Assembly (NCBI GenBank): GCA_017462385.1
Contig: JAFTRE010000011.1
Span: forward strand, 24,391-88,390
DNA length: 64,000 bases
Source: Clostridia bacterium
GTDB taxonomy: Bacteria; Bacillota; Clostridia; Oscillospirales; CAG-272
Direction of reading: 5' to 3'
Translations under genes and position numbers: made by a program
Shown: piece by piece, positions 1 to 64,000 of the stretch
Numbering within the stretch: the first letter of the stretch is position 1
Layout: each line of letters opens with the position of its first letter
Notes under the pieces: model-generated
The model's input: only the letters and a program-made list of their open reading frames with translations
Databases searched by the model: none
Told to the model about the DNA's origin: nothing

Positions 1-417
1 GAGATGAACGTCCCTCCCTCTCGCCGGGCAAAGGTGTATATTGCTACCAAGTACACCGATAGCTTCAATGAGGCCACCGCTGTGTTCTTCACGCGTCTTG
101 CGTCTGCCTCCGAGGTCGAGGTTGCCGCAAGCTTTGACGGCGTCATCTCTGCCGACGACAGCGTTCAGATAATCACCGACTCGGCAACGATATTCTTGCC
201 CATGTCCGACATTATCGACGTTGAAAAGGAGCGCGCGCGTCTTAATACCGAGAAAACAAAGCTGGAGGGTGAGATCAAGCGTCTTGAGGGCAAGCTTTCA
301 AACGAGGGCTTTGTTGCCAAAGCTCCCGCCGCCGTCGTTGAAAACGAACGCGCAAAGCTGGCTAAATATCAAGAAAACCTCGCAGGCGTCATCGATGCTC
401 TGGCGAAGCTTAAATAA
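1..417 (+). CDS. valS: valyl-tRNA synthetase, C-terminal fragment (5' end lies outside the window)
   Basis: Frame-1 ORF is open from the window edge. The C-terminal coiled coil is typical of ValRS (KLEGEIKRLEGKLSNEGFVAKAPAAVVENERAKL). Stop at 415-417. Confidence 0.85.
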   Translation, partial: EMNVPPSRRAKVYIATKYTDSFNEATAVFFTRLASASEVEVAASFDGVISADDSVQIITDSATIFLPMSDIIDVEKERARLNTEKTKLEGEIKRLEGKLSNEGFVAKAPAAVVENERAKLAKYQENLAGVIDALAKLK

Positions 418-448
418 TTGATTATATGGGGCACCGTCCCATACTCCG

Positions 449-490
449 TCAGAGGGGCTTCTTGAAAGAAGCCCCTCTGACTCTTTCTTT
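449..490 (+). terminator. intrinsic terminator after valS
   Basis: Hairpin TCAGAGGGGCTTCTT-GAAA-GAAGCCCCTCTGA followed by CTCTTTCTTT. Confidence 0.8.
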
Positions 491-591
491 GAAATTTGAA
501 AAAAATTTTTAAAAAGTCTGAAACCTTTTGCCGTTTTTGGCGACTTATACAGTGAAAGCCCATCCTACATAAACTTTTACGGAGGACAATT

Positions 592-1542
592 ATGAAAAAA
601 TTCAGATTTTTAACCTTAGCACTTTGCCTTATTGTTGCCGTCGCGACACTTGTTGCGTGCTCTTCGGCAAATGACGTCGATATGTCTACGGGCGGTAACA
701 AAACCGACGCATACTACCCCAGCGTAGATGAAAAGATAGAAGACAGCTTTGACGGGATCGGCGTCGACTCCGCCGGCGGCTCGCTTTCCGACAGTGCCAC
801 ATCCGGCGAATACGAGCGCCAGATAATCAAGACCGTCAAAATACAGGCCGAGACCAAGGCATTTGACACCGCCGTATCCGCCATAAACGGATATGTTTCG
901 GAGTTCGGCGGCTATGTCGAAAGCTCCGAGCAATCGGGCAAAAGCCTTAACTGGGTCAATGGCTACTACGAGCGCTATGCATCCTACACAATACGAATTC
1001 CCGCAGAAAATCTCGAAGCCTTTGTCGGGAAGGTCGGTGATACGCTGAACATCGTCAACAACAACGGAACACAGGATGATGTCAGTCCGCAGTATTACGA
1101 CATAGTTTCACGCCTTGAAACGCTGGAAACCGAAAAAGAGGCACTTCAAAAAATGTACGAAAAAGCAGATACCATCGACTATATGCTTCAAGTACAAGAG
1201 CGGCTTTATGACGTGATCGAAGAGATCGAGGCGTACACAACACAGCTCAACTACTATAAGAGTCAGGTCGCATATTCAACCGTTCACCTGTCCATTTCCG
1301 AGGTCATCGAGTACACGGATATCGTTGAAAAGCCTAAGACATACGGCGAGGAGATCAAGTCCGCCTTTGTCGAGAGCTGGAAGGACTTCGCCGACGGTTG
1401 CCGTGACTTCTCCATCTGGTTTGTCGGGGCTATCCCCACACTGATCACGCTCGCTGTTATCGGCTGTGCCGTCGCCGCCATTATATTGCTCATAGTAAGG
1501 GGCACCGAAAAGAAAAGAAAGCAAAAAAACAATAAAGAATAA
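592..1542 (+). CDS. DUF4349-like lipoprotein with C-terminal membrane anchor
   Basis: GGAGG SD. Signal peptide with lipobox (LVAC-SS). Central YTIRIP...DVSPQYYDIVSRLETLETEKEAL coiled region typical of DUF4349. C-terminal TM helix plus KKRKQK tail. Confidence 0.7.
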   Translation: MKKFRFLTLALCLIVAVATLVACSSANDVDMSTGGNKTDAYYPSVDEKIEDSFDGIGVDSAGGSLSDSATSGEYERQIIKTVKIQAETKAFDTAVSAINGYVSEFGGYVESSEQSGKSLNWVNGYYERYASYTIRIPAENLEAFVGKVGDTLNIVNNNGTQDDVSPQYYDIVSRLETLETEKEALQKMYEKADTIDYMLQVQERLYDVIEEIEAYTTQLNYYKSQVAYSTVHLSISEVIEYTDIVEKPKTYGEEIKSAFVESWKDFADGCRDFSIWFVGAIPTLITLAVIGCAVAAIILLIVRGTEKKRKQKNNKE

Positions 1543-1552
1543 TGCCCAAAGC

Positions 1553-1590
1553 AATCCCCGCGCTCAATGAGCGCGGGGATTACTTTAACA
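1553..1590 (+). terminator. hairpin terminator after the DUF4349 gene
   Basis: AATCCCCGCGCTC-AATG-AGCGCGGGGATT followed by a weak T tract. Confidence 0.6.
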
Positions 1591-1616
1591 ATTTCAAATA
1601 AAATGTTATTTTCCTA

Positions 1617-1645
1617 TTGACACAGCCTCGGATGTGTGGTATAAT
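1617..1645 (+). promoter_or_regulatory. sigma-A type promoter
   Basis: TTGACA (1617-1622), 17-nt spacer, TATAAT (1640-1645), with TG-rich extended -10. Confidence 0.75.
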
Positions 1646-1674
1646 CGGTGCAATTATTTTTCGAAAGGATAGGC

Positions 1675-1788
1675 ATGGCAATGACAATGTACGCACTTAA
1701 TACTGTCAACACCGTACGCGCGATCGATACCAAGGTCATGGAGTGGTATATGTCGGGCTTGTATTGTCGTATCCATTTTTCGGAATAG
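1675..1788 (+). CDS. candidate 37-codon leader peptide (MAMTMYALNTVNTVRAIDTKVMEWYMSGLYCRIHFSE)
   Basis: ATG preceded by AAAGGA 5 nt upstream. Lies between the promoter and the attenuator hairpin. Below the ORF-track length cut-off, found by manual reading. Confidence 0.3.
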   Translation: MAMTMYALNTVNTVRAIDTKVMEWYMSGLYCRIHFSE

Positions 1789-1817
1789 TATTATTTTAAC
1801 TATTGAAATATTGGATA

Positions 1818-1865
1818 AAGACGGTGCAAGTCGAATTGTTTTCGAATTGCACTGTCTTTGTTTTT
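1818..1865 (+). terminator. intrinsic terminator / attenuator directly abutting the methyltransferase RBS
   Basis: 18-bp stem (1818-1835 with 1841-1858; one G-A mismatch, one G-U), 5-nt loop, then TGTTTTT. GGAGG follows at 1866-1870. Confidence 0.75.
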
Positions 1866-1875
1866 GGAGGATATT

Positions 1876-2664
1876 ATGGAAAGACTGAAATTTTTGAGCG
1901 AATACTACACCACACACGATGAGGACGCGCGCCTCACGTCAAAGTGCGGAAGCGTGGAGTTTCTGACCACGGTTCACTATGTTGAAAAATACTTGAAGCC
2001 GGGCATGCGTATTTTGGAAATAGGCGCGGGCACAGGGCGGTATTCCCATTATCTTGCACGGCAGGGTTATGAGGTTGACGCGGTTGAGCTGATGGACTGC
2101 AACATTGAGGTGTTCCACGCAAACACCCAGCCGAATGAAAAGGTCACGGTACGACAGGGCGACGCCATTGACCTCAACAGCATTCCGTCGGATCACTACG
2201 ACATCACGCTACTGCTGGGTCCTATGTATCATCTCTACACCGACGAGGACAAGAGGGCGGCAATGAGCGAGGCAATACGCGTGACCAAGCGAGGCGGCAT
2301 TGTTTTTGCGGCGTACTGCAACAGCGATATGACAGTATATAAATTTTGCTTTGTAAAAAACGGAATTAACAGCGATCAACACCGTGATCTTATAAACTTT
2401 GATACCTTTGAACTAAATTCGACACCGGCAGAAATTTTTTCTCTCTACCGCAAGGAGGACATTGACGGTCTGATGCAAAACTACAATGTAAAAAGACTAC
2501 ATTACATCGGAACGGATATGCTGACACGTTTTATATCAAAAACCGTCAATGAAATGGACGACGATACCTTTGCGCTGTATATGAAATACCATTTTTGCAT
2601 ATGTGAGCGCCCCGATATGGTTGGCGCTACAAATCATATTCTGGATATTTTCAGGAAGGAGTAA
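1876..2664 (+). CDS. class I SAM-dependent methyltransferase
   Basis: Motif I ILEIGAGTGRYSHYLARQGYEVDAVEL. Start trimmed to MERLKF (GGAGG 5 nt upstream). Confidence 0.85.
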   Translation: MERLKFLSEYYTTHDEDARLTSKCGSVEFLTTVHYVEKYLKPGMRILEIGAGTGRYSHYLARQGYEVDAVELMDCNIEVFHANTQPNEKVTVRQGDAIDLNSIPSDHYDITLLLGPMYHLYTDEDKRAAMSEAIRVTKRGGIVFAAYCNSDMTVYKFCFVKNGINSDQHRDLINFDTFELNSTPAEIFSLYRKEDIDGLMQNYNVKRLHYIGTDMLTRFISKTVNEMDDDTFALYMKYHFCICERPDMVGATNHILDIFRKE

Positions 2665-2668
2665 TATT

Positions 2669-3220
2669 ATGATATTTGAGCAAAAAGAAATAACACTTAA
2701 AAACGGAAAAACCGCTATCTTCAAGACCCCGGATGTCGAGGATGCGCCAAAAATGCTGGACTACATAAAGACTGCCTGCGGTGAGACACATTTTTTGTTG
2801 CGTTACCCCGAGGAATGGGACAGTGTGACAGTAGAGCAGGAAGAAAAATGGGTCGAAAGCTCGCGCAACGCACCAAACAACCTGACGATATCCTGCTACA
2901 TTGACGGTAAAGTGGTTGGAAACTGCGCGCTGACCTTTCTTTCCGGACTTAAAATGAGTCACCGCGCCACAGTTGCCATAGCCATAATCCGTGAATATTG
3001 GGGGCTCGGCATAGGCTCCGCAATGTTCCGGGAAATGATAGCGGCGGCTCAAGAGCACGGCACCGAGATACTGGAGCTGGAATATATCGAGGGCAACGAC
3101 CGCGCCCGAGCGCTTTACGAGCGCTTCGGCTTCCGCGTCGTCGGAGAGCGTCCGAACGCTTTCAAATTAAAGGACGGCACCCTGCTCAAAGAATTTTTTA
3201 TGCAGAAACAAATGAAATAA
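2669..3220 (+). CDS. GNAT family N-acetyltransferase (RimJ/RimL-like)
   Basis: IIREYWGLGIGSAMFREMI...ARALYERFGFRVVG acetyl-CoA binding pattern. Start trimmed to MIFEQKE (AGGAAGGAG SD). Confidence 0.85.
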   Translation: MIFEQKEITLKNGKTAIFKTPDVEDAPKMLDYIKTACGETHFLLRYPEEWDSVTVEQEEKWVESSRNAPNNLTISCYIDGKVVGNCALTFLSGLKMSHRATVAIAIIREYWGLGIGSAMFREMIAAAQEHGTEILELEYIEGNDRARALYERFGFRVVGERPNAFKLKDGTLLKEFFMQKQMK

Positions 3221-3227
3221 AAGTAAC

Positions 3228-3253
3228 AAAACGCCCGCTTGCGCGGGCGTTTT
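3228..3253. terminator. bidirectional terminator between GNAT (+) and thrS (-)
   Basis: AAAACGCCCGC-TTGC-GCGGGCGTTTT, with A/T runs on both sides. Confidence 0.8.
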
Positions 3254-3263
3254 AATTTTGTTA

Positions 3264-5204
3264 TCAGTTATCCTTACTCTTTGTATCAATTTGATTCTTT
3301 GCGAAGGCAACGAACTCGTCGATGGTCATGCTGCCCATGTCGCCCGTCTTTCTGGAACGGACGGCAATGGTGTTCTGCTCGACCTCGTTGTAGCCGATAA
3401 CAGCCATGTAAGGAATCTTTTCAAGCTGTGCGGCACGGATCTTGTAACCGATCTTTTCGTTTCTCTCGTCCACCTCAACACGCATACCCAAAGCACGGCA
3501 CTTGTCTGCAACCGCTCTTGCGTACTCGAACTGATCTGCCGAGATAGGCAGGAAGCGGATCTGCTCGGGCGCCATCCACATGGGAAGTGCACCTGCATAT
3601 TTCTCGATAAGGTAAGCCAGCGTACGCTCGTAGCAACCCAACGAGGTGCGGTGAATAATGTAGGGACGCTTAAGCTGACCGTCCGAGTCAACATAAGACA
3701 TATCAAACTGCTCGGCAAGCAGCTGATCAACCTGAATGGTAACAATAGTATCCTCTTTGCCGAATACATTTTTATACTGAATATCAAGCTTGGGGCCGTA
3801 GAACGCTGCCTCGTCGATACCGATGCTGTACTTAACCCCCAGGTCATCGAGTATTTTACCCATGATGGACTGTGCTTCGTCCCATTGCTCGGGCGTTCCT
3901 ATATACTTGGTTCCTGCCTTTGCGGGATCCCACTGCGAGAAGCGGAAAGAGCAATTTTCAAGCATTCCTACTGTGTCAAGCACATATTTTGCAAGCTCCA
4001 GACATCCGCGGAATTCGTCCTCAAGCTGTTCGGGACGAAGAACGAGGTGACCCTCGGAAATGGTAAACTGACGGACACGGATAAGTCCGTGCATCTCGCC
4101 GCTGTCTTCGTTGCGGAACAGCGTGGAGGTCTCACCGAGTCTCATGGGCAGGTCGCGATACGAGCGCTTTTTATTCAGGAAGACCTGATACTGGAAAGGA
4201 CAGGTCATGGGGCGCAGAGCGAAGCATTCTTTTGTTTCGTCATAGGGATCGCCCAGCACGAACATACCGTCGAGGTAGTGATCCCAGTGACCGGATATTT
4301 TATACAGCTCACGCTTTGCCATAAGCGGAGTTTTGGTCAGCAGGTAGCCTCTCTTTTGCTCCTCGTCCTCGATCCAGCGCTGAAGCGTTTGAATAACGCG
4401 GGCACCCTTGGGCAACAGAATGGGCAGGCCTTGACCGATAACGTCAACAGTGGTGAAATATTCAAGCTCGCGACCCAGCTTGTTATGGTCGCGCTTTTTG
4501 GCCTCCTCGAGCATTTCAAGGTGAGCCTTCAGCTCGTCCTTCTTGGGGAACGCAACGCCGTAAACGCGCTGAAGCATTTTATTTTTCTGGTCGCCTTTCC
4601 AATATGCTCCGGTGCACTGCGTCAGCTTGAACGCTTTGACAGCGCCGGTTGCGTAAAGGTGAGGACCTGCGCAAAGGTCGGTGAACTCGCCCTGACGGTA
4701 AAAGCTGATGACCTCGCCCTCGGGCAGCTCTTCAATAAGCTGAACCTTATAGGGCTCGTTCTTTTCCTGCATGAATTTGACCGCCTCGTCACGGGGCAGC
4801 TCAAAGCGCTCGATAAGCAGGTTTTCCTTGACTATCTTGGTCATCTCGCTCTCAAGCTTTGAAAGCACGTCGGGGGTAAAGGTGACTTCGCTGTCGAAGT
4901 CGTAGTAAAATCCGCTCTCGATAGCGGGACCGATGGTCAGCTTTACCTCTGGGTACAGGCGCTTGACAGCCTGCGCGAGAATGTGGGATGCGGTGTGGTT
5001 GAAAACGTGCTTGCCCTCTTTATCCTCAAAGGTCAGCAGTTGAACATCAGCATCATTCTCCAAAACAAAGTTCATAGCACACAGCTTGCCATTGACAAGC
5101 GCGGCGATATGTGCGCGGCTGACCAGCTCAGCCTCTTTTGCCGCGTCAAAAACCGAAATGGGAGCGGCAAACTCCATCTCTTTTTCAGCAAAACGGATCT
5201 TCAT
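3264..5204 (-). CDS. thrS: threonyl-tRNA synthetase
   Basis: Full-length ThrRS pattern: TGS N-terminus, HTASHILAQAV editing motif, class II core RVRQFTISEGH and FYGPKLD. Start trimmed to MKIRF (GGAGG SD). Confidence 0.95.
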   Translation of the reverse strand: MKIRFAEKEMEFAAPISVFDAAKEAELVSRAHIAALVNGKLCAMNFVLENDADVQLLTFEDKEGKHVFNHTASHILAQAVKRLYPEVKLTIGPAIESGFYYDFDSEVTFTPDVLSKLESEMTKIVKENLLIERFELPRDEAVKFMQEKNEPYKVQLIEELPEGEVISFYRQGEFTDLCAGPHLYATGAVKAFKLTQCTGAYWKGDQKNKMLQRVYGVAFPKKDELKAHLEMLEEAKKRDHNKLGRELEYFTTVDVIGQGLPILLPKGARVIQTLQRWIEDEEQKRGYLLTKTPLMAKRELYKISGHWDHYLDGMFVLGDPYDETKECFALRPMTCPFQYQVFLNKKRSYRDLPMRLGETSTLFRNEDSGEMHGLIRVRQFTISEGHLVLRPEQLEDEFRGCLELAKYVLDTVGMLENCSFRFSQWDPAKAGTKYIGTPEQWDEAQSIMGKILDDLGVKYSIGIDEAAFYGPKLDIQYKNVFGKEDTIVTIQVDQLLAEQFDMSYVDSDGQLKRPYIIHRTSLGCYERTLAYLIEKYAGALPMWMAPEQIRFLPISADQFEYARAVADKCRALGMRVEVDERNEKIGYKIRAAQLEKIPYMAVIGYNEVEQNTIAVRSRKTGDMGSMTIDEFVAFAKNQIDTKSKDN

Positions 5205-5216
5205 TTTTTCCTCCAT

Positions 5217-5420
5217 ATGATAAACAAATATTTTATAAAATAAACGCCCCGAACAGCATATCGCTGTTCGGGGTGCGATGGGCGCACGGTTCCACCCGAG
5301 CTTTTAACTCATTGGTATTCATTATTGCGCAGAAGTGGTATCCTGCAAGCTCATGCGAAGGGTTCTCAGCATTCCCCTCTCTCTGTACGCAGAAATCTTA
5401 CACGACTCGTCTTCCGCCCA
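5217..5420 (-). promoter_or_regulatory. T-box leader, threonine (ACC) specifier, with terminator/antiterminator
   Basis: Minus strand shows AGAGAGGGGAATGCTGAGAAC (stem I). The specifier context is GGATACCACTTC, with ACC at 5339-5337. The T-box sequence GGGTGGAACCGTGCGCC is followed by terminator CCCCGAACAGC-GATAT-GCTGTTCGGGG and a T run. Confidence 0.85.
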
Positions 5421-5424
5421 CGGC

Positions 5425-5859
5425 TTACAGCTTGCCGTGAAGCTTTAAGTTATATTCCGAACGCGGGTTGATAAACTCGCGCCAGTTAAGATCGCCTCTG
5501 TCAAGCGCGCATACAAGCGCCTCTGCTGTAGCGATATTGGTTGCTACCGGTATATTATACAGATCACACATACGGAGCAATTCATGCTCCTCCTCGTTAT
5601 ACTCGCTTGATGGACGTGTGTCTCTGAAATAAAGCAAAAGATCTATTTCGTTATAGGCGACGCGGGAGGTTATCTGCTGCTCTCCGCCCTGCTCTCCTGC
5701 GAGCAGACGTTCAATCGTCAATCCCGTGGCGTCGGCTATATGCTTTGCAGTAATGCTCGTGGCACAAAGCTTGTGCTTGCTCAATATACCACAGTATGCT
5801 ATACAGAACTGAACCATCAGTTCCTTTTTGATGTCATGAGCCATTATTGCTATTTCCAT
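5425..5859 (-). CDS. mgsA: methylglyoxal synthase
   Basis: IAIMAHDIKKELM...LCATSITAKHI...GGEQQI...IDLLLYFRD...NIPVATNIATAEAL matches the MgsA pattern. Confidence 0.9.
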   Translation of the reverse strand: MEIAIMAHDIKKELMVQFCIAYCGILSKHKLCATSITAKHIADATGLTIERLLAGEQGGEQQITSRVAYNEIDLLLYFRDTRPSSEYNEEEHELLRMCDLYNIPVATNIATAEALVCALDRGDLNWREFINPRSEYNLKLHGKL

Positions 5860-6123
5860 CTGGCATCCGCCTCTCTGATAAAATTTACTTGTTAATTATA
5901 TCATATTATCCGGCGGTTTGTCAACTGTGTTTTCGATTTCCACACATTTTTTTATTATATTGTGTCAGTTTTATGTATTTTTTTCGCAAAGTACGTGCTT
6001 TTGTTGGTTAATATGATAAAATATTCGTATATTTTGACTGTACCTCTTGTTTTATTGTGAATTTTGGTGTATAATGATGGTTGATATTTTTTATTACTTA
6101 TACTTGAGAAGGAGACATGTCCA

Positions 6124-7377
6124 ATGCTCAATGAAAACTTAAAATTTATCGAGGCAATTGACCCCGAGACTGCCGCCGCCATTCGCGCCGAGCACGCTCG
6201 CGAGTCCGCAGGCCTTGAGATGATCGCATCCGAAAACTTTGTTTCCCCCGCGGTGCTTGCCGCCGCAGGAAGCATCATGACCAACAAATATGCCGAGGGA
6301 TACCCCTCCAAGCGCTACTATGGCGGTTGTATGTGTGTTGACGTGGTTGAGGAGCTGGCAAGAAAAAGAGCTTGCGAGCTGTTCGGCGCGGAGCACGCCA
6401 ACGTCCAGCCCCACAGCGGCTCTCAGGCAAACACAGCTGTTTACGTTGCTCTTCTGGAGCACGGCGACACAGTGCTGGGAATGAGCTTGGCACACGGCGG
6501 ACATCTGACCCACGGCAGCCCTGTCAACTTCTCGGGTAAATTTTATAACTTTATTCCTTACGGCGTAAGCTCGTCCGACTTCCGTATCGATTACGACGCT
6601 CTTGAAGCAAAAGCGATCGAGGTTCAACCCAAGATGATCGTAGCGGGCGCATCCGCTTACCCCCGCGTTATCGACTTTGCTCGTCTGCGTGAGATTGCGG
6701 ACAAGGTCGGCGCATATCTGATGGTAGATATGGCTCACATCGCGGGACTTGTTGCGGCAGGACTTCACCCCTCCCCCGTTCCCTACGCTGACGTAGTTAC
6801 CACCACAACTCACAAAACTCTGCGCGGTCCTCGCGGCGGTATGATTCTTTGCAACGATGAAGAAATATACAAGAAGATCAACAAGGCAATCTTCCCCGGC
6901 ATTCAGGGCGGTCCTCTGATGCACATTATCGCCGCAAAGGCAGTTTGCTTCAAGGAGGCAATGCAGCCCGAATTCAAGGCATATCAGGAGCAGGTAGTCA
7001 AGAATGCGGCGGCTCTCGCCGAAGCGCTTGTTGCCGAGGGCTTTGATCTGGTATCCGGTGGCACAGATAACCACCTTATGCTGGTTGACCTGCGCTCTAT
7101 GAACCTGACAGGTAAGGAATTCGAGCACCGTCTCGATGACGTGCACATCACCGTCAACAAGAACGCCATTCCCGACGATCCTCAGTCTCCGTTCATCACC
7201 TCGGGTATCCGCGTAGGTACTCCCGCGCTGACCACTCGCGGCATGAAGGAGCCCGAGATGAAAAAGATCGCTCACCTCTTCGCCCTCACCGCACGCGACT
7301 TTGAGAACAGCGCCGACGCCGTCCGCGCCGAGGTCGCCAAGCTGTGCGAGCAGTTCCCGCTTTATAAGGATATTTAA
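6124..7377 (+). CDS. glyA: serine hydroxymethyltransferase
   Basis: [24 protein letters not shown] and [15 protein letters not shown] (PLP lysine motif). Confidence 0.97.
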
Positions 7378-7390
7378 CCTAATAAAGTTT

Positions 7391-7429
7391 ACCCGACACC
7401 GTAAAATTTATGGTGTCGGGTTTGTTTTT
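7391..7429. terminator. bidirectional terminator between glyA (+) and spoIVA (-)
   Basis: ACCCGACACC-loop-GGTGTCGGGT followed by TTGTTTTT. Confidence 0.8.
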
Positions 7430-7431
7430 AA

Positions 7432-8910
7432 TCAAAGTATAATACAAATAAGTCCGTTACTGCCCTCATTTATAATGCGCTCCAGCGTCTCTGACAGCTT
7501 ATCGCGCGACTCCTCGGGCATATGCTCCAGCTTTGTGTGTAAGCCGTCGTTGACCAGCTCGTAAAGCGTTTTACCGAACATATTGGACTCCCAGATGCGC
7601 TCAGGATCATCCGAAAATTCTTCCAGCATATACTTGACAAGATCCTCGGATTGCTGCTCTGTACCTACGATGGGGCTGATCTCAGTCTCAATATTAGCAC
7701 GTATCATATGCACCGACCGCGCGGACGCACGCAGTCTGACTCCGTAACCGCCCGCTTGCTTGACTATCTCGGGCTGCTCCAGCTTAAGCTCGGAAATATC
7801 GGGCATGACTATGCCGTAGCCCTTATCCTCGGCATCACGCATAGCCTCGGCGACCCGCTCATATTCACCTTTAAGGTTAGCAAAGTCGCGCAGCAGACGT
7901 ATCAGGTCATCCTCGCCGCCGATATCAAAGCCGGTCAGCTCACTGATAACGCTGTAATACAAGCCGTCCTCAAGCGCCACCGCCACGCGGGCACGCCCGT
8001 TTCCGAGGTTTATCTCCTCCACGGTGGTGTCTTTTACATATTCATTTTCGGCAAGGCTTGCAAATGCCTGCTTGATATCACCCGTCTTGGTCACCTTGCC
8101 CGCGCAGTTGCGCACGCTTTCCATAAGCGACAGCTTTACTCGGTGACCGTCCTCCAGTGCCGCTGTCCAATCGGGTAGCTTTATTGTGACCTCGGTCACG
8201 GGAAATTCATGCAGTACCAGCTCCAAGATATGGCGAATGTCCTCAGCGTCAAGATCGAGACAGCTGACAAGCGCCACGGGAACACTGTATTTTGCCTCCA
8301 GCTCGTAAGCCAGCGCTATCGCCTGCTCGGAGGAGGGATTTGACGAATTAAGTATTATCGCGAACGGCTTGCCGAGCGCCTTGAGCTCGTTTACCACCCG
8401 CTCCTCGGCTTCAACATAGCTATCGCGCGAGATCTCGCCGATGCTTCCGTCCGTTGTTACCAGCATGCCGATCGTGCTGTGCTCGGTAATGACCTTGTGC
8501 GTTCCCATTTCTGCCGCCTCGATAAAAGGCACCGCCTCCTCCTGCCAGGGCGTGCGCACCATGCGAGGCTGACCGTTCTCAATGGTACCAAGCGCCTCGG
8601 GAACTATGTAGCCAACGCAGTCTATCATTTTAACGCGAAGTGAAGCGCAGTCGTCGATGACAATGGTGACGGCGTCATCGGGAATAAATTTGGGCTCGGT
8701 CGTCATGACCGTCTTGCCCGCGGCGCTCTGCGGCATTTCGTCGCGGGCGCGGTCGCGAACATAGCCCTCGGTGATATTTGGCAGTACCAGCGCCTCCATA
8801 AAGCGCTTGATAAATGTGGATTTGCCCGTCCTTACAGGTCCCACCACACCGATATAAATATCGCCGCCCGTACGCTCGGCGATATCCTTATAGATCGAAT
8901 GTTCAGACAT
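7432..8910 (-). CDS. spoIVA: stage IV sporulation protein A (spore coat morphogenetic ATPase)
   Basis: N-terminus SIYKDIAERTGGDIYIGVVGPVRTGKSTFIKRFME (Walker A), 492 aa, GGGAGGA SD. Confidence 0.95.
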   Translation of the reverse strand: MSEHSIYKDIAERTGGDIYIGVVGPVRTGKSTFIKRFMEALVLPNITEGYVRDRARDEMPQSAAGKTVMTTEPKFIPDDAVTIVIDDCASLRVKMIDCVGYIVPEALGTIENGQPRMVRTPWQEEAVPFIEAAEMGTHKVITEHSTIGMLVTTDGSIGEISRDSYVEAEERVVNELKALGKPFAIILNSSNPSSEQAIALAYELEAKYSVPVALVSCLDLDAEDIRHILELVLHEFPVTEVTIKLPDWTAALEDGHRVKLSLMESVRNCAGKVTKTGDIKQAFASLAENEYVKDTTVEEINLGNGRARVAVALEDGLYYSVISELTGFDIGGEDDLIRLLRDFANLKGEYERVAEAMRDAEDKGYGIVMPDISELKLEQPEIVKQAGGYGVRLRASARSVHMIRANIETEISPIVGTEQQSEDLVKYMLEEFSDDPERIWESNMFGKTLYELVNDGLHTKLEHMPEESRDKLSETLERIINEGSNGLICIIL

Positions 8911-9000
8911 AAATCATCCTCCCGTATATTTGTCACTAAAATATATGGGAGGATAATTCGTTTTAGAACGACGCTTGTATTTTGTTTTTGGAGACAGGCT

Positions 9001-9480
9001 TTACTTTTTGATCATTTCCGCCTCGATGATATGAAGCGCATCGGGGTGCATTGCACCGTCGAGCGGGCGCTCATACTTTATAAGCTCGCGCACAAACGTG
9101 GAGCTGATAAACGCCAACGACGGACGTGCGGGGAGCCAAACGGTGTCGATGGGTGCCAGATGGCGATTGATATCCGCCATGTCCGCCTCATAGCTATAGT
9201 CTGCAACATTGCGCACACCCTTGACAATGGCGACTGCGCCCAGCGCCACGCAAAGCTCGGCAAGTAAGCCCTCTGCCGTGATGACCGTAACATTTTTCAG
9301 ATCTCCACATGACACCTCGGCTATCTTTTTGCGTGTTGCAAGATCAAAGGTACCCTTTTTTTCGGAGTTTGCCATAATTGCGACATACACCTTATCGAAC
9401 ATTTTAGCGGCGCGCTCAACCATATCAAGATGTCCTATCGTAAACGGATCAAAGCTTCCAGGCACAACACATGTTTTCAT
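9001..9480 (-). CDS. coaD: phosphopantetheine adenylyltransferase
   Basis: VVPGSFDPFTIGHLDMVERAA (HxGH-type nucleotidyltransferase motif). Start trimmed from TTG to ATG (MKTCVV) for SD spacing. Confidence 0.93.
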   Translation of the reverse strand: MKTCVVPGSFDPFTIGHLDMVERAAKMFDKVYVAIMANSEKKGTFDLATRKKIAEVSCGDLKNVTVITAEGLLAELCVALGAVAIVKGVRNVADYSYEADMADINRHLAPIDTVWLPARPSLAFISSTFVRELIKYERPLDGAMHPDALHIIEAEMIKK

Positions 9481-9504
9481 ATTTTGCAAATTCTCCTTGA
9501 TTTT

Positions 9505-10071
9505 TTATTGATTTGTGACCATTGTTGTCTTGAGCAGTGTCACATAAGCAATGCCGTATTTTGCGGACCTTATGACTTCATAGCGCTCGCCGAGCTTACC
9601 TTGAAGTATATCCTCGCCGCCCGATTCACAGACGATTATGCTTGTGGGCTTGAGCAGCTCGAGCTCACAAAGCTGTGTCAGCGCTGCGGCGACAAGCCCT
9701 TTATTATAGGGTGGATCAAGAAAAACTATATCAAATTTCGCTTTTCCGCGCAGACGGCGAAGCGCCTCGGTATAATCGGTACGAAGCAAGGTAACGTTGG
9801 ACTCGGAGTGCGTCTTTCGTATGTTTTTCTCAATTATATCGCATGCCGCGCCCGCATTGTCGCAAATGTACGCATGCGCCGCGCCGCGGCTGACAGCCTC
9901 CAGCGCCATTTGCCCCGAGCCGCCGAAAAGGTCAAGCACCTCTCTGCCTTCGATGCAAAATTGAAGCATGGAGAACACCGCCTCTTTGGCTCGCTCCGAA
10001 GTAGGACGTGTCGCCTCACCTTCAAGCGTATAAAGCTGTGTCCCGCGCGCCCTGCCGGTTATTATCCTCAT
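9505..10071 (-). CDS. rsmD: 16S rRNA (guanine966-N2)-methyltransferase
   Basis: MRIITGRARG...TRPTSERAKEAVFSML...DLFGGSGQMALEAVSRGA...FLDPPY. Confidence 0.9.
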   Translation of the reverse strand: MRIITGRARGTQLYTLEGEATRPTSERAKEAVFSMLQFCIEGREVLDLFGGSGQMALEAVSRGAAHAYICDNAGAACDIIEKNIRKTHSESNVTLLRTDYTEALRRLRGKAKFDIVFLDPPYNKGLVAAALTQLCELELLKPTSIIVCESGGEDILQGKLGERYEVIRSAKYGIAYVTLLKTTMVTNQ

Positions 10072-10135
10072 TTGAACACCTCGGTCTTTTACTAACTATA
10101 TTCTAACAGATATCACTCAAAAATGCAAGAATTTT

Positions 10136-11980
10136 TTAATTCTTACCGTCGCCGTGAAAATGCCGCCAAACATTCCCCGCGTCGGTCTCTCCTATGCCAT
10201 TGACAGCGGCGATATCCTCGCGGGTTGCCGACTTAATGGCGGCAAGCCCGCCGAAATGCGTCAACAACGCCTTTGCTTTTTTCTCGCCTATACCCGGTAT
10301 TACCGTCAGCGATGACGTGCGCAGGCTCTTGCGCTTTGACGCCTCGGTGCGTCCGTAGGTATAGCGGTGAACCTCTTCCTGTATCTTGTAAATAAATGTA
10401 AACACCTCGCGTTCGCGGGCTATATTTATCTCGCTGTCAAGCGTGGTCAGCGCACGTGTTTTATGATAATCGTCCTTTACCATGCCGAGAAGCGGTATAT
10501 CTATTCCAAGCTCTGCAAACAGCTCACTTATGACACCGACATGCCCACGCCCGCCGTCCAGCAGAATTAGGTCGGGACGGTGAGAAAACGAACCGTCCTC
10601 GTCAGACAGGTGCGCCAATCTGCGCGACAGCGCCTCACGCATTGCGGCATAGTCATCCGTCCCCTCGACGGTTTTGACGGTGAAATTGCGGTAATCCGAT
10701 TTTTTGAACTTTCCGTTCTCGCAAACTATCATACCCGCCCGCATGGCGTCTGCGCCGAAGTTAGAAATATCGTATGCCTCGATGCGTTCGGGATACACTT
10801 CCAATCCACATATCGACGCCAAGCGCACCAGCACGCTCTCGTCGCGTCCGACGCCCTCTGTATATTCGCGCACACGATCGGCGGCGTTTGCAACCGCCAG
10901 CTCGCACAACTTTTTCAATTCACCCCGCTCGGGTGTTTTTACAGCTACCTTATGCCCCGCGATATTTCCAAGATACCCTTCAAGCGCCTCGCGCTCGCCG
11001 TCCTCTAATGTGAACGACAGCAACACTCGCGGCGGTATATATTCGCAAATTTTATACTGCTCGCAGATAAACGCCGCCATGCCTTCCTCGTCAGCTATTT
11101 CACCCGCACCGAAAACATGACTGCGACGGTCGGTCAGAATACCGTCCCGTATGCTGAATACAGACACGCACGACGCACTCTCGCCGTCATAAAACGCGAT
11201 AACGTCGTGATCCTCGCCCGGCTTACCGACAACCTTTTGCTTTTCCCGCAATCGTTCCAATGCCGCAATAGTGTCACGACAGCGCGCCGCCTCTTCAAAA
11301 CGTTCGTTCTCGGCAAGCGCCATCATACGCTCGTGCAGCGTCTTTCGCACCGCTGCGGTGTTTCCACCGAGTATCTCGGCCGCGCTCCTGATAAGTCCAG
11401 CATATTCCTCGCGCCCGACATTGCCCGTACAAACTCCGCGGCACCGCCCCATCTGATAATAAATGCAGGGGCGCTCCCGCCCTATATCGCGCGGAAATGA
11501 GCGCTTACAGGAGGGCAGACCGAGGGTGCGATTGAGTGTTCCGATGACCGAAAACACGGTTGACGTGCCCGAATAGGGACCGAAATACTTCGCTCCGTCA
11601 TCCTCGCGGCGGCGGGTACATACAAGACGCGGATATTCATCGGCCGTGATCTTTATATAAGGGTAGGATTTTGCATCCTTGAGACGAATATTATATTTGG
11701 GAGAATACTGCTTGATAAAATTGTTTTCAAGCGTCAGCGCTTCAATTTCGGTGTCACAGAGTATAGTCTCAAACTCCCAGACCAGCGAGGTCATGCGCTC
11801 TGTCTTGGCGTTTTTCGCCCCCAACTGGAAATACTGCGACACACGGTTTTTCAGCTTGCGCGATTTTCCTACATATATGACCTTGCCGGACTTGTCATGC
11901 ATGATATACACGCCCGGCGTCAGCGGCAGTGCGTTTGCTTTTTCGAGAAGATATTCTCTTCTGCTCTCATTTGCCGACAT
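10136..11980 (-). CDS. uvrC: excinuclease ABC subunit C
   Basis: GIY-YIG N-terminus (PGVYIMHDKSGKVIYVGKSRKLKNRVSQYF), UvrBC domain, C-terminal (HhH)2. Confidence 0.97.
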   Translation of the reverse strand: MSANESRREYLLEKANALPLTPGVYIMHDKSGKVIYVGKSRKLKNRVSQYFQLGAKNAKTERMTSLVWEFETILCDTEIEALTLENNFIKQYSPKYNIRLKDAKSYPYIKITADEYPRLVCTRRREDDGAKYFGPYSGTSTVFSVIGTLNRTLGLPSCKRSFPRDIGRERPCIYYQMGRCRGVCTGNVGREEYAGLIRSAAEILGGNTAAVRKTLHERMMALAENERFEEAARCRDTIAALERLREKQKVVGKPGEDHDVIAFYDGESASCVSVFSIRDGILTDRRSHVFGAGEIADEEGMAAFICEQYKICEYIPPRVLLSFTLEDGEREALEGYLGNIAGHKVAVKTPERGELKKLCELAVANAADRVREYTEGVGRDESVLVRLASICGLEVYPERIEAYDISNFGADAMRAGMIVCENGKFKKSDYRNFTVKTVEGTDDYAAMREALSRRLAHLSDEDGSFSHRPDLILLDGGRGHVGVISELFAELGIDIPLLGMVKDDYHKTRALTTLDSEINIAREREVFTFIYKIQEEVHRYTYGRTEASKRKSLRTSSLTVIPGIGEKKAKALLTHFGGLAAIKSATREDIAAVNGIGETDAGNVWRHFHGDGKN

Positions 11981-12007
11981 TTTCTCCCTCCTCTCACATC
12001 GTCAAAG

Positions 12008-12048
12008 GCGACCCCTGCGGAGTCCTACGGACGCCCGCGGGGATCGCC
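12008..12048 (-). terminator. possible imperfect hairpin between ptsH and uvrC
   Basis: GCGACCCCTGCGG...CCGCGGGGATCGC with a bulge and a weak T tract. It may only attenuate read-through. Confidence 0.35.
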
Positions 12049-12069
12049 CTCACGGAAATTATATCAGAC

Positions 12070-12333
12070 TTACTCGGCAAGCCCCTGATCTATCAGAGTT
12101 GCCAAACCCTCTACCGCATCGGCCTCATCGGGACCGTCTGCACGCAAAGTAATGGTCATGCCCTTTGCAATACCAAGCGACAGGATTCCCAACAGGCTCT
12201 TGGCACTGACTATACGGTCATCCTTTTCAACCTTTATTACCGAGCGGTAACAATTTGCCTTCTGCACAAAAAATGTTGCCGGCCGGGCATGCAGTCCTAT
12301 ATTATTTGTGATTTTTACATCGCGAGATACCAT
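12070..12333 (-). CDS. ptsH: phosphocarrier protein HPr
   Basis: KITNNIGLHARPATFFV (His15 site) and SAKSLLGILSLG (Ser46 site). Start trimmed to MVSRDV (GGAGAAG SD). Confidence 0.9.
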   Translation of the reverse strand: MVSRDVKITNNIGLHARPATFFVQKANCYRSVIKVEKDDRIVSAKSLLGILSLGIAKGMTITLRADGPDEADAVEGLATLIDQGLAE

Positions 12334-12498
12334 TGCCTGAATCTTCTCCATTTCAACATATATCGACTATTAGACTATTATTAATAGTATATCAAATCAA
12401 TCGACTAAAATCAATAGCAAATCGTTTGTTTTTTTGAATGAAATTTCCATCCCGTAAAAGCTCGGTATATGTCATTTCACACATAAATATCTACTTAA

Positions 12499-13050
12499 TT
12501 AATTAATGGGCACGATTTCGGTGATCGTTATGTTCAAAGTAACGGTGTCTGTATAGACCGTCACGCTCTGCCCCACCGATACAAATTTCTCGCCCTCGAT
12601 GCTGAATCTTGAGTCGTCTCCATAGGTTCCGTTGCAGTTGAAAGCTCCCTCCGCATCTATCTTAGTCTGAGAGGGATAGCTCGCCAACACCAGCGAGCCG
12701 TTGCCGTCATCAATATACACCGATGCGGTGCGGCACACAAGCGTCGTGCTTCCTGCCGCCGCCTCATTCAGCAATGAAAACTCGGATATGCCGCAAAGCT
12801 TGCCCGCCTTTACACCGTCTGCAAAGTAAAGTGTGTTACCCTCGCCCAAATAGTTTGGCAAGGTGCTGTCTATACCCGTGACGCTGAATTTTACTCTGTA
12901 TTCCGCCATCTCATCGCCAAGTCCGAGGCTGTCCATAATGGAGTAACGGAACACAATACCGACTATACAAAGCACCACCAGCAGTACGATAACACCGTCA
13001 AGAAGATTAAAACGCACCCGACGGGCGGATATTTTTTGCTGTTCGTTCAT
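12499..13050 (-). CDS. single-pass membrane protein, DUF4330-like (paralogue 1)
   Basis: Basic N-terminus then RFNLLDGVIVLLVVLCIVGIVF TM helix, with a beta-rich ectodomain. Same layout as the next gene. Confidence 0.6.
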   Translation of the reverse strand: MNEQQKISARRVRFNLLDGVIVLLVVLCIVGIVFRYSIMDSLGLGDEMAEYRVKFSVTGIDSTLPNYLGEGNTLYFADGVKAGKLCGISEFSLLNEAAAGSTTLVCRTASVYIDDGNGSLVLASYPSQTKIDAEGAFNCNGTYGDDSRFSIEGEKFVSVGQSVTVYTDTVTLNITITEIVPIN

Positions 13051-13086
13051 TATCTCATAACCTTTCTTGAAATTTCAGTGAGGCGA

Positions 13087-13626
13087 TCAATATACGCCGT
13101 AAATGGAAACACAGCTTCCGCCTCCGGAAAAGCCGTCAAAGCTCAAATTGACGGGACTTCCGACAGATATGCGGTTCCCATTGACGGTATAGCCCGCGCC
13201 CGCCTTATAGGTTGCCTTGACCTGCAAAGTAACACAAAGCTTTACAGGTGTATTGCCTGCGGCGTCCGCCGGCAATGCCCTTTGAACAATACCGCCGGAT
13301 GCGGGATCGTAAATGTATTTGACCTGCGGCTCAATCTTGACCGAGCTTACCGTGCCGAGCGACTGCGTGCCGACACTGCCAAGTGCCGTATCTCCGACAG
13401 CAATACTGTTGGCCATAGCGCTTGATACCCCGTCAAATTCAACGGTATATTCAATTGTCTGAGACGATCCCGCGTTTCCGAAGAACGAAAATGAGGTGAA
13501 ATATTCTATCGCCACCAGCACCAAAAACACCAATACGATTATCAGCGCTATGTCTACAATGTTTATTCTGACCGAGCGAGCATCGCCGTCATCATGACCG
13601 CGCTTTTTTGGTTTTATATATTGCAT
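13087..13626 (-). CDS. single-pass membrane protein, DUF4330-like (paralogue 2)
   Basis: RINIVDIALIIVLVFLVLVAIEYF TM helix, parallel to paralogue 1. Start trimmed to the second ATG (MQYIKP) for AGGAGA spacing. Confidence 0.6.
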   Translation of the reverse strand: MQYIKPKKRGHDDGDARSVRINIVDIALIIVLVFLVLVAIEYFTSFSFFGNAGSSQTIEYTVEFDGVSSAMANSIAVGDTALGSVGTQSLGTVSSVKIEPQVKYIYDPASGGIVQRALPADAAGNTPVKLCVTLQVKATYKAGAGYTVNGNRISVGSPVNLSFDGFSGGGSCVSIYGVY

Positions 13627-13638
13627 AGCCATTCTCCT

Positions 13639-15594
13639 TTACTCAATTATATTAACTCCGACCTGTGCCGACTCGGGTGACATTTCCTCATGCACATCCC
13701 GGTCCTCGCTGCGCAGTGCGTTAATATACGCGACTGTCAGCGCCATGATCGACCAGAACACAAAGAATACTCTGTAATTATACCAGATGTTGTCCGCAAG
13801 TCCCATAACCAGCATCGACAGTATGCCGCAAAGTCCCGCCGCAACGGTCATACGTTGCTTGCCCGAGTGCTTTACTATGGCACCAAAGCAGTTTTGCACA
13901 AACAGTATCATAATTATAGCAAATGTCAAAGCGCCGGCAATTCCCGTCTCACAAAGCACCTGCATTATCAGATTGTGAGCATGAGGCGTTGCTTCGATGC
14001 CTACATACGCAAACAGCGGATATACCTGCTCAAACGCCGCGGATCCGACTCCGATACCGGATGCCCACACCCTCTCCAGCATGCGACCTACGCCGCGCCA
14101 TGTATACACACGGTAATATGTGGAGGAGTCGCTCATATTTCCGATACTGAGAAACCTGCTGACAACATCCTGCGGCAAGAACGATCCGACCAACGGCAGA
14201 CACAGCCCACCCGCGAGCAACACCTGAAGTGTTTTGTAGCTGAAAATGAGAAAGAACACAACAATGCCGAATATAGCTCCCAGCCATGCCCCTCTCGACC
14301 ATGTCCACACAAGCGCAACTATCGACACAAGTGCCGAGAACATCGACAGAAACTTCTTTTTAATGCCGGCTGAATATATCATCATCAGCAGCAAAAGCGG
14401 CAATATAGCTATAAGATACGCGCCGAATACATTCGGATTATCGAAAAATGATGTTGCTCTGCCCTCGATATATGCAAACATTTCTGTGTCCAACCAATCC
14501 GCAGTAGCGTTTCCGAGCAAATACTGTATCACACCGTACAAGCCCGCAATACCGCCCGACACCGCAAGCACCGTCAGCGCATGGCGGCAATCATCCCTGG
14601 TTCGGAAAAGATTTACGATAAGATTAAATCCCTGCAAAAGTATAAAATATACCAGCGCGGACGAAAGCGACGCCTTTCCGCCAACACTTACAATACCGCC
14701 GAGCAAGATCATTACCGAAAACAATGATACAAACACGCCCACCAGACCGAATCTCATAGTACGCTTGCCGCGCAGATATTTTATAAAATAGCTTACCGTT
14801 GTCAACAAGACTCCGCACGCCAGCAACAATGTCGGATGCTTGAAAATTGACAAAAACGGAACCGCCGACAAAAGTGCCATGATGCCCACCTCGGGCAAGC
14901 TTAGCACTACCCACACCAGCACCAGCATAGCCACGGCCGCGATAAGAGCGGTGGGTTCAACAAAATATGTCAGCGCTCCGAGCACCATTCCGAGCACAAG
15001 CGCCATGCTGTAACGCACATTTTCCTTATCTCCCGGGGGGTAAAGCTTATCCTCGTGTATACGCAAAAGACGAATGAGTATCAGTCTGCTTATCGACGCC
15101 TCGCGCAACACCTGCGCTAACGAACGCTTGATAAGCGCCAACGGAATTGCAATGATAACAAGTATTCCTCCGCATATGATGGCGTTATCATTTACAGCTT
15201 CGCCGGTTATAACACGCTTCAGCAACGCCATGGCCACCGAATAAAAGCCGAAAACAATGAAAAACGTGCTATAAACCCGCATACCGAGGCTTAGCATATA
15301 ACCCGGCACGCGTCCGAGAGCCGACAGCAAAAGGCTGTTTTCAAACGCCGCGGCGAATCTGCGGCGCATACGCCTTATCAATGTTTTTTTACCCGGATGC
15401 GAGCCCGCAATAAAGCCGGTCACACTTCCTTCAAAGCACTCCTCTTCCCGCTCATATGCGGTGAAAAAGCGCCCAAAGATACCGTGAGCCAAATTTAAAT
15501 ACAGCCAAGTTGCGGCTGTCTTGAAGGCAAAGAGGATAACACTGGTTTTGGCTTGGTGCGATAGCTTTTCTTTAATATTCAATTTTGATCGCAA
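13639..15594 (-). CDS. O-antigen ligase (Wzy_C) family polytopic membrane protein
   Basis: At least 10 TM helices and the characteristic VWTWSRGAWLGAIFG loop motif. Proposed start is TTG 15594, with AAGGAGG (15608-15602) 7 nt upstream. The ORF-track start at 15672 overlaps trmD by 94 nt. Confidence 0.8.
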   Translation of the reverse strand: MRSKLNIKEKLSHQAKTSVILFAFKTAATWLYLNLAHGIFGRFFTAYEREEECFEGSVTGFIAGSHPGKKTLIRRMRRRFAAAFENSLLLSALGRVPGYMLSLGMRVYSTFFIVFGFYSVAMALLKRVITGEAVNDNAIICGGILVIIAIPLALIKRSLAQVLREASISRLILIRLLRIHEDKLYPPGDKENVRYSMALVLGMVLGALTYFVEPTALIAAVAMLVLVWVVLSLPEVGIMALLSAVPFLSIFKHPTLLLACGVLLTTVSYFIKYLRGKRTMRFGLVGVFVSLFSVMILLGGIVSVGGKASLSSALVYFILLQGFNLIVNLFRTRDDCRHALTVLAVSGGIAGLYGVIQYLLGNATADWLDTEMFAYIEGRATSFFDNPNVFGAYLIAILPLLLLMMIYSAGIKKKFLSMFSALVSIVALVWTWSRGAWLGAIFGIVVFFLIFSYKTLQVLLAGGLCLPLVGSFLPQDVVSRFLSIGNMSDSSTYYRVYTWRGVGRMLERVWASGIGVGSAAFEQVYPLFAYVGIEATPHAHNLIMQVLCETGIAGALTFAIIMILFVQNCFGAIVKHSGKQRMTVAAGLCGILSMLVMGLADNIWYNYRVFFVFWSIMALTVAYINALRSEDRDVHEEMSPESAQVGVNIIE

Positions 15595-16313
15595 TCGTTT
15601 GCCTCCTTTCCGCGTCCGAGCAGATCGGGGCGCTTTTGCGCGGTCAGCGCCTCGGCAGTCTCGCGACGCCACTTATCTATATTTGCGTGATGCCCCGATA
15701 TCAGCACATCGGGCACGCGCACTCCATGAAATTCATAGGGCCGTGTATATTGCGGATACTCCAGCATGCCGCAGGATATACTTTCATCCTCATAGCAGAC
15801 CGCTTCCGCCAGCACGCCGTCACACAGTCTTGCTACGCAGTCAACAAGTATGCAGGCGGGTATCTCGCCGCCCGTGAGCACATAGTCGCCGACAGATATC
15901 TCCTCGTCAACTATCTCGTCCAACACACGCTGGTCTATCCCCTCATAGTGACCGCAAAGAATTATCAGCCTGTCATAGTCTCGCTCAAGCTCGACTGCCC
16001 TTTGCTGTGTCAGCACGCGCCCCTTGGGGGACATATATATAACATGCCGCCGCTCGTCTGGCGGTGCATTTCCCCGCCCATCCGCAAGAACCGCCTCATA
16101 GCAGTTATAAACAGGGGGAGCCATCATAAGCATTCCCTTGCCGCCACCGTAGGGCGTATCGTCAACGCGGCGATGCTTGTCCTCGCTATAGTCGCGTATG
16201 TTGTAGGCGTTTACCTCTATATATCCCGCTTGCTGTGCGCGACCAATAATGCTCTCGTCGAGCACACCGCGCACAAGCTCGGGAAAAAGCGTCATTATAT
16301 CAAATCTCATCAT
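15579..16313 (-). CDS. trmD: tRNA (guanine37-N1)-methyltransferase
   Basis: MRFDIMTLFPE...YNIRDYSEDKHRRVDDTPYGGGKGMLM...ISVGDYVLTGGE. Confidence 0.95.
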   Translation of the reverse strand: MMRFDIMTLFPELVRGVLDESIIGRAQQAGYIEVNAYNIRDYSEDKHRRVDDTPYGGGKGMLMMAPPVYNCYEAVLADGRGNAPPDERRHVIYMSPKGRVLTQQRAVELERDYDRLIILCGHYEGIDQRVLDEIVDEEISVGDYVLTGGEIPACILVDCVARLCDGVLAEAVCYEDESISCGMLEYPQYTRPYEFHGVRVPDVLISGHHANIDKWRRETAEALTAQKRPDLLGRGKEANDCDQN

Positions 16314-16315
16314 AC

Positions 16316-16819
16316 TCAGAACATTCCCTCAATTGGGCGCACATATATTCCGTGCTCAAGGTCTACCCTGTCGACAAACTCACCCACTGCCGGCATCATT
16401 CGCTCGCCGTCGGGAGTGTCGATAATGTAAATATCCGACGCACCGCGGTTTATTACCTCACGCAGCTTACCCAGCACCTTTCCGCTGTCTGCATCTATAA
16501 TATCAAGTCCGACAAGATCGGCGATAAAATAATCGCCCTCCTCCAGCTCGAAATCCTCACGCGTGGCGTATATGACTCTGCCGACCTGCGACTGCGCGGC
16601 GTCAATATCTCCGATACCCTGTATTTTTGCGATAACAAACTGCTTAAAGACAGACGCGCGGAGCACCTCGCGCTCCTCATAGTCGCCGCCGTTTTTGAAA
16701 TATACTCTTTCAAGAGAGGCGAGCACCTCGGGACTGTCGCACCAGGACTCCAGCTTAACTGCTCCGTCTATTCCGTGTGTATTTATGATCTTTCCGCATT
16801 CAAGGTATGCCGCCCGCAT
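16316..16819 (-). CDS. rimM: ribosome maturation factor RimM
   Basis: GKIINTHGIDGAVKLE...FYIADLVGL... PRC-barrel pattern. Stop lies 2 nt before the trmD start. Confidence 0.92.
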   Translation of the reverse strand: MRAAYLECGKIINTHGIDGAVKLESWCDSPEVLASLERVYFKNGGDYEEREVLRASVFKQFVIAKIQGIGDIDAAQSQVGRVIYATREDFELEEGDYFIADLVGLDIIDADSGKVLGKLREVINRGASDIYIIDTPDGERMMPAVGEFVDRVDLEHGIYVRPIEGMF

Positions 16820-16956
16820 CGGTAACGCTCCTTTGTAAATAAACTTATTCAGTATCTATTTTAACATATTATTGTACTTTTTGCAATGAATTATCGCTAT
16901 TTTTTCATTCAATGGTCATAATTTGAAAAACGGCATGCAAATTTTTCCGATTTCTA

Positions 16957-16985
16957 TTGAAATTCTCGCGATTTGGGGGTATAAT
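16957..16985 (+). promoter_or_regulatory. sigma-A type promoter for yajC
   Basis: TTGAAA, 17 nt, TATAAT. Confidence 0.75.
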
Positions 16986-17025
16986 ATAGACAAGCATAAA
17001 ACAACATTATTTTTGGAGGAACCAA

Positions 17026-17358
17026 ATGCACAATCTGTTTTTACTTACAACAACAGCCACACCCCAGGACACTACCGGTCAGTGGATAACCACAGGTATC
17101 ATGTTGGTGGTCCTCGTTGCCGTGTTCTATTTCTTCGGAATCAGACCCCAGAAAAAGCAGGAAAAAGAAACCAAGGCGATGCGTGATTCACTTCAGGTAG
17201 GTGACGAAATCACTACCATCGGCGGCATCATCGGTAAGGTCATCAGCATCAAGGAAGAGACTGTCATGATCGAAACAGGCCACGACCGCACCAAGATTCG
17301 CATTTTGAAATCCGCTATCCGCTCTATCGACGTTCACGCCGAGGACGCGGTCGACTGA
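17026..17358 (+). CDS. yajC: preprotein translocase subunit YajC
   Basis: One TM helix, then FFGIRPQKKQEKE...LQVGDEITTIGGIIGKVISIKEETVMIE. Confidence 0.9.
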   Translation: MHNLFLLTTTATPQDTTGQWITTGIMLVVLVAVFYFFGIRPQKKQEKETKAMRDSLQVGDEITTIGGIIGKVISIKEETVMIETGHDRTKIRILKSAIRSIDVHAEDAVD

Positions 17359-17431
17359 TAAAGCACCTGCATAAAACGCGCCCCCACAGCATATGATGTA
17401 CAAACATCATTTCACGGAGGCGCGTTTTATC

Positions 17432-17869
17432 ATGTCAAAAAACAAGCATCATCAAAAAAAGAGGGAGAGTAGCTCCCCTGCCCTCGCTATTATCAAAGGA
17501 CTTGCTGTCTCGGCCATATGCGCCGTCTCAATGATAACGCTCGCGGCGATAATAGTCTATTCAACTGCCGATCCGGCAAGCTTTGTGCTTCCCGCCGCCC
17601 TCGCCGCGCTATACATATCTTGCTTTGCGGGAGGACTTGCCTCCTCCCTGTCTTATGACGGAGACGTGCTGTGCGGTGTAATGAGCGGCGCCGCCGTTTT
17701 CGTCATCATAATTTTGCTATCATTACTGCTGCCCGGCGGCGCATCCGAGCGAGTAGGCACGGGAATATCCATAGCACTTCACGCCGTCTCGATACTGTTT
17801 GCCTTTTTCGGGGCACTCGCGGCGTCGAGCATATCCCGGCGGCACACCAAAAGACGCAGGAGAAGATAA
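17432..17869 (+). CDS. small multi-pass membrane protein (YrzE-like)
   Basis: Four predicted TM helices with basic N- and C-terminal tails. Position next to yajC resembles Bacillus yrzE. Start trimmed to MSKNKHH. Confidence 0.5.
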   Translation: MSKNKHHQKKRESSSPALAIIKGLAVSAICAVSMITLAAIIVYSTADPASFVLPAALAALYISCFAGGLASSLSYDGDVLCGVMSGAAVFVIIILLSLLLPGGASERVGTGISIALHAVSILFAFFGALAASSISRRHTKRRRRR

Positions 17870-17875
17870 ACATAT

Positions 17876-17921
17876 AAAAAGGGGCTGTCTCAAATCATAA
17901 ATTTGAGACAGCCTCTTTTTT
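17876..17921. terminator. bidirectional terminator
   Basis: AAAAAGGGGCTGTCTCAAAT-loop-ATTTGAGACAGCCTCTTTTTT. Confidence 0.8.
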
Positions 17922-18213
17922 AATCAAATGCGGCGGGAGTTGTATGCACGGCACGGCGAAGCGATGCCATGTAGTCGGCAACCTCGTCTCTCCAGCGCAG
18001 GTAGTGCTCGGTCTGCTTATGAGCGGCAGCCGCTTCTGCGTCAACATACACCTCGTAAAGCGTGAACTTTGTGGGGTCGTCGTTGCTCTGAAGCACGTCA
18101 AAGCGAACGTTGCCGGGCTCCTTGCGGGAATTGTCGTGATTATAAACGCTGATAGCCTTGAAAGCCTCAACAAACTCGGGCTTTACATCTACAAATACAA
18201 GTGTGGCAAGCAT
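17920..18213 (-). CDS. antibiotic-biosynthesis-monooxygenase (ABM) domain protein, YgiN-like
   Basis: MLATLVFVDVKPEFVEAF...EPGNVRFDVLQS...FTLYEVY ferredoxin-like ABM pattern. Start trimmed to MLATLV. Confidence 0.8.
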   Translation of the reverse strand: MLATLVFVDVKPEFVEAFKAISVYNHDNSRKEPGNVRFDVLQSNDDPTKFTLYEVYVDAEAAAAHKQTEHYLRWRDEVADYMASLRRAVHTTPAAFD

Positions 18214-18441
18214 TTTTATGTTTCCTTTCATAAAAATATATTAAAATTATTATATCATGCCCGCCCCGCTTTGTCAATCGCGCCTGCAGTCGAACATTTC
18301 AAATTTTTCTCAACTTTTTTCCCGAAACCCCTTGATTTTCGGACAAGAATGTGATATTATATATGACTGTATGGACATGAGCGTCCCCGCACCCTCTCAG
18401 GCGGCGACGCAACCAAAAATTTTTTGGAAAGGAGAGGAACC

Positions 18442-18705
18442 ATGCCTAATATCAAAAGTGCTAAAAAGCGCGTAAAAACCTCCGAGACACGCACTCTTCG
18501 CAACAAGATGTATCGCTCCGAGATGAAGACAATCATCAAGAAGTTCGATCTTGCTGTTGAGTCCGGCGACAAGGCTGCCGCAGAGGCTGCTTACACCGCT
18601 GCTGTTAAGAAGGTAGATCAGGCATCGGCACGCGGCATTCTCCACAAGAACACTGCGTCCCACAGAAAGAGTAAGTTCACAAAGAAGCTTAACTCGATGA
18701 ACTAA
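18442..18705 (+). CDS. rpsT: 30S ribosomal protein S20
   Basis: MPNIKSAKKRVKTSETRTLRNKMYRSEMKT... Start trimmed from the ORF-track start. Confidence 0.95.
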   Translation: MPNIKSAKKRVKTSETRTLRNKMYRSEMKTIIKKFDLAVESGDKAAAEAAYTAAVKKVDQASARGILHKNTASHRKSKFTKKLNSMN

Positions 18706-18722
18706 TAAGCAAAATGTAAAAT

Positions 18723-18761
18723 GGCGTCTCCGTCGTGACCGGAGACGCCGATTTTCTTTTT
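18723..18761 (+). terminator. intrinsic terminator after rpsT
   Basis: GGCGTCTCCG-loop-CGGAGACGCC followed by GATTTTCTTTTT. Confidence 0.8.
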
Positions 18762-18912
18762 ACCCCAAGCTGTTATTTTGTGCAAAAATGCTTTAACTTC
18801 ATTGATAAAATTGTGTTGACAAATTGCGATATGTGTGGTATTATTAATGCATATTAAATCGAGGATGTAATCTTCGCTGAGACATTTTATCCAGGAAAGG
18901 AATCTATTTTCT

Positions 18913-19578
18913 ATGAACATTAAAGGCGCGATCTTTGATCTTGACGGAACAACGATAGACACTTTGTTTTATTGGGATAACCTTTGGGCAAAGCTGGGGG
19001 AAATGTATCTCTCCGACAGAAGCTTCCGCCCCGGTCTTGACTTTGAAAAGGCTGTTCGCACCATCACACAGCAAGAGACCGCGCATCTTATCCACAACAC
19101 ATTTGGTTTTGGCGACTCGGGTGAGGCTCTTTATGAAATGATGTACCAAGACCTTTTGCATATGTTTAAATATGAAGCCAGCTTCAAGCCCGGCGCAAAA
19201 GAATTGCTCGATCATCTGAAAGCACGCGGCGTTAAAATGACCATCGCGTCGGCTTCCATGCCCGGTCTTCTCAAAGTGGTTTTTGACAGATTCGATCTTT
19301 ATCAATACTTCCCCAAAATAATCTCCTGTGCAGAGGTCGGCAAGGGCAAATCTCATCCCGATGTATTTATTGCCGCCGAAAAGTATCTCGGAACAACAAG
19401 AGACAACACCTGGGTATTTGAGGATTCCTTTGTTGCGCTTCAGACAGCAAAAAATGCAGGATTCCAAACAGTCGGTGTTTTTGATAAGTACAATTTCGGC
19501 TCTGTCGGAGTTGAGGACGTGTCAACAATATATATCGGCGAGGGTGATTCTTTCCTTCGCCTTATAGAGAAGATATAA
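18913..19578 (+). CDS. HAD-superfamily hydrolase (beta-phosphoglucomutase-like subfamily IA)
   Basis: Motif I AIFDLDGTTIDT, ASAS motif II, GKGKSHPDVF and FEDSFVALQTAKNAG motif IV. Confidence 0.85.
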   Translation: MNIKGAIFDLDGTTIDTLFYWDNLWAKLGEMYLSDRSFRPGLDFEKAVRTITQQETAHLIHNTFGFGDSGEALYEMMYQDLLHMFKYEASFKPGAKELLDHLKARGVKMTIASASMPGLLKVVFDRFDLYQYFPKIISCAEVGKGKSHPDVFIAAEKYLGTTRDNTWVFEDSFVALQTAKNAGFQTVGVFDKYNFGSVGVEDVSTIYIGEGDSFLRLIEKI

Positions 19579-19584
19579 AACATA

Positions 19585-19612
19585 AAGCCGAGGTTTACCT
19601 CGGCTTTTGTCT
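19585..19612 (+). terminator. intrinsic terminator after the HAD gene
   Basis: AAAGCCGAGG-TTTA-CCTCGGCTTT followed by TGTCTT. Confidence 0.7.
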
Positions 19613-19697
19613 TACAATATTGATAATAAATATTGAATTTTTTAAACAAGTGTGCTATACTTTACTTACAATCAGTCTCGCAGGGAGGCTATAAAAA

Positions 19698-20360
19698 ATG
19701 GAAAGCACCAACAATTTTCTATATCTCATATTTTCCCACACCAATAACCGCATGGGCGGTGTGATCCGCACCGTCACACGCTATGACTATAACCATGTCT
19801 CCGTCGCACTCACATCCAATCTTTCAAAAATATATTCCTTTGCACGCCATCATCATGACACGCCGTTTTACGGCGGGTTTGTATGCGAAAGTGCCACGCG
19901 CTTCATAAAGGACGATACCGTCGCCAATGTCAAAATATACGCTATTCCCGTCAGTGAACGACAGCACCGCATCGCCAAGAATTACATAAACAAGGTCGAG
20001 CGCGAAAAGGGTAAATATCTCTACAATATGTTCTCCGCCGCCACATTTCCCTTTCACCGTCGCGTAAATATCGATCGCGCGTATACCTGCGTGGAATTCG
20101 CCGTTTCGGTCCTGCGCCGCATCGGAGCGCCGCGCCACGGCCGCATATCCCGCTTTTGCTCGATAGAACAGCTTGATCAGATTTACGCGGATTATCAGAT
20201 ATACGAGGGGAGTTTTCCAAGCTATGCGGGCTCGCCCGCGGAAAGCGACGGATATATGCGCAAAAACACAGTACGCTATCGTGTTGGGCACACCGTCGGC
20301 TCCAACGCCCGACTTTTCGGCAGATTGTTCCGCCGCCTGTGGCACAGTATAATACCATGA
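19698..20360 (+). CDS. hypothetical protein, possible permuted papain-fold (NlpC/P60 / YiiX-like) enzyme
   Basis: GGGAGG SD. The His motif (YDYNHVSVAL) precedes the Cys motif (RAYTCVEFAV), as in permuted NlpC/P60 members. By-eye only. Confidence 0.45.
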   Translation: MESTNNFLYLIFSHTNNRMGGVIRTVTRYDYNHVSVALTSNLSKIYSFARHHHDTPFYGGFVCESATRFIKDDTVANVKIYAIPVSERQHRIAKNYINKVEREKGKYLYNMFSAATFPFHRRVNIDRAYTCVEFAVSVLRRIGAPRHGRISRFCSIEQLDQIYADYQIYEGSFPSYAGSPAESDGYMRKNTVRYRVGHTVGSNARLFGRLFRRLWHSIIP

Positions 20361-20851
20361 AAGCAACACACAAAAATATTGACGGATGCGAGCTTTATCG
20401 CTCGCCGATCGGTACACTTGTCATCGAGCAAACGGGTAGAGCACTGACCGCTCTGCGTTTTGAGGATGAGCTATCCTCGCCCATCATTCCCCGCCCCACA
20501 GAGTTGACCGCGCTCGTCTGCAGACAGCTTGATGAATACTTTGCCGGCGTTCGCCGAGATTTTTCGGATATCCCACTTGATCTGCGCGGCACTCAATTTC
20601 AACTCCGCGTTTGGAACGCACTGCTCGATATACCCTACGGCGAGACGAGAAACTACGGTGACATCGCCGCTGCGGTTGAAAATCCCCGCGCCTGCCGCGC
20701 GGTCGGTATGGCAAATCACAACAACCCCATAGTAATAATCGTCCCCTGTCACCGCGTCATAGGAGCCGACGGTAGCCTCACGGGCTACGGTGGAGGACTG
20801 GATAAAAAGGTGTTTTTGTTGGAATTGGAACGAAAGTCTACATCACACTAA
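20357..20851 (+). CDS. ogt: methylated-DNA--protein-cysteine methyltransferase
   Basis: Active site IIVPCHRVIGADGSLTGYGGGL. Start trimmed to the ATG that overlaps the upstream stop (ATGA). Confidence 0.92.
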   Translation: MKATHKNIDGCELYRSPIGTLVIEQTGRALTALRFEDELSSPIIPRPTELTALVCRQLDEYFAGVRRDFSDIPLDLRGTQFQLRVWNALLDIPYGETRNYGDIAAAVENPRACRAVGMANHNNPIVIIVPCHRVIGADGSLTGYGGGLDKKVFLLELERKSTSH

Positions 20852-20871
20852 CAAAAAATGCAAGAAATTTA

Positions 20872-20908
20872 GCGCATCACATTTGCAAAAATGTGATGCG
20901 CCTTTGAT
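20872..20908. terminator. hairpin between ogt (+) and glycosyltransferase (-)
   Basis: GCGCATCACAT-TTGCAAAA-ATGTGATGCGC followed by CTTTGATT. Confidence 0.6.
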
Positions 20909-20922
20909 TCCAAGTTGCCGCA

Positions 20923-22074
20923 TTACGACTCTGTTTTTATCTTGTTTTTACCCTTATTCTCCGCCGTGGTGAGCTGATCTGTATAAAAGTCCTCCAGTTC
21001 GCGCGTCATACGTTCCGGGGTAAAGCGCTCGCGGTAGCGGCGCTCGGCAGCAATCCCCATCTGGTGCAGGCGCACAGGGTCATGCTCGAGCGAGGAGAGC
21101 GCCGCGGCGAGCGCGGCGGGATCGGCACGCGGCACGACAATACCGCTGACTCCCTGCTCTACCATAGCCCCATTGCCGCCGTAGTCGCTGACCACTGCCG
21201 CGCGCCCGATGCTCATGCCTTCGGACAGCGCGAGACTGGAGGTCTCCGTGCCGACAGAGCAGTTGACATTGACATCCACCGCATTCATATACGGCGCAAT
21301 ATCAGGGCAAAATCCCGCGAAAATGACGCGATCGGCTATACCGAGCGACTGTGACAGCTGACGCAGCTCTCCTTCAAGACTTCCCCGCCCGCAAAGCAGT
21401 ATTTTAATACGGCTGTCCGCCCCCATGCGGGCGGCGGCTTCAAGCAGATATCTGTGCCCCTTGCATGCCTCCAGCCGCGCGAACATACCGACGACGAAGT
21501 CATCATCCGAAAATCCGAGCGCCATTCGCGCCGCACGGCGCTCGTCGTCCGACAAACGTGAAAGCGGCTCGGCGCCGTTGATTATGACGCGAATTTTTCC
21601 GGGATCGGTCCCGAGCGCCGTAAGGTCGTCCGCTGCCGCGTTTGCCACTGCGACTATGCCGCTCGACAGCATATTATTGATTCCGCCTGTCAGCCACCGC
21701 AGAGGTGGTCTGCGCAATACGGCACGCGGCGGGTAGGCGCAATGCCGAGTGTGTATACGCACATCCACACCGGCAAGCCGCGCCGCAATGCGTGCCGACA
21801 GCGCTCCGTGACAGTGAACGATATCGGGGCGCTCTTTTTTTATTATGCTTACATATTCCCGAACAGCTCCCACCTCAAACGAGCGGTCGGCGCCGTGGCG
21901 GCTCTCTATAACTTTATATCCCAGAGCTTCGACCCGTTCTCTCAGCTCACTGCCGCGCGGCAATACTACCGAAATATCAAACCGCCCTCGGTCAAAATAT
22001 TTAAGCTGACACAAAAGCAACACTCCCGCGCCGCCTATATTTGTATCGGTAATTATATGAAGCAATCGGTACAT
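20923..22074 (-). CDS. glycosyltransferase family 4 (GT-B fold)
   Basis: N-terminus ITDTNIGGAGVLL. C-terminal E-x7-E type region (SVGTETSSLALSEGMSIGRAAVVSDYGGN). Confidence 0.88.
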   Translation of the reverse strand: MYRLLHIITDTNIGGAGVLLLCQLKYFDRGRFDISVVLPRGSELRERVEALGYKVIESRHGADRSFEVGAVREYVSIIKKERPDIVHCHGALSARIAARLAGVDVRIHTRHCAYPPRAVLRRPPLRWLTGGINNMLSSGIVAVANAAADDLTALGTDPGKIRVIINGAEPLSRLSDDERRAARMALGFSDDDFVVGMFARLEACKGHRYLLEAAARMGADSRIKILLCGRGSLEGELRQLSQSLGIADRVIFAGFCPDIAPYMNAVDVNVNCSVGTETSSLALSEGMSIGRAAVVSDYGGNGAMVEQGVSGIVVPRADPAALAAALSSLEHDPVRLHQMGIAAERRYRERFTPERMTRELEDFYTDQLTTAENKGKNKIKTES

Positions 22075-22120
22075 ATTCTCTCTCCCGTTTTTTATTAGTA
22101 TTACCGTTCTGCGGAGAGAA

Positions 22121-22160
22121 TATTAAAAGAATAAAGGGAACTTTTCCGTTCCCTTTATTC
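22121..22160 (-). terminator. intrinsic terminator after the XRE-membrane gene
   Basis: 13-bp stem GAATAAAGGGAAC/GTTCCCTTTATTC followed by a T run on the minus strand. Confidence 0.75.
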
Positions 22161-22163
22161 AAG

Positions 22164-23093
22164 TTATTCCGAGCGGCGAATTTTTCTATCTTTAAGCCAT
22201 GCGCGCAGGTGAGGAACATATGTCGTAAGCAACCACACCGATATGGCAGTCTCTGCCCAATCTGCAAAGTATCCCACCCATGAAAGCATTCGTATCTCCA
22301 AGCGGCTGTTGCTTGTTTGCTCAAACGACACCGAAACGGCGGGAAGCACAAACCACATAAGCAAAAGCGCCGCGCCGCCGAGTATCGAACACACTATTTT
22401 TGGTCTTGTCAGCGGTATGAGGCGGGCTCGGAACATCACGACCGTAACTACAATCAGCGCGACATGCACGGCAAAAAGCGCCATAGATATTATCGTTCCG
22501 ACCGTCATACCGCCCAGCAAGCTATAATATATCATATGAAATATAAACGATGTGGTAGTTGTTCCTGTTGCCCATGCCAGATATGTTGCCACGCAAAAAT
22601 ATATTGCCCATGAACACCACAGCCCGATATGCTTTTTGAACAGCATACATATCAAGCCGCACAAAGCAAACGGACTTGCAAATATGAGCCCTCCGACGAC
22701 CTCACCGAACGCGGTCAGCAAAATAAATATCACTGCGGCTGTGCACACAAGTATCAAGCCCGCCGTCTTGCGCCAGCGGTCATCCGTTTCGCGGCGGCGC
22801 GGCGCTGTCTGCACCGACGTCGGCTGAACATATGTCGGCTCGACAGGCGGTTCTTCTGCTTGCTCACTCTGCCGAGGCGGCTCCTCGGACTGTGTCGGCT
22901 CCCCGTTCACCAACTCATCCAACGTTATTCCAAACACCTCGCACAGACGGACGAGCTTATCAAGCTCGGGCACCGATGCATCCGTCTCCCACTTGGAAAC
23001 AGATTGCCGCGACACATCAAGCCGCTCGGCAAGCTCCCCCTGCGACAGATCTTTGCGAGTACGGTATGTATATATTTTTTCTCCGAGATTCAT
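22164..23093 (-). CDS. membrane-anchored XRE-family HTH regulator
   Basis: N-terminal HTH_3 (LSQGELAERLDVSRQSVSKWE), a Pro/Glu/Gln-rich linker, then about 6 TM helices. Confidence 0.8.
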   Translation of the reverse strand: MNLGEKIYTYRTRKDLSQGELAERLDVSRQSVSKWETDASVPELDKLVRLCEVFGITLDELVNGEPTQSEEPPRQSEQAEEPPVEPTYVQPTSVQTAPRRRETDDRWRKTAGLILVCTAAVIFILLTAFGEVVGGLIFASPFALCGLICMLFKKHIGLWCSWAIYFCVATYLAWATGTTTTSFIFHMIYYSLLGGMTVGTIISMALFAVHVALIVVTVVMFRARLIPLTRPKIVCSILGGAALLLMWFVLPAVSVSFEQTSNSRLEIRMLSWVGYFADWAETAISVWLLTTYVPHLRAWLKDRKIRRSE

Positions 23094-23159
23094 TTGGTCT
23101 CTCCTTTAGTTTGTGGCATCACTATACCACGCAACGCACGAAAAAACAACCAAGCATAC

Positions 23160-23196
23160 TTTGAAATATTAGCAACCAACGGTTGCACATTTCAAA
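23160..23196. promoter_or_regulatory. 37-bp imperfect palindrome upstream of the XRE-membrane gene
   Basis: TTTGAAAT-ATTA-GCAACC-AAC-GGTTGC-AC-ATTTCAAA. Outer 8-bp and inner 6-bp arms are perfect. Confidence 0.4.
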
Positions 23197-23274
23197 CACA
23201 TCTCTGCACCGTCATGCGCTGTCCCGTTTTTGGGACAGCGCATGTTGTATAATAGCATCAGAGAGGCAAGATCA

Positions 23275-24096
23275 TTACTTACGCTTCAGCTTACCGACCA
23301 CGCGGCCTGCACAGTGGACATCCTCAAAACCGCGGAGCAAAATGTCTCCGTACTCGGGATTGAGCGAAACCAGACGGTCTCCGCTGAAAATCTTGAAATA
23401 TCCGTTACCATCGAGAATAAAGACAGCTGCCTCGCCGGGCTCGACCGCATCGCAATTTTCCACCAGCAAAACGTCGCCGTCGTGATATTTAGGCTCCATA
23501 CTGTTGCCGCTGATACGCAGTGCGAAATCGGCATCGGCGGTTTTGGGATTGTCGGGAATGGTGATGGTTTCGGCGGCACTATCGTCGAGATACTCACCGG
23601 GACCTGCCGAGACGGGCAGCCCGTACAACGGGATCTGCCGCTTTTCAAAGCCGGGGGTCTTACGCGCCGTATTTGCGACAGACTGCAGAGGCGCGGCAAA
23701 GCGCGCTCTTGCCCGCTCCTCCGAAATAACGCGGCCGCGCGGCGCGGCGGCAGTTTCATATGCGTCCATGGTCACGCGCTCGCTTTCTTTATCGAGAACC
23801 AGCCGCACCATCTCGCGTCCGTGACGATCAAGCGTGCGAAAATCCTCGACCAGACGCATCTCGTCGGGCTCGAGCGTATAATTATTTGTATTCTCGGGGA
23901 CACCGCTGAGAATATAATCCACCGAGCAATCAAGCGCGTCGCAAATGGCGACGATATTCGACAGCTTGGGCGAATCGGAAAAGCCCGCTAAAATCTTGCT
24001 GAGCGTACTGACGGGGATGCCCGTAAGCTCCGAGAGCTGCTCGTTTGTGATCTTTTTCTCGCTTTTTCTCGCTTTTATTCTATCAATATAGTCCAT
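23275..24096 (-). CDS. XRE-HTH / S24 LexA-like autopeptidase repressor (CI-like architecture)
   Basis: N-terminal HTH (ITNEQLSELTGIPVSTLSKILAG). C-terminal S24 motifs ALRISGNSMEPKYHDGDVLLVE (Ser) and GNGYFKIF (Lys). Confidence 0.85.
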   Translation of the reverse strand: MDYIDRIKARKSEKKITNEQLSELTGIPVSTLSKILAGFSDSPKLSNIVAICDALDCSVDYILSGVPENTNNYTLEPDEMRLVEDFRTLDRHGREMVRLVLDKESERVTMDAYETAAAPRGRVISEERARARFAAPLQSVANTARKTPGFEKRQIPLYGLPVSAGPGEYLDDSAAETITIPDNPKTADADFALRISGNSMEPKYHDGDVLLVENCDAVEPGEAAVFILDGNGYFKIFSGDRLVSLNPEYGDILLRGFEDVHCAGRVVGKLKRK

Positions 24097-24134
24097 AATG
24101 CGCCTCGCTTTGACATTTTTCTTGTTTTAGCAAT

Positions 24135-24163
24135 ATTATATCACAAATTTTCCGTTTTGTAAA
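24135..24163 (-). promoter_or_regulatory. promoter for the LexA-like gene
   Basis: Minus strand TTTACA, 17 nt, TATAAT with a TGTGA extended -10. Confidence 0.6.
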
Positions 24164-24167
24164 GGGG

Positions 24168-24197
24168 TTTCAAAAAATATTTTTCCGATTTTTGAAA
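24168..24197. promoter_or_regulatory. inverted repeat between the divergent promoters
   Basis: TTTCAAAAA (24168-24176) and TTTTTGAAA (24189-24197), 12-nt spacer. AT-rich, so chance is possible. Confidence 0.3.
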
Positions 24198-24204
24198 AAA
24201 CCTA

Positions 24205-24233
24205 TTGACAAGTTCGCTCAAGTGTGCTATTAT
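24205..24233 (+). promoter_or_regulatory. sigma-A type promoter for the small membrane protein gene
   Basis: TTGACA, 17 nt, TATTAT. Confidence 0.7.
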
Positions 24234-24313
24234 TATGTCACAGGACAGGCACAGCATATCCGAAACGGAAGAAATTTTTCAAAAATTATCATGTAAACAG
24301 AAGGAGAACCGAA

Positions 24314-24628
24314 ATGAACGCTTACTACAACGATTTTGTCGCTACCAATGCCGCTCCCGCGGTCCGTACCAAATCCGCGCCGCGCCGTCGGACTTCTCTC
24401 TCTGCGCTCATTGAGCGCCTGCTGTGCATGATAGACGCCCTGCTGGCTCTGCTGTCCTCCACCAAGGCGCGCCGCGTTGCCCTGGTCGCCTCCACCACAG
24501 CTTGCTTCTTTGTTATGCTGGGCGTTATCGGCGGAATCGAGCACGGACTCATCGGCTGGGGCTGGGGCTTCGCCATCGCAATGGTCATCGCTATCATCGA
24601 GGGTGTGTGCATTAAAAAGTGTAAATAA
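24314..24628 (+). CDS. small membrane protein, unknown function (104 aa)
   Basis: AAGGAGAA SD. Start trimmed to MNAYYNDF. Basic stretch, then two hydrophobic helices (ACFFVMLGVIGGI and GWGWGFAIAMVIAIIEGV). Confidence 0.55.
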   Translation: MNAYYNDFVATNAAPAVRTKSAPRRRTSLSALIERLLCMIDALLALLSSTKARRVALVASTTACFFVMLGVIGGIEHGLIGWGWGFAIAMVIAIIEGVCIKKCK

Positions 24629-24640
24629 AATCACCGTTAT

Positions 24641-24676
24641 TCCCCGTAAGCTTCAAAAGCTTACGGGGATTTTTTG
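24641..24676 (+). terminator. intrinsic terminator
   Basis: TCCCCGTAAGCTT-CAAA-AGCTTACGGGGA followed by TTTTTT. Confidence 0.85.
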
Positions 24677-24686
24677 ATCTACCCTA

Positions 24687-24717
24687 TTGACATTGACGCA
24701 GCGTCAAGTGGTATGAT
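24687..24717 (+). promoter_or_regulatory. MerR-type promoter with 19-nt spacer and embedded palindrome
   Basis: TTGACA (24687-24692), 19-nt spacer containing TTGACGC-A-GCGTCAA, TATGAT (24712-24717). Confidence 0.7.
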
Positions 24718-24792
24718 ATAATAAACACAGAAAACCTTGCTATCGTAAGCAAGCATTTTGGCTTCATGATATAATAAAAAGGAGGTAACGCG

Positions 24793-25485
24793 ATGAAAGA
24801 CAGCTACCTTTACGATATAACCGAGGTTTGCCGTATGTTACAGACCACCTCAAGAACGCTGCGCTTTTACGAACAAAAAGGAATCATAAAAAGCACAACC
24901 TCCACATCACCACGGCGTCAATACACAAAAGAACAAATATCCCTTATCAGGAACGTACTTGTCCTTCGGACATTGGGACTATCCGTCAAGACCATCGCAT
25001 ATCTTCAACGCAGCAACGCCGACCTCAGGGACGCTTTGGTGCTGAAGCGCGCCGAAATAGAAGCGCTTATAGAGACCAAGATAAAAGAAATAACGTTACT
25101 TAACAATGCTATTGTCATGATGGAGCAGGATAAAGATATATTTGAGCAAAAGCTTGATCCCCCACCCGCCGAAAACGACGCAAAACTTGACACTATCATC
25201 AAAAAATGCACCAAGGCTATTATACAAGGAGATGCTACGCTGTTATATGAACATTTAAGCGATACGATGAAGGAATATATGCCACGCTCTGCATTTGAAA
25301 GAATACGCGCGGACACGCTTGCTCCGCTGGGCAACTTTGTGTCGCTTGACAAGCTGGAATATGACAAAAAACATCCGCATATAGCATATCAATTCATAAA
25401 ATACGAAAAGCTTGGGCTGAAAATAAAATACGTTTTTTATGAACAAAAGATACAGGGCTTATGGCTGGGATATTATGAGCTATGA
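24793..25485 (+). CDS. MerR family transcriptional regulator
   Basis: YDITEVCRMLQTTSRTLRFYEQKGIIKS HTH, a coiled-coil dimerisation helix and a C-terminal effector domain. AGGAGG SD. Confidence 0.88.
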   Translation: MKDSYLYDITEVCRMLQTTSRTLRFYEQKGIIKSTTSTSPRRQYTKEQISLIRNVLVLRTLGLSVKTIAYLQRSNADLRDALVLKRAEIEALIETKIKEITLLNNAIVMMEQDKDIFEQKLDPPPAENDAKLDTIIKKCTKAIIQGDATLLYEHLSDTMKEYMPRSAFERIRADTLAPLGNFVSLDKLEYDKKHPHIAYQFIKYEKLGLKIKYVFYEQKIQGLWLGYYEL

Positions 25486-25495
25486 GGTGAAACAA

Positions 25496-26845
25496 ATGAA
25501 AATAAATATTATTATTCTCGCACTGATATGTCTGCTTGCCCTCTCGTCCTGCAACGCAGACACACCGCCCACCGAGACCGAGCCGAGCATTACCACAACC
25601 GCCGCCGAGTCTACATCTCCAACCACGACAGTTGTTGAGGAGCACACCCCTGCCACAAATGACGAGCTGTTTGAATACGTAATTTCAAAGTGGAAGCAAA
25701 ATAAAGCGGCAGAGCTTTACGAATATGCCGCGCCCGAACTTTCGGTGCTTTTGCGCGAGGCGGACTTTGTTTATCTGTTCGACAGCGTTTCCAACATCGG
25801 CGGTACACTGAATGCCGTTTCGGACAAGCGCGTAAGCGCCTCGGACGGAATCACCTCATATACTGCGGTTCTGGAGTTCGACAACATAACCACCGAGCTT
25901 TCGATAGCTTTGAAAGACCTGCAAATATGCTCCTTTACTCGCAATGTTCATTTCAAGAACACTTTCGAGCTGGATCACGGAAACGGTATTATTGAAAAAT
26001 ATTTTGTTTTTGAAAATGACGGCTACAAGCTCAACGCCGTTTATACTTACGTCAACGACGGTCAGGCCCACCCCGCCGCTCTGCTTATTTCAGGCTCAGG
26101 TCCCAGTGATTACAACTCTACAGTAGGATTACTGACACCGTTCGAGGATATAGCCATAGGTCTTGCTCGTAACGGAATCAATTCCCTGCGCGTGGATAAA
26201 AGAACGTTCAATTATTCGTCGGAAACGGGGGATGATATAGTGATCGAGCAGGAATATCTGGACGATTACACCGCCGATATAGACTTTTTGAAAAGTCAAA
26301 ATATATCCGGGCTGTATTTGCTGGGGCACAGTCTGGGCGGACAGATAGCCGCCGAGCTTGCTGCGAACCGCACCGACATAGACGGCTTGATACTGTTCAA
26401 CAGCTCGTTGCGCCATCTTGCCGACATAGCCTGCGATCAATATTCCGTCATTGATCCCGCCAACAAGAGTACATATAAAGCTTACGCCGACGCGGCGAAG
26501 TCTGCCTCTGAGGATAATATCAAGGGTTACTATTATTACGGCGCAGGCGACGCTTATTGGGCGTCCTACAATCGCATTGACACCGTAAAAAACATAACCG
26601 ATGTCAACACAAACCTCCTTATAATAAACAGCACCTTTGACAATCAACTGTTTGACGAGGACATTGATCTGTGGAAAAGCCATTTTTCTGGCGACCCGAA
26701 AGTAACGCTTCGCGTGCTTGACGGTATAAGCCATTTCGGCTATAAAATCGACACAGCAGACCTGTCAGCTCTATATAAGCGGAGCACTTTTCCCGATGAG
26801 CTTATATCGGATTTTTCAAGTTTTATCAACGCCGCGCCTCAATGA
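25496..26845 (+). CDS. secreted alpha/beta-hydrolase lipoprotein
   Basis: Start trimmed to MKINIIILALICLLALSSC (lipobox). Nucleophile elbow LLGHSLGG. Thr/Pro-rich stalk after the lipobox. Confidence 0.8.
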   Translation: MKINIIILALICLLALSSCNADTPPTETEPSITTTAAESTSPTTTVVEEHTPATNDELFEYVISKWKQNKAAELYEYAAPELSVLLREADFVYLFDSVSNIGGTLNAVSDKRVSASDGITSYTAVLEFDNITTELSIALKDLQICSFTRNVHFKNTFELDHGNGIIEKYFVFENDGYKLNAVYTYVNDGQAHPAALLISGSGPSDYNSTVGLLTPFEDIAIGLARNGINSLRVDKRTFNYSSETGDDIVIEQEYLDDYTADIDFLKSQNISGLYLLGHSLGGQIAAELAANRTDIDGLILFNSSLRHLADIACDQYSVIDPANKSTYKAYADAAKSASEDNIKGYYYYGAGDAYWASYNRIDTVKNITDVNTNLLIINSTFDNQLFDEDIDLWKSHFSGDPKVTLRVLDGISHFGYKIDTADLSALYKRSTFPDELISDFSSFINAAPQ

Positions 26846-28198
26846 ACGGCTTTTTCGCCGCGTACTCATCATACTTATATATTCTCGCGTCTCACTCACC
26901 ACCTCGCCGGACATCGCGCAAATAACGGCGAGGTTTATTATTGTCATGGCGCCGAGGGCAAAGTCTGCAACGCTCCAGACCGCATCGGGAGCCGCCACGG
27001 CGCCCACCGCCGCCGCGAGTCCGTAGGCCACGACAAATGTCCACCGCCAGCCGCGCCGCTCTGTCAAGTACGACACACATTCCATACCGTAATGCGCCCA
27101 GCAAATGACCGTCGCAAAGCCAAAAAACAGCACCATTGCGCACATGACATACTCCGACCAGCTGCCAAGCACCGCAGAATATGCGCGAAGCGTCATCATA
27201 ATGGGGTCGGCACCGTATACCGAAACCTCGCCGAGGCTTATAATGATTACAACGGCGGTCATGGTGCACAGCAATATGGTATCGACGAACACCTCGAAAA
27301 TGCCCCATATGCCCTGCTGTGCGGGATAGGACACCGACGAGCCCGCGTGCGCGATGGGAGCCGTACCGCATCCCGCTTCATTTGACATAAGCCCGCGCAT
27401 TGTCCCATATCGAACGCCGCGCGACAACACAAAGCCGACCACACCGCCCAGTGCGCTGTCAAAGCTGAAAGCGTCCTCCAAGATCGCCGCAAAGGCGGCA
27501 GGCAGGCTGTCGCGGCGCAATATCATAACGGCAACCGACATTATTATATATACTACCGTCATCAGTGGCACCAGCCGCTCGGTGAGGTGAGCAATACCAT
27601 CCCGTCCCGAGGCAATAACGGCTACCGTAAGCACGGCAAGCACGCCGCCCGTGAAGGCTGTCCCTACATTGCACACACCAAGCAACGCGCGACTAACCGC
27701 ATTTACCTGTATGACACAGCCCATCGAGATCGCGTCAAGTATGCACAAAAGCGCGAACATCGCCGCAAGAAAAATGCCTACTTTGGCATGGCGGTGTGCG
27801 GCGAAAAAATCCTTTATATAATACATCGCGCCGCCGTGGTACTCGCCATCAACTCCCCGTCGGCGGTGACGAAGCGCGAGCACGGTCTCGGCGTATTTGA
27901 GCAGCATTGCCGCCAGCGCGCTGACCCACATCCAGAATATAGATCCAACGCCGCCCAGATGTATTGCCGACGCGACACCGACGATGTTCCCCACCCCCAG
28001 CGTTCCCGCGAGCGCCAGCGATAGTGCGCGAGCGGGAGACATTCCGCCGCCGGCATTTCGAGCGGTAAGCGTCTGCCACACAAGCGCGGGACGTGTTACA
28101 TGGAAAAATTTCAGACGAAATGCGAAAAACACGCCCGCCGCAATGAGCGCCGCGGGAGTCGCGAAACCGAATATATATGTATTGATGAACTCGAGCAT
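26816..28198 (-). CDS. alanine/glycine:cation symporter (AGCS) family transporter
   Basis: Polytopic. GGMSPARALSLALAGTLGVGNIVGVASAI is typical of the sodium:alanine symporter family. Start trimmed to MLEFINTY (GAGGTG SD). Confidence 0.9.
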   Translation of the reverse strand: MLEFINTYIFGFATPAALIAAGVFFAFRLKFFHVTRPALVWQTLTARNAGGGMSPARALSLALAGTLGVGNIVGVASAIHLGGVGSIFWMWVSALAAMLLKYAETVLALRHRRRGVDGEYHGGAMYYIKDFFAAHRHAKVGIFLAAMFALLCILDAISMGCVIQVNAVSRALLGVCNVGTAFTGGVLAVLTVAVIASGRDGIAHLTERLVPLMTVVYIIMSVAVMILRRDSLPAAFAAILEDAFSFDSALGGVVGFVLSRGVRYGTMRGLMSNEAGCGTAPIAHAGSSVSYPAQQGIWGIFEVFVDTILLCTMTAVVIIISLGEVSVYGADPIMMTLRAYSAVLGSWSEYVMCAMVLFFGFATVICWAHYGMECVSYLTERRGWRWTFVVAYGLAAAVGAVAAPDAVWSVADFALGAMTIINLAVICAMSGEVVSETREYISMMSTRRKSRSLRRGVDKT

Positions 28199-28370
28199 AT
28201 GACACCTCGTTTTTTCAAAGCATATGATGCGAGGAGCAAAACTATGCGTGCAGGGTCGATTTTTAGCAATCATACGCCCTGCATGAACATGAAATTGTTA
28301 ACAATTTGTGAACAATTAGTTTAAAGTATTGATTTTTTCGCGGAATTGTATTAAAATAGGCACAGTCAAA

Positions 28371-28397
28371 TTAGCACTCAATCATTTTGAGTGCCAA
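28371..28397 (+). promoter_or_regulatory. CIRCE operator (HrcA site) upstream of groES
   Basis: TTAGCACTC-AATCATTTT-GAGTGCCAA versus consensus TTAGCACTC-N9-GAGTGCTAA. Confidence 0.9.
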
Positions 28398-28451
28398 AAT
28401 TCAATATAAAAATATTTGCGAAAGCAATTAAGTTTCTAGGAGGAATCAAAA

Positions 28452-30388
<1,937 letters not shown>

Positions 30389-30406
30389 TAAGTTCTCAAA
30401 ACCGCA

Positions 30407-30435
30407 CATCGGGGCAGAAATGCCCCGATGTTTTT
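30407..30435 (+). terminator. intrinsic terminator after groEL
   Basis: CATCGGGGCA-GAAA-TGCCCCGATG followed by TTTTT. Confidence 0.85.
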
Positions 30436-30508
30436 CACATTGTGACTACGCGCCAACCATGCCTTTGTAAAAATTTATTATCGGCAAGCATCCATGTGCG
30501 TCACTCAC

Positions 30509-30537
30509 TTGACAAATTCTCCAATGAGTGCTATACT
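30509..30537 (+). promoter_or_regulatory. sigma-A type promoter for the K+ uptake operon
   Basis: TTGACA, 17 nt, TATACT. The -10 hexamer ends 21 nt before the ATG. Confidence 0.7.
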
Positions 30538-30558
30538 GATTGAAGAAAGGAGACCGTC

Positions 30559-31932
30559 ATGAAAATAAAAGACAAGCTAAAGGCCCGCAATTCCAAGCGC
30601 CGCACAACGGGCATAATTGCCATAGGCTTTTTACTTATAATACTCATCGGCACGCTTTTGCTCATGCTTCCCATATCATCGGCCGATCGCACCTTTACAC
30701 ACCCTCTCGATGCCTCATTTACCGCTGTTAGCGCGACCTGTGTCACGGGTCTGATAACGGTGGACACCGCCACACACTGGAGCATGTTCGGTCAAATCGT
30801 GATAATTACCATGATACAGATCGGCGGGCTTGGCTTCATGAGCTTAGCTGTCCTGCTCTCGCTTATAATCAAGCGGGCTGTCACGCCGCGAGAGCGAATG
30901 CTCGTCGCAATGTCCTACAACCTTGACAGCTACGACAACATCAGCGGTCTGATCAAGCGTATAGGCATCGGCACAATATGCATCGAGGCGGCAGGCGCAC
31001 TGATACTTTCAACGCGTTTTATACCCATCTTCGGAGTCGGCGACGGAATTTACAAAAGCATTTTTCACGCCATCTCAGCGTTCTGCAACGCCGGTTTTGA
31101 CCTTATGGGCAGCTACAGCGGTCAGTTTTCTTCGGTCACCGCATTTGTAAACGACCCCGTCGTCAACATCACCATTATGCTTCTCATATCCATCGGAGGT
31201 ATTGGATTTATCGTCTGGAACGATATTGCAAACGCCATCACGCGCCGCAAGCGGCTGTCTGTCTACTCAAAATTCGTGCTTCTTGTCAGCGCAATATTGA
31301 CATTCGGAGGCGCGTTGCTGTTCGCGCTGTTTGAATGGAACAATCCCGAAACGCTGGGCTCCCTACCCTTCGGCTCAAAAATACTCGCATCATTTTTCCA
31401 GTCTGTCACACTGCGCACTGCAGGCTTTAACTCCATATCGCAAGCCGGCATGACTCAAAACTCGCAGCTGCTCTCGATATTGCTCATGTTCATCGGCGGC
31501 GCGTCCGGCTCGACCGCCGGCGGCGTCAAGGTGGCGACTGTGGGCGTGCTGATATACACCGTATGGTGCGCGGCGCTCGGTAAAAAGGAGACTGTACTGT
31601 TCCGTCGAAAAATATCTAATGACAGCTTTATCCGCGCAGTCACGGTCGTGGTGGTACAGCTTGCGATCGTACTGATCGGAACTGTCGCCGTCTCGACACT
31701 GTCGGATAGCGGCATACTTGCCGCGGCATATGAGGTCGCCTCGGCTTCGGCCACTGTCGGCATCACGCTCGGCATCACAACGACGCTGGACGTCGCCTCC
31801 AAGCTTATTCTTATGACAATAATGTATCTCGGGCGAGTCGGAATACTCACCGTCACCTACGCTGTCATGGTCAATCTGCGGGAAAGCAGCTCAGCCATCA
31901 GCTATCCCGAAGCAAATATGCTCATAGGTTAA
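30559..31932 (+). CDS. TrkH/KtrB family potassium uptake membrane subunit
   Basis: Repeated pore-loop motifs (SATCVTGL, CNAGFD, RTAGFNS, TVGITLG), 457 aa. Confidence 0.92.
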   Translation: MKIKDKLKARNSKRRTTGIIAIGFLLIILIGTLLLMLPISSADRTFTHPLDASFTAVSATCVTGLITVDTATHWSMFGQIVIITMIQIGGLGFMSLAVLLSLIIKRAVTPRERMLVAMSYNLDSYDNISGLIKRIGIGTICIEAAGALILSTRFIPIFGVGDGIYKSIFHAISAFCNAGFDLMGSYSGQFSSVTAFVNDPVVNITIMLLISIGGIGFIVWNDIANAITRRKRLSVYSKFVLLVSAILTFGGALLFALFEWNNPETLGSLPFGSKILASFFQSVTLRTAGFNSISQAGMTQNSQLLSILLMFIGGASGSTAGGVKVATVGVLIYTVWCAALGKKETVLFRRKISNDSFIRAVTVVVVQLAIVLIGTVAVSTLSDSGILAAAYEVASASATVGITLGITTTLDVASKLILMTIMYLGRVGILTVTYAVMVNLRESSSAISYPEANMLIG

Positions 31933-31953
31933 ACGATAGAAAGGATATTCACA

Positions 31954-32607
31954 ATGAAAAGCTTTTGTGTTATAGGACTCGGCAAATTCGGTCAGGCGCT
32001 TGCCGAAACGCTCGCCGCCTCCGGAAGTCAGGTCATGATAATAGATATTGACAGCGACAAGGTCACCGCGATGGCTGACATAGTCACCAATGCTGTCATC
32101 GGCGACCCCACAAATGAGGCAGTCTTGCGTTCGGCGGGTGTTGCGGACTATGAATGCGCCATCGTTTGTCTGACAACAAATATAAACGCCAACATTCTAC
32201 TGACGATCATGCTCAAGGACATCGGAGTTAAAAAGGTAGTCGCCCGCGCACTCAACGAGGGTCACCGCAAGGTGCTGGAGCGCATCGGTGCCGACATGAT
32301 AATCTTCCCCGAGCAGGACATGGGCGAAAAGCTGGGGTATATGCTGACCAAAAACAACATAACGGATTTTGTGGAATTCTCGGACTACAAAATAGTCGAG
32401 CTTGAGGTACCCGCGGCTTGGGTTGGCAAGTCTCTTATCGCCCTCGAGCTGCGCCGCCGCTTCAGCGTCAACGTCATCGCGGTCAGCCGTGCGGATGGCA
32501 CTGTTGAGGTCTCGCCCGATCCCAATCGCGCTTTTGCGGTCGGTGACCGGGTCTCGGTCATCGGAACCGATAAGGATATCGACAGGATCGTTTCCCAGTT
32601 AAAATAA
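31954..32607 (+). CDS. TrkA/KtrA family potassium uptake regulatory subunit (RCK N+C)
   Basis: Rossmann fold VIGLGKFGQALAETL and a C-terminal TrkA-C domain, 217 aa. Confidence 0.92.
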   Translation: MKSFCVIGLGKFGQALAETLAASGSQVMIIDIDSDKVTAMADIVTNAVIGDPTNEAVLRSAGVADYECAIVCLTTNINANILLTIMLKDIGVKKVVARALNEGHRKVLERIGADMIIFPEQDMGEKLGYMLTKNNITDFVEFSDYKIVELEVPAAWVGKSLIALELRRRFSVNVIAVSRADGTVEVSPDPNRAFAVGDRVSVIGTDKDIDRIVSQLK

Positions 32608-32613
32608 CATTTT

Positions 32614-32646
32614 AAAATGTCCGCCGACGTGTCGGCGGACATTTAT
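32614..32646. terminator. bidirectional terminator between trkA (+) and spoIVB (-)
   Basis: ATGTCCGCCGAC-GT-GTCGGCGGACAT flanked by A/T runs. Confidence 0.85.
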
Positions 32647-32650
32647 ATTT

Positions 32651-33757
32651 CTATCTCAAAAGCTCCGGCATGGAGTCAAGCATATTTTCGATAAATATTC
32701 CGTATCCTCGTGAGGGATCATTTATGAGAACATGCGTCACAGCGCCGACAAGCTTGCCATTCTGGATTATGGGACTGCCGCTCATGCCCTGAATTATACC
32801 GCCCGTTTTTTCAAGAAGAACAGGATCGGTGATAGTGACGGTAAAGCACTTGTTTGAGTCCGAGTCGCGATCTATCGCCGACAGCTCGACGGTATAACGG
32901 CAGGCTTCATTGCTGTCCAGTGTACACCAAATATAAGCCTCGCCCTCCTTGACCTCACTGCGAGTCGCTATTTTCATTGCCTCCTCGGGCGGTGTCGAGG
33001 GCAGATCGGTGAATATGCCGTAAACACCGTTTTCGGTATTGCCAAGCAGGGTTCCGCATTTGCCCGAATTGAAATAGCCCTTGACCTCTCCGGGGTCACC
33101 CGCGATACCGCGAGTCAGTCCGCTGATAGTTACAGATGTGACATTTCCCCGCCGCATGGGGGTTAGCTCGCCCGTGTCGCCGTCACAAATGCCGTGTCCG
33201 AGCCCGCCGAATGCTCCCGACGACGGCACTATAAATGTCACGGTGCCAATACCCGCGCCGCTGTCGCGCACCCACACGCCTGTCTTGTATCTGCCCTCCG
33301 ACTGACTGTAAACAGGCGTCAAGGTAACGGTATGCGCCTCACCGTCTCGCCTGTATGTCACATCAACAGGCTTGCCCTCGGACTTGTCTATTTTGGTGGT
33401 AAGCTCGGCGGCATCGTTTAGCGGCTCGCCGCCCACCGCCGTAATAACATCCTTGATTCTGATGCCCGCGGCATACGCGGGATTGACCTTGCCGCCCTCT
33501 GTCTCTATGTCACAGAAGCCGACCACCAGCACGCCCTCTGTGTAAAATTTGACACCGAATGGCATTCCGCCGGGGTACAGCTTCAGCTCTCCCGACTCCG
33601 CCGACGATGTATGCGCCACGGCGCTCGCCATTGCGTACGCCTCAGAGCCTGCGTGCATCGATATGTCAGCCGCGGACGATGCGGGTGACACAAGCGCACT
33701 TATAATTATAATGAATGCCGCCGCCAGCGCGGCAATTCTTTTTATTCTGAATTTCAT
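32651..33757 (-). CDS. spoIVB: SpoIVB peptidase (S55), sporulation signalling protease
   Basis: Signal/TM region, PDZ (GIRIKDVITAVGG), GTVTFI...FGGLGHGI and catalytic GMSGSPIIQNGKLVGAVTHVL. Confidence 0.9.
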   Translation of the reverse strand: MKFRIKRIAALAAAFIIIISALVSPASSAADISMHAGSEAYAMASAVAHTSSAESGELKLYPGGMPFGVKFYTEGVLVVGFCDIETEGGKVNPAYAAGIRIKDVITAVGGEPLNDAAELTTKIDKSEGKPVDVTYRRDGEAHTVTLTPVYSQSEGRYKTGVWVRDSGAGIGTVTFIVPSSGAFGGLGHGICDGDTGELTPMRRGNVTSVTISGLTRGIAGDPGEVKGYFNSGKCGTLLGNTENGVYGIFTDLPSTPPEEAMKIATRSEVKEGEAYIWCTLDSNEACRYTVELSAIDRDSDSNKCFTVTITDPVLLEKTGGIIQGMSGSPIIQNGKLVGAVTHVLINDPSRGYGIFIENMLDSMPELLR

Positions 33758-33898
33758 GGGTAATCCTCTTTGTTGGGGTTTTCACGTTTTTTGCGTGCGA
33801 TTATAATTTGTACCGACGGCGAGAGTTTGATGTGTAACAATTTTATTTCGGAAAGCCAAATTTTTTGACGTACAGCGGCAAGAATGTTACAAAAACTA

Positions 33899-33942
33899 TT
33901 GACGTAAAAAGCTATTGGTGATATAATTAGTTTGTAAACTAA
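33899..33942 (+). promoter_or_regulatory. promoter plus candidate MarR operator
   Basis: TTGACG, 17 nt, TATAAT (33922-33927), immediately followed by palindrome TTAGTTT-GT-AAACTAA (33927-33942). Confidence 0.65.
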
Positions 33943-33967
33943 TTATATGTAAGGGGAGCATTTGAAT

Positions 33968-34468
33968 ATGGGTAATAAACTACCTGTGCGACCACCTCGG
34001 CCACCGCATTGTGGCGGAAAGCCCGAGCATCCGTCTCGCGTCATCAACGAGATATCGCGGCTGTTCGCCGCCAAAATGCGCGAAAGCGAAAACGAAATGA
34101 CCCAAGAGAGCGTTCGACTCATAATCATTCACTTAGCACACGAGGACGGCGTAACACAGCTTGATCTGGTGCAAAAAACGCATCTCAGCCCGCCGACCGT
34201 CAGTCTCACCGTCAAAAAGCTGGAAAAACTGGGCTATATCTCCCGTGTGCCAGACACCGTCGACCAACGTGCCGTACGGGTGTTTCTTACAGAAAAGGGA
34301 CGCGAATTGGACAACGCATCGCGAAGCGCCATAGACGACATCAATAAAATACTGACGCAAAACATCTCACCCGAGGAGATCGAGATACTGCTCCCGCTTC
34401 TCCGCCGTATGAGAGACAATTTGCTCAACGATCTCATGTGTGACGAAGGAGAACAAACACATAAATGA
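33968..34468 (+). CDS. MarR family transcriptional regulator
   Basis: wHTH LVQKTHLSPPTVSLTVKKLEKLGYISRVPDTVDQRAVRVFLTEKG. Start trimmed to the ATG 9 nt after GGGGAG. Confidence 0.85.
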   Translation: MGNKLPVRPPRPPHCGGKPEHPSRVINEISRLFAAKMRESENEMTQESVRLIIIHLAHEDGVTQLDLVQKTHLSPPTVSLTVKKLEKLGYISRVPDTVDQRAVRVFLTEKGRELDNASRSAIDDINKILTQNISPEEIEILLPLLRRMRDNLLNDLMCDEGEQTHK

Positions 34469-36294
34469 AAAAACTTGTAAAATATATCAAACCTTATTGG
34501 TATCTCGCCCTCATCTCACCGCTGATGATGGTGGGCGAGGTTGTAGCAGACCTGTTTCAGCCCAAGCTGATGTCGGTCATAGTCGACTGCGGCATTCTCG
34601 GCGAGGGCGACGTTTCGTCCTCCGAGATAGGTAGCTTTATTATGAAGCTGTTTCACGGCTCGGGGCCTTACACCTCGATGCAGGTCATAATCACGCTCGG
34701 CATAACCATGCTTGCCCTGCTGGTCGTCGGCGGATTTTTCGGCACCTTCTGCGCTTACACCGCCGCGCGTGCATCACAGAGCTTCGGTCACGACCTGCGA
34801 CGCGACGCTTACAGCCGCGTCATGTCGCTCTCGATCGAGCAGACCGACAAATTTACGACCGGCTCGCTGGTCACGCGCATGACCAACGATGTCTCCATGA
34901 TAACCGAATTTGTTGAAATGCTTATCAGAATGTTCGTGCGCTCCCCCATCTTTTTTGTTGGCGGCATTATAATGCTGTTGACGTTGGACATCAGCTTCGG
35001 AGTTGTTTTGCTTTGCGCACTGCCCATTCTTATCATAATGCTGGCAACGGTTTTGATCAAGGCCTCGCCGCTGTTCTCTGTTGTGCAAACAAAGCTGGAT
35101 AAGGTCAACTCGGTCGTTCAGGAAAATGTGAGCGGTGCACGCGTTGTCAAGGCATATGTCCGCGAGGACTACGAAAATGACCGTTTTGACGATGCCAACG
35201 CCTCGCTCCGCTCCACCAACTACCGCGTGCTCAAACTACTTGCAGTTATGCACCCCATACTCAATATATTGATGAACATCTCCGTTATCGCCATCATACT
35301 CATAGGCGGACTTCGCGCCGAGGCTGCGGCGGCGGACATTTCGGTCGGCTCCATAATGGCGGCGGTCACATACGTTACGCAGGTTCTCAACTCTGTAATG
35401 ATGGTCACTATGATGTTCCAATCCATCTCACGCGCTGCCGCATCTGCCAAGCGTGTTAACGAGATATTGGACTCGGATCCCGTCATCGTCAGCGGAAACG
35501 CAGAGGGCAAAGGTAAGGCAGACGATCCTATTATCAGCTTTAAAAATGTCAGCTTCAGCTATCCGGGCACAACAGGTCGCCCCGTTCTTCACGATATAAA
35601 TCTCGACGTACACCGCGGCGAGCTGCTCGCTGTCATCGGCTCGACGGGTGCGGGAAAATCGTCACTGGTCAATCTCATCCCCCGATTTTATGATACAACG
35701 GACGGCACTGTCACCGTGGACGGCATCGACGTACGCGCATGGGACATCAAAAAGCTACGCCGAAAAATGGGCTTTGTAATGCAAAAAAGCGAGCTGTTCT
35801 CCGATACTATCGCGGGCAACATCCGTTGGGGCAAGCCCGACGCCACCGATGCAGAGATACGAGAGGCGGCGGAGGTAGCACAAGCGGCAAGCTTCGTCGA
35901 CGGTTTTTCGGAAAAATACGATACATATATAGCCGAGAAGGGTGCGTCGCTCTCGGGCGGACAGAAACAGAGAATGTCCATCACCCGCGCGCTTGTCCGT
36001 CGCCCCGAGATACTTATTCTTGACGACTCTACATCCGCACTTGATCTGTCCACCGAGGCAAAGCTACAAGCGGCGCTTCGTGCACGTCTTAAGGGCACGA
36101 CGGTCATAATGATCGCGCAACGCATCGCCAGCGTCAAAGGCGCCGATCGCATAGCCGTGATCGAGCACGGCACAATAACCGATTGCGCCCCTCACGACCA
36201 GCTGATGCGCACCAGTGAGACCTATCGCGACATTTATGCATCGCAAATGAAATCAATGGAAAACGAGGGAAAGGAGGTCAGCGCAAATGAATAA
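34465..36294 (+). CDS. ABC exporter, fused permease/ATPase (heterodimer subunit A)
   Basis: 6 TM helices, then Walker A GSTGAGKSS, signature LSGGQKQR and Walker B ILILDD. ATGA overlap with marR. Confidence 0.92.
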   Translation: MKKLVKYIKPYWYLALISPLMMVGEVVADLFQPKLMSVIVDCGILGEGDVSSSEIGSFIMKLFHGSGPYTSMQVIITLGITMLALLVVGGFFGTFCAYTAARASQSFGHDLRRDAYSRVMSLSIEQTDKFTTGSLVTRMTNDVSMITEFVEMLIRMFVRSPIFFVGGIIMLLTLDISFGVVLLCALPILIIMLATVLIKASPLFSVVQTKLDKVNSVVQENVSGARVVKAYVREDYENDRFDDANASLRSTNYRVLKLLAVMHPILNILMNISVIAIILIGGLRAEAAAADISVGSIMAAVTYVTQVLNSVMMVTMMFQSISRAAASAKRVNEILDSDPVIVSGNAEGKGKADDPIISFKNVSFSYPGTTGRPVLHDINLDVHRGELLAVIGSTGAGKSSLVNLIPRFYDTTDGTVTVDGIDVRAWDIKKLRRKMGFVMQKSELFSDTIAGNIRWGKPDATDAEIREAAEVAQAASFVDGFSEKYDTYIAEKGASLSGGQKQRMSITRALVRRPEILILDDSTSALDLSTEAKLQAALRARLKGTTVIMIAQRIASVKGADRIAVIEHGTITDCAPHDQLMRTSETYRDIYASQMKSMENEGKEVSANE

Positions 36295-38239
36295 TCAACC
36301 GAGACGCGAGCCGGCAAATACCATGATGATAGGGCGCGACGGCAGACCGGGCGGCGGTCCGGGACGCGGCGGTCCCATGGCGGGCCGCATGGCAGTGCAA
36401 AAGCCCAAAAACACAAAAAAGACTATCATACGCCTCGTAAAATACATAGGCAAGAGCCGCGCCACCCTCATTTCCCTGCTGGTCATCATGGCGGTTATAA
36501 CACTGCTTGAGCTGTTTGGTCCCATGATGCAAAGTAACGCCATCGACACATTCGAATACTCACCCGAGACGGGTGTCACGGTTCATTTTTATGACTATGA
36601 AGCCGATGTCCTTGATGACGACGGCAATGTGATCGGCACCGAAACACGCCACGGACTGATATATTTTCTTATCATAATGGCGATAATATTCCTCACGTCG
36701 GGAATATTGACGCTGTTTCAGGGCAGAATAGCAGCGAAGCTTTCCCAGTCCACCGTCTATACAATGCGCCGCGACCTTTTCAAAAAAATAAGCAAGTTGC
36801 CGATAAAATATACCGACACACACCGTCACGGTGACATAATGTCCCGCATGACCAACGACGTCGAAAACGTTTCAAATGCAATATCGCAGTCGATATCCTC
36901 GCTGTTTTCAAGCGTACTGACGCTGGTCGGAACATTCTTTATGATGCTTTACTACAGCTGGCTTTTGACGCTGATCGCCTGCGTCACCATTCCGCTTACC
37001 ATATTAATATCAACCACATTGGCGAAATTCATGCGCCGTCACTACAAAAAACGTCAACAGCTGCTCGGTCAGCTTAACGGTCAGGTCGAGGAAATGGTGA
37101 CGGGATATAAGACCGTAGTCGCCTACGGCAAAGAGCAAGCGGCGATAGACAGTTTTGAAAAGACCAGCGATGAGTTCCGCGACGTCAGCATCAAAGCGCG
37201 CGTCTGGGGCAGTATCATGGGGCCTCTGATGAACATTCTCGGTAATATGCAATACCTGCTCATCGCCGCCTTCGGCGGATATCTGTTGCTCAACCCCATG
37301 AAGGGCATGCGCCCCATCACCGTCGGTAATATACAGGCAATGCTTCAGTATTCCAAAAAATTCACCCGCCCCATAAACGAGATCGCCAACCAATACGCAA
37401 CAATACTCACCGCACTTGCGGGTGCTGAGCGTATATTTGAAATAATGGACGGCGAGGACGAGATCGACAAGGGCAAGCATGCCATTGACATACAGTCAAT
37501 ACGCGGAGACATCAATTTCAAAAAAATAGACTTTTCTTACGTCGAGGGCGAGCAGGTGCTTCGCGGACTTGATCTTGAGGTCAAGGCGGGGCAAAAGGTA
37601 GCCATCGTCGGCGCAACGGGCTCGGGCAAAACCACCATCGTCAATCTGCTAACAAGATTTTATGAGATTGACGGTGGAAAGATAACCATCGACAGCGTAG
37701 ACATTCGCGACATCTCCAAGGATGATCTGCGCCGCTCCATCGCCATCGTGCTTCAGGACACCGTGCTGTTCTGCGACAGCATACGCACCAACATAAAGTA
37801 CGGCCGTCTTGACGCGACCGACGACGAAATGCGTCACGCCGCCGCGACCGCGCACGCCGACACGTTTATTGACCGCCTGCCCGACGGCTATGACACACAG
37901 CTTGCAGAATCGGGCAGCAACCTCAGCCAAGGTCAGCGCCAGCTACTGTCTATCGCCCGCGCAGTGCTTGCCGACCCCAAGATACTTATACTTGACGAGG
38001 CGACATCCTCAGTCGACACGCGTACCGAAATGCACATCCAACAGGCAATGGTCGCACTCATGAAAAACCGCACCTCACTTATCATTGCACACCGTCTGTC
38101 CACCATACGCGACGCCGACAAGATAGTCGTTATCAAGGACGGCGTGGTTGCCGAGGCGGGCGACCATGACACACTGCTGTCTCTCGGCGGCGAGTACAGC
38201 AAGCTGTACAGCAGTCAGTTTGCGGGTATCGCGACATGA
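36287..38239 (+). CDS. ABC exporter, fused permease/ATPase (heterodimer subunit B)
   Basis: Walker A GATGSGKTT, signature LSQGQRQL, Walker B ILILDEATS. Gly/Pro/Arg-rich N-terminal tail. 8-nt overlap with subunit A. Confidence 0.92.
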   Translation: MNNQPRREPANTMMIGRDGRPGGGPGRGGPMAGRMAVQKPKNTKKTIIRLVKYIGKSRATLISLLVIMAVITLLELFGPMMQSNAIDTFEYSPETGVTVHFYDYEADVLDDDGNVIGTETRHGLIYFLIIMAIIFLTSGILTLFQGRIAAKLSQSTVYTMRRDLFKKISKLPIKYTDTHRHGDIMSRMTNDVENVSNAISQSISSLFSSVLTLVGTFFMMLYYSWLLTLIACVTIPLTILISTTLAKFMRRHYKKRQQLLGQLNGQVEEMVTGYKTVVAYGKEQAAIDSFEKTSDEFRDVSIKARVWGSIMGPLMNILGNMQYLLIAAFGGYLLLNPMKGMRPITVGNIQAMLQYSKKFTRPINEIANQYATILTALAGAERIFEIMDGEDEIDKGKHAIDIQSIRGDINFKKIDFSYVEGEQVLRGLDLEVKAGQKVAIVGATGSGKTTIVNLLTRFYEIDGGKITIDSVDIRDISKDDLRRSIAIVLQDTVLFCDSIRTNIKYGRLDATDDEMRHAAATAHADTFIDRLPDGYDTQLAESGSNLSQGQRQLLSIARAVLADPKILILDEATSSVDTRTEMHIQQAMVALMKNRTSLIIAHRLSTIRDADKIVVIKDGVVAEAGDHDTLLSLGGEYSKLYSSQFAGIAT

Positions 38240-39045
38240 TACGGGAATCGGACAAAATACGCTTTGAGCGGGTTTGCCGCGACATACTGCTCGCCGACCG
38301 CGAGCGCGAGGGCATCGGCACGCTGAACGAAAAAAAGTTACACACCATGCTCAAATTCTTTGTTTGTGATGATAAAAACTGTCATGAAATAAAGCTTGAG
38401 CCGTTTATCTCCGACGAGCCTGATGGCTCGTCGGAGGAAACCAAGCCCACAAAACGCCCCCGAAACTTTGTTGCGGATGTGCTGTGCGACTGCGACATCT
38501 TCGAGATACAAACAGGACATCTTTATCCTCTTAAAGATAAAATACAATTTTATCTGGAGCAGACAGAGTACAACGTCACCATAATTCATCCGTTAGCGGT
38601 AAAAAAGTGGGTAAATTACATGAGCCCGACAGACGGAACGGTCTCCCGCCGCGTCACGTCTCCCAAAAAAGAACACCCCCGCGATATGTTGCCCGAGTTG
38701 TATTCGCTCATCGACTTTCTCGGCAACCGCCGTTTGCGCGTGCGGGCACTGCTTTTTGAAGTGGAGGAATTCCGACTGCAAAGCGGCAGAAGAGGTCGAC
38801 GCAGTACCACAAAATACGAGCGTATACCGACTGCCCTGCTCGACATGATCGACTTCAACACCCCCGCAGACTATCTCGATTACATTCCCGAGGAGCTTAC
38901 CTCGCCCTTTACCGCCGCCGAGTTCGGCAAAGCGGCGGGATATCGCGGCATCGATACCTACTCTGCACTCAAGGTGCTGGTCAAAATGGGACTTGTCCGC
39001 GAGGACGGCAAAAAAGGCAGAGCCGCGGCATATAAAATCGTATAA
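38236..39045 (+). CDS. conserved hypothetical protein; possible restriction-endonuclease-like core plus C-terminal winged helix
   Basis: ATGA overlap with the ABC gene. GIGTLNEKKLHTMLK, then FVADVL...DIFEIQTGHLYPLKDK (D...E-x-Q/K-like). C-terminal YSALKVLVKMGLVREDGKKGRAAAYK. By-eye only. Confidence 0.45.
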   Translation: MIRESDKIRFERVCRDILLADREREGIGTLNEKKLHTMLKFFVCDDKNCHEIKLEPFISDEPDGSSEETKPTKRPRNFVADVLCDCDIFEIQTGHLYPLKDKIQFYLEQTEYNVTIIHPLAVKKWVNYMSPTDGTVSRRVTSPKKEHPRDMLPELYSLIDFLGNRRLRVRALLFEVEEFRLQSGRRGRRSTTKYERIPTALLDMIDFNTPADYLDYIPEELTSPFTAAEFGKAAGYRGIDTYSALKVLVKMGLVREDGKKGRAAAYKIV

Positions 39046-39049
39046 TACA

Positions 39050-39078
39050 AAAAGCAGATGCTCCGCATCTGCTTTTTG
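39050..39078 (+). terminator. intrinsic terminator
   Basis: AAAAGCAGATG-CTCCG-CATCTGCTTTTT. Confidence 0.75.
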
Positions 39079-39184
39079 TATTATACTTGCCTTTTCGACA
39101 AATAAATATACTGATTCTATTGACAAAACAATTACGTTTGGTTATAATTCGTAGAGTAACTACGCCAAGAAAGGCATTTATCAT

Positions 39185-40129
39185 ATGTACGAAACTATAG
39201 TCGCGGAGCCTTCCGCAAAAATATCTTTTGCTCCCATAACCGCTGCGGACAAGCCGACCTTTGAGCAATATCTTGCCGGCGAGAGTGAGCGCGGGTGCGA
39301 ATTTTCCTTTGCCAACCTATATCTGTGGGGTCGGCAAAATTGGGCTGTACTGCACGGCCATATTGTAATGTTCTCGCAATTCGACCGCCGCAGTATATAT
39401 CCCTACCCTATCGGTCAAAGTGACAAAAAAGCCGTACTTGACGCCATTATTGCCGACGCTCGTGAGCGCGGAATATCCTGCCGCATCACGGGACTCGGCC
39501 CCACCGCCAAGCAAACACTGCAAGAGCTCTACCCCGGCAAATTTCGTTTTTACTGCGATCGAGATTCATTTGACTACGTCTATTCCATTGACGATCTTGC
39601 AGATCTCAAGGGCAAAAAATATCATCGCAAGCGCAATCATGTCAACGGCTTTGTGAGCGCTTTCCCGAACTATTCGGTTGAGTCGCTGGACGAGCAAAAT
39701 CTACCCTCCGTTCGGCAAATGGTAGACAAATGGTATCAAGAACGGATCGCCGCAGACCCCACCGCCGATTTTCATCTTGAACAGTCGGCGCTCTCGCGGG
39801 CGTTCCGCCATTACCGTGAGCTTGAAATGGAAGGACTGGTCCTGCTCTCGGACGGCGAGGTTCTCGCGGTAACACTCGGAAGCCAAATGTCCGCGGACAC
39901 ATTCGACGTGCATTTTGAAAAGGCACGCCCCGATGCGAACGGTGCTTATGCAGCCATAAACTATGAATTCGCCCGCCATATCCGCGCCAAATACCCCCAT
40001 ATAAAATTCCTCGACCGCGAGGAGGACATGGGACTCGAAGGTCTGCGAAAAGCAAAACAAAGCTACTATCCGCATCACATGGTGGAGAAATGCTGGGCTC
40101 GGCTTGCGGAGGACGACGATGATTATTGA
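39185..40129 (+). CDS. DUF2156 domain protein (stand-alone MprF C-terminal-like, GNAT-fold)
   Basis: CEFSFANLYLWG, KGKKYHRKRNHVN and FLDREEDMGLEGLRKAK resemble the DUF2156 / lysyl-PG synthase C-terminal family. Confidence 0.7.
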   Translation: MYETIVAEPSAKISFAPITAADKPTFEQYLAGESERGCEFSFANLYLWGRQNWAVLHGHIVMFSQFDRRSIYPYPIGQSDKKAVLDAIIADARERGISCRITGLGPTAKQTLQELYPGKFRFYCDRDSFDYVYSIDDLADLKGKKYHRKRNHVNGFVSAFPNYSVESLDEQNLPSVRQMVDKWYQERIAADPTADFHLEQSALSRAFRHYRELEMEGLVLLSDGEVLAVTLGSQMSADTFDVHFEKARPDANGAYAAINYEFARHIRAKYPHIKFLDREEDMGLEGLRKAKQSYYPHHMVEKCWARLAEDDDDY

Positions 40130-40880
40130 TACGCCAAAGCAGGACAGCATCCCTGCCCTGCGCGCGCTGTGGCAGGAGTCGTTCGGTGACACGGACACAT
40201 TTCTCGACACCTTTTATGCTACCGCATACGCCCCCAAGCGCTGCCGCTGTGTATATGCGGACGGCAAGGTAGTAGCGGCGCTTTATTGGTTTAACTGCCT
40301 GCACGAGGGACATCGCATAGCCTATATTTATGCCGTAGCAACCGCCATGTCTCACCGTGGCCGCGGGCTGTGCTCCGCTCTGATGCACGACACGCATCAG
40401 CACTTGACCGACCTCGGCTATGCGGGTGCAATACTTGTCCCCGGGAGTGACCGACTTTTCGATTTTTATCAAAGGCTCGGCTACAATACCAGTTCATACA
40501 TCAGTGCAGTGAAAGCCCAAGCAAGCGATACCTCACTTGTCATACGACCTATCGGCAAGTCGGAATATGCCAAGCTTCGTCGGCGCTATTTGCCGTTAGG
40601 TGGCGTAATACAGGAGGACGAAAACCTCAACTTTCTCGAAACGCAAGCCGCATTGTATGCGGGCGACGGCTTTGTGCTTGCCGCGAACACCGCAAAAGGC
40701 GAGCTTCACGGAGTTGAACTGTTGGGTAAGACCGATGCGGCCGGCGCTATCGTGTCCGCGCTGGGCTGCTCCGTCGGTAGTTTCCGAACAGCGGGCAACG
40801 AACGTCGCTTTGCCATGTATATTCCACTCGGCGACAGTACGCTTGCCCCTCCCAACTATTTCGGACTTGCTTTTGATTAA
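40119..40880 (+). CDS. GNAT family N-acetyltransferase
   Basis: IYAVATAMSHRGRGLCSALM (R-x-x-G-x-G/A motif). Start trimmed to MIIDTPK. 11-nt overlap with the upstream gene. Confidence 0.75.
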   Translation: MIIDTPKQDSIPALRALWQESFGDTDTFLDTFYATAYAPKRCRCVYADGKVVAALYWFNCLHEGHRIAYIYAVATAMSHRGRGLCSALMHDTHQHLTDLGYAGAILVPGSDRLFDFYQRLGYNTSSYISAVKAQASDTSLVIRPIGKSEYAKLRRRYLPLGGVIQEDENLNFLETQAALYAGDGFVLAANTAKGELHGVELLGKTDAAGAIVSALGCSVGSFRTAGNERRFAMYIPLGDSTLAPPNYFGLAFD

Positions 40881-40918
40881 AATAAAGGTTCACACATATG
40901 TGTGAACCTTTATTTTAA
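40877..40918. terminator. bidirectional terminator (42-nt perfect palindrome)
   Basis: TTAAAATAAAGGTTCACACATATGTGTGAACCTTTATTTTAA. Confidence 0.8.
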
Positions 40919-41361
40919 TCAAGACGCCTCAGCACATCTACCATATCCGCGCTCTCGCCCGCGACATCGGCAACGCTGATGCGCGCAAGCTTTGTAGCAA
41001 CGCCGTCATTGATGCGGCAGAAAATATGATAAAGTATGCATTCGCTTTTGTCCACGCCCTCTCGGGAGCATTTATGCGAATCGTCTATACATTTGGAAAT
41101 TGCAAGCGGCCCGTCGATAAGCTCGATTATATCTCGCAAAGTGATCTGCTCTGCCGCACAAGCCAGCGCATATCCGCCGTTCGCACCCTTATATGAACGT
41201 ACGATACCGCCGGTCACCAGCTTATGCAGTATTTTAAGCGTAAAACGGGCGCTGACTGATGTCCGTTCGGCAATCTCAGCCGCGCTCTCGCGCTCTTCCC
41301 CGCTCTGCGCCAGCATGCAGGCAATGCGCAGGGCGTAATCCGCCTCCTGTGTTATTCTCAT
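40915..41361 (-). CDS. Rrf2 family transcriptional regulator (three clustered Cys)
   Basis: MRITQEADYALRI...RFTLKILHKLVTGGIVRSYKGANGGY wHTH. C-x7-C-x10-C (KCIDDSHKCSREGVDKSEC). Start trimmed to the ATG after GGAGG. Confidence 0.85.
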   Translation of the reverse strand: MRITQEADYALRIACMLAQSGEERESAAEIAERTSVSARFTLKILHKLVTGGIVRSYKGANGGYALACAAEQITLRDIIELIDGPLAISKCIDDSHKCSREGVDKSECILYHIFCRINDGVATKLARISVADVAGESADMVDVLRRLD

Positions 41362-41380
41362 GGCAACCTCCAAAAATATT

Positions 41381-43603
41381 TTATGACAGCTCGCCGTTAC
41401 AGCGTATTGTGATTATGAAATCGGGCTTTATCTCGGAGATAAGCTCGTCGCTTATGGTGAACTCATCCTCGCGCAGAACTATCATTTTACTGAAATGCTC
41501 CGCCATATTATCAAGCATCTCGGTGCCATAGGCATCGCGTGTAACTATTGCAACAGGCAAGGTCGGATCATCCACATAAGAGATGAATGCCTGCGTTATA
41601 TCAAATGCTCCGTCGCCGCTATGCTCAAATCTCGCCTGCGGCTGGTACAGACGCTGCAGTGTCAGATATTCTTCAACAATGACCGCGCCATCAAGTCCGA
41701 GGCGGGTAACAAGCTCGCCGCCGACATTATACTCGGATACCGCCATAAAGTCCACCAGCTCATGCACATTGACAGAGCTGAATTTTTCCGATATTTCCGT
41801 CATAAGCGAATGATATCCGACATAAGCCCCGAAGCCCGTCCACAACATATCTGTCTGGCTGTAAAGACGCTCCATGATGGTATGGGTTCTCATTTCAGCT
41901 GTCAAGTCTATTACCGACATCCCCGCACTCTCGCGCACCCCTCTGACTATATCGCGATACTGATTGATAGTCGGCAACAGCTTGCGTAGCGCCTCAGGCG
42001 CGTCATCGGAATATACCGCCAGCTTATCGGGTACTATAAGGTAAAGATACTCGGTGTCACGCCCCGTCAACTCCTTGACGCGGCTTATTTTTTGCTCAAG
42101 TCCCTCGCGAACGGCAAGTATTTGGTCGTCGCTGAGAAAGCTGAGCCACGAATAATCTGCTGAATAAAGCTCGGAATTATGCCCGACGGCAACCGTTTTA
42201 TCCTTTGCGTCGGGGTCACTTCGCAACACAAGCTCGATCGGCTCACTTACAAGCTTATCGTCCGCTTGCGCGGTTATACTGACATTGACAGCCCTTTTGT
42301 CTCCCAGATCAACCGAAATGAAGAAAAGTTCTCCTATCGCCCGCTCTGTTTTTATTATTTGGCCGTCAACTCTGACCGTCATAAGCGCGTCCGACTCGGT
42401 CTCACCCGCTATACAAACGGTATGAGAATCTATCGAGCACTGCGAAATAAGAAGCGGCGGCGAAGTGATGGTATCATCGATACTCAGTTCCAAACCCGCG
42501 TTATATGTCAGCAGTGTGTTTGAGTCGAGCAGATCATAAAGCTCATACTCATGAATGAATTGCACCACAACGGACGGCTGAAGATTATCCATTGTCAGTC
42601 CGCTGAACTGGTGATTGTTCTTATATGTAACCTCGGAATAGGTGTTGGAGAAATAGGGCATGAGTAATATGCGATCCCAATCGTTGGTAAACTCAAGTAA
42701 TACGACATCATCACTTTCGGTCGTGTATTCCTCGGTTACAGAGGTGCGCACCATAGTACCGTAATAGCTCGAAACGGTATATTTTGTCTGCGCACTGTTG
42801 GAAAGCGATACAGTCTCGTTGAGAATGATGGATTCAAGCCCTGCGCGACGGGCAAGCTCCTTGCCGTCGGTACTGCGGGTATAAAGATCCAGCGAGGATA
42901 CACCCACAAGGCTTCCATTGATGCCGTACATCTGCTCCAGCTTTTCTCTTACGCCGTCATAAAGATACCATTCGCCAAGCGAATTGAGCGAATTTTCGGT
43001 ATTGTTGTAAAGCAACTTACCGTATGTTTTGGCGGTAAGCATCAGATCTGTGGTGTCATAAAAATAGTCGTATCCCTCGCCCTCGAGATAATCCGAAAGC
43101 TGGGAGAGGCGTGTATTTTCGCTCAGCTCGCCCATATAATACGGCATAAGCTCGCTGTAAACCGTTTGCGAGTTTGGAATGACCACCATAAGATAATCAA
43201 CGCCGAGATTTTTATATGCCAGCCGACGCAAGCTGAGTATATTTGCGAACGCAGTCAGCTCACTTTCCGAAAAACGGGAATCACCGATATAGTCGCGCAG
43301 ATAATTGTATCCGCCGTCCGTCTCACCCGCGTCAAACAGAAAACCGTTGTCTCCGAGTATTATATCCGAGCTTCCTATACTTCGGAAAAGCAGATATTCA
43401 ATGTTATCGGTGAGCTCGAGCAGCTGTTCATTTTCGTAAAAAGCATCCGAAAAGGCATTGAAGGTCATCTCGTCTGCAACGGAATTCTCGGAAACGGTAT
43501 CGTTACCTGTCAATGCGGCTATTCCAAAGTAAAATGTAAATGTCAAAATAATACCGGCGAATAGCGCCGCACAAACGACGTTTATCGGCTTTGAACGGGA
43601 CAT
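41381..43603 (-). CDS. tandem-duplicated DHHW/AlgX-AlgJ-like extracytoplasmic protein (MBOAT partner), N-terminal TM anchor
   Basis: TM at aa 8-30. Module 1 is about aa 40-375 (GDNGFLF, LMVVIPNSQTVYSE, LYNNTENSLNSLGEWYLY). A beta-rich insert follows at about aa 385-465. Module 2 is about aa 470-740 (LYLIVPDKLAVYSD, LYSQTDMLWTGFGAYVGY, IKPDFII). Confidence 0.65.
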   Translation of the reverse strand: MSRSKPINVVCAALFAGIILTFTFYFGIAALTGNDTVSENSVADEMTFNAFSDAFYENEQLLELTDNIEYLLFRSIGSSDIILGDNGFLFDAGETDGGYNYLRDYIGDSRFSESELTAFANILSLRRLAYKNLGVDYLMVVIPNSQTVYSELMPYYMGELSENTRLSQLSDYLEGEGYDYFYDTTDLMLTAKTYGKLLYNNTENSLNSLGEWYLYDGVREKLEQMYGINGSLVGVSSLDLYTRSTDGKELARRAGLESIILNETVSLSNSAQTKYTVSSYYGTMVRTSVTEEYTTESDDVVLLEFTNDWDRILLMPYFSNTYSEVTYKNNHQFSGLTMDNLQPSVVVQFIHEYELYDLLDSNTLLTYNAGLELSIDDTITSPPLLISQCSIDSHTVCIAGETESDALMTVRVDGQIIKTERAIGELFFISVDLGDKRAVNVSITAQADDKLVSEPIELVLRSDPDAKDKTVAVGHNSELYSADYSWLSFLSDDQILAVREGLEQKISRVKELTGRDTEYLYLIVPDKLAVYSDDAPEALRKLLPTINQYRDIVRGVRESAGMSVIDLTAEMRTHTIMERLYSQTDMLWTGFGAYVGYHSLMTEISEKFSSVNVHELVDFMAVSEYNVGGELVTRLGLDGAVIVEEYLTLQRLYQPQARFEHSGDGAFDITQAFISYVDDPTLPVAIVTRDAYGTEMLDNMAEHFSKMIVLREDEFTISDELISEIKPDFIITIRCNGELS

Positions 43604-43615
43604 TTGACACCCTCC

Positions 43616-45013
43616 TTAGAATACAAAATATTTAAATGCCTGCATCGCAGACTGCGGATACTGCGGCATATAATATACCAACGTAAACACAAATATCGCA
43701 AGCAAAAGCAATGTGCCCACGCACTCGGCGATCGGGCGCAGACGCTGCGGCAATTTGTTGAGTATGGCGTCGCCGCAGCAGATAAGCGGTGAAAACAGCA
43801 GCGCCGCTATCGCCGTGACGATATATTCACCGCCCGACATAACTATGTAAACGTAATAAATATGATAATCATCCACCGATGACGAGACGGCGTTGATCAG
43901 CGAGGTAAAATCGCCAAGCGACGCCGACAGGCCCGCTGTCCAGAAGATGGACATAAGTAAAAATGTCAGGAAAAATCCGATTGGACGCAACAGCTTACTG
44001 TCCTTGAGCAGCTGCTCCGCGCCCGACACTGACAAAATGAACATGATTGCCGCAACTATCAGCGCCATAATAAGCATTGTCAGCGAAAAACGCACCCACA
44101 GTGCGATCAACACCACCGTCAGCGATGACGCTATCGCACTGCCGACCTTTCGGCGGGACAACGAAGTCACACGAAGCAACGGAGAGACGATATAATCGTC
44201 CAGCCAATCTCCCAGTCCCACGAAAATGCGGCTGAAATACCGCGCGGGAGAATATGCCCACAGCGCTCCGCTGACATCGCGCGGCAGTGATATACCGAAC
44301 ATACGTGCAATACCGACACCCATATCCGCCCAGCCGGCGAAAGCAAAATACGCCGCCAGAAAAACAGCCACTGCAGCAAACATTCCGAACCCGATATCGG
44401 GGGCTCGATCACTCGTCTCGATTATCAGCTCGTATGCCTCGAGCATGACCGCAGCTATAGCCAGCCGCTCAATAACGCCCACCGCAAACAGCTTGACGCC
44501 GCTCGCAAATTCGTTGACGTTATAATGCATGGAATCTATGTATTTTACGAAATCCTTATATTTTATGACAGGTCCCGCTGCCATGACCGGGAAAAACATT
44601 ATGTAAAGCAGTGTATCGTCGATGCGAGCAGGCTCGGCATCGCGCCGCGCGATATCAATGACATAAGAGACGCAGCTGAGCAACCATATTGCCCCGCCGA
44701 GCGGGAATGAGAACAGCTCGCCTCTGTCATCAAGCACGCGGAATACAAAAAACAGCGTTATAGCCACAGCGCCCGCAATAATGCCCACATATTTAAAGCT
44801 CGTCCGCGCCGCAAAACGCCCCGCAAAATACGTCGCTATCGACAGCGCCAACAGTATAACTATAGACAGCGGGGCATTGAGATTTGCAAGCATATAAAAC
44901 ACCGCCGAAATGACCAGCAACAACGAGCGCCTATATCGCTGAGGTGTCAGATAAAATGCCGCAAGCGAAACGGGCAAAAACAAAAACATAAACGCCGCCG
45001 ACGCAAAAAGCAT
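43616..45013 (-). CDS. MBOAT family O-acyltransferase (AlgI/DltB/PatA-like)
   Basis: Polytopic. MLFASAAFMFLFLPV N-terminus is typical of AlgI/DltB. Start trimmed to the ATG 8 nt after GGGAGG. Confidence 0.88.
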   Translation of the reverse strand: MLFASAAFMFLFLPVSLAAFYLTPQRYRRSLLLVISAVFYMLANLNAPLSIVILLALSIATYFAGRFAARTSFKYVGIIAGAVAITLFFVFRVLDDRGELFSFPLGGAIWLLSCVSYVIDIARRDAEPARIDDTLLYIMFFPVMAAGPVIKYKDFVKYIDSMHYNVNEFASGVKLFAVGVIERLAIAAVMLEAYELIIETSDRAPDIGFGMFAAVAVFLAAYFAFAGWADMGVGIARMFGISLPRDVSGALWAYSPARYFSRIFVGLGDWLDDYIVSPLLRVTSLSRRKVGSAIASSLTVVLIALWVRFSLTMLIMALIVAAIMFILSVSGAEQLLKDSKLLRPIGFFLTFLLMSIFWTAGLSASLGDFTSLINAVSSSVDDYHIYYVYIVMSGGEYIVTAIAALLFSPLICCGDAILNKLPQRLRPIAECVGTLLLLAIFVFTLVYYMPQYPQSAMQAFKYFVF

Positions 45014-45045
45014 ATGAACACCTCCCATAAATATCATTATATATT

Positions 45046-45074
45046 ATTCTATCACATATCTCGTCATCTTGCAA
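45046..45074 (-). promoter_or_regulatory. promoter for the MBOAT operon
   Basis: Minus strand TTGCAA, 17 nt, TAGAAT with a TG extended -10. Confidence 0.6.
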
Positions 45075-45093
45075 GTTATTTATTCAAATAAAT

Positions 45094-45474
45094 TCAGACC
45101 TCATTTTTCCTTATCACCTCATAAAGCCGCTTGACATATTTCAAATGCCTGTATATCGTTCTTTCGTCACAATGCAGCTCATAAGCAAGGCGGCGAATGC
45201 GAAATGTCACATCATTTCGACGTGGACGGCGCCCCGCGCCGAGAAAATATACCCTTCGTATAGCCGCAATGCACTCCTCCTTCTCCGATGCTCTCAGCAG
45301 ACGTAATGTATCATACACCGCCAGCATATCCAATGTCATCGCCTCCGATGCGCACATGCCGCGTATGCAGTCATACGCCTCATACACTGTCAAGCATCGC
45401 CGATCAAGCCCGAGCAAGGCATAACGCCGAAAGGCGACCGCGGCATCCGAGACACGCCCATATCTTTGTGACAT
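45094..45474 (-). CDS. small HTH protein resembling sigma-70 region 4
   Basis: C-terminal RIRRLAYELHCDERTIYRHLKYVKRLYEVI looks like a region 4.2 HTH. Start trimmed to MSQRYG. Confidence 0.45.
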   Translation of the reverse strand: MSQRYGRVSDAAVAFRRYALLGLDRRCLTVYEAYDCIRGMCASEAMTLDMLAVYDTLRLLRASEKEECIAAIRRVYFLGAGRRPRRNDVTFRIRRLAYELHCDERTIYRHLKYVKRLYEVIRKNEV

Positions 45475-45591
45475 TACACTTCCTCCTTGAGTTTTTATAA
45501 CAACATTATAGAACATTTGTTCGACTTTGTCAAGAGTCAAAACAGCCAATGCGAGCAATATGCACAAGTTGCAAAATTGTACATAAACATA

Positions 45592-45620
45592 TTGACATTA
45601 TTGAAAAATCGTGATATAAT
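45592..45620 (+). promoter_or_regulatory. sigma-A type promoter for the HPr-like gene
   Basis: TTGACA, 17 nt, TATAAT. Confidence 0.75.
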
Positions 45621-45685
45621 TTTATCCATAAAATATCATGGTTGGCATAACAGCCGACTAATAATTAAAATTGGAGGTTTAACCG

Positions 45686-45916
45686 ATGAAAACAGCACAA
45701 ATCAAATTATCCACAATCCGCGATGTCCAAGCCTTTGTAGGTATCGCAACCGCCTTCGACGGAGATATCGATCTCTCGTCCGGCCGCTATGTGGTCGATG
45801 CAAAATCGATCATCGGTATCTTCAGTCTCGACCTTCTCTCCCCCATCACGCTCACTGTTCACTCGGGCGACGCAGACAAACTGTTCGCTCAGCTTGACGC
45901 TTTCCTGGTCAAATAA
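45686..45916 (+). CDS. HPr-fold protein lacking the His15 phosphorylation site
   Basis: 76 aa, GGAGG SD. DAKSIIGIFSLDL matches the HPr Ser46 region. LSTIRDVQAF replaces the G-(I/L)-H-A-R-P-A His15 loop. Confidence 0.7.
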   Translation: MKTAQIKLSTIRDVQAFVGIATAFDGDIDLSSGRYVVDAKSIIGIFSLDLLSPITLTVHSGDADKLFAQLDAFLVK

Positions 45917-45932
45917 GATAACTGAAGATATA

Positions 45933-45978
45933 AAAACATTTTGCCCGCTGACTTTGGTCAGCGGGCAAAATGTTTTTT
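45933..45978. terminator. bidirectional terminator (20-bp stem)
   Basis: AAAACATTTTGCCCGCTGAC-TTTG-GTCAGCGGGCAAAATGTTTT followed by TT. Confidence 0.85.
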
Positions 45979-45990
45979 GCTTATCTTAAA

Positions 45991-48642
45991 TCAGTCTTCT
46001 TTTTTCTTAAATGTCATGCATGCCGCTATACCGATAACGGCAATAACGCCCACAAATGCGGTAACACTGCCGCCGCAGCCACCGTTAGTTTCGGAAGGCT
46101 CGGTTGTAGTGGGATCATCGCTCACGGGAGTCGTAGTAGTTACGTCAGGGGTGTCGGGCACGGTATCGGGAGCAGATGTATCGGTGTCGGGAGCCGAGGT
46201 TTCGGTCTCCTTATCCAGCAACGACTCGCCGCCGTAGAACACCTCCAGTTCGGAACGGATATACTTGGTTATGATATCATAACCTGCTCCGTTGGGGTGA
46301 AGCGTATCGGGCAAATACTTGGTGGTAGTAGTAACGAGCTGATCGTTAAGCTCCTCGTTATCATACAGGTTGATATAGTGAACTCCGTACTTCTCGCAGA
46401 TCTGAGCCGCAAGGTCAAAGTAAGCACTCATATCCTGTGCGCTTCCCTTATTGTGACCGTCAAGATGGAAGTTGGAGATATAGAACAGGTCTGCCTTGGG
46501 ATACAGTTTCTTAGCAGTCGTGAAAATGTTCTCCAGACCGCCACCAAAAGTGGTAATATCAAATGTGGTGGTTCCCTCTGCGGTCATGACTCCGACGGGA
46601 ACAGTGTAGCGCGCATCGTTTACACCGCCGTGCATAACGATCATATCATAGTCCTTATCTTTTGATGCCAATGCGTTAAATATGTAACCTGAATCGCCCG
46701 TGTTGGAAATACGCGCGCCGCTATCGCCGTTATTGACAACAGTCATGCCGGTCTGTGCACCGATACGGCCTGCCCAGCTGAAGTAGAAGCCGCCGTCCTC
46801 GCCTGCACCGAAAGTGATCGAGTCACCGATAAACAGCGCCTTTTTGCCGGTCAGCTTACTTGTGGTATCGATTTCGGGAACAGTGATATTGAACATTTCC
46901 ATGTACTCCGCCTTGGTGGGCGCCTTGTTCTTGGAAATGAATGCGTATTCGGTCAGTGCGGCACGGAAGATGAATCTTACATAAGCGACTCCATTGGGTA
47001 CGGTGTAGCACAGCATACCTACGTTGTCACTGATAAGAAACTCTGTTTTAAAGTTTGCAGAGGACAGATTTGCAATACCCGCGCGATTGGCGTCATAAGT
47101 AGCGCCGAGAGTGGGCTGGGGAACGTGCAGAGCGGAAACATACAGCTTATCGCCCTCCTTTACGGGGATATAAGCGGTGCAATCGTAGGTAGCATTGGTG
47201 CTGACACTGCTCTTGTTTGCAAAGCCGCCGTAAATACCCGTAGCCGCGTTCCAGATATTGTCGCCGTCGGCTACAGAGCCTACATACCACTCGTTATAAG
47301 CGAGTGCGTCAAACTTCTGACCGTTTGTAACAAGCATATAATCCTTGTTATCGACCGAAGCGTTAACGCGAATATAAGAGACGCCGGAGGGAACGGTATA
47401 GGCAAGTATTACCTGCTTACTCTCGAATTCACCGGCAACCGTCAGCTCGGACACCTTGACCTCACCCGAAACATCTCCCGAGGTGGTATAGGTTGCAAGG
47501 GCGGGAGCGGTCTGGCTCTTATTATAGGGACCCATGTAAATAGTGTCGCCCTCCTTGACCTCTATGCGGGGAGTGTTTACATACTTGTCATCAGCCTTAA
47601 CGCCCTCCGCCGATGCATAGCCCTCAACGGTATCTTCGGCGGCATAGAGATTGGTGATGGATGTGGAGTCGGTAACATCAAGTGCACCGATAAAGCTGTC
47701 GGGCGACTTGCCCTGTGCGGCACACCAAGCCCGGTAGGTAACACCGTCGAAGGGCTGGTTGACAGTTGCAAGCGCGATGCCAGCCTCATGAACGGGAGTG
47801 GAAACAGTAACACGCACAAAGCCTGTATCGGAGCGCATGCGGTAAGCGTAAATGGTGTAACCGCCGCCAAGCTCCTCATAACGGACAAGATATGCGTCCT
47901 TTACGGTTGTAGTGCCCGTCTTGTTTGCATCGTGAAGCGTGAGGTGATAACCCTGCGATGTATTGGCGATGGCAAAATAGATTATATCGCCGGCCTTTAC
48001 GGGTATGTAGCCTTGAGTACAGTAGTACGAGCCGGAGGAGACCAGCTCACCGCTGACATCCGCACGACCTGCAAATGTACCGCCGGTAGCGTAAACATTG
48101 GTCAGCGCCGCCGCATCAACAGGGGTAGCGCCGCCGATAATGATCGTGGGATCAACATTTTTGGACTTCCAGTATGCGAGATACTCATCGCGGTTGAACG
48201 CCTGGTTCTTTGTAACCAGATAGCATTCTTCAAACATCTGCGAGCCTACGGGGGTAACGCTGCCTACTCCCGCGGGCACGGTGTAACACATAATGACAAG
48301 GTTGGTGTTCTCAAATGCAACGTAAGTATTGGCGTCGGTGACCGAGATCTTATCCTTGACCGCGCCGTTTGCGTCATAAGTTCTCAAATGATAGCCCTGA
48401 GTCGCTACGCAGGGACCGACATATATCTTGTCGCCCTCGGCAACAGGAATGTTCTTACCTGTAACAAAGTTGATGTTTGACTTTACGTCGCCGCCCGCCG
48501 TGGATGTGTTGGGCTCACCGTAGCCGTCAAACTCATAAATGTTGGTAAGTGTGGTTGCGGCACTTGCCGTCAGTGCGAACGCGGGAATGGCGGTCAACAG
48601 CATGACAAGGCAAAGCACCAAAGAAAGCAATTTTGTTTTCAT
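45991..48642 (-). CDS. cell-surface SGNH/GDSL hydrolase with four N-terminal repeats and a C-terminal membrane anchor
   Basis: Start trimmed to MKTKLLSLV (signal peptide ...ALTASA). SGNH blocks are FIGDSITFG, NNGDSG, MHGGVND and DTLHPN. Then a T/P/D-rich linker, then GGCGGS + TM helix + KKKED. Confidence 0.8.
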   Translation of the reverse strand: MKTKLLSLVLCLVMLLTAIPAFALTASAATTLTNIYEFDGYGEPNTSTAGGDVKSNINFVTGKNIPVAEGDKIYVGPCVATQGYHLRTYDANGAVKDKISVTDANTYVAFENTNLVIMCYTVPAGVGSVTPVGSQMFEECYLVTKNQAFNRDEYLAYWKSKNVDPTIIIGGATPVDAAALTNVYATGGTFAGRADVSGELVSSGSYYCTQGYIPVKAGDIIYFAIANTSQGYHLTLHDANKTGTTTVKDAYLVRYEELGGGYTIYAYRMRSDTGFVRVTVSTPVHEAGIALATVNQPFDGVTYRAWCAAQGKSPDSFIGALDVTDSTSITNLYAAEDTVEGYASAEGVKADDKYVNTPRIEVKEGDTIYMGPYNKSQTAPALATYTTSGDVSGEVKVSELTVAGEFESKQVILAYTVPSGVSYIRVNASVDNKDYMLVTNGQKFDALAYNEWYVGSVADGDNIWNAATGIYGGFANKSSVSTNATYDCTAYIPVKEGDKLYVSALHVPQPTLGATYDANRAGIANLSSANFKTEFLISDNVGMLCYTVPNGVAYVRFIFRAALTEYAFISKNKAPTKAEYMEMFNITVPEIDTTSKLTGKKALFIGDSITFGAGEDGGFYFSWAGRIGAQTGMTVVNNGDSGARISNTGDSGYIFNALASKDKDYDMIVMHGGVNDARYTVPVGVMTAEGTTTFDITTFGGGLENIFTTAKKLYPKADLFYISNFHLDGHNKGSAQDMSAYFDLAAQICEKYGVHYINLYDNEELNDQLVTTTTKYLPDTLHPNGAGYDIITKYIRSELEVFYGGESLLDKETETSAPDTDTSAPDTVPDTPDVTTTTPVSDDPTTTEPSETNGGCGGSVTAFVGVIAVIGIAACMTFKKKED
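46894..48552 (-). repeat. four tandem ~125-aa protein repeats inside the SGNH gene
   Basis: Recurrent pattern (I/L)TN(I/V/L)Y ... P(V/I)x(E/A)GDx(I/L)Y ... (Q)GYHL / YDAN ... (C/A)YTVPxGV ... V(T/S)xNQxF ... Y(L/R/N)xW. ORF-track aa about 38-165, 187-313, 336-459 and 468-590. Confidence 0.6.
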
Positions 48643-48789
48643 TAGCTCAAAGTTTCCTTTCAAAAAATTTTACCGCGTATATTATACTACACATTTCGCC
48701 GTTTAGCAATAAGGCCATCAAAATTTATTTAACAAAAAGTCCCATTGCGGAATATACTGTTATAAAAACGACTGTTTTGGAGGCGTAAA

Positions 48790-49275
48790 ATGCAAAGTTC
48801 AATCACCCCTCACAGCGGCATCTCGGGAGTACACCGCGATGTACGTCTCGGACGCGTGCTGACACGACACCGCGCGGATAAGCTGGCAATGATATCCGAC
48901 CTTACATATTACTGCATCGTTTTCGGGGACGTAATGCCCGACCTTGCCGCTCTGTTCGATGATATCGCTAAGGACGAGGCGGCGCATTTTCGTCTGCTGG
49001 GCGAGCTTATCGCAGCGCTCGGACAGGATCCCGCCATAAATGTCAGGCTGCGCAACGAGCCGCTGGGACTTATCGATGATAAGCCCTGTCGCGCCCCTGC
49101 CGCGGCGGCGCGCGTACTTAATTCTTTGCTTGAACGCGAGACGACGGCGTCCCGCGATTTTGCCCGTCTTGCCGCGTTTGCCGCCGACAACATAAGTGCC
49201 GCCGATATCTTAACTCGTCTCGCCACAGACGACAGTCTGCACGCACGGGCATTGAGAGGGGCAATAAGAAAATAA
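48790..49275 (+). CDS. ferritin-like / rubrerythrin-fold four-helix protein
   Basis: GGAGG SD. One E-x-x-H (IAKDEAAHFRLLGEL) and a D-x-x-H (TDDSLHARAL). Weak by-eye assignment. Confidence 0.4.
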   Translation: MQSSITPHSGISGVHRDVRLGRVLTRHRADKLAMISDLTYYCIVFGDVMPDLAALFDDIAKDEAAHFRLLGELIAALGQDPAINVRLRNEPLGLIDDKPCRAPAAAARVLNSLLERETTASRDFARLAAFAADNISAADILTRLATDDSLHARALRGAIRK

Positions 49276-49349
49276 CGTTTGATTTGAAAACAAACCAATA
49301 AATTTTTTCAAAAAAACGGAATTTTTTAGCATTTAATGGTAAATTTATA

Positions 49350-49378
49350 TTGACATAGGCACTGTTTTGTGATATTAT
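49350..49378 (+). promoter_or_regulatory. sigma-A type promoter for ald
   Basis: TTGACA, 17 nt, TATTAT. Confidence 0.7.
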
Positions 49379-49421
49379 TTACGTTATTAATATATGAATT
49401 TGTTTAACCATGGGGGTTATT

Positions 49422-50534
49422 ATGAAAATAGGAACTACAAAAGAGCTCAAAAATCACGAATACCGAGTCGGTCTTACTCCCGACAACGTACTTGCTTATA
49501 CATCAAAGGGACATACCGTATACGTTGAAAAGGGCGCGGGTGTCGGCGCCGGATTTTCCGACGACGAATATGTAAAAGCAGGTGCGGTCATGATGGACAC
49601 CCCCGCCGAGGTATTTGGGGCATCTGACATGATCGTAAAGGTAAAAGAGCTTGAGGAGTGCGAATATGGCTACCTCAAGGAGGGGCAGATTCTTTACACC
49701 TATCTTCACCTCGCGGCAAATCCAAAGTTCGCCGACATGCTTATCCAAAAATGCGCTATCGCTGTTGCATATGAAACTATTACGGACAACATGGGCAACC
49801 TGCCCTGCCTGCGTCCCATGAGCCAGATCGCGGGACGTCTCTCTGTTCAGGAGGGCGCGAAGTATCTTGAAAAAGGCTTTGGCGGTCGCGGTATTCTGCT
49901 GGGCGGAGTTCCCGGTGTTGAGCGCGGTAAAATAGTTATCATAGGCGGCGGTGTTGCAGGTACTTATGCGGCAAAGGCGGCTGTCGGTATCGACGCGCAG
50001 GTAACTCTGCTGGACGTCAACGCCAACAGACTTGCATATCTCGAGGACATTTTCGGTGCATCAGTCACCACGCTTTACAGCACCGAGGCAAATGTCCGTA
50101 AGGCGCTCAAGCAGGCTGACCTTGTGATCGGATCTGTACTCATTCCCGGCGGATCGGCTCCCAAGATCGTAAGACGCGAGCATCTGAGTCTCATGAAAAA
50201 GGGCGCCGTTATCGTCGATATCGCCATTGACCAGGGCGGCTGCTGCGAATCCTCACATGTCACAACGCACGACGAGCCTATTTATGTCGAGGAAGGAATA
50301 GTTCACTATTGTGTCGGCAACATGCCGGGTGCTGTTCCCTACACCTCTACTGTCGCGCTCACCAACTCAACGCTTCGTTACGGTCTTATGATCGCCGACA
50401 TGGGCATCGAAAAGGCAACCGCAAAGGATGCGGGACTTGCCAACGGCGTCAACATCTGCCGCGGCAAGTGCACAAACAAAAACGTGGCACAAAGCTTGGG
50501 GCTCGAATACACCGAGCTGTCCGCAGCACTTTAA
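49422..50534 (+). CDS. ald: alanine dehydrogenase
   Basis: [21 protein letters not shown]-terminus, Rossmann fold [15 protein letters not shown], 370 aa. Start trimmed to MKIGT. Confidence 0.93.
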
Positions 50535-50594
50535 TGTATATCACAAACAAAAAAGCGGAATTGGCGGGTGCCCGTAAAACAGTATAAAGTGCGT

Positions 50595-50628
50595 CCCGGA
50601 GAAGGATAATCTTCTCCGGGCGTTTCTT
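50595..50628 (+). terminator. intrinsic terminator after ald
   Basis: CCCGGAGAAG-GATAAT-CTTCTCCGGG followed by CGTTTCTT. Confidence 0.7.
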
Positions 50629-50713
50629 GCGTAGATGGTAGAATTTTTCACATTTTTCTGATATACTTTATTCAACGAAAGATCGAGAAAAATTAGAATT
50701 TGGAGAGATTACA

Positions 50714-51685
50714 ATGTCAATATTTACAAAGATAGCAAAAAAATATAATTGGAATTTGAGAGGTGAACCTACCCGCCTGAATGGCGGTTTTATGCACAAG
50801 ATGTATAAGGTTGACACGAAGCAAGGCACTTATGCACTTAAACTGCTGAACCCATTTGTTATGCAAAGAGAAACAGCTATGGCGAATTACGCAAAAGCCG
50901 AACAAATAGAACTTCTATTAGAGCAGCAAGATGTCCCCATTCTCCCTGCGCTATCTTTTGGAGGAAGAAAAATGCAGGAAATAGATGGTGAATACTTCTA
51001 CATCTTTGATTATTTTTCTGGAAAACCTTTGAAAAGTAATGAGATAACAGAATATCATTGCAGAGAAGTAGGAAAGGTACTTGCTAAAATCCATAGTATA
51101 GACAAGAAGTTTGAGAACGAAAACTTTTCTGAAATGTCTATTGATTGGGAGTTCTATCTCGCCGAAATGAAAAAAGCCGATGTGAGATTGCATGCGATAT
51201 TGAAAGACGGTTTTCCGATAATTAAAGACAGCCAAAATAAAGGCAATTTGGCAAGAAAGAAACTGCCCCAAATTGTATCTATCTGCCATAACGATATGGA
51301 TTGCAAAAACGTTCTCTGGAATGGGAATGATTATCGTATTATTGATTTGGAATGCTTATCTTACAGCAATCCGTTTATGGAATTGTTTGAACTGGCGTTA
51401 TGTTGGTCGGGATATGAGGATTGTCAAATTAATTTTCGGATGTTTCAGGCTTTTTTGCAGGGATATAAAAATGCGGGCGGAAAATTGCCCGCAGATTGGG
51501 AAACACTATATGATTGCAATAACGGCAGATTGAAATGGTTGGAATATAATATTAAGCGTGTTTTAGGTATTGACTGTGGAGATGATGAAAAAGAAATTGG
51601 AATACAACAGGTTGAAGAAACAGTTCAGCACATCATTTACTATTCAGAGATGAAGAAGCAAATACTTGAGTATTGTATTATATAA
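50714..51685 (+). CDS. phosphotransferase-family kinase (APH / choline-kinase fold)
   Basis: Brenner-type catalytic loop ICHNDMDCKNVLW followed by YRIIDLE. N-lobe YALKLL lysine. Markedly AT-rich codon usage. Confidence 0.8.
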   Translation: MSIFTKIAKKYNWNLRGEPTRLNGGFMHKMYKVDTKQGTYALKLLNPFVMQRETAMANYAKAEQIELLLEQQDVPILPALSFGGRKMQEIDGEYFYIFDYFSGKPLKSNEITEYHCREVGKVLAKIHSIDKKFENENFSEMSIDWEFYLAEMKKADVRLHAILKDGFPIIKDSQNKGNLARKKLPQIVSICHNDMDCKNVLWNGNDYRIIDLECLSYSNPFMELFELALCWSGYEDCQINFRMFQAFLQGYKNAGGKLPADWETLYDCNNGRLKWLEYNIKRVLGIDCGDDEKEIGIQQVEETVQHIIYYSEMKKQILEYCII

Positions 51686-51712
51686 ATTACGATTTGTCGG
51701 GCTGTTGAAAAC

Positions 51713-51924
51713 CCTTTAGGAACTAAAGGACGCACTTCTATACTCTCCTGTCGGGAGTATCGTGCGTCCTGCGGAGCTTCATTCTCCGTCAGCAGAAGAA
51801 AACTGCTTGACCGAGAATGTTGCGCTCACTTCGTTCCGTCAAGGTGGCTATACCCCACAGCAAAGCTAAAGCGGCTATCCCCTGTGTACTTGCCGTCCGC
51901 AAACGGTTTTATCAAACCGTTCGC
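51713..51924. other. GC-rich block of four stable hairpins (structured RNA or relic element)
   Basis: Four hairpins. (1) 51713-51729, 7 bp. (2) 51728-51769, 8+8 bp including one G-U wobble. (3) 51780-51819, 15 bp with one mismatch and one bulge. (4) 51899-51924, 10 bp with one mismatch. Confidence 0.4.
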
Positions 51925-52026
51925 CGCCAGCAAGTTTGAATGAAAAATCGAGATTTTCCAAATTCGCTGTTTATGGGAAAGAATTTTCACAGTAGATGAT
52001 GTACAATATCTTCGGAGGTGAACATA

Positions 52027-52521
52027 ATGGATCAAGTGAAAATCGGAAAATTTATTGCTGAACTCCGCCGAAGAAACGGTCTCACACAGGAAGCATTGGG
52101 CGAAAAGATTGGTGTTACCAACAAAACTATTTCACGATGGGAAAATGGCAATTATATGCCAGACATTGAAATGCTCCAATTATTAGCCCAAGAATTTAAG
52201 GTAAGTATCAATGAATTGCTGTCTGGGGAAAGACTATCGGACGAAGATTTTAGACAGAAAGCAGATGAAAATGTAATTGCCGTGTCCAAAGCAAGCGTGT
52301 TCTCATTTGAAGAAAGAAAGGTATATTTTAAGAAAAAGTGGCGCAAAGAGCATATCTCGCTTTTTGTCGTTCTGTTTTTCATTTTTGTTGCGTCTATCAT
52401 ATTACCATTTGTTTTTGATAAATCATCTCTTGTTGGATTATCACCATTCATTGCACTCATTGAATATGGATATCAAAATAACAAGATGATGATATATGTT
52501 GAAAAAAATCTTTACGACTGA
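52027..52521 (+). CDS. XRE-family HTH regulator with C-terminal TM segments
   Basis: IAELRRRNGLTQEALGEKIGVTNKTISRWENG HTH, then ISLFVVLFFIFVASIILPFVF TM. Start trimmed to MDQVKIG after GGAGG. Confidence 0.8.
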   Translation: MDQVKIGKFIAELRRRNGLTQEALGEKIGVTNKTISRWENGNYMPDIEMLQLLAQEFKVSINELLSGERLSDEDFRQKADENVIAVSKASVFSFEERKVYFKKKWRKEHISLFVVLFFIFVASIILPFVFDKSSLVGLSPFIALIEYGYQNNKMMIYVEKNLYD

Positions 52522-52610
52522 TGTAAAAATAACTGAATACAGAAAAACTGACCGTTGACTGGTCGCAGTGTGCGAAATGTTGGCGGCAAGTTTGAAGAAA
52601 AAGCATAAAA

Positions 52611-52646
52611 TAATCCTCCGCATGATTATAACCATGCGGAGGATTA
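52611..52646. terminator. hairpin between the XRE gene (+) and the anti-sigma-like gene (-)
   Basis: TAATCCTCCGCATG-ATTATAAC-CATGCGGAGGATTA. Confidence 0.6.
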
Positions 52647-52689
52647 ACTGGTTTATGACCACCCAGCTATATACCGTCTTTTTTGTTTG

Positions 52690-53745
52690 TTACTTCGCCG
52701 GCGACGGTACAGCCGTCACGGCATTATTTTCGGGCGCGGTGTTGCCTGCATTATTATTTTTGGCATCGCCGTAATAATGATACTGCATATCTATCTCGGC
52801 AACCGAGATCAACCATTCATTATCCTCTTCGCTCAGCTCGGCTCCAAATCCGTCGCCGTACTTTTTTATGATAGATGACGTGGGCGAATAGTTGAATTTA
52901 AGCTTTCGTCCGCTCGCCAGTGTAACGACCACCTCTCTTTCAGTCTGCTCGGACAGCGGCATAGTGCCGTTTTTATATTCTTCATCGTCAGCAAACACAC
53001 GAACCCAACCGTTCCAACCATTACCGTCACGGTCGACGAGAGTACATAACAGCGTGTACATACGCTGTGCCGACTCGCTGTCGCGCAGTGTGACCGCCTT
53101 GATTTTTACGCTGTCGCCAATATCCGTTTTGTCTATATCGGCGTCCTCAAATTTCACGGATATAATATCCTCCGCGCTCTCTACGCCGTAAATTATGCCA
53201 AGCGTATCAGCGTAGGTTATCTTTGCGTCGGCATCAAGGGCTGCTATATCCTCGTCGGTAAAATACCCGCCGGTATACCAGTAAGATGTTTTCCACCGTT
53301 CAGAGGACATAGGCTGTATCCACGAGTCAAACTCTATCAGCCACAGGTCCTCATCCTGCTCAAAAATGAGTCGGGCAAGATCATTCGCTCCCTTGATGCG
53401 ATAAAAGCTCACGTCGCCGTGCCGGCGGTACAGCTCGCCGCGACACGATTCTATCACAGTCTCCTCATAAGGGCTCATATCCACAAAAGCATAGCTTGCC
53501 ATTTTGTCATCCACGCGCACAACGGTAAGCTGAAGCGCGTTTGTACTCGCCCCCCACATATCCGACGGAGTAAAAAACCACACCGAAAATATCCCCAAGC
53601 CAAACGCCAACAAAACACTTGCCGCCGCCGTCAGCCACCGCGCGGTTTTGCGCGACACCCGTGATTTAGCCTTATACTCCGCCGCCTCAGCGACATATTC
53701 ATCCGAAATACCTGCCACGGCTTGGCATATCATTTGTCTTGTCAT
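52690..53745 (-). CDS. single-pass membrane protein, putative anti-sigma factor / sensor
   Basis: ATGA overlap with the sigma gene. Short cytoplasmic N-terminus (GISDEYVAEAAEY), TM helix (WLTAAASVLLAFGLGIFSVWFF), about 280-aa ectodomain. No zinc-binding anti-sigma motif. Confidence 0.55.
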   Translation of the reverse strand: MTRQMICQAVAGISDEYVAEAAEYKAKSRVSRKTARWLTAAASVLLAFGLGIFSVWFFTPSDMWGASTNALQLTVVRVDDKMASYAFVDMSPYEETVIESCRGELYRRHGDVSFYRIKGANDLARLIFEQDEDLWLIEFDSWIQPMSSERWKTSYWYTGGYFTDEDIAALDADAKITYADTLGIIYGVESAEDIISVKFEDADIDKTDIGDSVKIKAVTLRDSESAQRMYTLLCTLVDRDGNGWNGWVRVFADDEEYKNGTMPLSEQTEREVVVTLASGRKLKFNYSPTSSIIKKYGDGFGAELSEEDNEWLISVAEIDMQYHYYGDAKNNNAGNTAPENNAVTAVPSPAK

Positions 53746-54299
53746 ATGTTTACACCTCTCTCCCTCAAATATTCACGCAGCTTGTTTCTTGTTCGCGAAA
53801 GCTTGACCGCGACATAGTTTTTACTTCTACCCACCAGATGTGCGATGTCCTCGGGCGCATCCGAAAACCAATATCTGCGCACGAATATGACGCGGCTCTC
53901 TTTGTCGAGTGTACCCAAAAAGCTGTTTATGTGCTCTCCCGTCTCGCGGGCGAGGTAGTCGTCTGCGGGCGACTCGGGCGAGGTGAGACACTCTTCCAGC
54001 TCGTCAAGTGCGACATCGTACAGGCTGTTGCGCTTTTGCGCCGTGTTTTTATGATACCTTTTCGCTGCAAGATTGCGGACGATGCGGCAGACATAAGGTA
54101 ACAGCTGCTCGGGGTGGTTGGGCGGAATACTGTTCCACACGCCGAGATAGCTATCGTTGACGCATTCCTCGGCGTCTGCTGTGTTGTTCAGAATATTATG
54201 CGCCACACGGTGGCATATCTCACCGTATTTTTGATCGATCTCCGCCAACGCCTCCTCGCGCCGTTCAAATAATAATTCTATTATTCGGCTGTCATCCAT
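53742..54299 (-). CDS. sigma-70 family (ECF-like) RNA polymerase sigma factor
   Basis: Region 2 (AEECVNDSYLGVWNSIP) and region 4 (EDIAHLVGRSKNYVAVKLSRTRNKLREYL). Confidence 0.88.
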   Translation of the reverse strand: MDDSRIIELLFERREEALAEIDQKYGEICHRVAHNILNNTADAEECVNDSYLGVWNSIPPNHPEQLLPYVCRIVRNLAAKRYHKNTAQKRNSLYDVALDELEECLTSPESPADDYLARETGEHINSFLGTLDKESRVIFVRRYWFSDAPEDIAHLVGRSKNYVAVKLSRTRNKLREYLRERGVNI

Positions 54300-54354
54300 G
54301 CCGTCACCACCTTTCTCATCTATATACTACCGATTTGGGAGAGAAAATTACACA

Positions 54355-54395
54355 TTTTCAAAAATTCCCGACAAAAATTTTTGTCGGGAATTTTT
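54355..54395 (-). terminator. intrinsic terminator after the second ABC operon
   Basis: AATTCCCGACAAAAA/TTTTTGTCGGGAATT palindrome with T runs. Confidence 0.8.
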
Positions 54396-54396
54396 G

Positions 54397-56286
54397 TTAT
54401 GAAAACTGCGAATTATACAGCGAGCTGTAGAAGCCGCCGGACGCCATGAGCGTTTCGTGATTGCCCTGCTCGATGACATTTCCATCCTTAACGACGAGAA
54501 TTATATCCGCATTTTGTATCGTTGACAGTCTGTGCGCGATAACAAAGCAGGTGCGTCCGTCCATAAGCGAGCGCATAGCCTCCTGTATCTTTATCTCGGT
54601 TCTCGAGTCGACGTTTGAGGTCGCCTCGTCGAGTATAAGCATTGACGACTTGGGCAGCATTGCCCGCGCAATGGTTATAAGCTGCTTTTGTCCCTTGGAA
54701 ATATTGATACCGTCATCCGTCAGCACGGTATTATAGCCCTCGGGCAGTGCCTCGATAAAGGAGTGTATCTTTGCCGCTTTCGCCGCCGCGATTATCTCAT
54801 CCATAGTCGCGTCCGAGCGACCGTAGCTGATATTCTCGGCGATAGTCCCGCCGAACAGCCATGTCTCCTGAAGCACCATCGTGTAAGAACGCCGCAGGCT
54901 GTCGCGGGTGAAGTCGCGTATTTCGGTTCCGTCAACGTATATCTTTCCCGCATTCACATCGTAAAACCGCATGAGCAGGTTTATGATCGTAGTCTTGCCT
55001 GCACCTGTAGGTCCTACGATAGCAACCGTACTGCCCGGCTTTACGTCGATCGACAGGTCGTGCAGGATGGTCTTACCGGGAATATAACCGAATTTAACAT
55101 TTTGAAGCTGGACGTGTCCGTTCACATTTTCGGCCACTTTCCTGCCGCTGTAATCATTGTTTTGCTCACGGGAGGCGCTGAGCTGATCCTCGTCGGGCTC
55201 GTCGATAATGCGGAAAACGCGCTCCGCTGCAGACATTGCCGACTGCAATTCGCTGAGTATGTTGGCAAACTCATTTATTGGGCCTGCGAACTTGCGTGAG
55301 TACTGCACAAATGCCGAAACACCGCCAAGCGTCATAAAGAATATGGATGCCTCGGCGATAACTCCGTTCATGGAGTACATATAGCATATACCGCCGAGTA
55401 TGATAACCAGCGCCATTGAAAAGTTGTTGATAAAATTGACACCGGGGCCGATTATCGCGCCGTGATAGTCGGCATCGTAGTATGCATCCACCGCATCCTT
55501 GTTGCGCTCGTCAAAACGACCCGTGATAACATCCTCGCGTCCATACACCTTTATTGAACGCTGACCTGACAGCATCTCCTCGGCGTAACCGTTGAGCATG
55601 CCCAGCTTTATAGATCTCTTTTTGAAAAGAGGACGTATCTTCTTGGTCTTATATTTCGTAAATATGATGGACACTGGCACCGTCACCACAAACACAAGTA
55701 TAAGTGCAGGTGAGATGGAAAGCATCATAACAAGCGAGCCGACGACCGTTACGATGCTGGTGCATATCTGGAGCAGGTCATGAGACAGCGATGCGTTGAC
55801 GGTATCAACGTCATACGAGATATGGCTGATGATATCACCCGTGGCATGGGTATCAAAATATCCCACGGGAAGCTCGGTCAATCTGTTGAAAAGCTGACGG
55901 CGCATGGTATATATTATCTTCTGACTCAGCTTTACCATAATAACAGCAAGTATATAAGACATTATCGCCGACACAGCGTAGCATACAAGCAACAGTACAC
56001 AATACATTATAACGCTGCCCATATCCACCGCGCCCTCACCCGGCTTGATGACGTCTATCGCCGCACCCGACAGCTTGGGCGCTATGAGCGCCAGCACATT
56101 GGAGACAAGCATCAGGAAAAACGCCGCTACCACATACCATATATGCTCCAGCATATATTTGCCCAGACGGCGAAGCACCGCGGATTTTGTTTTGGAGTCT
56201 ATTTTTTCTTCGGGACGTGCGCTGTTAAGCGAGCGGGATTTGCCCATTCCGCCGCCACCGCCGCCCGGCATTCCACCGTTATTCAA
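54397..56286 (-). CDS. ABC exporter, fused permease/ATPase (heterodimer subunit B, paralogue)
   Basis: Walker A GPTGAGKTT, signature ISKGQKQL, Walker B MLILDEATS. Poly-Gly N-terminal tail (MNNGGMPGGGGGGMG). Start proposed at TTG 56286, 8 nt after GGGAGG, and uncertain. Confidence 0.88.
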   Translation of the reverse strand: MNNGGMPGGGGGGMGKSRSLNSARPEEKIDSKTKSAVLRRLGKYMLEHIWYVVAAFFLMLVSNVLALIAPKLSGAAIDVIKPGEGAVDMGSVIMYCVLLLVCYAVSAIMSYILAVIMVKLSQKIIYTMRRQLFNRLTELPVGYFDTHATGDIISHISYDVDTVNASLSHDLLQICTSIVTVVGSLVMMLSISPALILVFVVTVPVSIIFTKYKTKKIRPLFKKRSIKLGMLNGYAEEMLSGQRSIKVYGREDVITGRFDERNKDAVDAYYDADYHGAIIGPGVNFINNFSMALVIILGGICYMYSMNGVIAEASIFFMTLGGVSAFVQYSRKFAGPINEFANILSELQSAMSAAERVFRIIDEPDEDQLSASREQNNDYSGRKVAENVNGHVQLQNVKFGYIPGKTILHDLSIDVKPGSTVAIVGPTGAGKTTIINLLMRFYDVNAGKIYVDGTEIRDFTRDSLRRSYTMVLQETWLFGGTIAENISYGRSDATMDEIIAAAKAAKIHSFIEALPEGYNTVLTDDGINISKGQKQLITIARAMLPKSSMLILDEATSNVDSRTEIKIQEAMRSLMDGRTCFVIAHRLSTIQNADIILVVKDGNVIEQGNHETLMASGGFYSSLYNSQFS

Positions 56287-58006
56287 GGAAAGCACCTCCC
56301 ATCTGCGACATACTTATCTCGCGGTAGACCTCGCAGTCCCGCATGAGACTGTCGTGGTCTCCCATACCGATGATCTCGCCCTCGTCGAGGACGATAATAA
56401 CATCCGAGTTCATGACAGAGCTTATTCGCTGTGCCACGACTATGACCGTCATATCGTCACAGCCATCCGCTATCGCGCGGCGGAGGGCGGCGTCGGTCTT
56501 ATAGTCAAGTGCCGAGGAAGAATCGTCAAGTATCAAAATGTCGGGGCGCCCCGCAAGCGCGCGGGATATCAGCAGACGTTGCTTTTGCCCGCCGCTGATG
56601 TTTGTGCCCTTTGAGGTCAGCATGTGCTGCCAGCCGTCCTCAAATTTTTCGATAAAATCAGCCTGTGCCATGCGCGCCGCGCGTTCGAGGTCTTGGCGCT
56701 GTATATCCCGTCCGAACGAGACATTTTCCTCAACCGTGTCGGCATACAGAAAATCATGCTGCATGGCAACGCCGAATTTGGAGTGCAGCTCATCAGCGGG
56801 AATCGTGCGGATGTCGCGCCCGCCTATGCGGACACTACCCGAATCCACGTCATAAAGCCGCATGAGCAGAGATATGAGCGTTGTTTTACCCGAACCCGTC
56901 GCACCGATGATACCTAATGTGCCGCCGCGCTTGAGACGAAAGCTTATATCGGTGAGATTGTTTTTGGTTTTATTATATGAAAAGTTGACTTTATCAAAGG
57001 TAATATATCCCTCAGCACCGTCGGCGCGGGTGGGATAGTCAGCCGAGCTGCCTATGGGAAGATCCTCTCCGCACTGCAGTACCTCCGAGATTCGCCTTGC
57101 CGATGCAGCACTCTTGGTGAACATAACAAACATTCTCGTAATGCTCATCATTGCCTGCGAGATAAGAGTGAAATACTGCATAAATGTAAGTATTTTGCCC
57201 GGCTTGCTCAGTCCGCCGTCAACAAGTATAGCACCGACAAGTATGACCGCAACGATACCGAGGTTCATGAAAAACGTCATGAGAGGGTTGGACGCCGCCA
57301 TGGTGATACCGGCGCGCTTTTCATCCTCGACAAGCTGTCTGTTTACCCTATCGTACCTATCACGCTCATATGCCGTTTTTGACAGCGCCTTGATAACGCG
57401 AATTCCCTGAGCGTCCTCACGCACTACTCTCGTCATACCGTCGACCGACTTTTGCACCTGTGTATACAGTGGGACACCGCGGCGGGAGATAAGCCAAACC
57501 GAAATACCTATAAGCGGCAGTATGGAGAACATGACAAGTGACATTCTCCAGTCCACTATCATGGTAATGACAAAGCCGCCCATGAGCAGCATGGGCGCAC
57601 GCACACCGAGACGCTGTATCATACTGATAAAATGATGGAAATTATATGTATCCGATGTAAGGCGGGATTCGAGGCTGGGAACTGTGAACTTATCCACCTG
57701 CGCACCGGAAAGGCGCATAGTCTTATCAAACAGATCGTGACGCACCGCCTCAGAGGCGTTTCTCGCGACCTTGGATGCCATTCTGTTTGCACCGACATTC
57801 ATGACCACACCGCCAAAAGCACAAAGTATCATGATGCCGCCCCAGATAAGCACCTTGCCCGCATCCTCGAGGGGTACTACCTCATCGATGATATGTCCGA
57901 GTATGTAGGGCAGGAACAGCTCGAGCACCGTTCCTCCGCATTTGATAAACAAGCCCAACGCCATACGCGCATAAAAAGGCCTTAGATAACGAAGTAAATA
58001 TTTCAT
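56279..58006 (-). CDS. ABC exporter, fused permease/ATPase (heterodimer subunit A, paralogue)
   Basis: Walker A GATGSGKTT, signature ISGGQKQR, Walker B ILILDD. Start trimmed to MKYLLRYLRP (GGAGG SD). Confidence 0.9.
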   Translation of the reverse strand: MKYLLRYLRPFYARMALGLFIKCGGTVLELFLPYILGHIIDEVVPLEDAGKVLIWGGIMILCAFGGVVMNVGANRMASKVARNASEAVRHDLFDKTMRLSGAQVDKFTVPSLESRLTSDTYNFHHFISMIQRLGVRAPMLLMGGFVITMIVDWRMSLVMFSILPLIGISVWLISRRGVPLYTQVQKSVDGMTRVVREDAQGIRVIKALSKTAYERDRYDRVNRQLVEDEKRAGITMAASNPLMTFFMNLGIVAVILVGAILVDGGLSKPGKILTFMQYFTLISQAMMSITRMFVMFTKSAASARRISEVLQCGEDLPIGSSADYPTRADGAEGYITFDKVNFSYNKTKNNLTDISFRLKRGGTLGIIGATGSGKTTLISLLMRLYDVDSGSVRIGGRDIRTIPADELHSKFGVAMQHDFLYADTVEENVSFGRDIQRQDLERAARMAQADFIEKFEDGWQHMLTSKGTNISGGQKQRLLISRALAGRPDILILDDSSSALDYKTDAALRRAIADGCDDMTVIVVAQRISSVMNSDVIIVLDEGEIIGMGDHDSLMRDCEVYREISMSQMGGAFLE

Positions 58007-58022
58007 TTTGTGACCTCCGTTA

Positions 58023-58463
58023 TCAGTTTTCTTCAAACTCTTTGTTGACTGCGGCGGTAGCTCTTTGTGCTATGCGAGAGAGCATGGCGCTGAACTGCTC
58101 CATCTCCTCTTCGCTGAAATCCTCGGTCAGATATCTGTTCCAGCCACGCACGACCTCGCTGACGCGAGGTTGTACGTCATACGCCTTTTGAGTCGGAAAA
58201 ACAAGCGTCACGCGCTTATCCTCCTCACTCTGACGCCGCTCTACATACCCGTTTTTTTCAAGCTGTGCGAGATGGCGGGTGACATTGCTTTTATTGATGT
58301 AAATATGTCGGGCGAGCTGCTCCTGCGACTGCCCGGGCCTGCGACACAGCGTCAGTATATAGCTATAATGACAGCCACTGAGTCCCGTATCCGCAAGTGC
58401 ATCGTTGCGCACCATTGTGGAGCAACGGCCAATTATATTGATCTGTCTCATAAAAGACGGCAT
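58023..58463 (-). CDS. MarR family transcriptional regulator
   Basis: wHTH LARHIYINKSNVTRHLAQLEKNGYVERRQSEEDKRVTLVFPTQKA. Start trimmed to MPSFMRQ (AGGAGG SD). Confidence 0.85.
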   Translation of the reverse strand: MPSFMRQINIIGRCSTMVRNDALADTGLSGCHYSYILTLCRRPGQSQEQLARHIYINKSNVTRHLAQLEKNGYVERRQSEEDKRVTLVFPTQKAYDVQPRVSEVVRGWNRYLTEDFSEEEMEQFSAMLSRIAQRATAAVNKEFEEN

Positions 58464-58493
58464 ATTTTTCCTCCTGTCAAGCAGCAAGATTAG

Positions 58494-58542
58494 TTGCGTT
58501 CGCAACCGATTTAATTATAACAATGTTTAGATTGTTTGTCAA
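58494..58542 (-). promoter_or_regulatory. promoter plus two palindromes (candidate MarR operators)
   Basis: Minus strand TTGACA (58542-58537), 17 nt containing AACAAT-N6-ATTGTT, TATAAT (58519-58514). Then GTTGCG-AA-CGCAAC (58507-58494). Confidence 0.65.
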
Positions 58543-58595
58543 TAGGTGTGCCGGGATTTATTTTAATATTTTAATGTAATAAAATTTATGCACGT

Positions 58596-58631
58596 AAAAA
58601 TCGCGCCTGTCATTTGACAGGCGCGATTTTT
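58596..58631. terminator. terminator after asnA
   Basis: AAAAATCGCGCCTGTCA-loop-TGACAGGCGCGATTTTT. Confidence 0.85.
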
Positions 58632-58636
58632 ATCAT

Positions 58637-59641
58637 TTATAATAAATATATATCGTTTTCTGCGCAAATACGATGAGTCTCGGCATCCCAGAACGAGGAC
58701 TGCACCTCACCGATATGTGCCTTGCGCAAAAAGAACATACACATTCTCGACTGGCCAATGCCGCCGCCAATGGTATAAGGCAATTCGCCGTTCAGCAATG
58801 CGCGATGGAAAGGCAGCTCGGCGCGCTCGGGACAGCCCGCCTCGTCAAGCTGGCGCAGCAGTGCCGCTTCATCAACGCGAACGCCCATGGACGACAGCTC
58901 AAGCGCAATATCAAGCACGGGATAGTAAACAATAATATCGCCGTTGAGCGTCCAGTCATCATAGTCGGGCGCACGACCGTCATGTATCTTGCCCGAGCGC
59001 AATTTACCGCCTATCTGCATGATGCAGACAGCTCCATATTCACGTGCGGCGAGATATTCGCGCTCCTTGGGGGTCTTGTCGGGGTAACGATCCTCAAGCT
59101 GTTGAGATGTAATAAACTCTATTTTCTCGGGCAGCATACGATCGATAAAATTATAATCGTCCGCTATAAATATCTCGGTGTGACGCAACGACGCGTATAT
59201 CAATTTAACCGCGTGGCGGAAGGTCTCGGGGGTTCTGTCCTCATGTCTGATGACTTTCTCCCAGTCCCACTGATCTACGAATATCGAATGTATATTGTCG
59301 GTTTCCTCGTCGCGGCGGATAGCGTTCATGTCGGTATAAAGCCCCTCGTCAGGCTCAAAACCGTAATTTTTCAGCGCCTGACGTTTCCACTTTGCAAGTG
59401 AATGAACTATCTCGAAATTCTCACCCGAATGAATAGAAAAATGAACGGGGCGCTCAACGCCGTTAAGATTATCGTTAAGACCGCTTGCGGCATCGACAAA
59501 AAGCGGTGCCGAAACACGGGTCAGATTAAGCTGTATAGCAAGATCGCGCTCAAAAAAATCCTTGACCTTCTTAATTGCGACCTCTGTTTGGCGCAATGAG
59601 AGCTGCGGCTTATAGCCCGCCGGAATATCAAGCTTTGACAT
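58637..59641 (-). CDS. asnA: aspartate--ammonia ligase (asparagine synthetase A)
   Basis: 334 aa. LSLRQTEVAIKKVKDFFE, SLAKWKR, DWDWEKVI and GGGIGQSRMCMFFL are typical of AsnA. Confidence 0.93.
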   Translation of the reverse strand: MSKLDIPAGYKPQLSLRQTEVAIKKVKDFFERDLAIQLNLTRVSAPLFVDAASGLNDNLNGVERPVHFSIHSGENFEIVHSLAKWKRQALKNYGFEPDEGLYTDMNAIRRDEETDNIHSIFVDQWDWEKVIRHEDRTPETFRHAVKLIYASLRHTEIFIADDYNFIDRMLPEKIEFITSQQLEDRYPDKTPKEREYLAAREYGAVCIMQIGGKLRSGKIHDGRAPDYDDWTLNGDIIVYYPVLDIALELSSMGVRVDEAALLRQLDEAGCPERAELPFHRALLNGELPYTIGGGIGQSRMCMFFLRKAHIGEVQSSFWDAETHRICAENDIYLL

Positions 59642-59677
59642 ATCGGGACTCCTCCGATGAAAATATAATAATATAGT

Positions 59678-59706
59678 ATTATATCACGATAATGCAAGGC
59701 TGTCAA
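59678..59706 (-). promoter_or_regulatory. sigma-A type promoter for asnA
   Basis: Minus strand TTGACA, 17 nt, TATAAT. Confidence 0.7.
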
Positions 59707-59728
59707 TCTTTTTTGATAAATCCAGGGC

Positions 59729-60991
59729 TCAATTCTTTATTATATCCGCCAGCTCCTCAGCGCACAGTCTTGCCGCCGCCTTTGCCTCAGACAGATAATT
59801 ACCGCTGGTTCCCACCTCAAGCAGCATAGAAACGGGTGCATACTGCTGATTATACGCCGACGAGCGCAAATAAACCGGGCGACATAGCTTTTCATATTTA
59901 GCATTGAGCGCCGAGCGTAATTTGAGCGCGAACGACAAATTATCTTGCCAATCGGGATAGTCCGCTCCACCCCAGTCGCTTCCAACTACGCACATGACCT
60001 GCGCCGCCGTCTCGCCCTCCACCCGCGTCACGGGGCGAAGCAGCGAGCCTGCCGAGTTGGTAACGGAATCCCGATGTACGTCTATTACATATTTAATTGA
60101 AGGATACTTTGCAAGATATTCGCGTATGGTCGCCGCCGAGCGGCTGTAGGAATCGCGGTAGGATTCCGCATCGTGCATGGTAGTACAATGCAGAGTCCTC
60201 ACGCCGTTTTCATTGAGCACCTCAGCTATCACAGCACCGACGGCTACAACATTCTGCGTTATATCCGACGAGCGCGCCAGCTCACTGACACCGTCATAAG
60301 AAATACTGCCCTCGGGGCTGTACGCCTCGGTACCGTGCGTGTGTATGATAAGCACAACGGGATCTCCTACGGGATATATCGCCGCATTGAGATAGTCAAA
60401 CTTGGGCAATGTGTCGGCTTTGAGCAACGCATCTATCGACGGCGCATAGGAGGTATCATTATATATGTAGCCTTCTCCGTAGGACGACAGGCTGAGGTCA
60501 TAAGGCACTATTGCAGTCTCTCCCGAAGGCACGAGCGCGTAGTCAAATTCATATATATCCTTTGTCGGAGAGACAGAGCCGCCGTCAGGCGCAGACGTAG
60601 TCGGTGCATGCGCGGTATCATCGGGAAGCGGCGCGGGTGTCGTGACTGAGGGAAGTGTCGTCCCCGCAGAACTGCCCGACATAAGTCCGAGCATTTGCTT
60701 GAGCACATCGACCAGATCACTGCCATATCCCGACGGCGCGGTGGTGACAGCAGACGGCGCCGATGTCGTGCCCCCGCCGAACGTGACATCCACAGCTCCA
60801 TCCGCATCGTTTGCCATACTGAAGCCGACGCCAAAGCAACACAGTATAAATATCAGCGCAAAGATAGACATACCGAGCGCTATCAACCGCATAAATCCTC
60901 TGCCCGCACGACCTATCTCGCGCACCGTCGACCGAGCGCCGCCGTCGGACAGCATTTTTTGTTCAAATACCTCTACCCGTTCCTTTTCCAT
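59729..60991 (-). CDS. spoIIP: stage II sporulation protein P
   Basis: N-terminal TM, low-complexity stalk, VLIIHTHGTEAY and VIDVHRDS amidase-like motifs. Confidence 0.88.
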   Translation of the reverse strand: MEKERVEVFEQKMLSDGGARSTVREIGRAGRGFMRLIALGMSIFALIFILCCFGVGFSMANDADGAVDVTFGGGTTSAPSAVTTAPSGYGSDLVDVLKQMLGLMSGSSAGTTLPSVTTPAPLPDDTAHAPTTSAPDGGSVSPTKDIYEFDYALVPSGETAIVPYDLSLSSYGEGYIYNDTSYAPSIDALLKADTLPKFDYLNAAIYPVGDPVVLIIHTHGTEAYSPEGSISYDGVSELARSSDITQNVVAVGAVIAEVLNENGVRTLHCTTMHDAESYRDSYSRSAATIREYLAKYPSIKYVIDVHRDSVTNSAGSLLRPVTRVEGETAAQVMCVVGSDWGGADYPDWQDNLSFALKLRSALNAKYEKLCRPVYLRSSAYNQQYAPVSMLLEVGTSGNYLSEAKAAARLCAEELADIIKN

Positions 60992-61071
60992 ATTTGTCTC
61001 CGTTTCTCACATAATAAACGGCCGTGCCGTTGATTGATTATATGCAGAACAGGGCGGGCTTATTACCGAGC

Positions 61072-61959
61072 TTATTTAAGCGTAAACGCCTGACCTATCG
61101 CGCGGGCAAGCAGTGCCGAGACCTTTTTTGCGATAACGTCGCTCTCCTTTGGTGATACAAAAAACTCTCTGCCCTCCTCCAGCACCTCCCTGAGCTCTCG
61201 GCTCACCTTTCCGACTCCCGCGCGCGACAGCGCGTCATACACCAGTGTTGCCGAATCTACCACCGTCGGCACTCCGAGCGCCAGGACGGGCACACCGACT
61301 GTGTCGCGGCAGATGGCGCGGCGGTTGTTTCCGATACCCGAGCCGGGGTTGATGCCGTTGTCGGAAAGCTGAACGGTGGACGCCAGCCTTGTCACCGAGC
61401 GCGCTGCCAGAGCGTCGATAGCGATTATTATGTCCGGTTTGGCATTTTCTGCCGCACCGCGCACCAGCTCGACCGTCTCGATGCCCGTTTGCCCCAAGAC
61501 TCCGGGAGACAGCGCCGATATGGCACATACGCCTATCTGCTCATATGCGTCGGGAAGGTAGGTGCGCAAATGACGCGTCACCTCAAGTCGGCGAACGGTG
61601 CCGGGACCGATGGCATCAGCAGTTATCTCGTCATTTCCAAGCCCTGCAACAAGCACGCCAAAATCGCGGTCAAGAGCCCGCCCGCAAATGTCCCGCGTCA
61701 TACGCCGCAACTCCGCCGCCAAAACATCGCTGACCTCGTCCGCCCGCTCGTCGTCAAACTCCCACATACGCCCGCAGGATACGGTTACATACCGTCCCCG
61801 CGGCTTGCCGTACATCTCCTCACCTTTTTTTCCGCGTATAAACAGGCGGGATATTACACACCCGCCGCGTGTCTCCTCCGACAGGTCTGTTCCTCCGCTC
61901 TCACCCACACTTTCGAGCGCAAGGTCTGTGTGCGCATAAGAAACGTCTCCAATATTCAT
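61072..61959 (-). CDS. gpr: GPR endopeptidase (spore germination protease)
   Basis: HTDLALES N-terminus, VLVAGLGNDEITADAIGP and IIAIDALAARS. Confidence 0.9.
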   Translation of the reverse strand: MNIGDVSYAHTDLALESVGESGGTDLSEETRGGCVISRLFIRGKKGEEMYGKPRGRYVTVSCGRMWEFDDERADEVSDVLAAELRRMTRDICGRALDRDFGVLVAGLGNDEITADAIGPGTVRRLEVTRHLRTYLPDAYEQIGVCAISALSPGVLGQTGIETVELVRGAAENAKPDIIIAIDALAARSVTRLASTVQLSDNGINPGSGIGNNRRAICRDTVGVPVLALGVPTVVDSATLVYDALSRAGVGKVSRELREVLEEGREFFVSPKESDVIAKKVSALLARAIGQAFTLK

Positions 61960-62186
61960 AAAAAGCCCCCTAAATCTACGATATGTACACTAAATTTCGA
62001 AAAATTATGAGGAATTGGTCTTTTCGCTCTTGCTTTTTTGGCAGTTTTCATTTATAATATATTAGTCAGGAAGGCAAACCGACGCTCTATGCCTTATTAT
62101 TCTACTTTGTTGTGTGAAAATTGCACAGTTATTGGAGCCAGATATTGTGCAAACATCCGAATATTTTTGATATCGTCGATTATTCA

Positions 62187-62215
62187 TTGATAAAATCGGA
62201 GTTTAATGTTATAAT
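62187..62215 (+). promoter_or_regulatory. sigma-A type promoter for the SBP gene
   Basis: TTGATA, 17 nt, TATAAT. Confidence 0.65.
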
Positions 62216-62286
62216 GTAAAGAGCAATATTGTTTGTTTTTCAATATTTACGATTTTCTTTTTTGCTAAGGAGGATGTTCCAAACTA

Positions 62287-64000
62287 TGAAGCGTTTTATT
62301 TCCATTCTTCTCTGTTTACTGATGGTGATCCCGTTGTTGGTGGCATGTTCAAACGACGACGCCAAACAGCAAGAGGAGGAAGAAGAGGACAAGGGTGCAT
62401 ACATAAAAATGTACCTTGCCGATGTTGTATATGACCTTGACCCCGCCTACTCGCTCAACAACAAGTCTACTCAAAAGCTCACCAGCCTGATGTTTTCCGG
62501 TCTTACCAAGCTCAATGAAAACGGCAAGGTTGTAAAAGACCTGGCAAAGAGCATCAAGATCACGGAAAACGAAGAAGCCAAAGAATATAAAATGATCATC
62601 GTTCTGAACGACACTTACTGGAGTGACGGTATCAGTGTTGACGCCGCAGACGTCATCTATGCGTGGAAACGCATACTCGATGTTGAAAATTCCAACAGTG
62701 CCGCTCCGTTGCTGTTTGATATCAAGAACGCCCGTGCCGTCGTTGAAGGCGACTGCTCAATCGATGACCTGGGTATCTCCGACCCCGCGCAGAACACGCT
62801 TGAGATCACCTTCGAAGGCAAGATAGATTATGATCAGTTCCTGCTCAACCTGACCAGCCCCGCGCTCGTTCCTCTGCGCGAGGACATAGTTGAGAAAAAC
62901 AATGACTGGGCAAAGAAATCGGCTACCATAGTTTGCAGCGGTCCTTTCACTCTCCGTTCCACCAACTACACCCCCGGTGAGGAGTCCATGACACTGGAGC
63001 GTAACGCTTACTACTTCCGCGACAAGGAAAAGGACGCCATCGACGTTTCCGTTACTCCCTACAGACTTATAATTGATTTCTCGGCAACCGACGAAGAGCT
63101 TCAGACCATGTTCAACAACGGCGAGCTGTTCTACATAGGCGAGATACCACTCTCTCTGCGTGCGTCTTATGCTGATGTCGCCGAGATAACCGACGAAATG
63201 TCCACACACACTTACTTCCTCAACCAGGAAGCCTACATTTTGAACGGCGGCAAGGATGCGAACGGAAATCCCACGGGTGACTTCCTGTTTGCAAACGAAA
63301 ATGTCAGAAAAGCACTTTCACTCGCAATCGACCGTCAGGCTATCGCCGACGCGGTAGTATTCGCAAAAGCCGCTACCGGTCTTGTTCCCTACGGTGTATT
63401 TGATTCTTCCTCCGCAAAAAGTCTGTTCAGAGAATCCGTAGGCGATATCATCGCAACAAATGCGGATATGTCCGCCGCACAGTCCGCGCTGGCGGCTTCC
63501 GGCATTACCGCATCCAACTACAGCTTCTCCATCTCGGTAAGAGCCGAGGATGAGGTTCATGTTCTCATAGCAGAGACAGTTGCCGCTGCATGGAACTCGC
63601 TCGGCTTCAAGGTATCTGTTAAAAAGATCGAATCCATCGAAAACGATGACATGAACAAGCTGACCGCAGAGGTCGCTACCGATATCCGCGACGATATCTT
63701 CAACGAAAACTTCTATAGCGGCGACTTTGAGGTTATCGCCATAGATTATGTAGTAGCTTCTCCCGATCCTTTCTCCGTGCTTGCCCCCTTTGCAAAGGCA
63801 TTTGCAGGTCAGGCAATCAACATGGAAACTCTCAACTATGCACTCATGCCCCACATCACCGGCTATGACAACGAACAATACAACGCACTCATAGAAGAGA
63901 TATTTGCAGAGAAGGATTACAGCGCAAGAGTGGAAAAGCTGCACGAGGCTGAAAAGCTGCTGGTCGAGACCATGCCCGTAATTCCGATCATCTTCAATCA
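62287..64000 (+). CDS. peptide/oligopeptide ABC transporter substrate-binding lipoprotein (family 5), 3' end outside window
   Basis: Absent from the ORF track because it has no stop in the window; read manually. AAGGAGG SD, MKRFISILLCLLMVIPLLVAC lipobox. TYWSDGISVDAADVIYAWKR and the LERNAYYF pattern match the SBP_bac_5 family. Confidence 0.88.

Follow-up and report, generated by a model that had tools for sequence, protein, structure and literature searches.

What an MBOAT protein and its SGNH-like partner may still do once the catalytic residues of both have been replaced is the question raised by a gene pair in the window, by which we mean the whole 64-kb stretch of DNA analysed. MBOAT-SGNH pairs are the standard bacterial means of acylating alginate, cellulose, peptidoglycan, teichoic acids and SCWP, and their His/Tyr/Ser relay has been elucidated only recently. 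The first-pass annotation of the window had placed an apparently normal MBOAT beside a tandem DHHW/AlgX-type protein devoid of catalytic His and Ser, and had proposed for the latter either a pseudoenzyme or a different catalytic solution, alternatives which are both still live. The genes and signals concerned are the following.

40915..41373, minus strand: Rrf2-family regulator, following the tandem gene after 8 nt (Pfam Rrf2, 2.4e-31)
41381..43603, minus strand: tandem AlgJ/AlgX-like gene, 740 aa, identical to P0001 (open reading frame, Pfam ALGX)
43616..45037, minus strand: MBOAT-fold gene, probable start Met9 at 45013, 465 aa (P0102)
45094..45474, minus strand: small HTH-like ORF preceding the MBOAT gene (weak HTH Pfam matches)
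45505..45533, minus strand: sigma-70-type promoter TTGACA-17-TATAAT (12/12 consensus, pattern match only)

The stop codon of the MBOAT gene lies 12 nt upstream of the start of the tandem gene on the same strand, a strong Shine-Dalgarno sequence, AAGGAGG, stands upstream of the tandem gene, and a Shine-Dalgarno site, GGGAGGTG, precedes Met9 of the MBOAT gene. Judged by its sequence, the promoter is likely to be the operon start. The HTH-like ORF, a homologue of which is also found upstream of the pair in locus L006, reaches 45567 as listed, with a Met at 45474 downstream of the promoter. The Rrf2 gene, which occupies the identical position at loci L010, L014, L015 and L016, is possibly co-transcribed with the tandem gene. 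The sequencing runs with the locus are gut-metagenome DNA runs only, with no RNA-seq run among them, and an Rfam scan of the window gave no matches.

Architecture of the tandem protein

The 740-residue reading frame at 41381-43603 was confirmed, as was its composition of two modules separated by a beta-rich insert. Its parts are arranged, from the N-terminus, as follows.

43508..43585, minus strand: N-terminal transmembrane anchor, residues 7-32 (modelled by AlphaFold2 as one long helix; hydrophobic, INVVCAALFAGIILTFTFYFGIAALT)
42488..43381, minus strand: module 1, AlgJ fold, residues ~75-372 (hhalign against module 2; AlgJ match)
42221..42454, minus strand: Ig/FN3-like beta-sandwich insert, residues 384-461 (seven strands in the AlphaFold2 model; Foldseek)
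41384..42202, minus strand: module 2, AlgJ/PatB1-like, residues 468-740 (profiles against AlgJ and PatB1)

Pfam ALGX (PF16822) matches the protein in two stretches (E 2.7e-15; 57 bits, cutoff 26.5), with E-values of 8e-12 for module 2 and 0.02 for module 1 as single modules, and the modules align with each other over 271 columns (hhalign, probability 99.7%, E 2.2e-25); by these sequence comparisons the two-module architecture is well above chance. Pfam DHHW (PF14286) recognizes module 2 with an E-value of 1e-4 and 20-22 bits, which is below its gathering threshold of 25. No NCBIfam model matches the tandem protein, for which about 100 homologue clusters were collected, and a phmmer search of the PDB with the single 740-residue sequence returned only noise (dynamin, SSAT), so that profiles were required.

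The AlphaFold2 model (pLDDT 87.9, pTM 0.75) lays the protein out as a transmembrane helix (7-32), module 1 (~75-370), an all-beta insert (384-461) and module 2 (~470-740). Its best Foldseek matches are AlgJ 4O8V (1e-11) and the DHHW protein 4NZK (6.5e-11), followed by PatB1 5V8D/E (~1e-9) and AlgX (1e-9 to 2e-8). Foldseek, Pfam and hhalign together identify the circularly permuted SGNH-like alpha/beta/alpha fold with its cap domain. The insert matches FN3-like domains and accessory beta-sandwiches of glycosidases such as 3PE9; stand-alone 'Ig + AlgJ-like' proteins were also observed.

As in the AlgI/AlgJ/AlgX system of Pseudomonas, with which the fold and PF16822 are shared, an MBOAT gene is directly followed at its 3' end by the gene for a type-II-anchored protein with an N-terminal anchor, predicted here from the model, and a permuted, extracytoplasmic SGNH-like domain, an order found in ~73 loci. 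Unlike AlgJ, which has one module, or AlgX, which has one module and a CBM, the protein of the window consists of two modules with an Ig-like spacer. The Gram-positive pair PatA1/PatB1 of Bacillus cereus, which acts on a wall polysaccharide, is likewise composed of an MBOAT and a DHHW-type protein. The strong structural similarity to the PatB1 and DHHW structures 5V8E and 4NZK amounts to a TM score to the target of 0.60-0.66, the PatB1 block 'KDSF' corresponding to 'RDAY' of module 2.

Active-site positions of the two modules

Catalysis by AlgJ involves the triad D190/H192/S288 together with K134 and W193 (PMC4148444). In profile alignments with AlgJ and PatB1 the triad columns are occupied by E203/S205/D308 in module 1 and by D585/L587/A691 in module 2, within the following motifs.

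43157..43180, minus strand: IPNSQTVY, residues 142-149, in place of PhiPhiPhiPxK of module 1 (AlgJ K134 replaced by S145)
42983..43012, minus strand: LYNNTENSLN, residues 198-207, in place of (R/K)TDTHW of module 1 (Asp replaced by E203, His by S205)
42677..42688, minus strand: TNDW, residues 306-309 of module 1 (D308 at the catalytic Ser position; TNDW paired with RDAY by hhalign)
42011..42037, minus strand: IVPDKLAVY, residues 523-531 of module 2, PhiPhiPhiPxK kept with K527 (AlgJ/PatB1 profile alignment)
41837..41854, minus strand: TDMLWT, residues 584-589 of module 2 (D585 and W588 kept, His replaced by L587)
41528..41539, minus strand: RDAY, residues 689-692 of module 2 (catalytic Ser replaced by A691; 'rDsY' equivalent to PatB1 'KDSF')

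Profile alignments and hhalign agree that His is absent from the DHHW position (TENSLN, TDMLWT) and Ser from the DS(F/Y) position (TNDW, RDAY) of both modules, which bears out the first-pass reading; its translations of the motifs stand, but its nucleotide ranges for TENSLN and TDMLWT each covered only five of the six residues. Unlike AlgJ, therefore, both modules are without the His and the Ser of the triad, and in module 1 both signatures have been rewritten.

The profile of module 2 aligns with AlgJ at E 1.2e-11 and with PatB1 at E 5e-10, placing D585-M-L587 over AlgJ D190-T-H192 and A691 over the serine of PatB1 'KDSF'. Like AlgJ, module 2 possesses the Lys of PhiPhiPhiPxK, which is found in 19/27 tandem relatives, and of (R/K)TDTHW it keeps Asp and Trp. 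Unlike PatB1, with its S337, it has other residues in place of the DHHW His and of the nucleophilic Ser, and the Pfam DHHW score is sub-threshold. At the corresponding positions the relatives P0093 and P0095-97 read QTDTHWT and RDSY, that is, their module 2 is intact, and because some tandem relatives keep D-x-H and Ser in this module, its inactivation is secondary. Those relatives have no MBOAT adjoining and must consequently obtain acyl groups in trans. The conserved H703/S705 ('EHFS') were considered as a compensating site and rejected: relatives with an intact triad carry the motif too, which argues that it is no compensating change, and by topology it would sit where the next strand begins, off the active-site face.

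Module 1 matches AlgJ weakly by profile (E 0.053), in the same register, with TDTHWT over TENSLN, and this register is shared by the AlgJ profile, hhalign against module 2 and the canonical relative P0101 (alignment A1). The PhiPhiPhiPxK signature that is present in module 2 (IVPDK) is absent here (VIPNSQ). In its stead P143 (82/82), Q146 (72/82) and T147 (77/82) are conserved, with S or A at 145 in 75/82 members, and at the second motif T202 (81/82), E203 (80/82), S205 (74/82) and N207 (82/82). E352 is fixed (82/82). At the Ser position, where E, D, T, Q, N and S occur across the family, E or D is found in 64/82, followed by W309 in 68/82. By sequence conservation, then, a near-invariant polar set, IPN(S/A)QT, NNTE(N/D)S(L/I)N and (E/D)W, is seen at the former active-site motifs, and from homology alone these residues would be expected to cluster in space.

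The MBOAT partner

The MBOAT partner matches Pfam MBOAT (PF03062; E 1.7e-9, 37.9 bits, cutoff 27) and a DltB profile (E 4e-10), the latter protein being also the only NCBIfam match, far below threshold. Its AlphaFold2 model (pLDDT 84, pTM 0.86) keeps the multi-helix fold and its central funnel, with DltB as the closest MBOAT fold (Foldseek E 5e-9, TM 0.65-0.74) and further matches to HHAT, PORCN and LPCAT3. Among many others, the canonical non-His core residues D128, R131, Y145, D238 and D281-Y282 are kept. Three motifs are relevant to catalysis.

44213..44233, minus strand: SRIFVGL, at the DltB His289 position of 'RRWHxxL' (F272, F264 in 465-aa numbering)
44087..44104, minus strand: ALWVRF, at the DltB H336 position (V315 for the catalytic His, R316 for the Gly of 'WHG')
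43619..43636, minus strand: FKYFVF, C-terminal FxYxxF 'acyl shuttle' hexapeptide, kept (motif as in PMC12148441; Tyr470, Tyr462 in 465-aa numbering)

In the canonical relay the acyl group passes from the MBOAT His to the C-terminal Tyr of FxYxxF and on to the Ser of the SGNH-like partner (PMC12148441). Contrary to the first-pass annotation, this MBOAT is not normal: a profile built from its own clade only, aligned with DltB (6BUG), has F in place of His289 and V in place of His336. Of these, DltB H336, equivalent to PatA H315 ('WHG'), is the invariant catalytic His of MBOAT proteins, and H289 marks a further conserved polar position. Across 72 family members, His is found once in the H289 column and never in that of H336, where the next position is K or R in 70/72; a His relocated elsewhere was not found either, no column among the 72 reaching 25% His.

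Like PatA- and AlgI-type proteins, the MBOAT of the window ends with a perfect, fused FxYxxF. Unlike in DltB/DltX/DltD and PatA/PatB, His289/His336 are F/V, the partner lacks the acceptor Ser and the Tyr is often replaced family-wide. This Tyr is retained in the window's own clade, in 27/72 family MBOATs and in 13/19 tandem loci; in 45/72 its place is taken by D, G, H or F within a hexapeptide whose hydrophobic frame persists, a pattern that fits retained docking without a nucleophile. In one lineage the replacement of the tail Tyr by Asp correlates with Arg209, a hint at most.

Conservation and possible functions

In all, 80 related loci were examined, every one from Clostridia MAGs. MBOATs adjoining a partner of the 'NNTENS' type are all His-less (~73 loci) and constitute a single deep clade with a median identity of 28%, for which reason the 73/73 co-occurrence does not represent independent events. 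The partners are mostly single-module, and those with the unusual module 1 always adjoin a His-less MBOAT. Since this module is widespread as a single-module protein, the tandem proteins make up a subclade derived within a broader family.

The reading frames are intact across ~80 loci that have diverged to 20-35% identity. With dS saturated and the values accordingly rough, dN/dS amounts to ~0.06-0.2 over both modules and the MBOAT (module 1 ~0.08, module 2 ~0.06), and the lowest dN belongs to the two 'dead' modules, the highest among ectodomain regions to the Ig-like insert (0.23). Purifying selection acts on the two modules as well as on the MBOAT. The only neighbours conserved across the loci are the MBOAT and its partner themselves, a neighbourhood census of 81 loci having revealed no third gene; P-type ATPases, ABC exporters, Rrf2, DUF4153, DUF2975, Bac_transf and YitT are recurrent, but were rejected as partners as they reflect lineage synteny. 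A search of the 64-kb window for a further MBOAT or AlgX-like gene found none. Unlike with AlgI, the MBOAT of the window lacks both histidines, and no AlgF-like or polymer-synthesis genes are near the pair.

Because the catalytic residues are gone and the pair is nevertheless strictly conserved, its function is probably not ordinary O-acetylation. As far as sequences and models tell, the retained fold, the lost catalytic residues and purifying selection characterize a pseudoenzyme derivative. We give an even chance to the reading that the pair belongs to a deep, previously uncharacterised two-gene clade of gut Clostridia that has been repurposed and acts without an acyl relay. Its ancestor would have been an MBOAT and AlgJ/DHHW-type polysaccharide O-acyltransferase pair, from which the whole relay, MBOAT His, C-terminal Tyr and the His/Asp-activated Ser of the SGNH-like protein, would have been removed. 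The pair may still form a membrane complex like PatA/PatB or DltB/DltD, without acyl transfer, in which the cleft of module 1, rich in Asn, Thr, Glu, Ser and Trp, would bind a cell-envelope glycopolymer or other ligand above the MBOAT funnel, with module 2 and the Ig-like domain serving to enlarge or position the binding surface. Such a complex might act by binding, scaffolding or regulation, perhaps adjusting the activity of a canonical system, encoded elsewhere, for acylation or polymer export, although the neighbourhoods of the ~80 loci hold no clue to a ligand or partner system.

Such a pseudoenzyme pair would be analogous to HHATL, a eukaryotic MBOAT which has lost the catalytic His, is yet conserved and apparently acts non-catalytically. 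Unlike the window's MBOAT, HHATL lacks an SGNH-like partner, and the two share no sequence relationship outside the superfamily; in the bacterial two-component system described here, the loss of catalytic residues has affected both partners jointly. A limited literature search found no description of a His-less MBOAT/AlgX-like pair, in line with the first-pass annotation, which had not seen the duplicated His-less partner described. The clade could represent the first pseudoenzyme system among bacterial MBOATs and give a handle on how wall modification is regulated or scaffolded in gut Clostridia that are abundant but uncultured. At present these proteins carry the labels 'AlgX-related O-acetyltransferase' or 'MBOAT' from domain matches only, which calls for caution in annotation.

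On the other hand, the near-invariant polar set of module 1 and the K/R next to the former His of the MBOAT are as typical of a catalytic as of a binding site, and the FxYxxF tyrosine of the window's own clade speaks against loss of the relay. A pair that is still enzymatic, transferring a different group or using a different donor onto a cell-envelope polymer by a new catalytic solution, is on balance unlikely but deserves serious weighing. R316, a conserved Lys/Arg position in the MBOAT funnel, would replace the His, and S205/E203/D or E308 the Asp-His-Ser triad, reminiscent of Ser-Glu-Asp triads. The near-fixed E203, S205, N207, E352 and K/R316, which sit at former catalytic positions, the strong purifying selection, the tyrosine in 27/72 members and the many canonical non-His core residues kept argue for this, and the dispensability of that tyrosine in most of the family and the variable residue at the Ser position argue against it, as does the lack, in a limited literature search, of a precedent for an MBOAT active without its invariant His. 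The specific proposal that the MBOAT funnel's Lys/Arg and, in the extracytoplasmic cleft of the partner, E-x-S, D/E and Trp catalyse a novel transmembrane group transfer or polymer modification is slightly more doubtful still; if true, the MBOAT fold would gain a second chemistry, and the clade would be possible evidence of different chemistry on both the MBOAT and AlgJ folds.

As a variant of the pseudoenzyme reading, the pair might be a non-catalytic accessory of a canonical MBOAT/DHHW acetylation machine elsewhere in the genome, which we consider improbable. AlgF, reportedly (in a preprint) a non-catalytic mediator in alginate acetylation, would be a precedent. The split between AlgJ and AlgX would be another, alginate acetylation employing two SGNH-like proteins with distinct roles (PMC4148444). 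The tandem relatives with an active-type module 2 and no adjacent MBOAT, and the abundance of canonical DHHW-type relatives (13,463 representatives in the reference library at E <= 1e-3), are in agreement with an accessory role, but no canonical MBOAT or AlgX-like gene is present in the 64-kb window or conserved beside the pair in the 80 loci.

That the proteins are an ordinary O-acetyltransferase with misaligned catalytic residues, or decaying pseudogenes, as the weak match of module 1 to AlgJ by sequence alone and the saturated dS might suggest, is very improbable and largely refuted, as three independent alignments share one register, the clade-only MBOAT profile puts hydrophobic residues at both DltB His motifs with no substitute His column in the 72 MBOATs, H703, the only well-conserved His of module 2, also occurs in intact-triad relatives, and the frames have stayed open in ~80 diverged loci with dN lowest in just the two modules that lost their triads.

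A tandem AlgJ/AlgX-like protein and its MBOAT partner

The gene at 41381-43603 (minus strand) is a genuine open reading frame with a strong ribosome-binding site and encodes a 740-aa protein, the tandem protein. The same strand carries, 12 nt upstream, an MBOAT-domain ORF (43616-45037); it probably starts at Met9 (45013), and its product is then the 465-aa form that databases list. Pfam ALGX (PF16822) matches two stretches of the tandem protein; taken alone, module 2 matches ALGX with E 8e-12 (DHHW sub-threshold) and module 1 weakly with E 0.02. Each half was given its own family alignment (A4, 46 sequences; A5, 24 sequences), and profile comparison by hhalign (probability 99.7%, E 2.2e-25, 271 aligned columns) leaves no doubt that the halves are homologous. 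The confident AlphaFold2 model (49 homologues; pLDDT 87.9, pTM 0.75) places a seven-stranded sandwich between them, so that the two-module architecture with a beta-rich insert proposed in the first-pass annotation stands, as do the motifs quoted there, each of which translates where it had been placed.

Architecture of the tandem protein in the AlphaFold2 model
Residues 7-32: N-terminal TM helix
Residues about 75-370: module 1
Residues 384-461: seven-stranded beta-sandwich insert
Residues about 470-740: module 2

Strong Foldseek PDB matches of the model are solely AlgJ 4O8V, the DHHW protein 4NZK, PatB1 5V8D/E and AlgX 7ULA/4KNC (E 1e-11 to 2e-8); the insert also matches FN3/Ig-like accessory domains, more weakly.

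In AlgJ, mutation of residues of the triad D190/H192/S288 or of the signatures PhiPhiPhiPxK (K134) and (R/K)TDTHW (W193) abolishes alginate acetylation (PMC4148444; PMC9487903). Profile alignment of module 2, which matches AlgJ with E 1.2e-11 and PatB1 with E 5e-10, sets T-D585-M-L587-W588 under AlgJ T-D-T-H-W and R-D-A691-Y under the PatB1 K-D-S-F block, so that the module retains the Asp, the Trp and K527, the lysine of PxK, and has lost the His and Ser. H703 ('EHFS'), the sole conserved His of module 2, was ruled out as a compensating change because relatives with an intact triad also carry it. Module 1 matches AlgJ weakly (E 0.053), in a register common to the AlgJ profile alignment, hhalign and an alignment that includes P0101, a canonical relative: T-E203-N-S205-L-N stands opposite AlgJ TDTHWT, IPNS opposite VPAK (K134 to S145), and D308, in T-N-D-W, at the catalytic Ser position. 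Since these registers agree, the earlier by-eye alignment, with its loss of His in both modules, was right.

The MBOAT had been taken for an apparently normal one, a view which did not hold. Its clade reads 'SRIFVGL' and 'ALWVRF' in the alignment, whereas canonical AlgI/PatA/DltB-like sequences read 'RRWHxxL' and 'GLWHGA'. A profile built solely from this His-less clade to avoid bias (A3) matches DltB 6BUG (E 4e-10, residues 18-355) and has hydrophobic residues under both His289 and the catalytic His336. The fold is kept in the predicted structure (AlphaFold2, pLDDT 84, pTM 0.86), for which Foldseek returns DltB (TM 0.65-0.74), then HHAT, PORCN and LPCAT3. Its C-terminus, FKYFVF, is a perfect FxYxxF 'acyl-shuttle' hexapeptide. 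In PatA/PatB and DltB/DltX/DltD the Tyr of this element takes over the acyl group from the His of the MBOAT and passes it to the Ser of the SGNH protein (PMC12148441).

Conservation and history of the pair

A word-indexed search found about 100 clusters of proteins from Clostridia MAGs that are homologous to the tandem protein; most are 700-790 aa long, and their database names are only 'hypothetical' or 'AlgX-related'. Scanning one genome per species gave 80 loci (L001-L080), all from Clostridia/Eubacteriales/Oscillospiraceae-type MAGs of human and animal guts; in all loci ORFs were extracted, MBOAT and AlgX-like genes called by HMMs and the critical columns read. Module 1 with the rewritten motif (NNTENS-type) mostly occurs alone, in single-module proteins 350-450 aa long (L024-L080), and a subset of this family, L001-L019 and the window, has the tandem form. 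In about 73 loci an MBOAT gene on the same strand immediately precedes the NNTENS-type gene, mostly with gaps below 90 nt, a few predicted ORFs overlapping. The conserved neighbours are the MBOAT (73/81 loci) and the AlgX-like gene (78/81); a third conserved gene beside the pair was sought in the 81 loci and none was found, the next cluster occurring in 18/81.

Not one of the 72 full-length MBOATs adjoining NNTENS-type genes has a His at the H336 position and only one has it at H289, the residue following the former His336 being Lys or Arg in 70; a relocated His was looked for, and no column of the MBOAT family has His in as many as 25% of its members. The shuttle Tyr is present in 27/72 (13/19 in tandem loci), and the other tails carry D, G, H or F in its place with the hydrophobic frame still kept. 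In a subclade with the tail FRDIIF (Tyr to Asp; L047, L050, L054, L059, L061 and L062 among the loci), 14/18 partners have Arg209 just after NNTEDSLNS, and the two may form a tail-cleft salt bridge confined to this one lineage.

Conservation of module 1
IPN motif: P143 82/82
NNTENSLN motif: N200 77/82, N201 79/82, T202 81/82, E203 80/82, S205 74/82, N207 82/82
Ser position onward: E/D308 64/82, W309 68/82, E352 82/82

Module 2 is variable: QTDTHW survives in 7/27 tandem proteins and the Ser of RDS(Y/F) in 8/27. Tandem proteins with an intact module 2 come from six loci, five of which (L021, L022, L025, L028, L051) clearly have no MBOAT gene nearby; the sixth, L023, was left out of this count since its sequence ends short upstream of the gene. 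In the five, the flanking genes encode a P-type ATPase, a Bac_transf sugar transferase and a YitT protein, the tandem gene lying at about 6000-8000 in L022, L028 and L051, at 5570-7531 in L021 and at 1969-4149 in L025. L051 contains two adjacent tandem paralogues; in one of them module 1 is further degenerate (LYHTGSDALNE).

Searched exhaustively with HMMER, 1.84 billion representatives proved to contain a very large superfamily (13,463 matches at E <= 1e-3; 1,918 at E <= 1e-30), the best 150 of the 13,463 taking four forms.

Forms among the best 150 matches
Form 1: canonical single-module proteins, KTDTHWN / RDSF
Form 2: tandem, N-terminal module degenerate, C-terminal module intact
Form 3: single-module NNTENS proteins
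Form 4: the window's type, both modules degenerate

Stand-alone proteins (P0210-P0223, P0245, P0251, P0272 and others) match 'Ig-like insert + module 2' only and have intact triads, which suggests that the tandem architecture could stem from gene fusion and not from internal duplication.

Compared with L001, its closest relative at 77% aa identity, the window's pair has dN/dS values of about 0.08 (module 1), 0.06 (module 2) and 0.17 (MBOAT), which are rough because dS is saturated; the two 'dead' modules show the lowest dN, the insert and the TM/linker higher values. By these substitution patterns the pair is not decaying. In the NJ tree all His-less MBOATs (72/72) fall into one clade apart from 16 canonical sequences, with a median pairwise identity of 28%, as deep as the canonical sample, which points to a single ancient loss after which the genes were long retained. 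The 73/73 MBOAT-partner associations therefore do not amount to 73 independent events.

Possible functions of the pair

The canonical acyl relay, in which the MBOAT His activates transfer to the C-terminal Tyr and from there to the SGNH-like Ser with the help of His and Asp, cannot operate in the pair, because the MBOAT is without both His, both modules are without His and Ser, and the Tyr is dispensable family-wide. The folds, the gene pairing and the new residue set in module 1's old active site are demonstrably strongly conserved. AlgI/AlgJ, PatA1/PatB1 and DltB/DltD belong to the same fold families, and the pair works, or once worked, likewise, but it lacks the catalytic features by which the MBOAT and the AlgX/DHHW acyltransferase families are each defined and is therefore not to be filed as an O-acetyltransferase.

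We infer a repurposed complex. The reading that we prefer, at about an even chance, has the pair act without catalysis, as a binder, scaffold or regulator: at the mouth of the MBOAT funnel, the Asn/Thr/Glu/Ser/Trp-rich cleft of module 1 would bind a glycopolymer or some other ligand, with reach or avidity supplied by module 2 and the Ig-like domain. This would be a pseudoenzyme logic like that of HHATL among eukaryotic MBOATs. Its main rival, a new catalytic solution with K/R316 of the MBOAT and S205 of module 1 flanked by the carboxylates of E203 and D/E308, stays alive because these residues are nearly invariant, and we consider it possible, at rather less than even chance. That the pair serves as accessory subunit to a canonical system with its genes elsewhere, which would be one particular form of the non-catalytic reading, is unlikely, and misalignment or pseudogene decay is essentially excluded.

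Neither His-less MBOATs of bacteria nor AlgJ-like proteins that are tandem or without a triad are described in the full-text literature searched, in line with the annotator's remark of not having seen the arrangement described. Such concerted, conserved loss in both partners would surprise a specialist; the host organisms are uncultured.

Genomic surroundings

Features around the pair
45933-45976: perfect palindromic bidirectional terminator, 20-bp stem (pattern match)
45533-45505, minus: consensus promoter TTGACA-17-TATAAT, 12/12 sigma-70-type match (pattern match), just upstream of the HTH-like ORF
45094-45474, minus: small HTH-like ORF preceding the MBOAT, likewise before the pair in one other locus
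40915-41373, minus: Rrf2-family regulator directly downstream of the pair, likewise in L010, L014, L015 and L016

The HTH-like ORF, MBOAT, tandem gene and Rrf2 gene, framed by promoter and terminator, likely constitute an operon. For the Rrf2 gene the listed TTG start probably lies too far upstream, and Met5 at 41361 is the likelier one. Sequencing runs with the locus are DNA gut metagenomes only; RNA runs carrying it were sought and none found.

The flanking genes (an ABC exporter pair, an LPG_synthase_C-like protein, GNAT, ferritin-like, alanine dehydrogenase) are uninformative. The stand-alone LPG_synthase_C gene (DUF2156-type, Pfam 2.7e-49; 39185-40129, plus strand) overlaps the GNAT acetyltransferase gene (40104-40880, plus strand), both convergent with the operon; they also flank the pair in L001, so that this linkage is probably lineage synteny. 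Beyond the strong terminator, which sets it apart from the operon, an 890-aa protein is encoded at 45991-48663 (minus strand), an adjacency not conserved elsewhere. It comprises an N-terminal hydrophobic segment, several beta-rich repeat modules, a linker rich in Thr, Pro and Asp, a C-terminal domain of the GDSL/SGNH hydrolases (Pfam Lipase_GDSL_2 7e-21, residues 611-797) with 'GDS' and 'DTLHP' motifs by eye, and a C-terminal TM helix.
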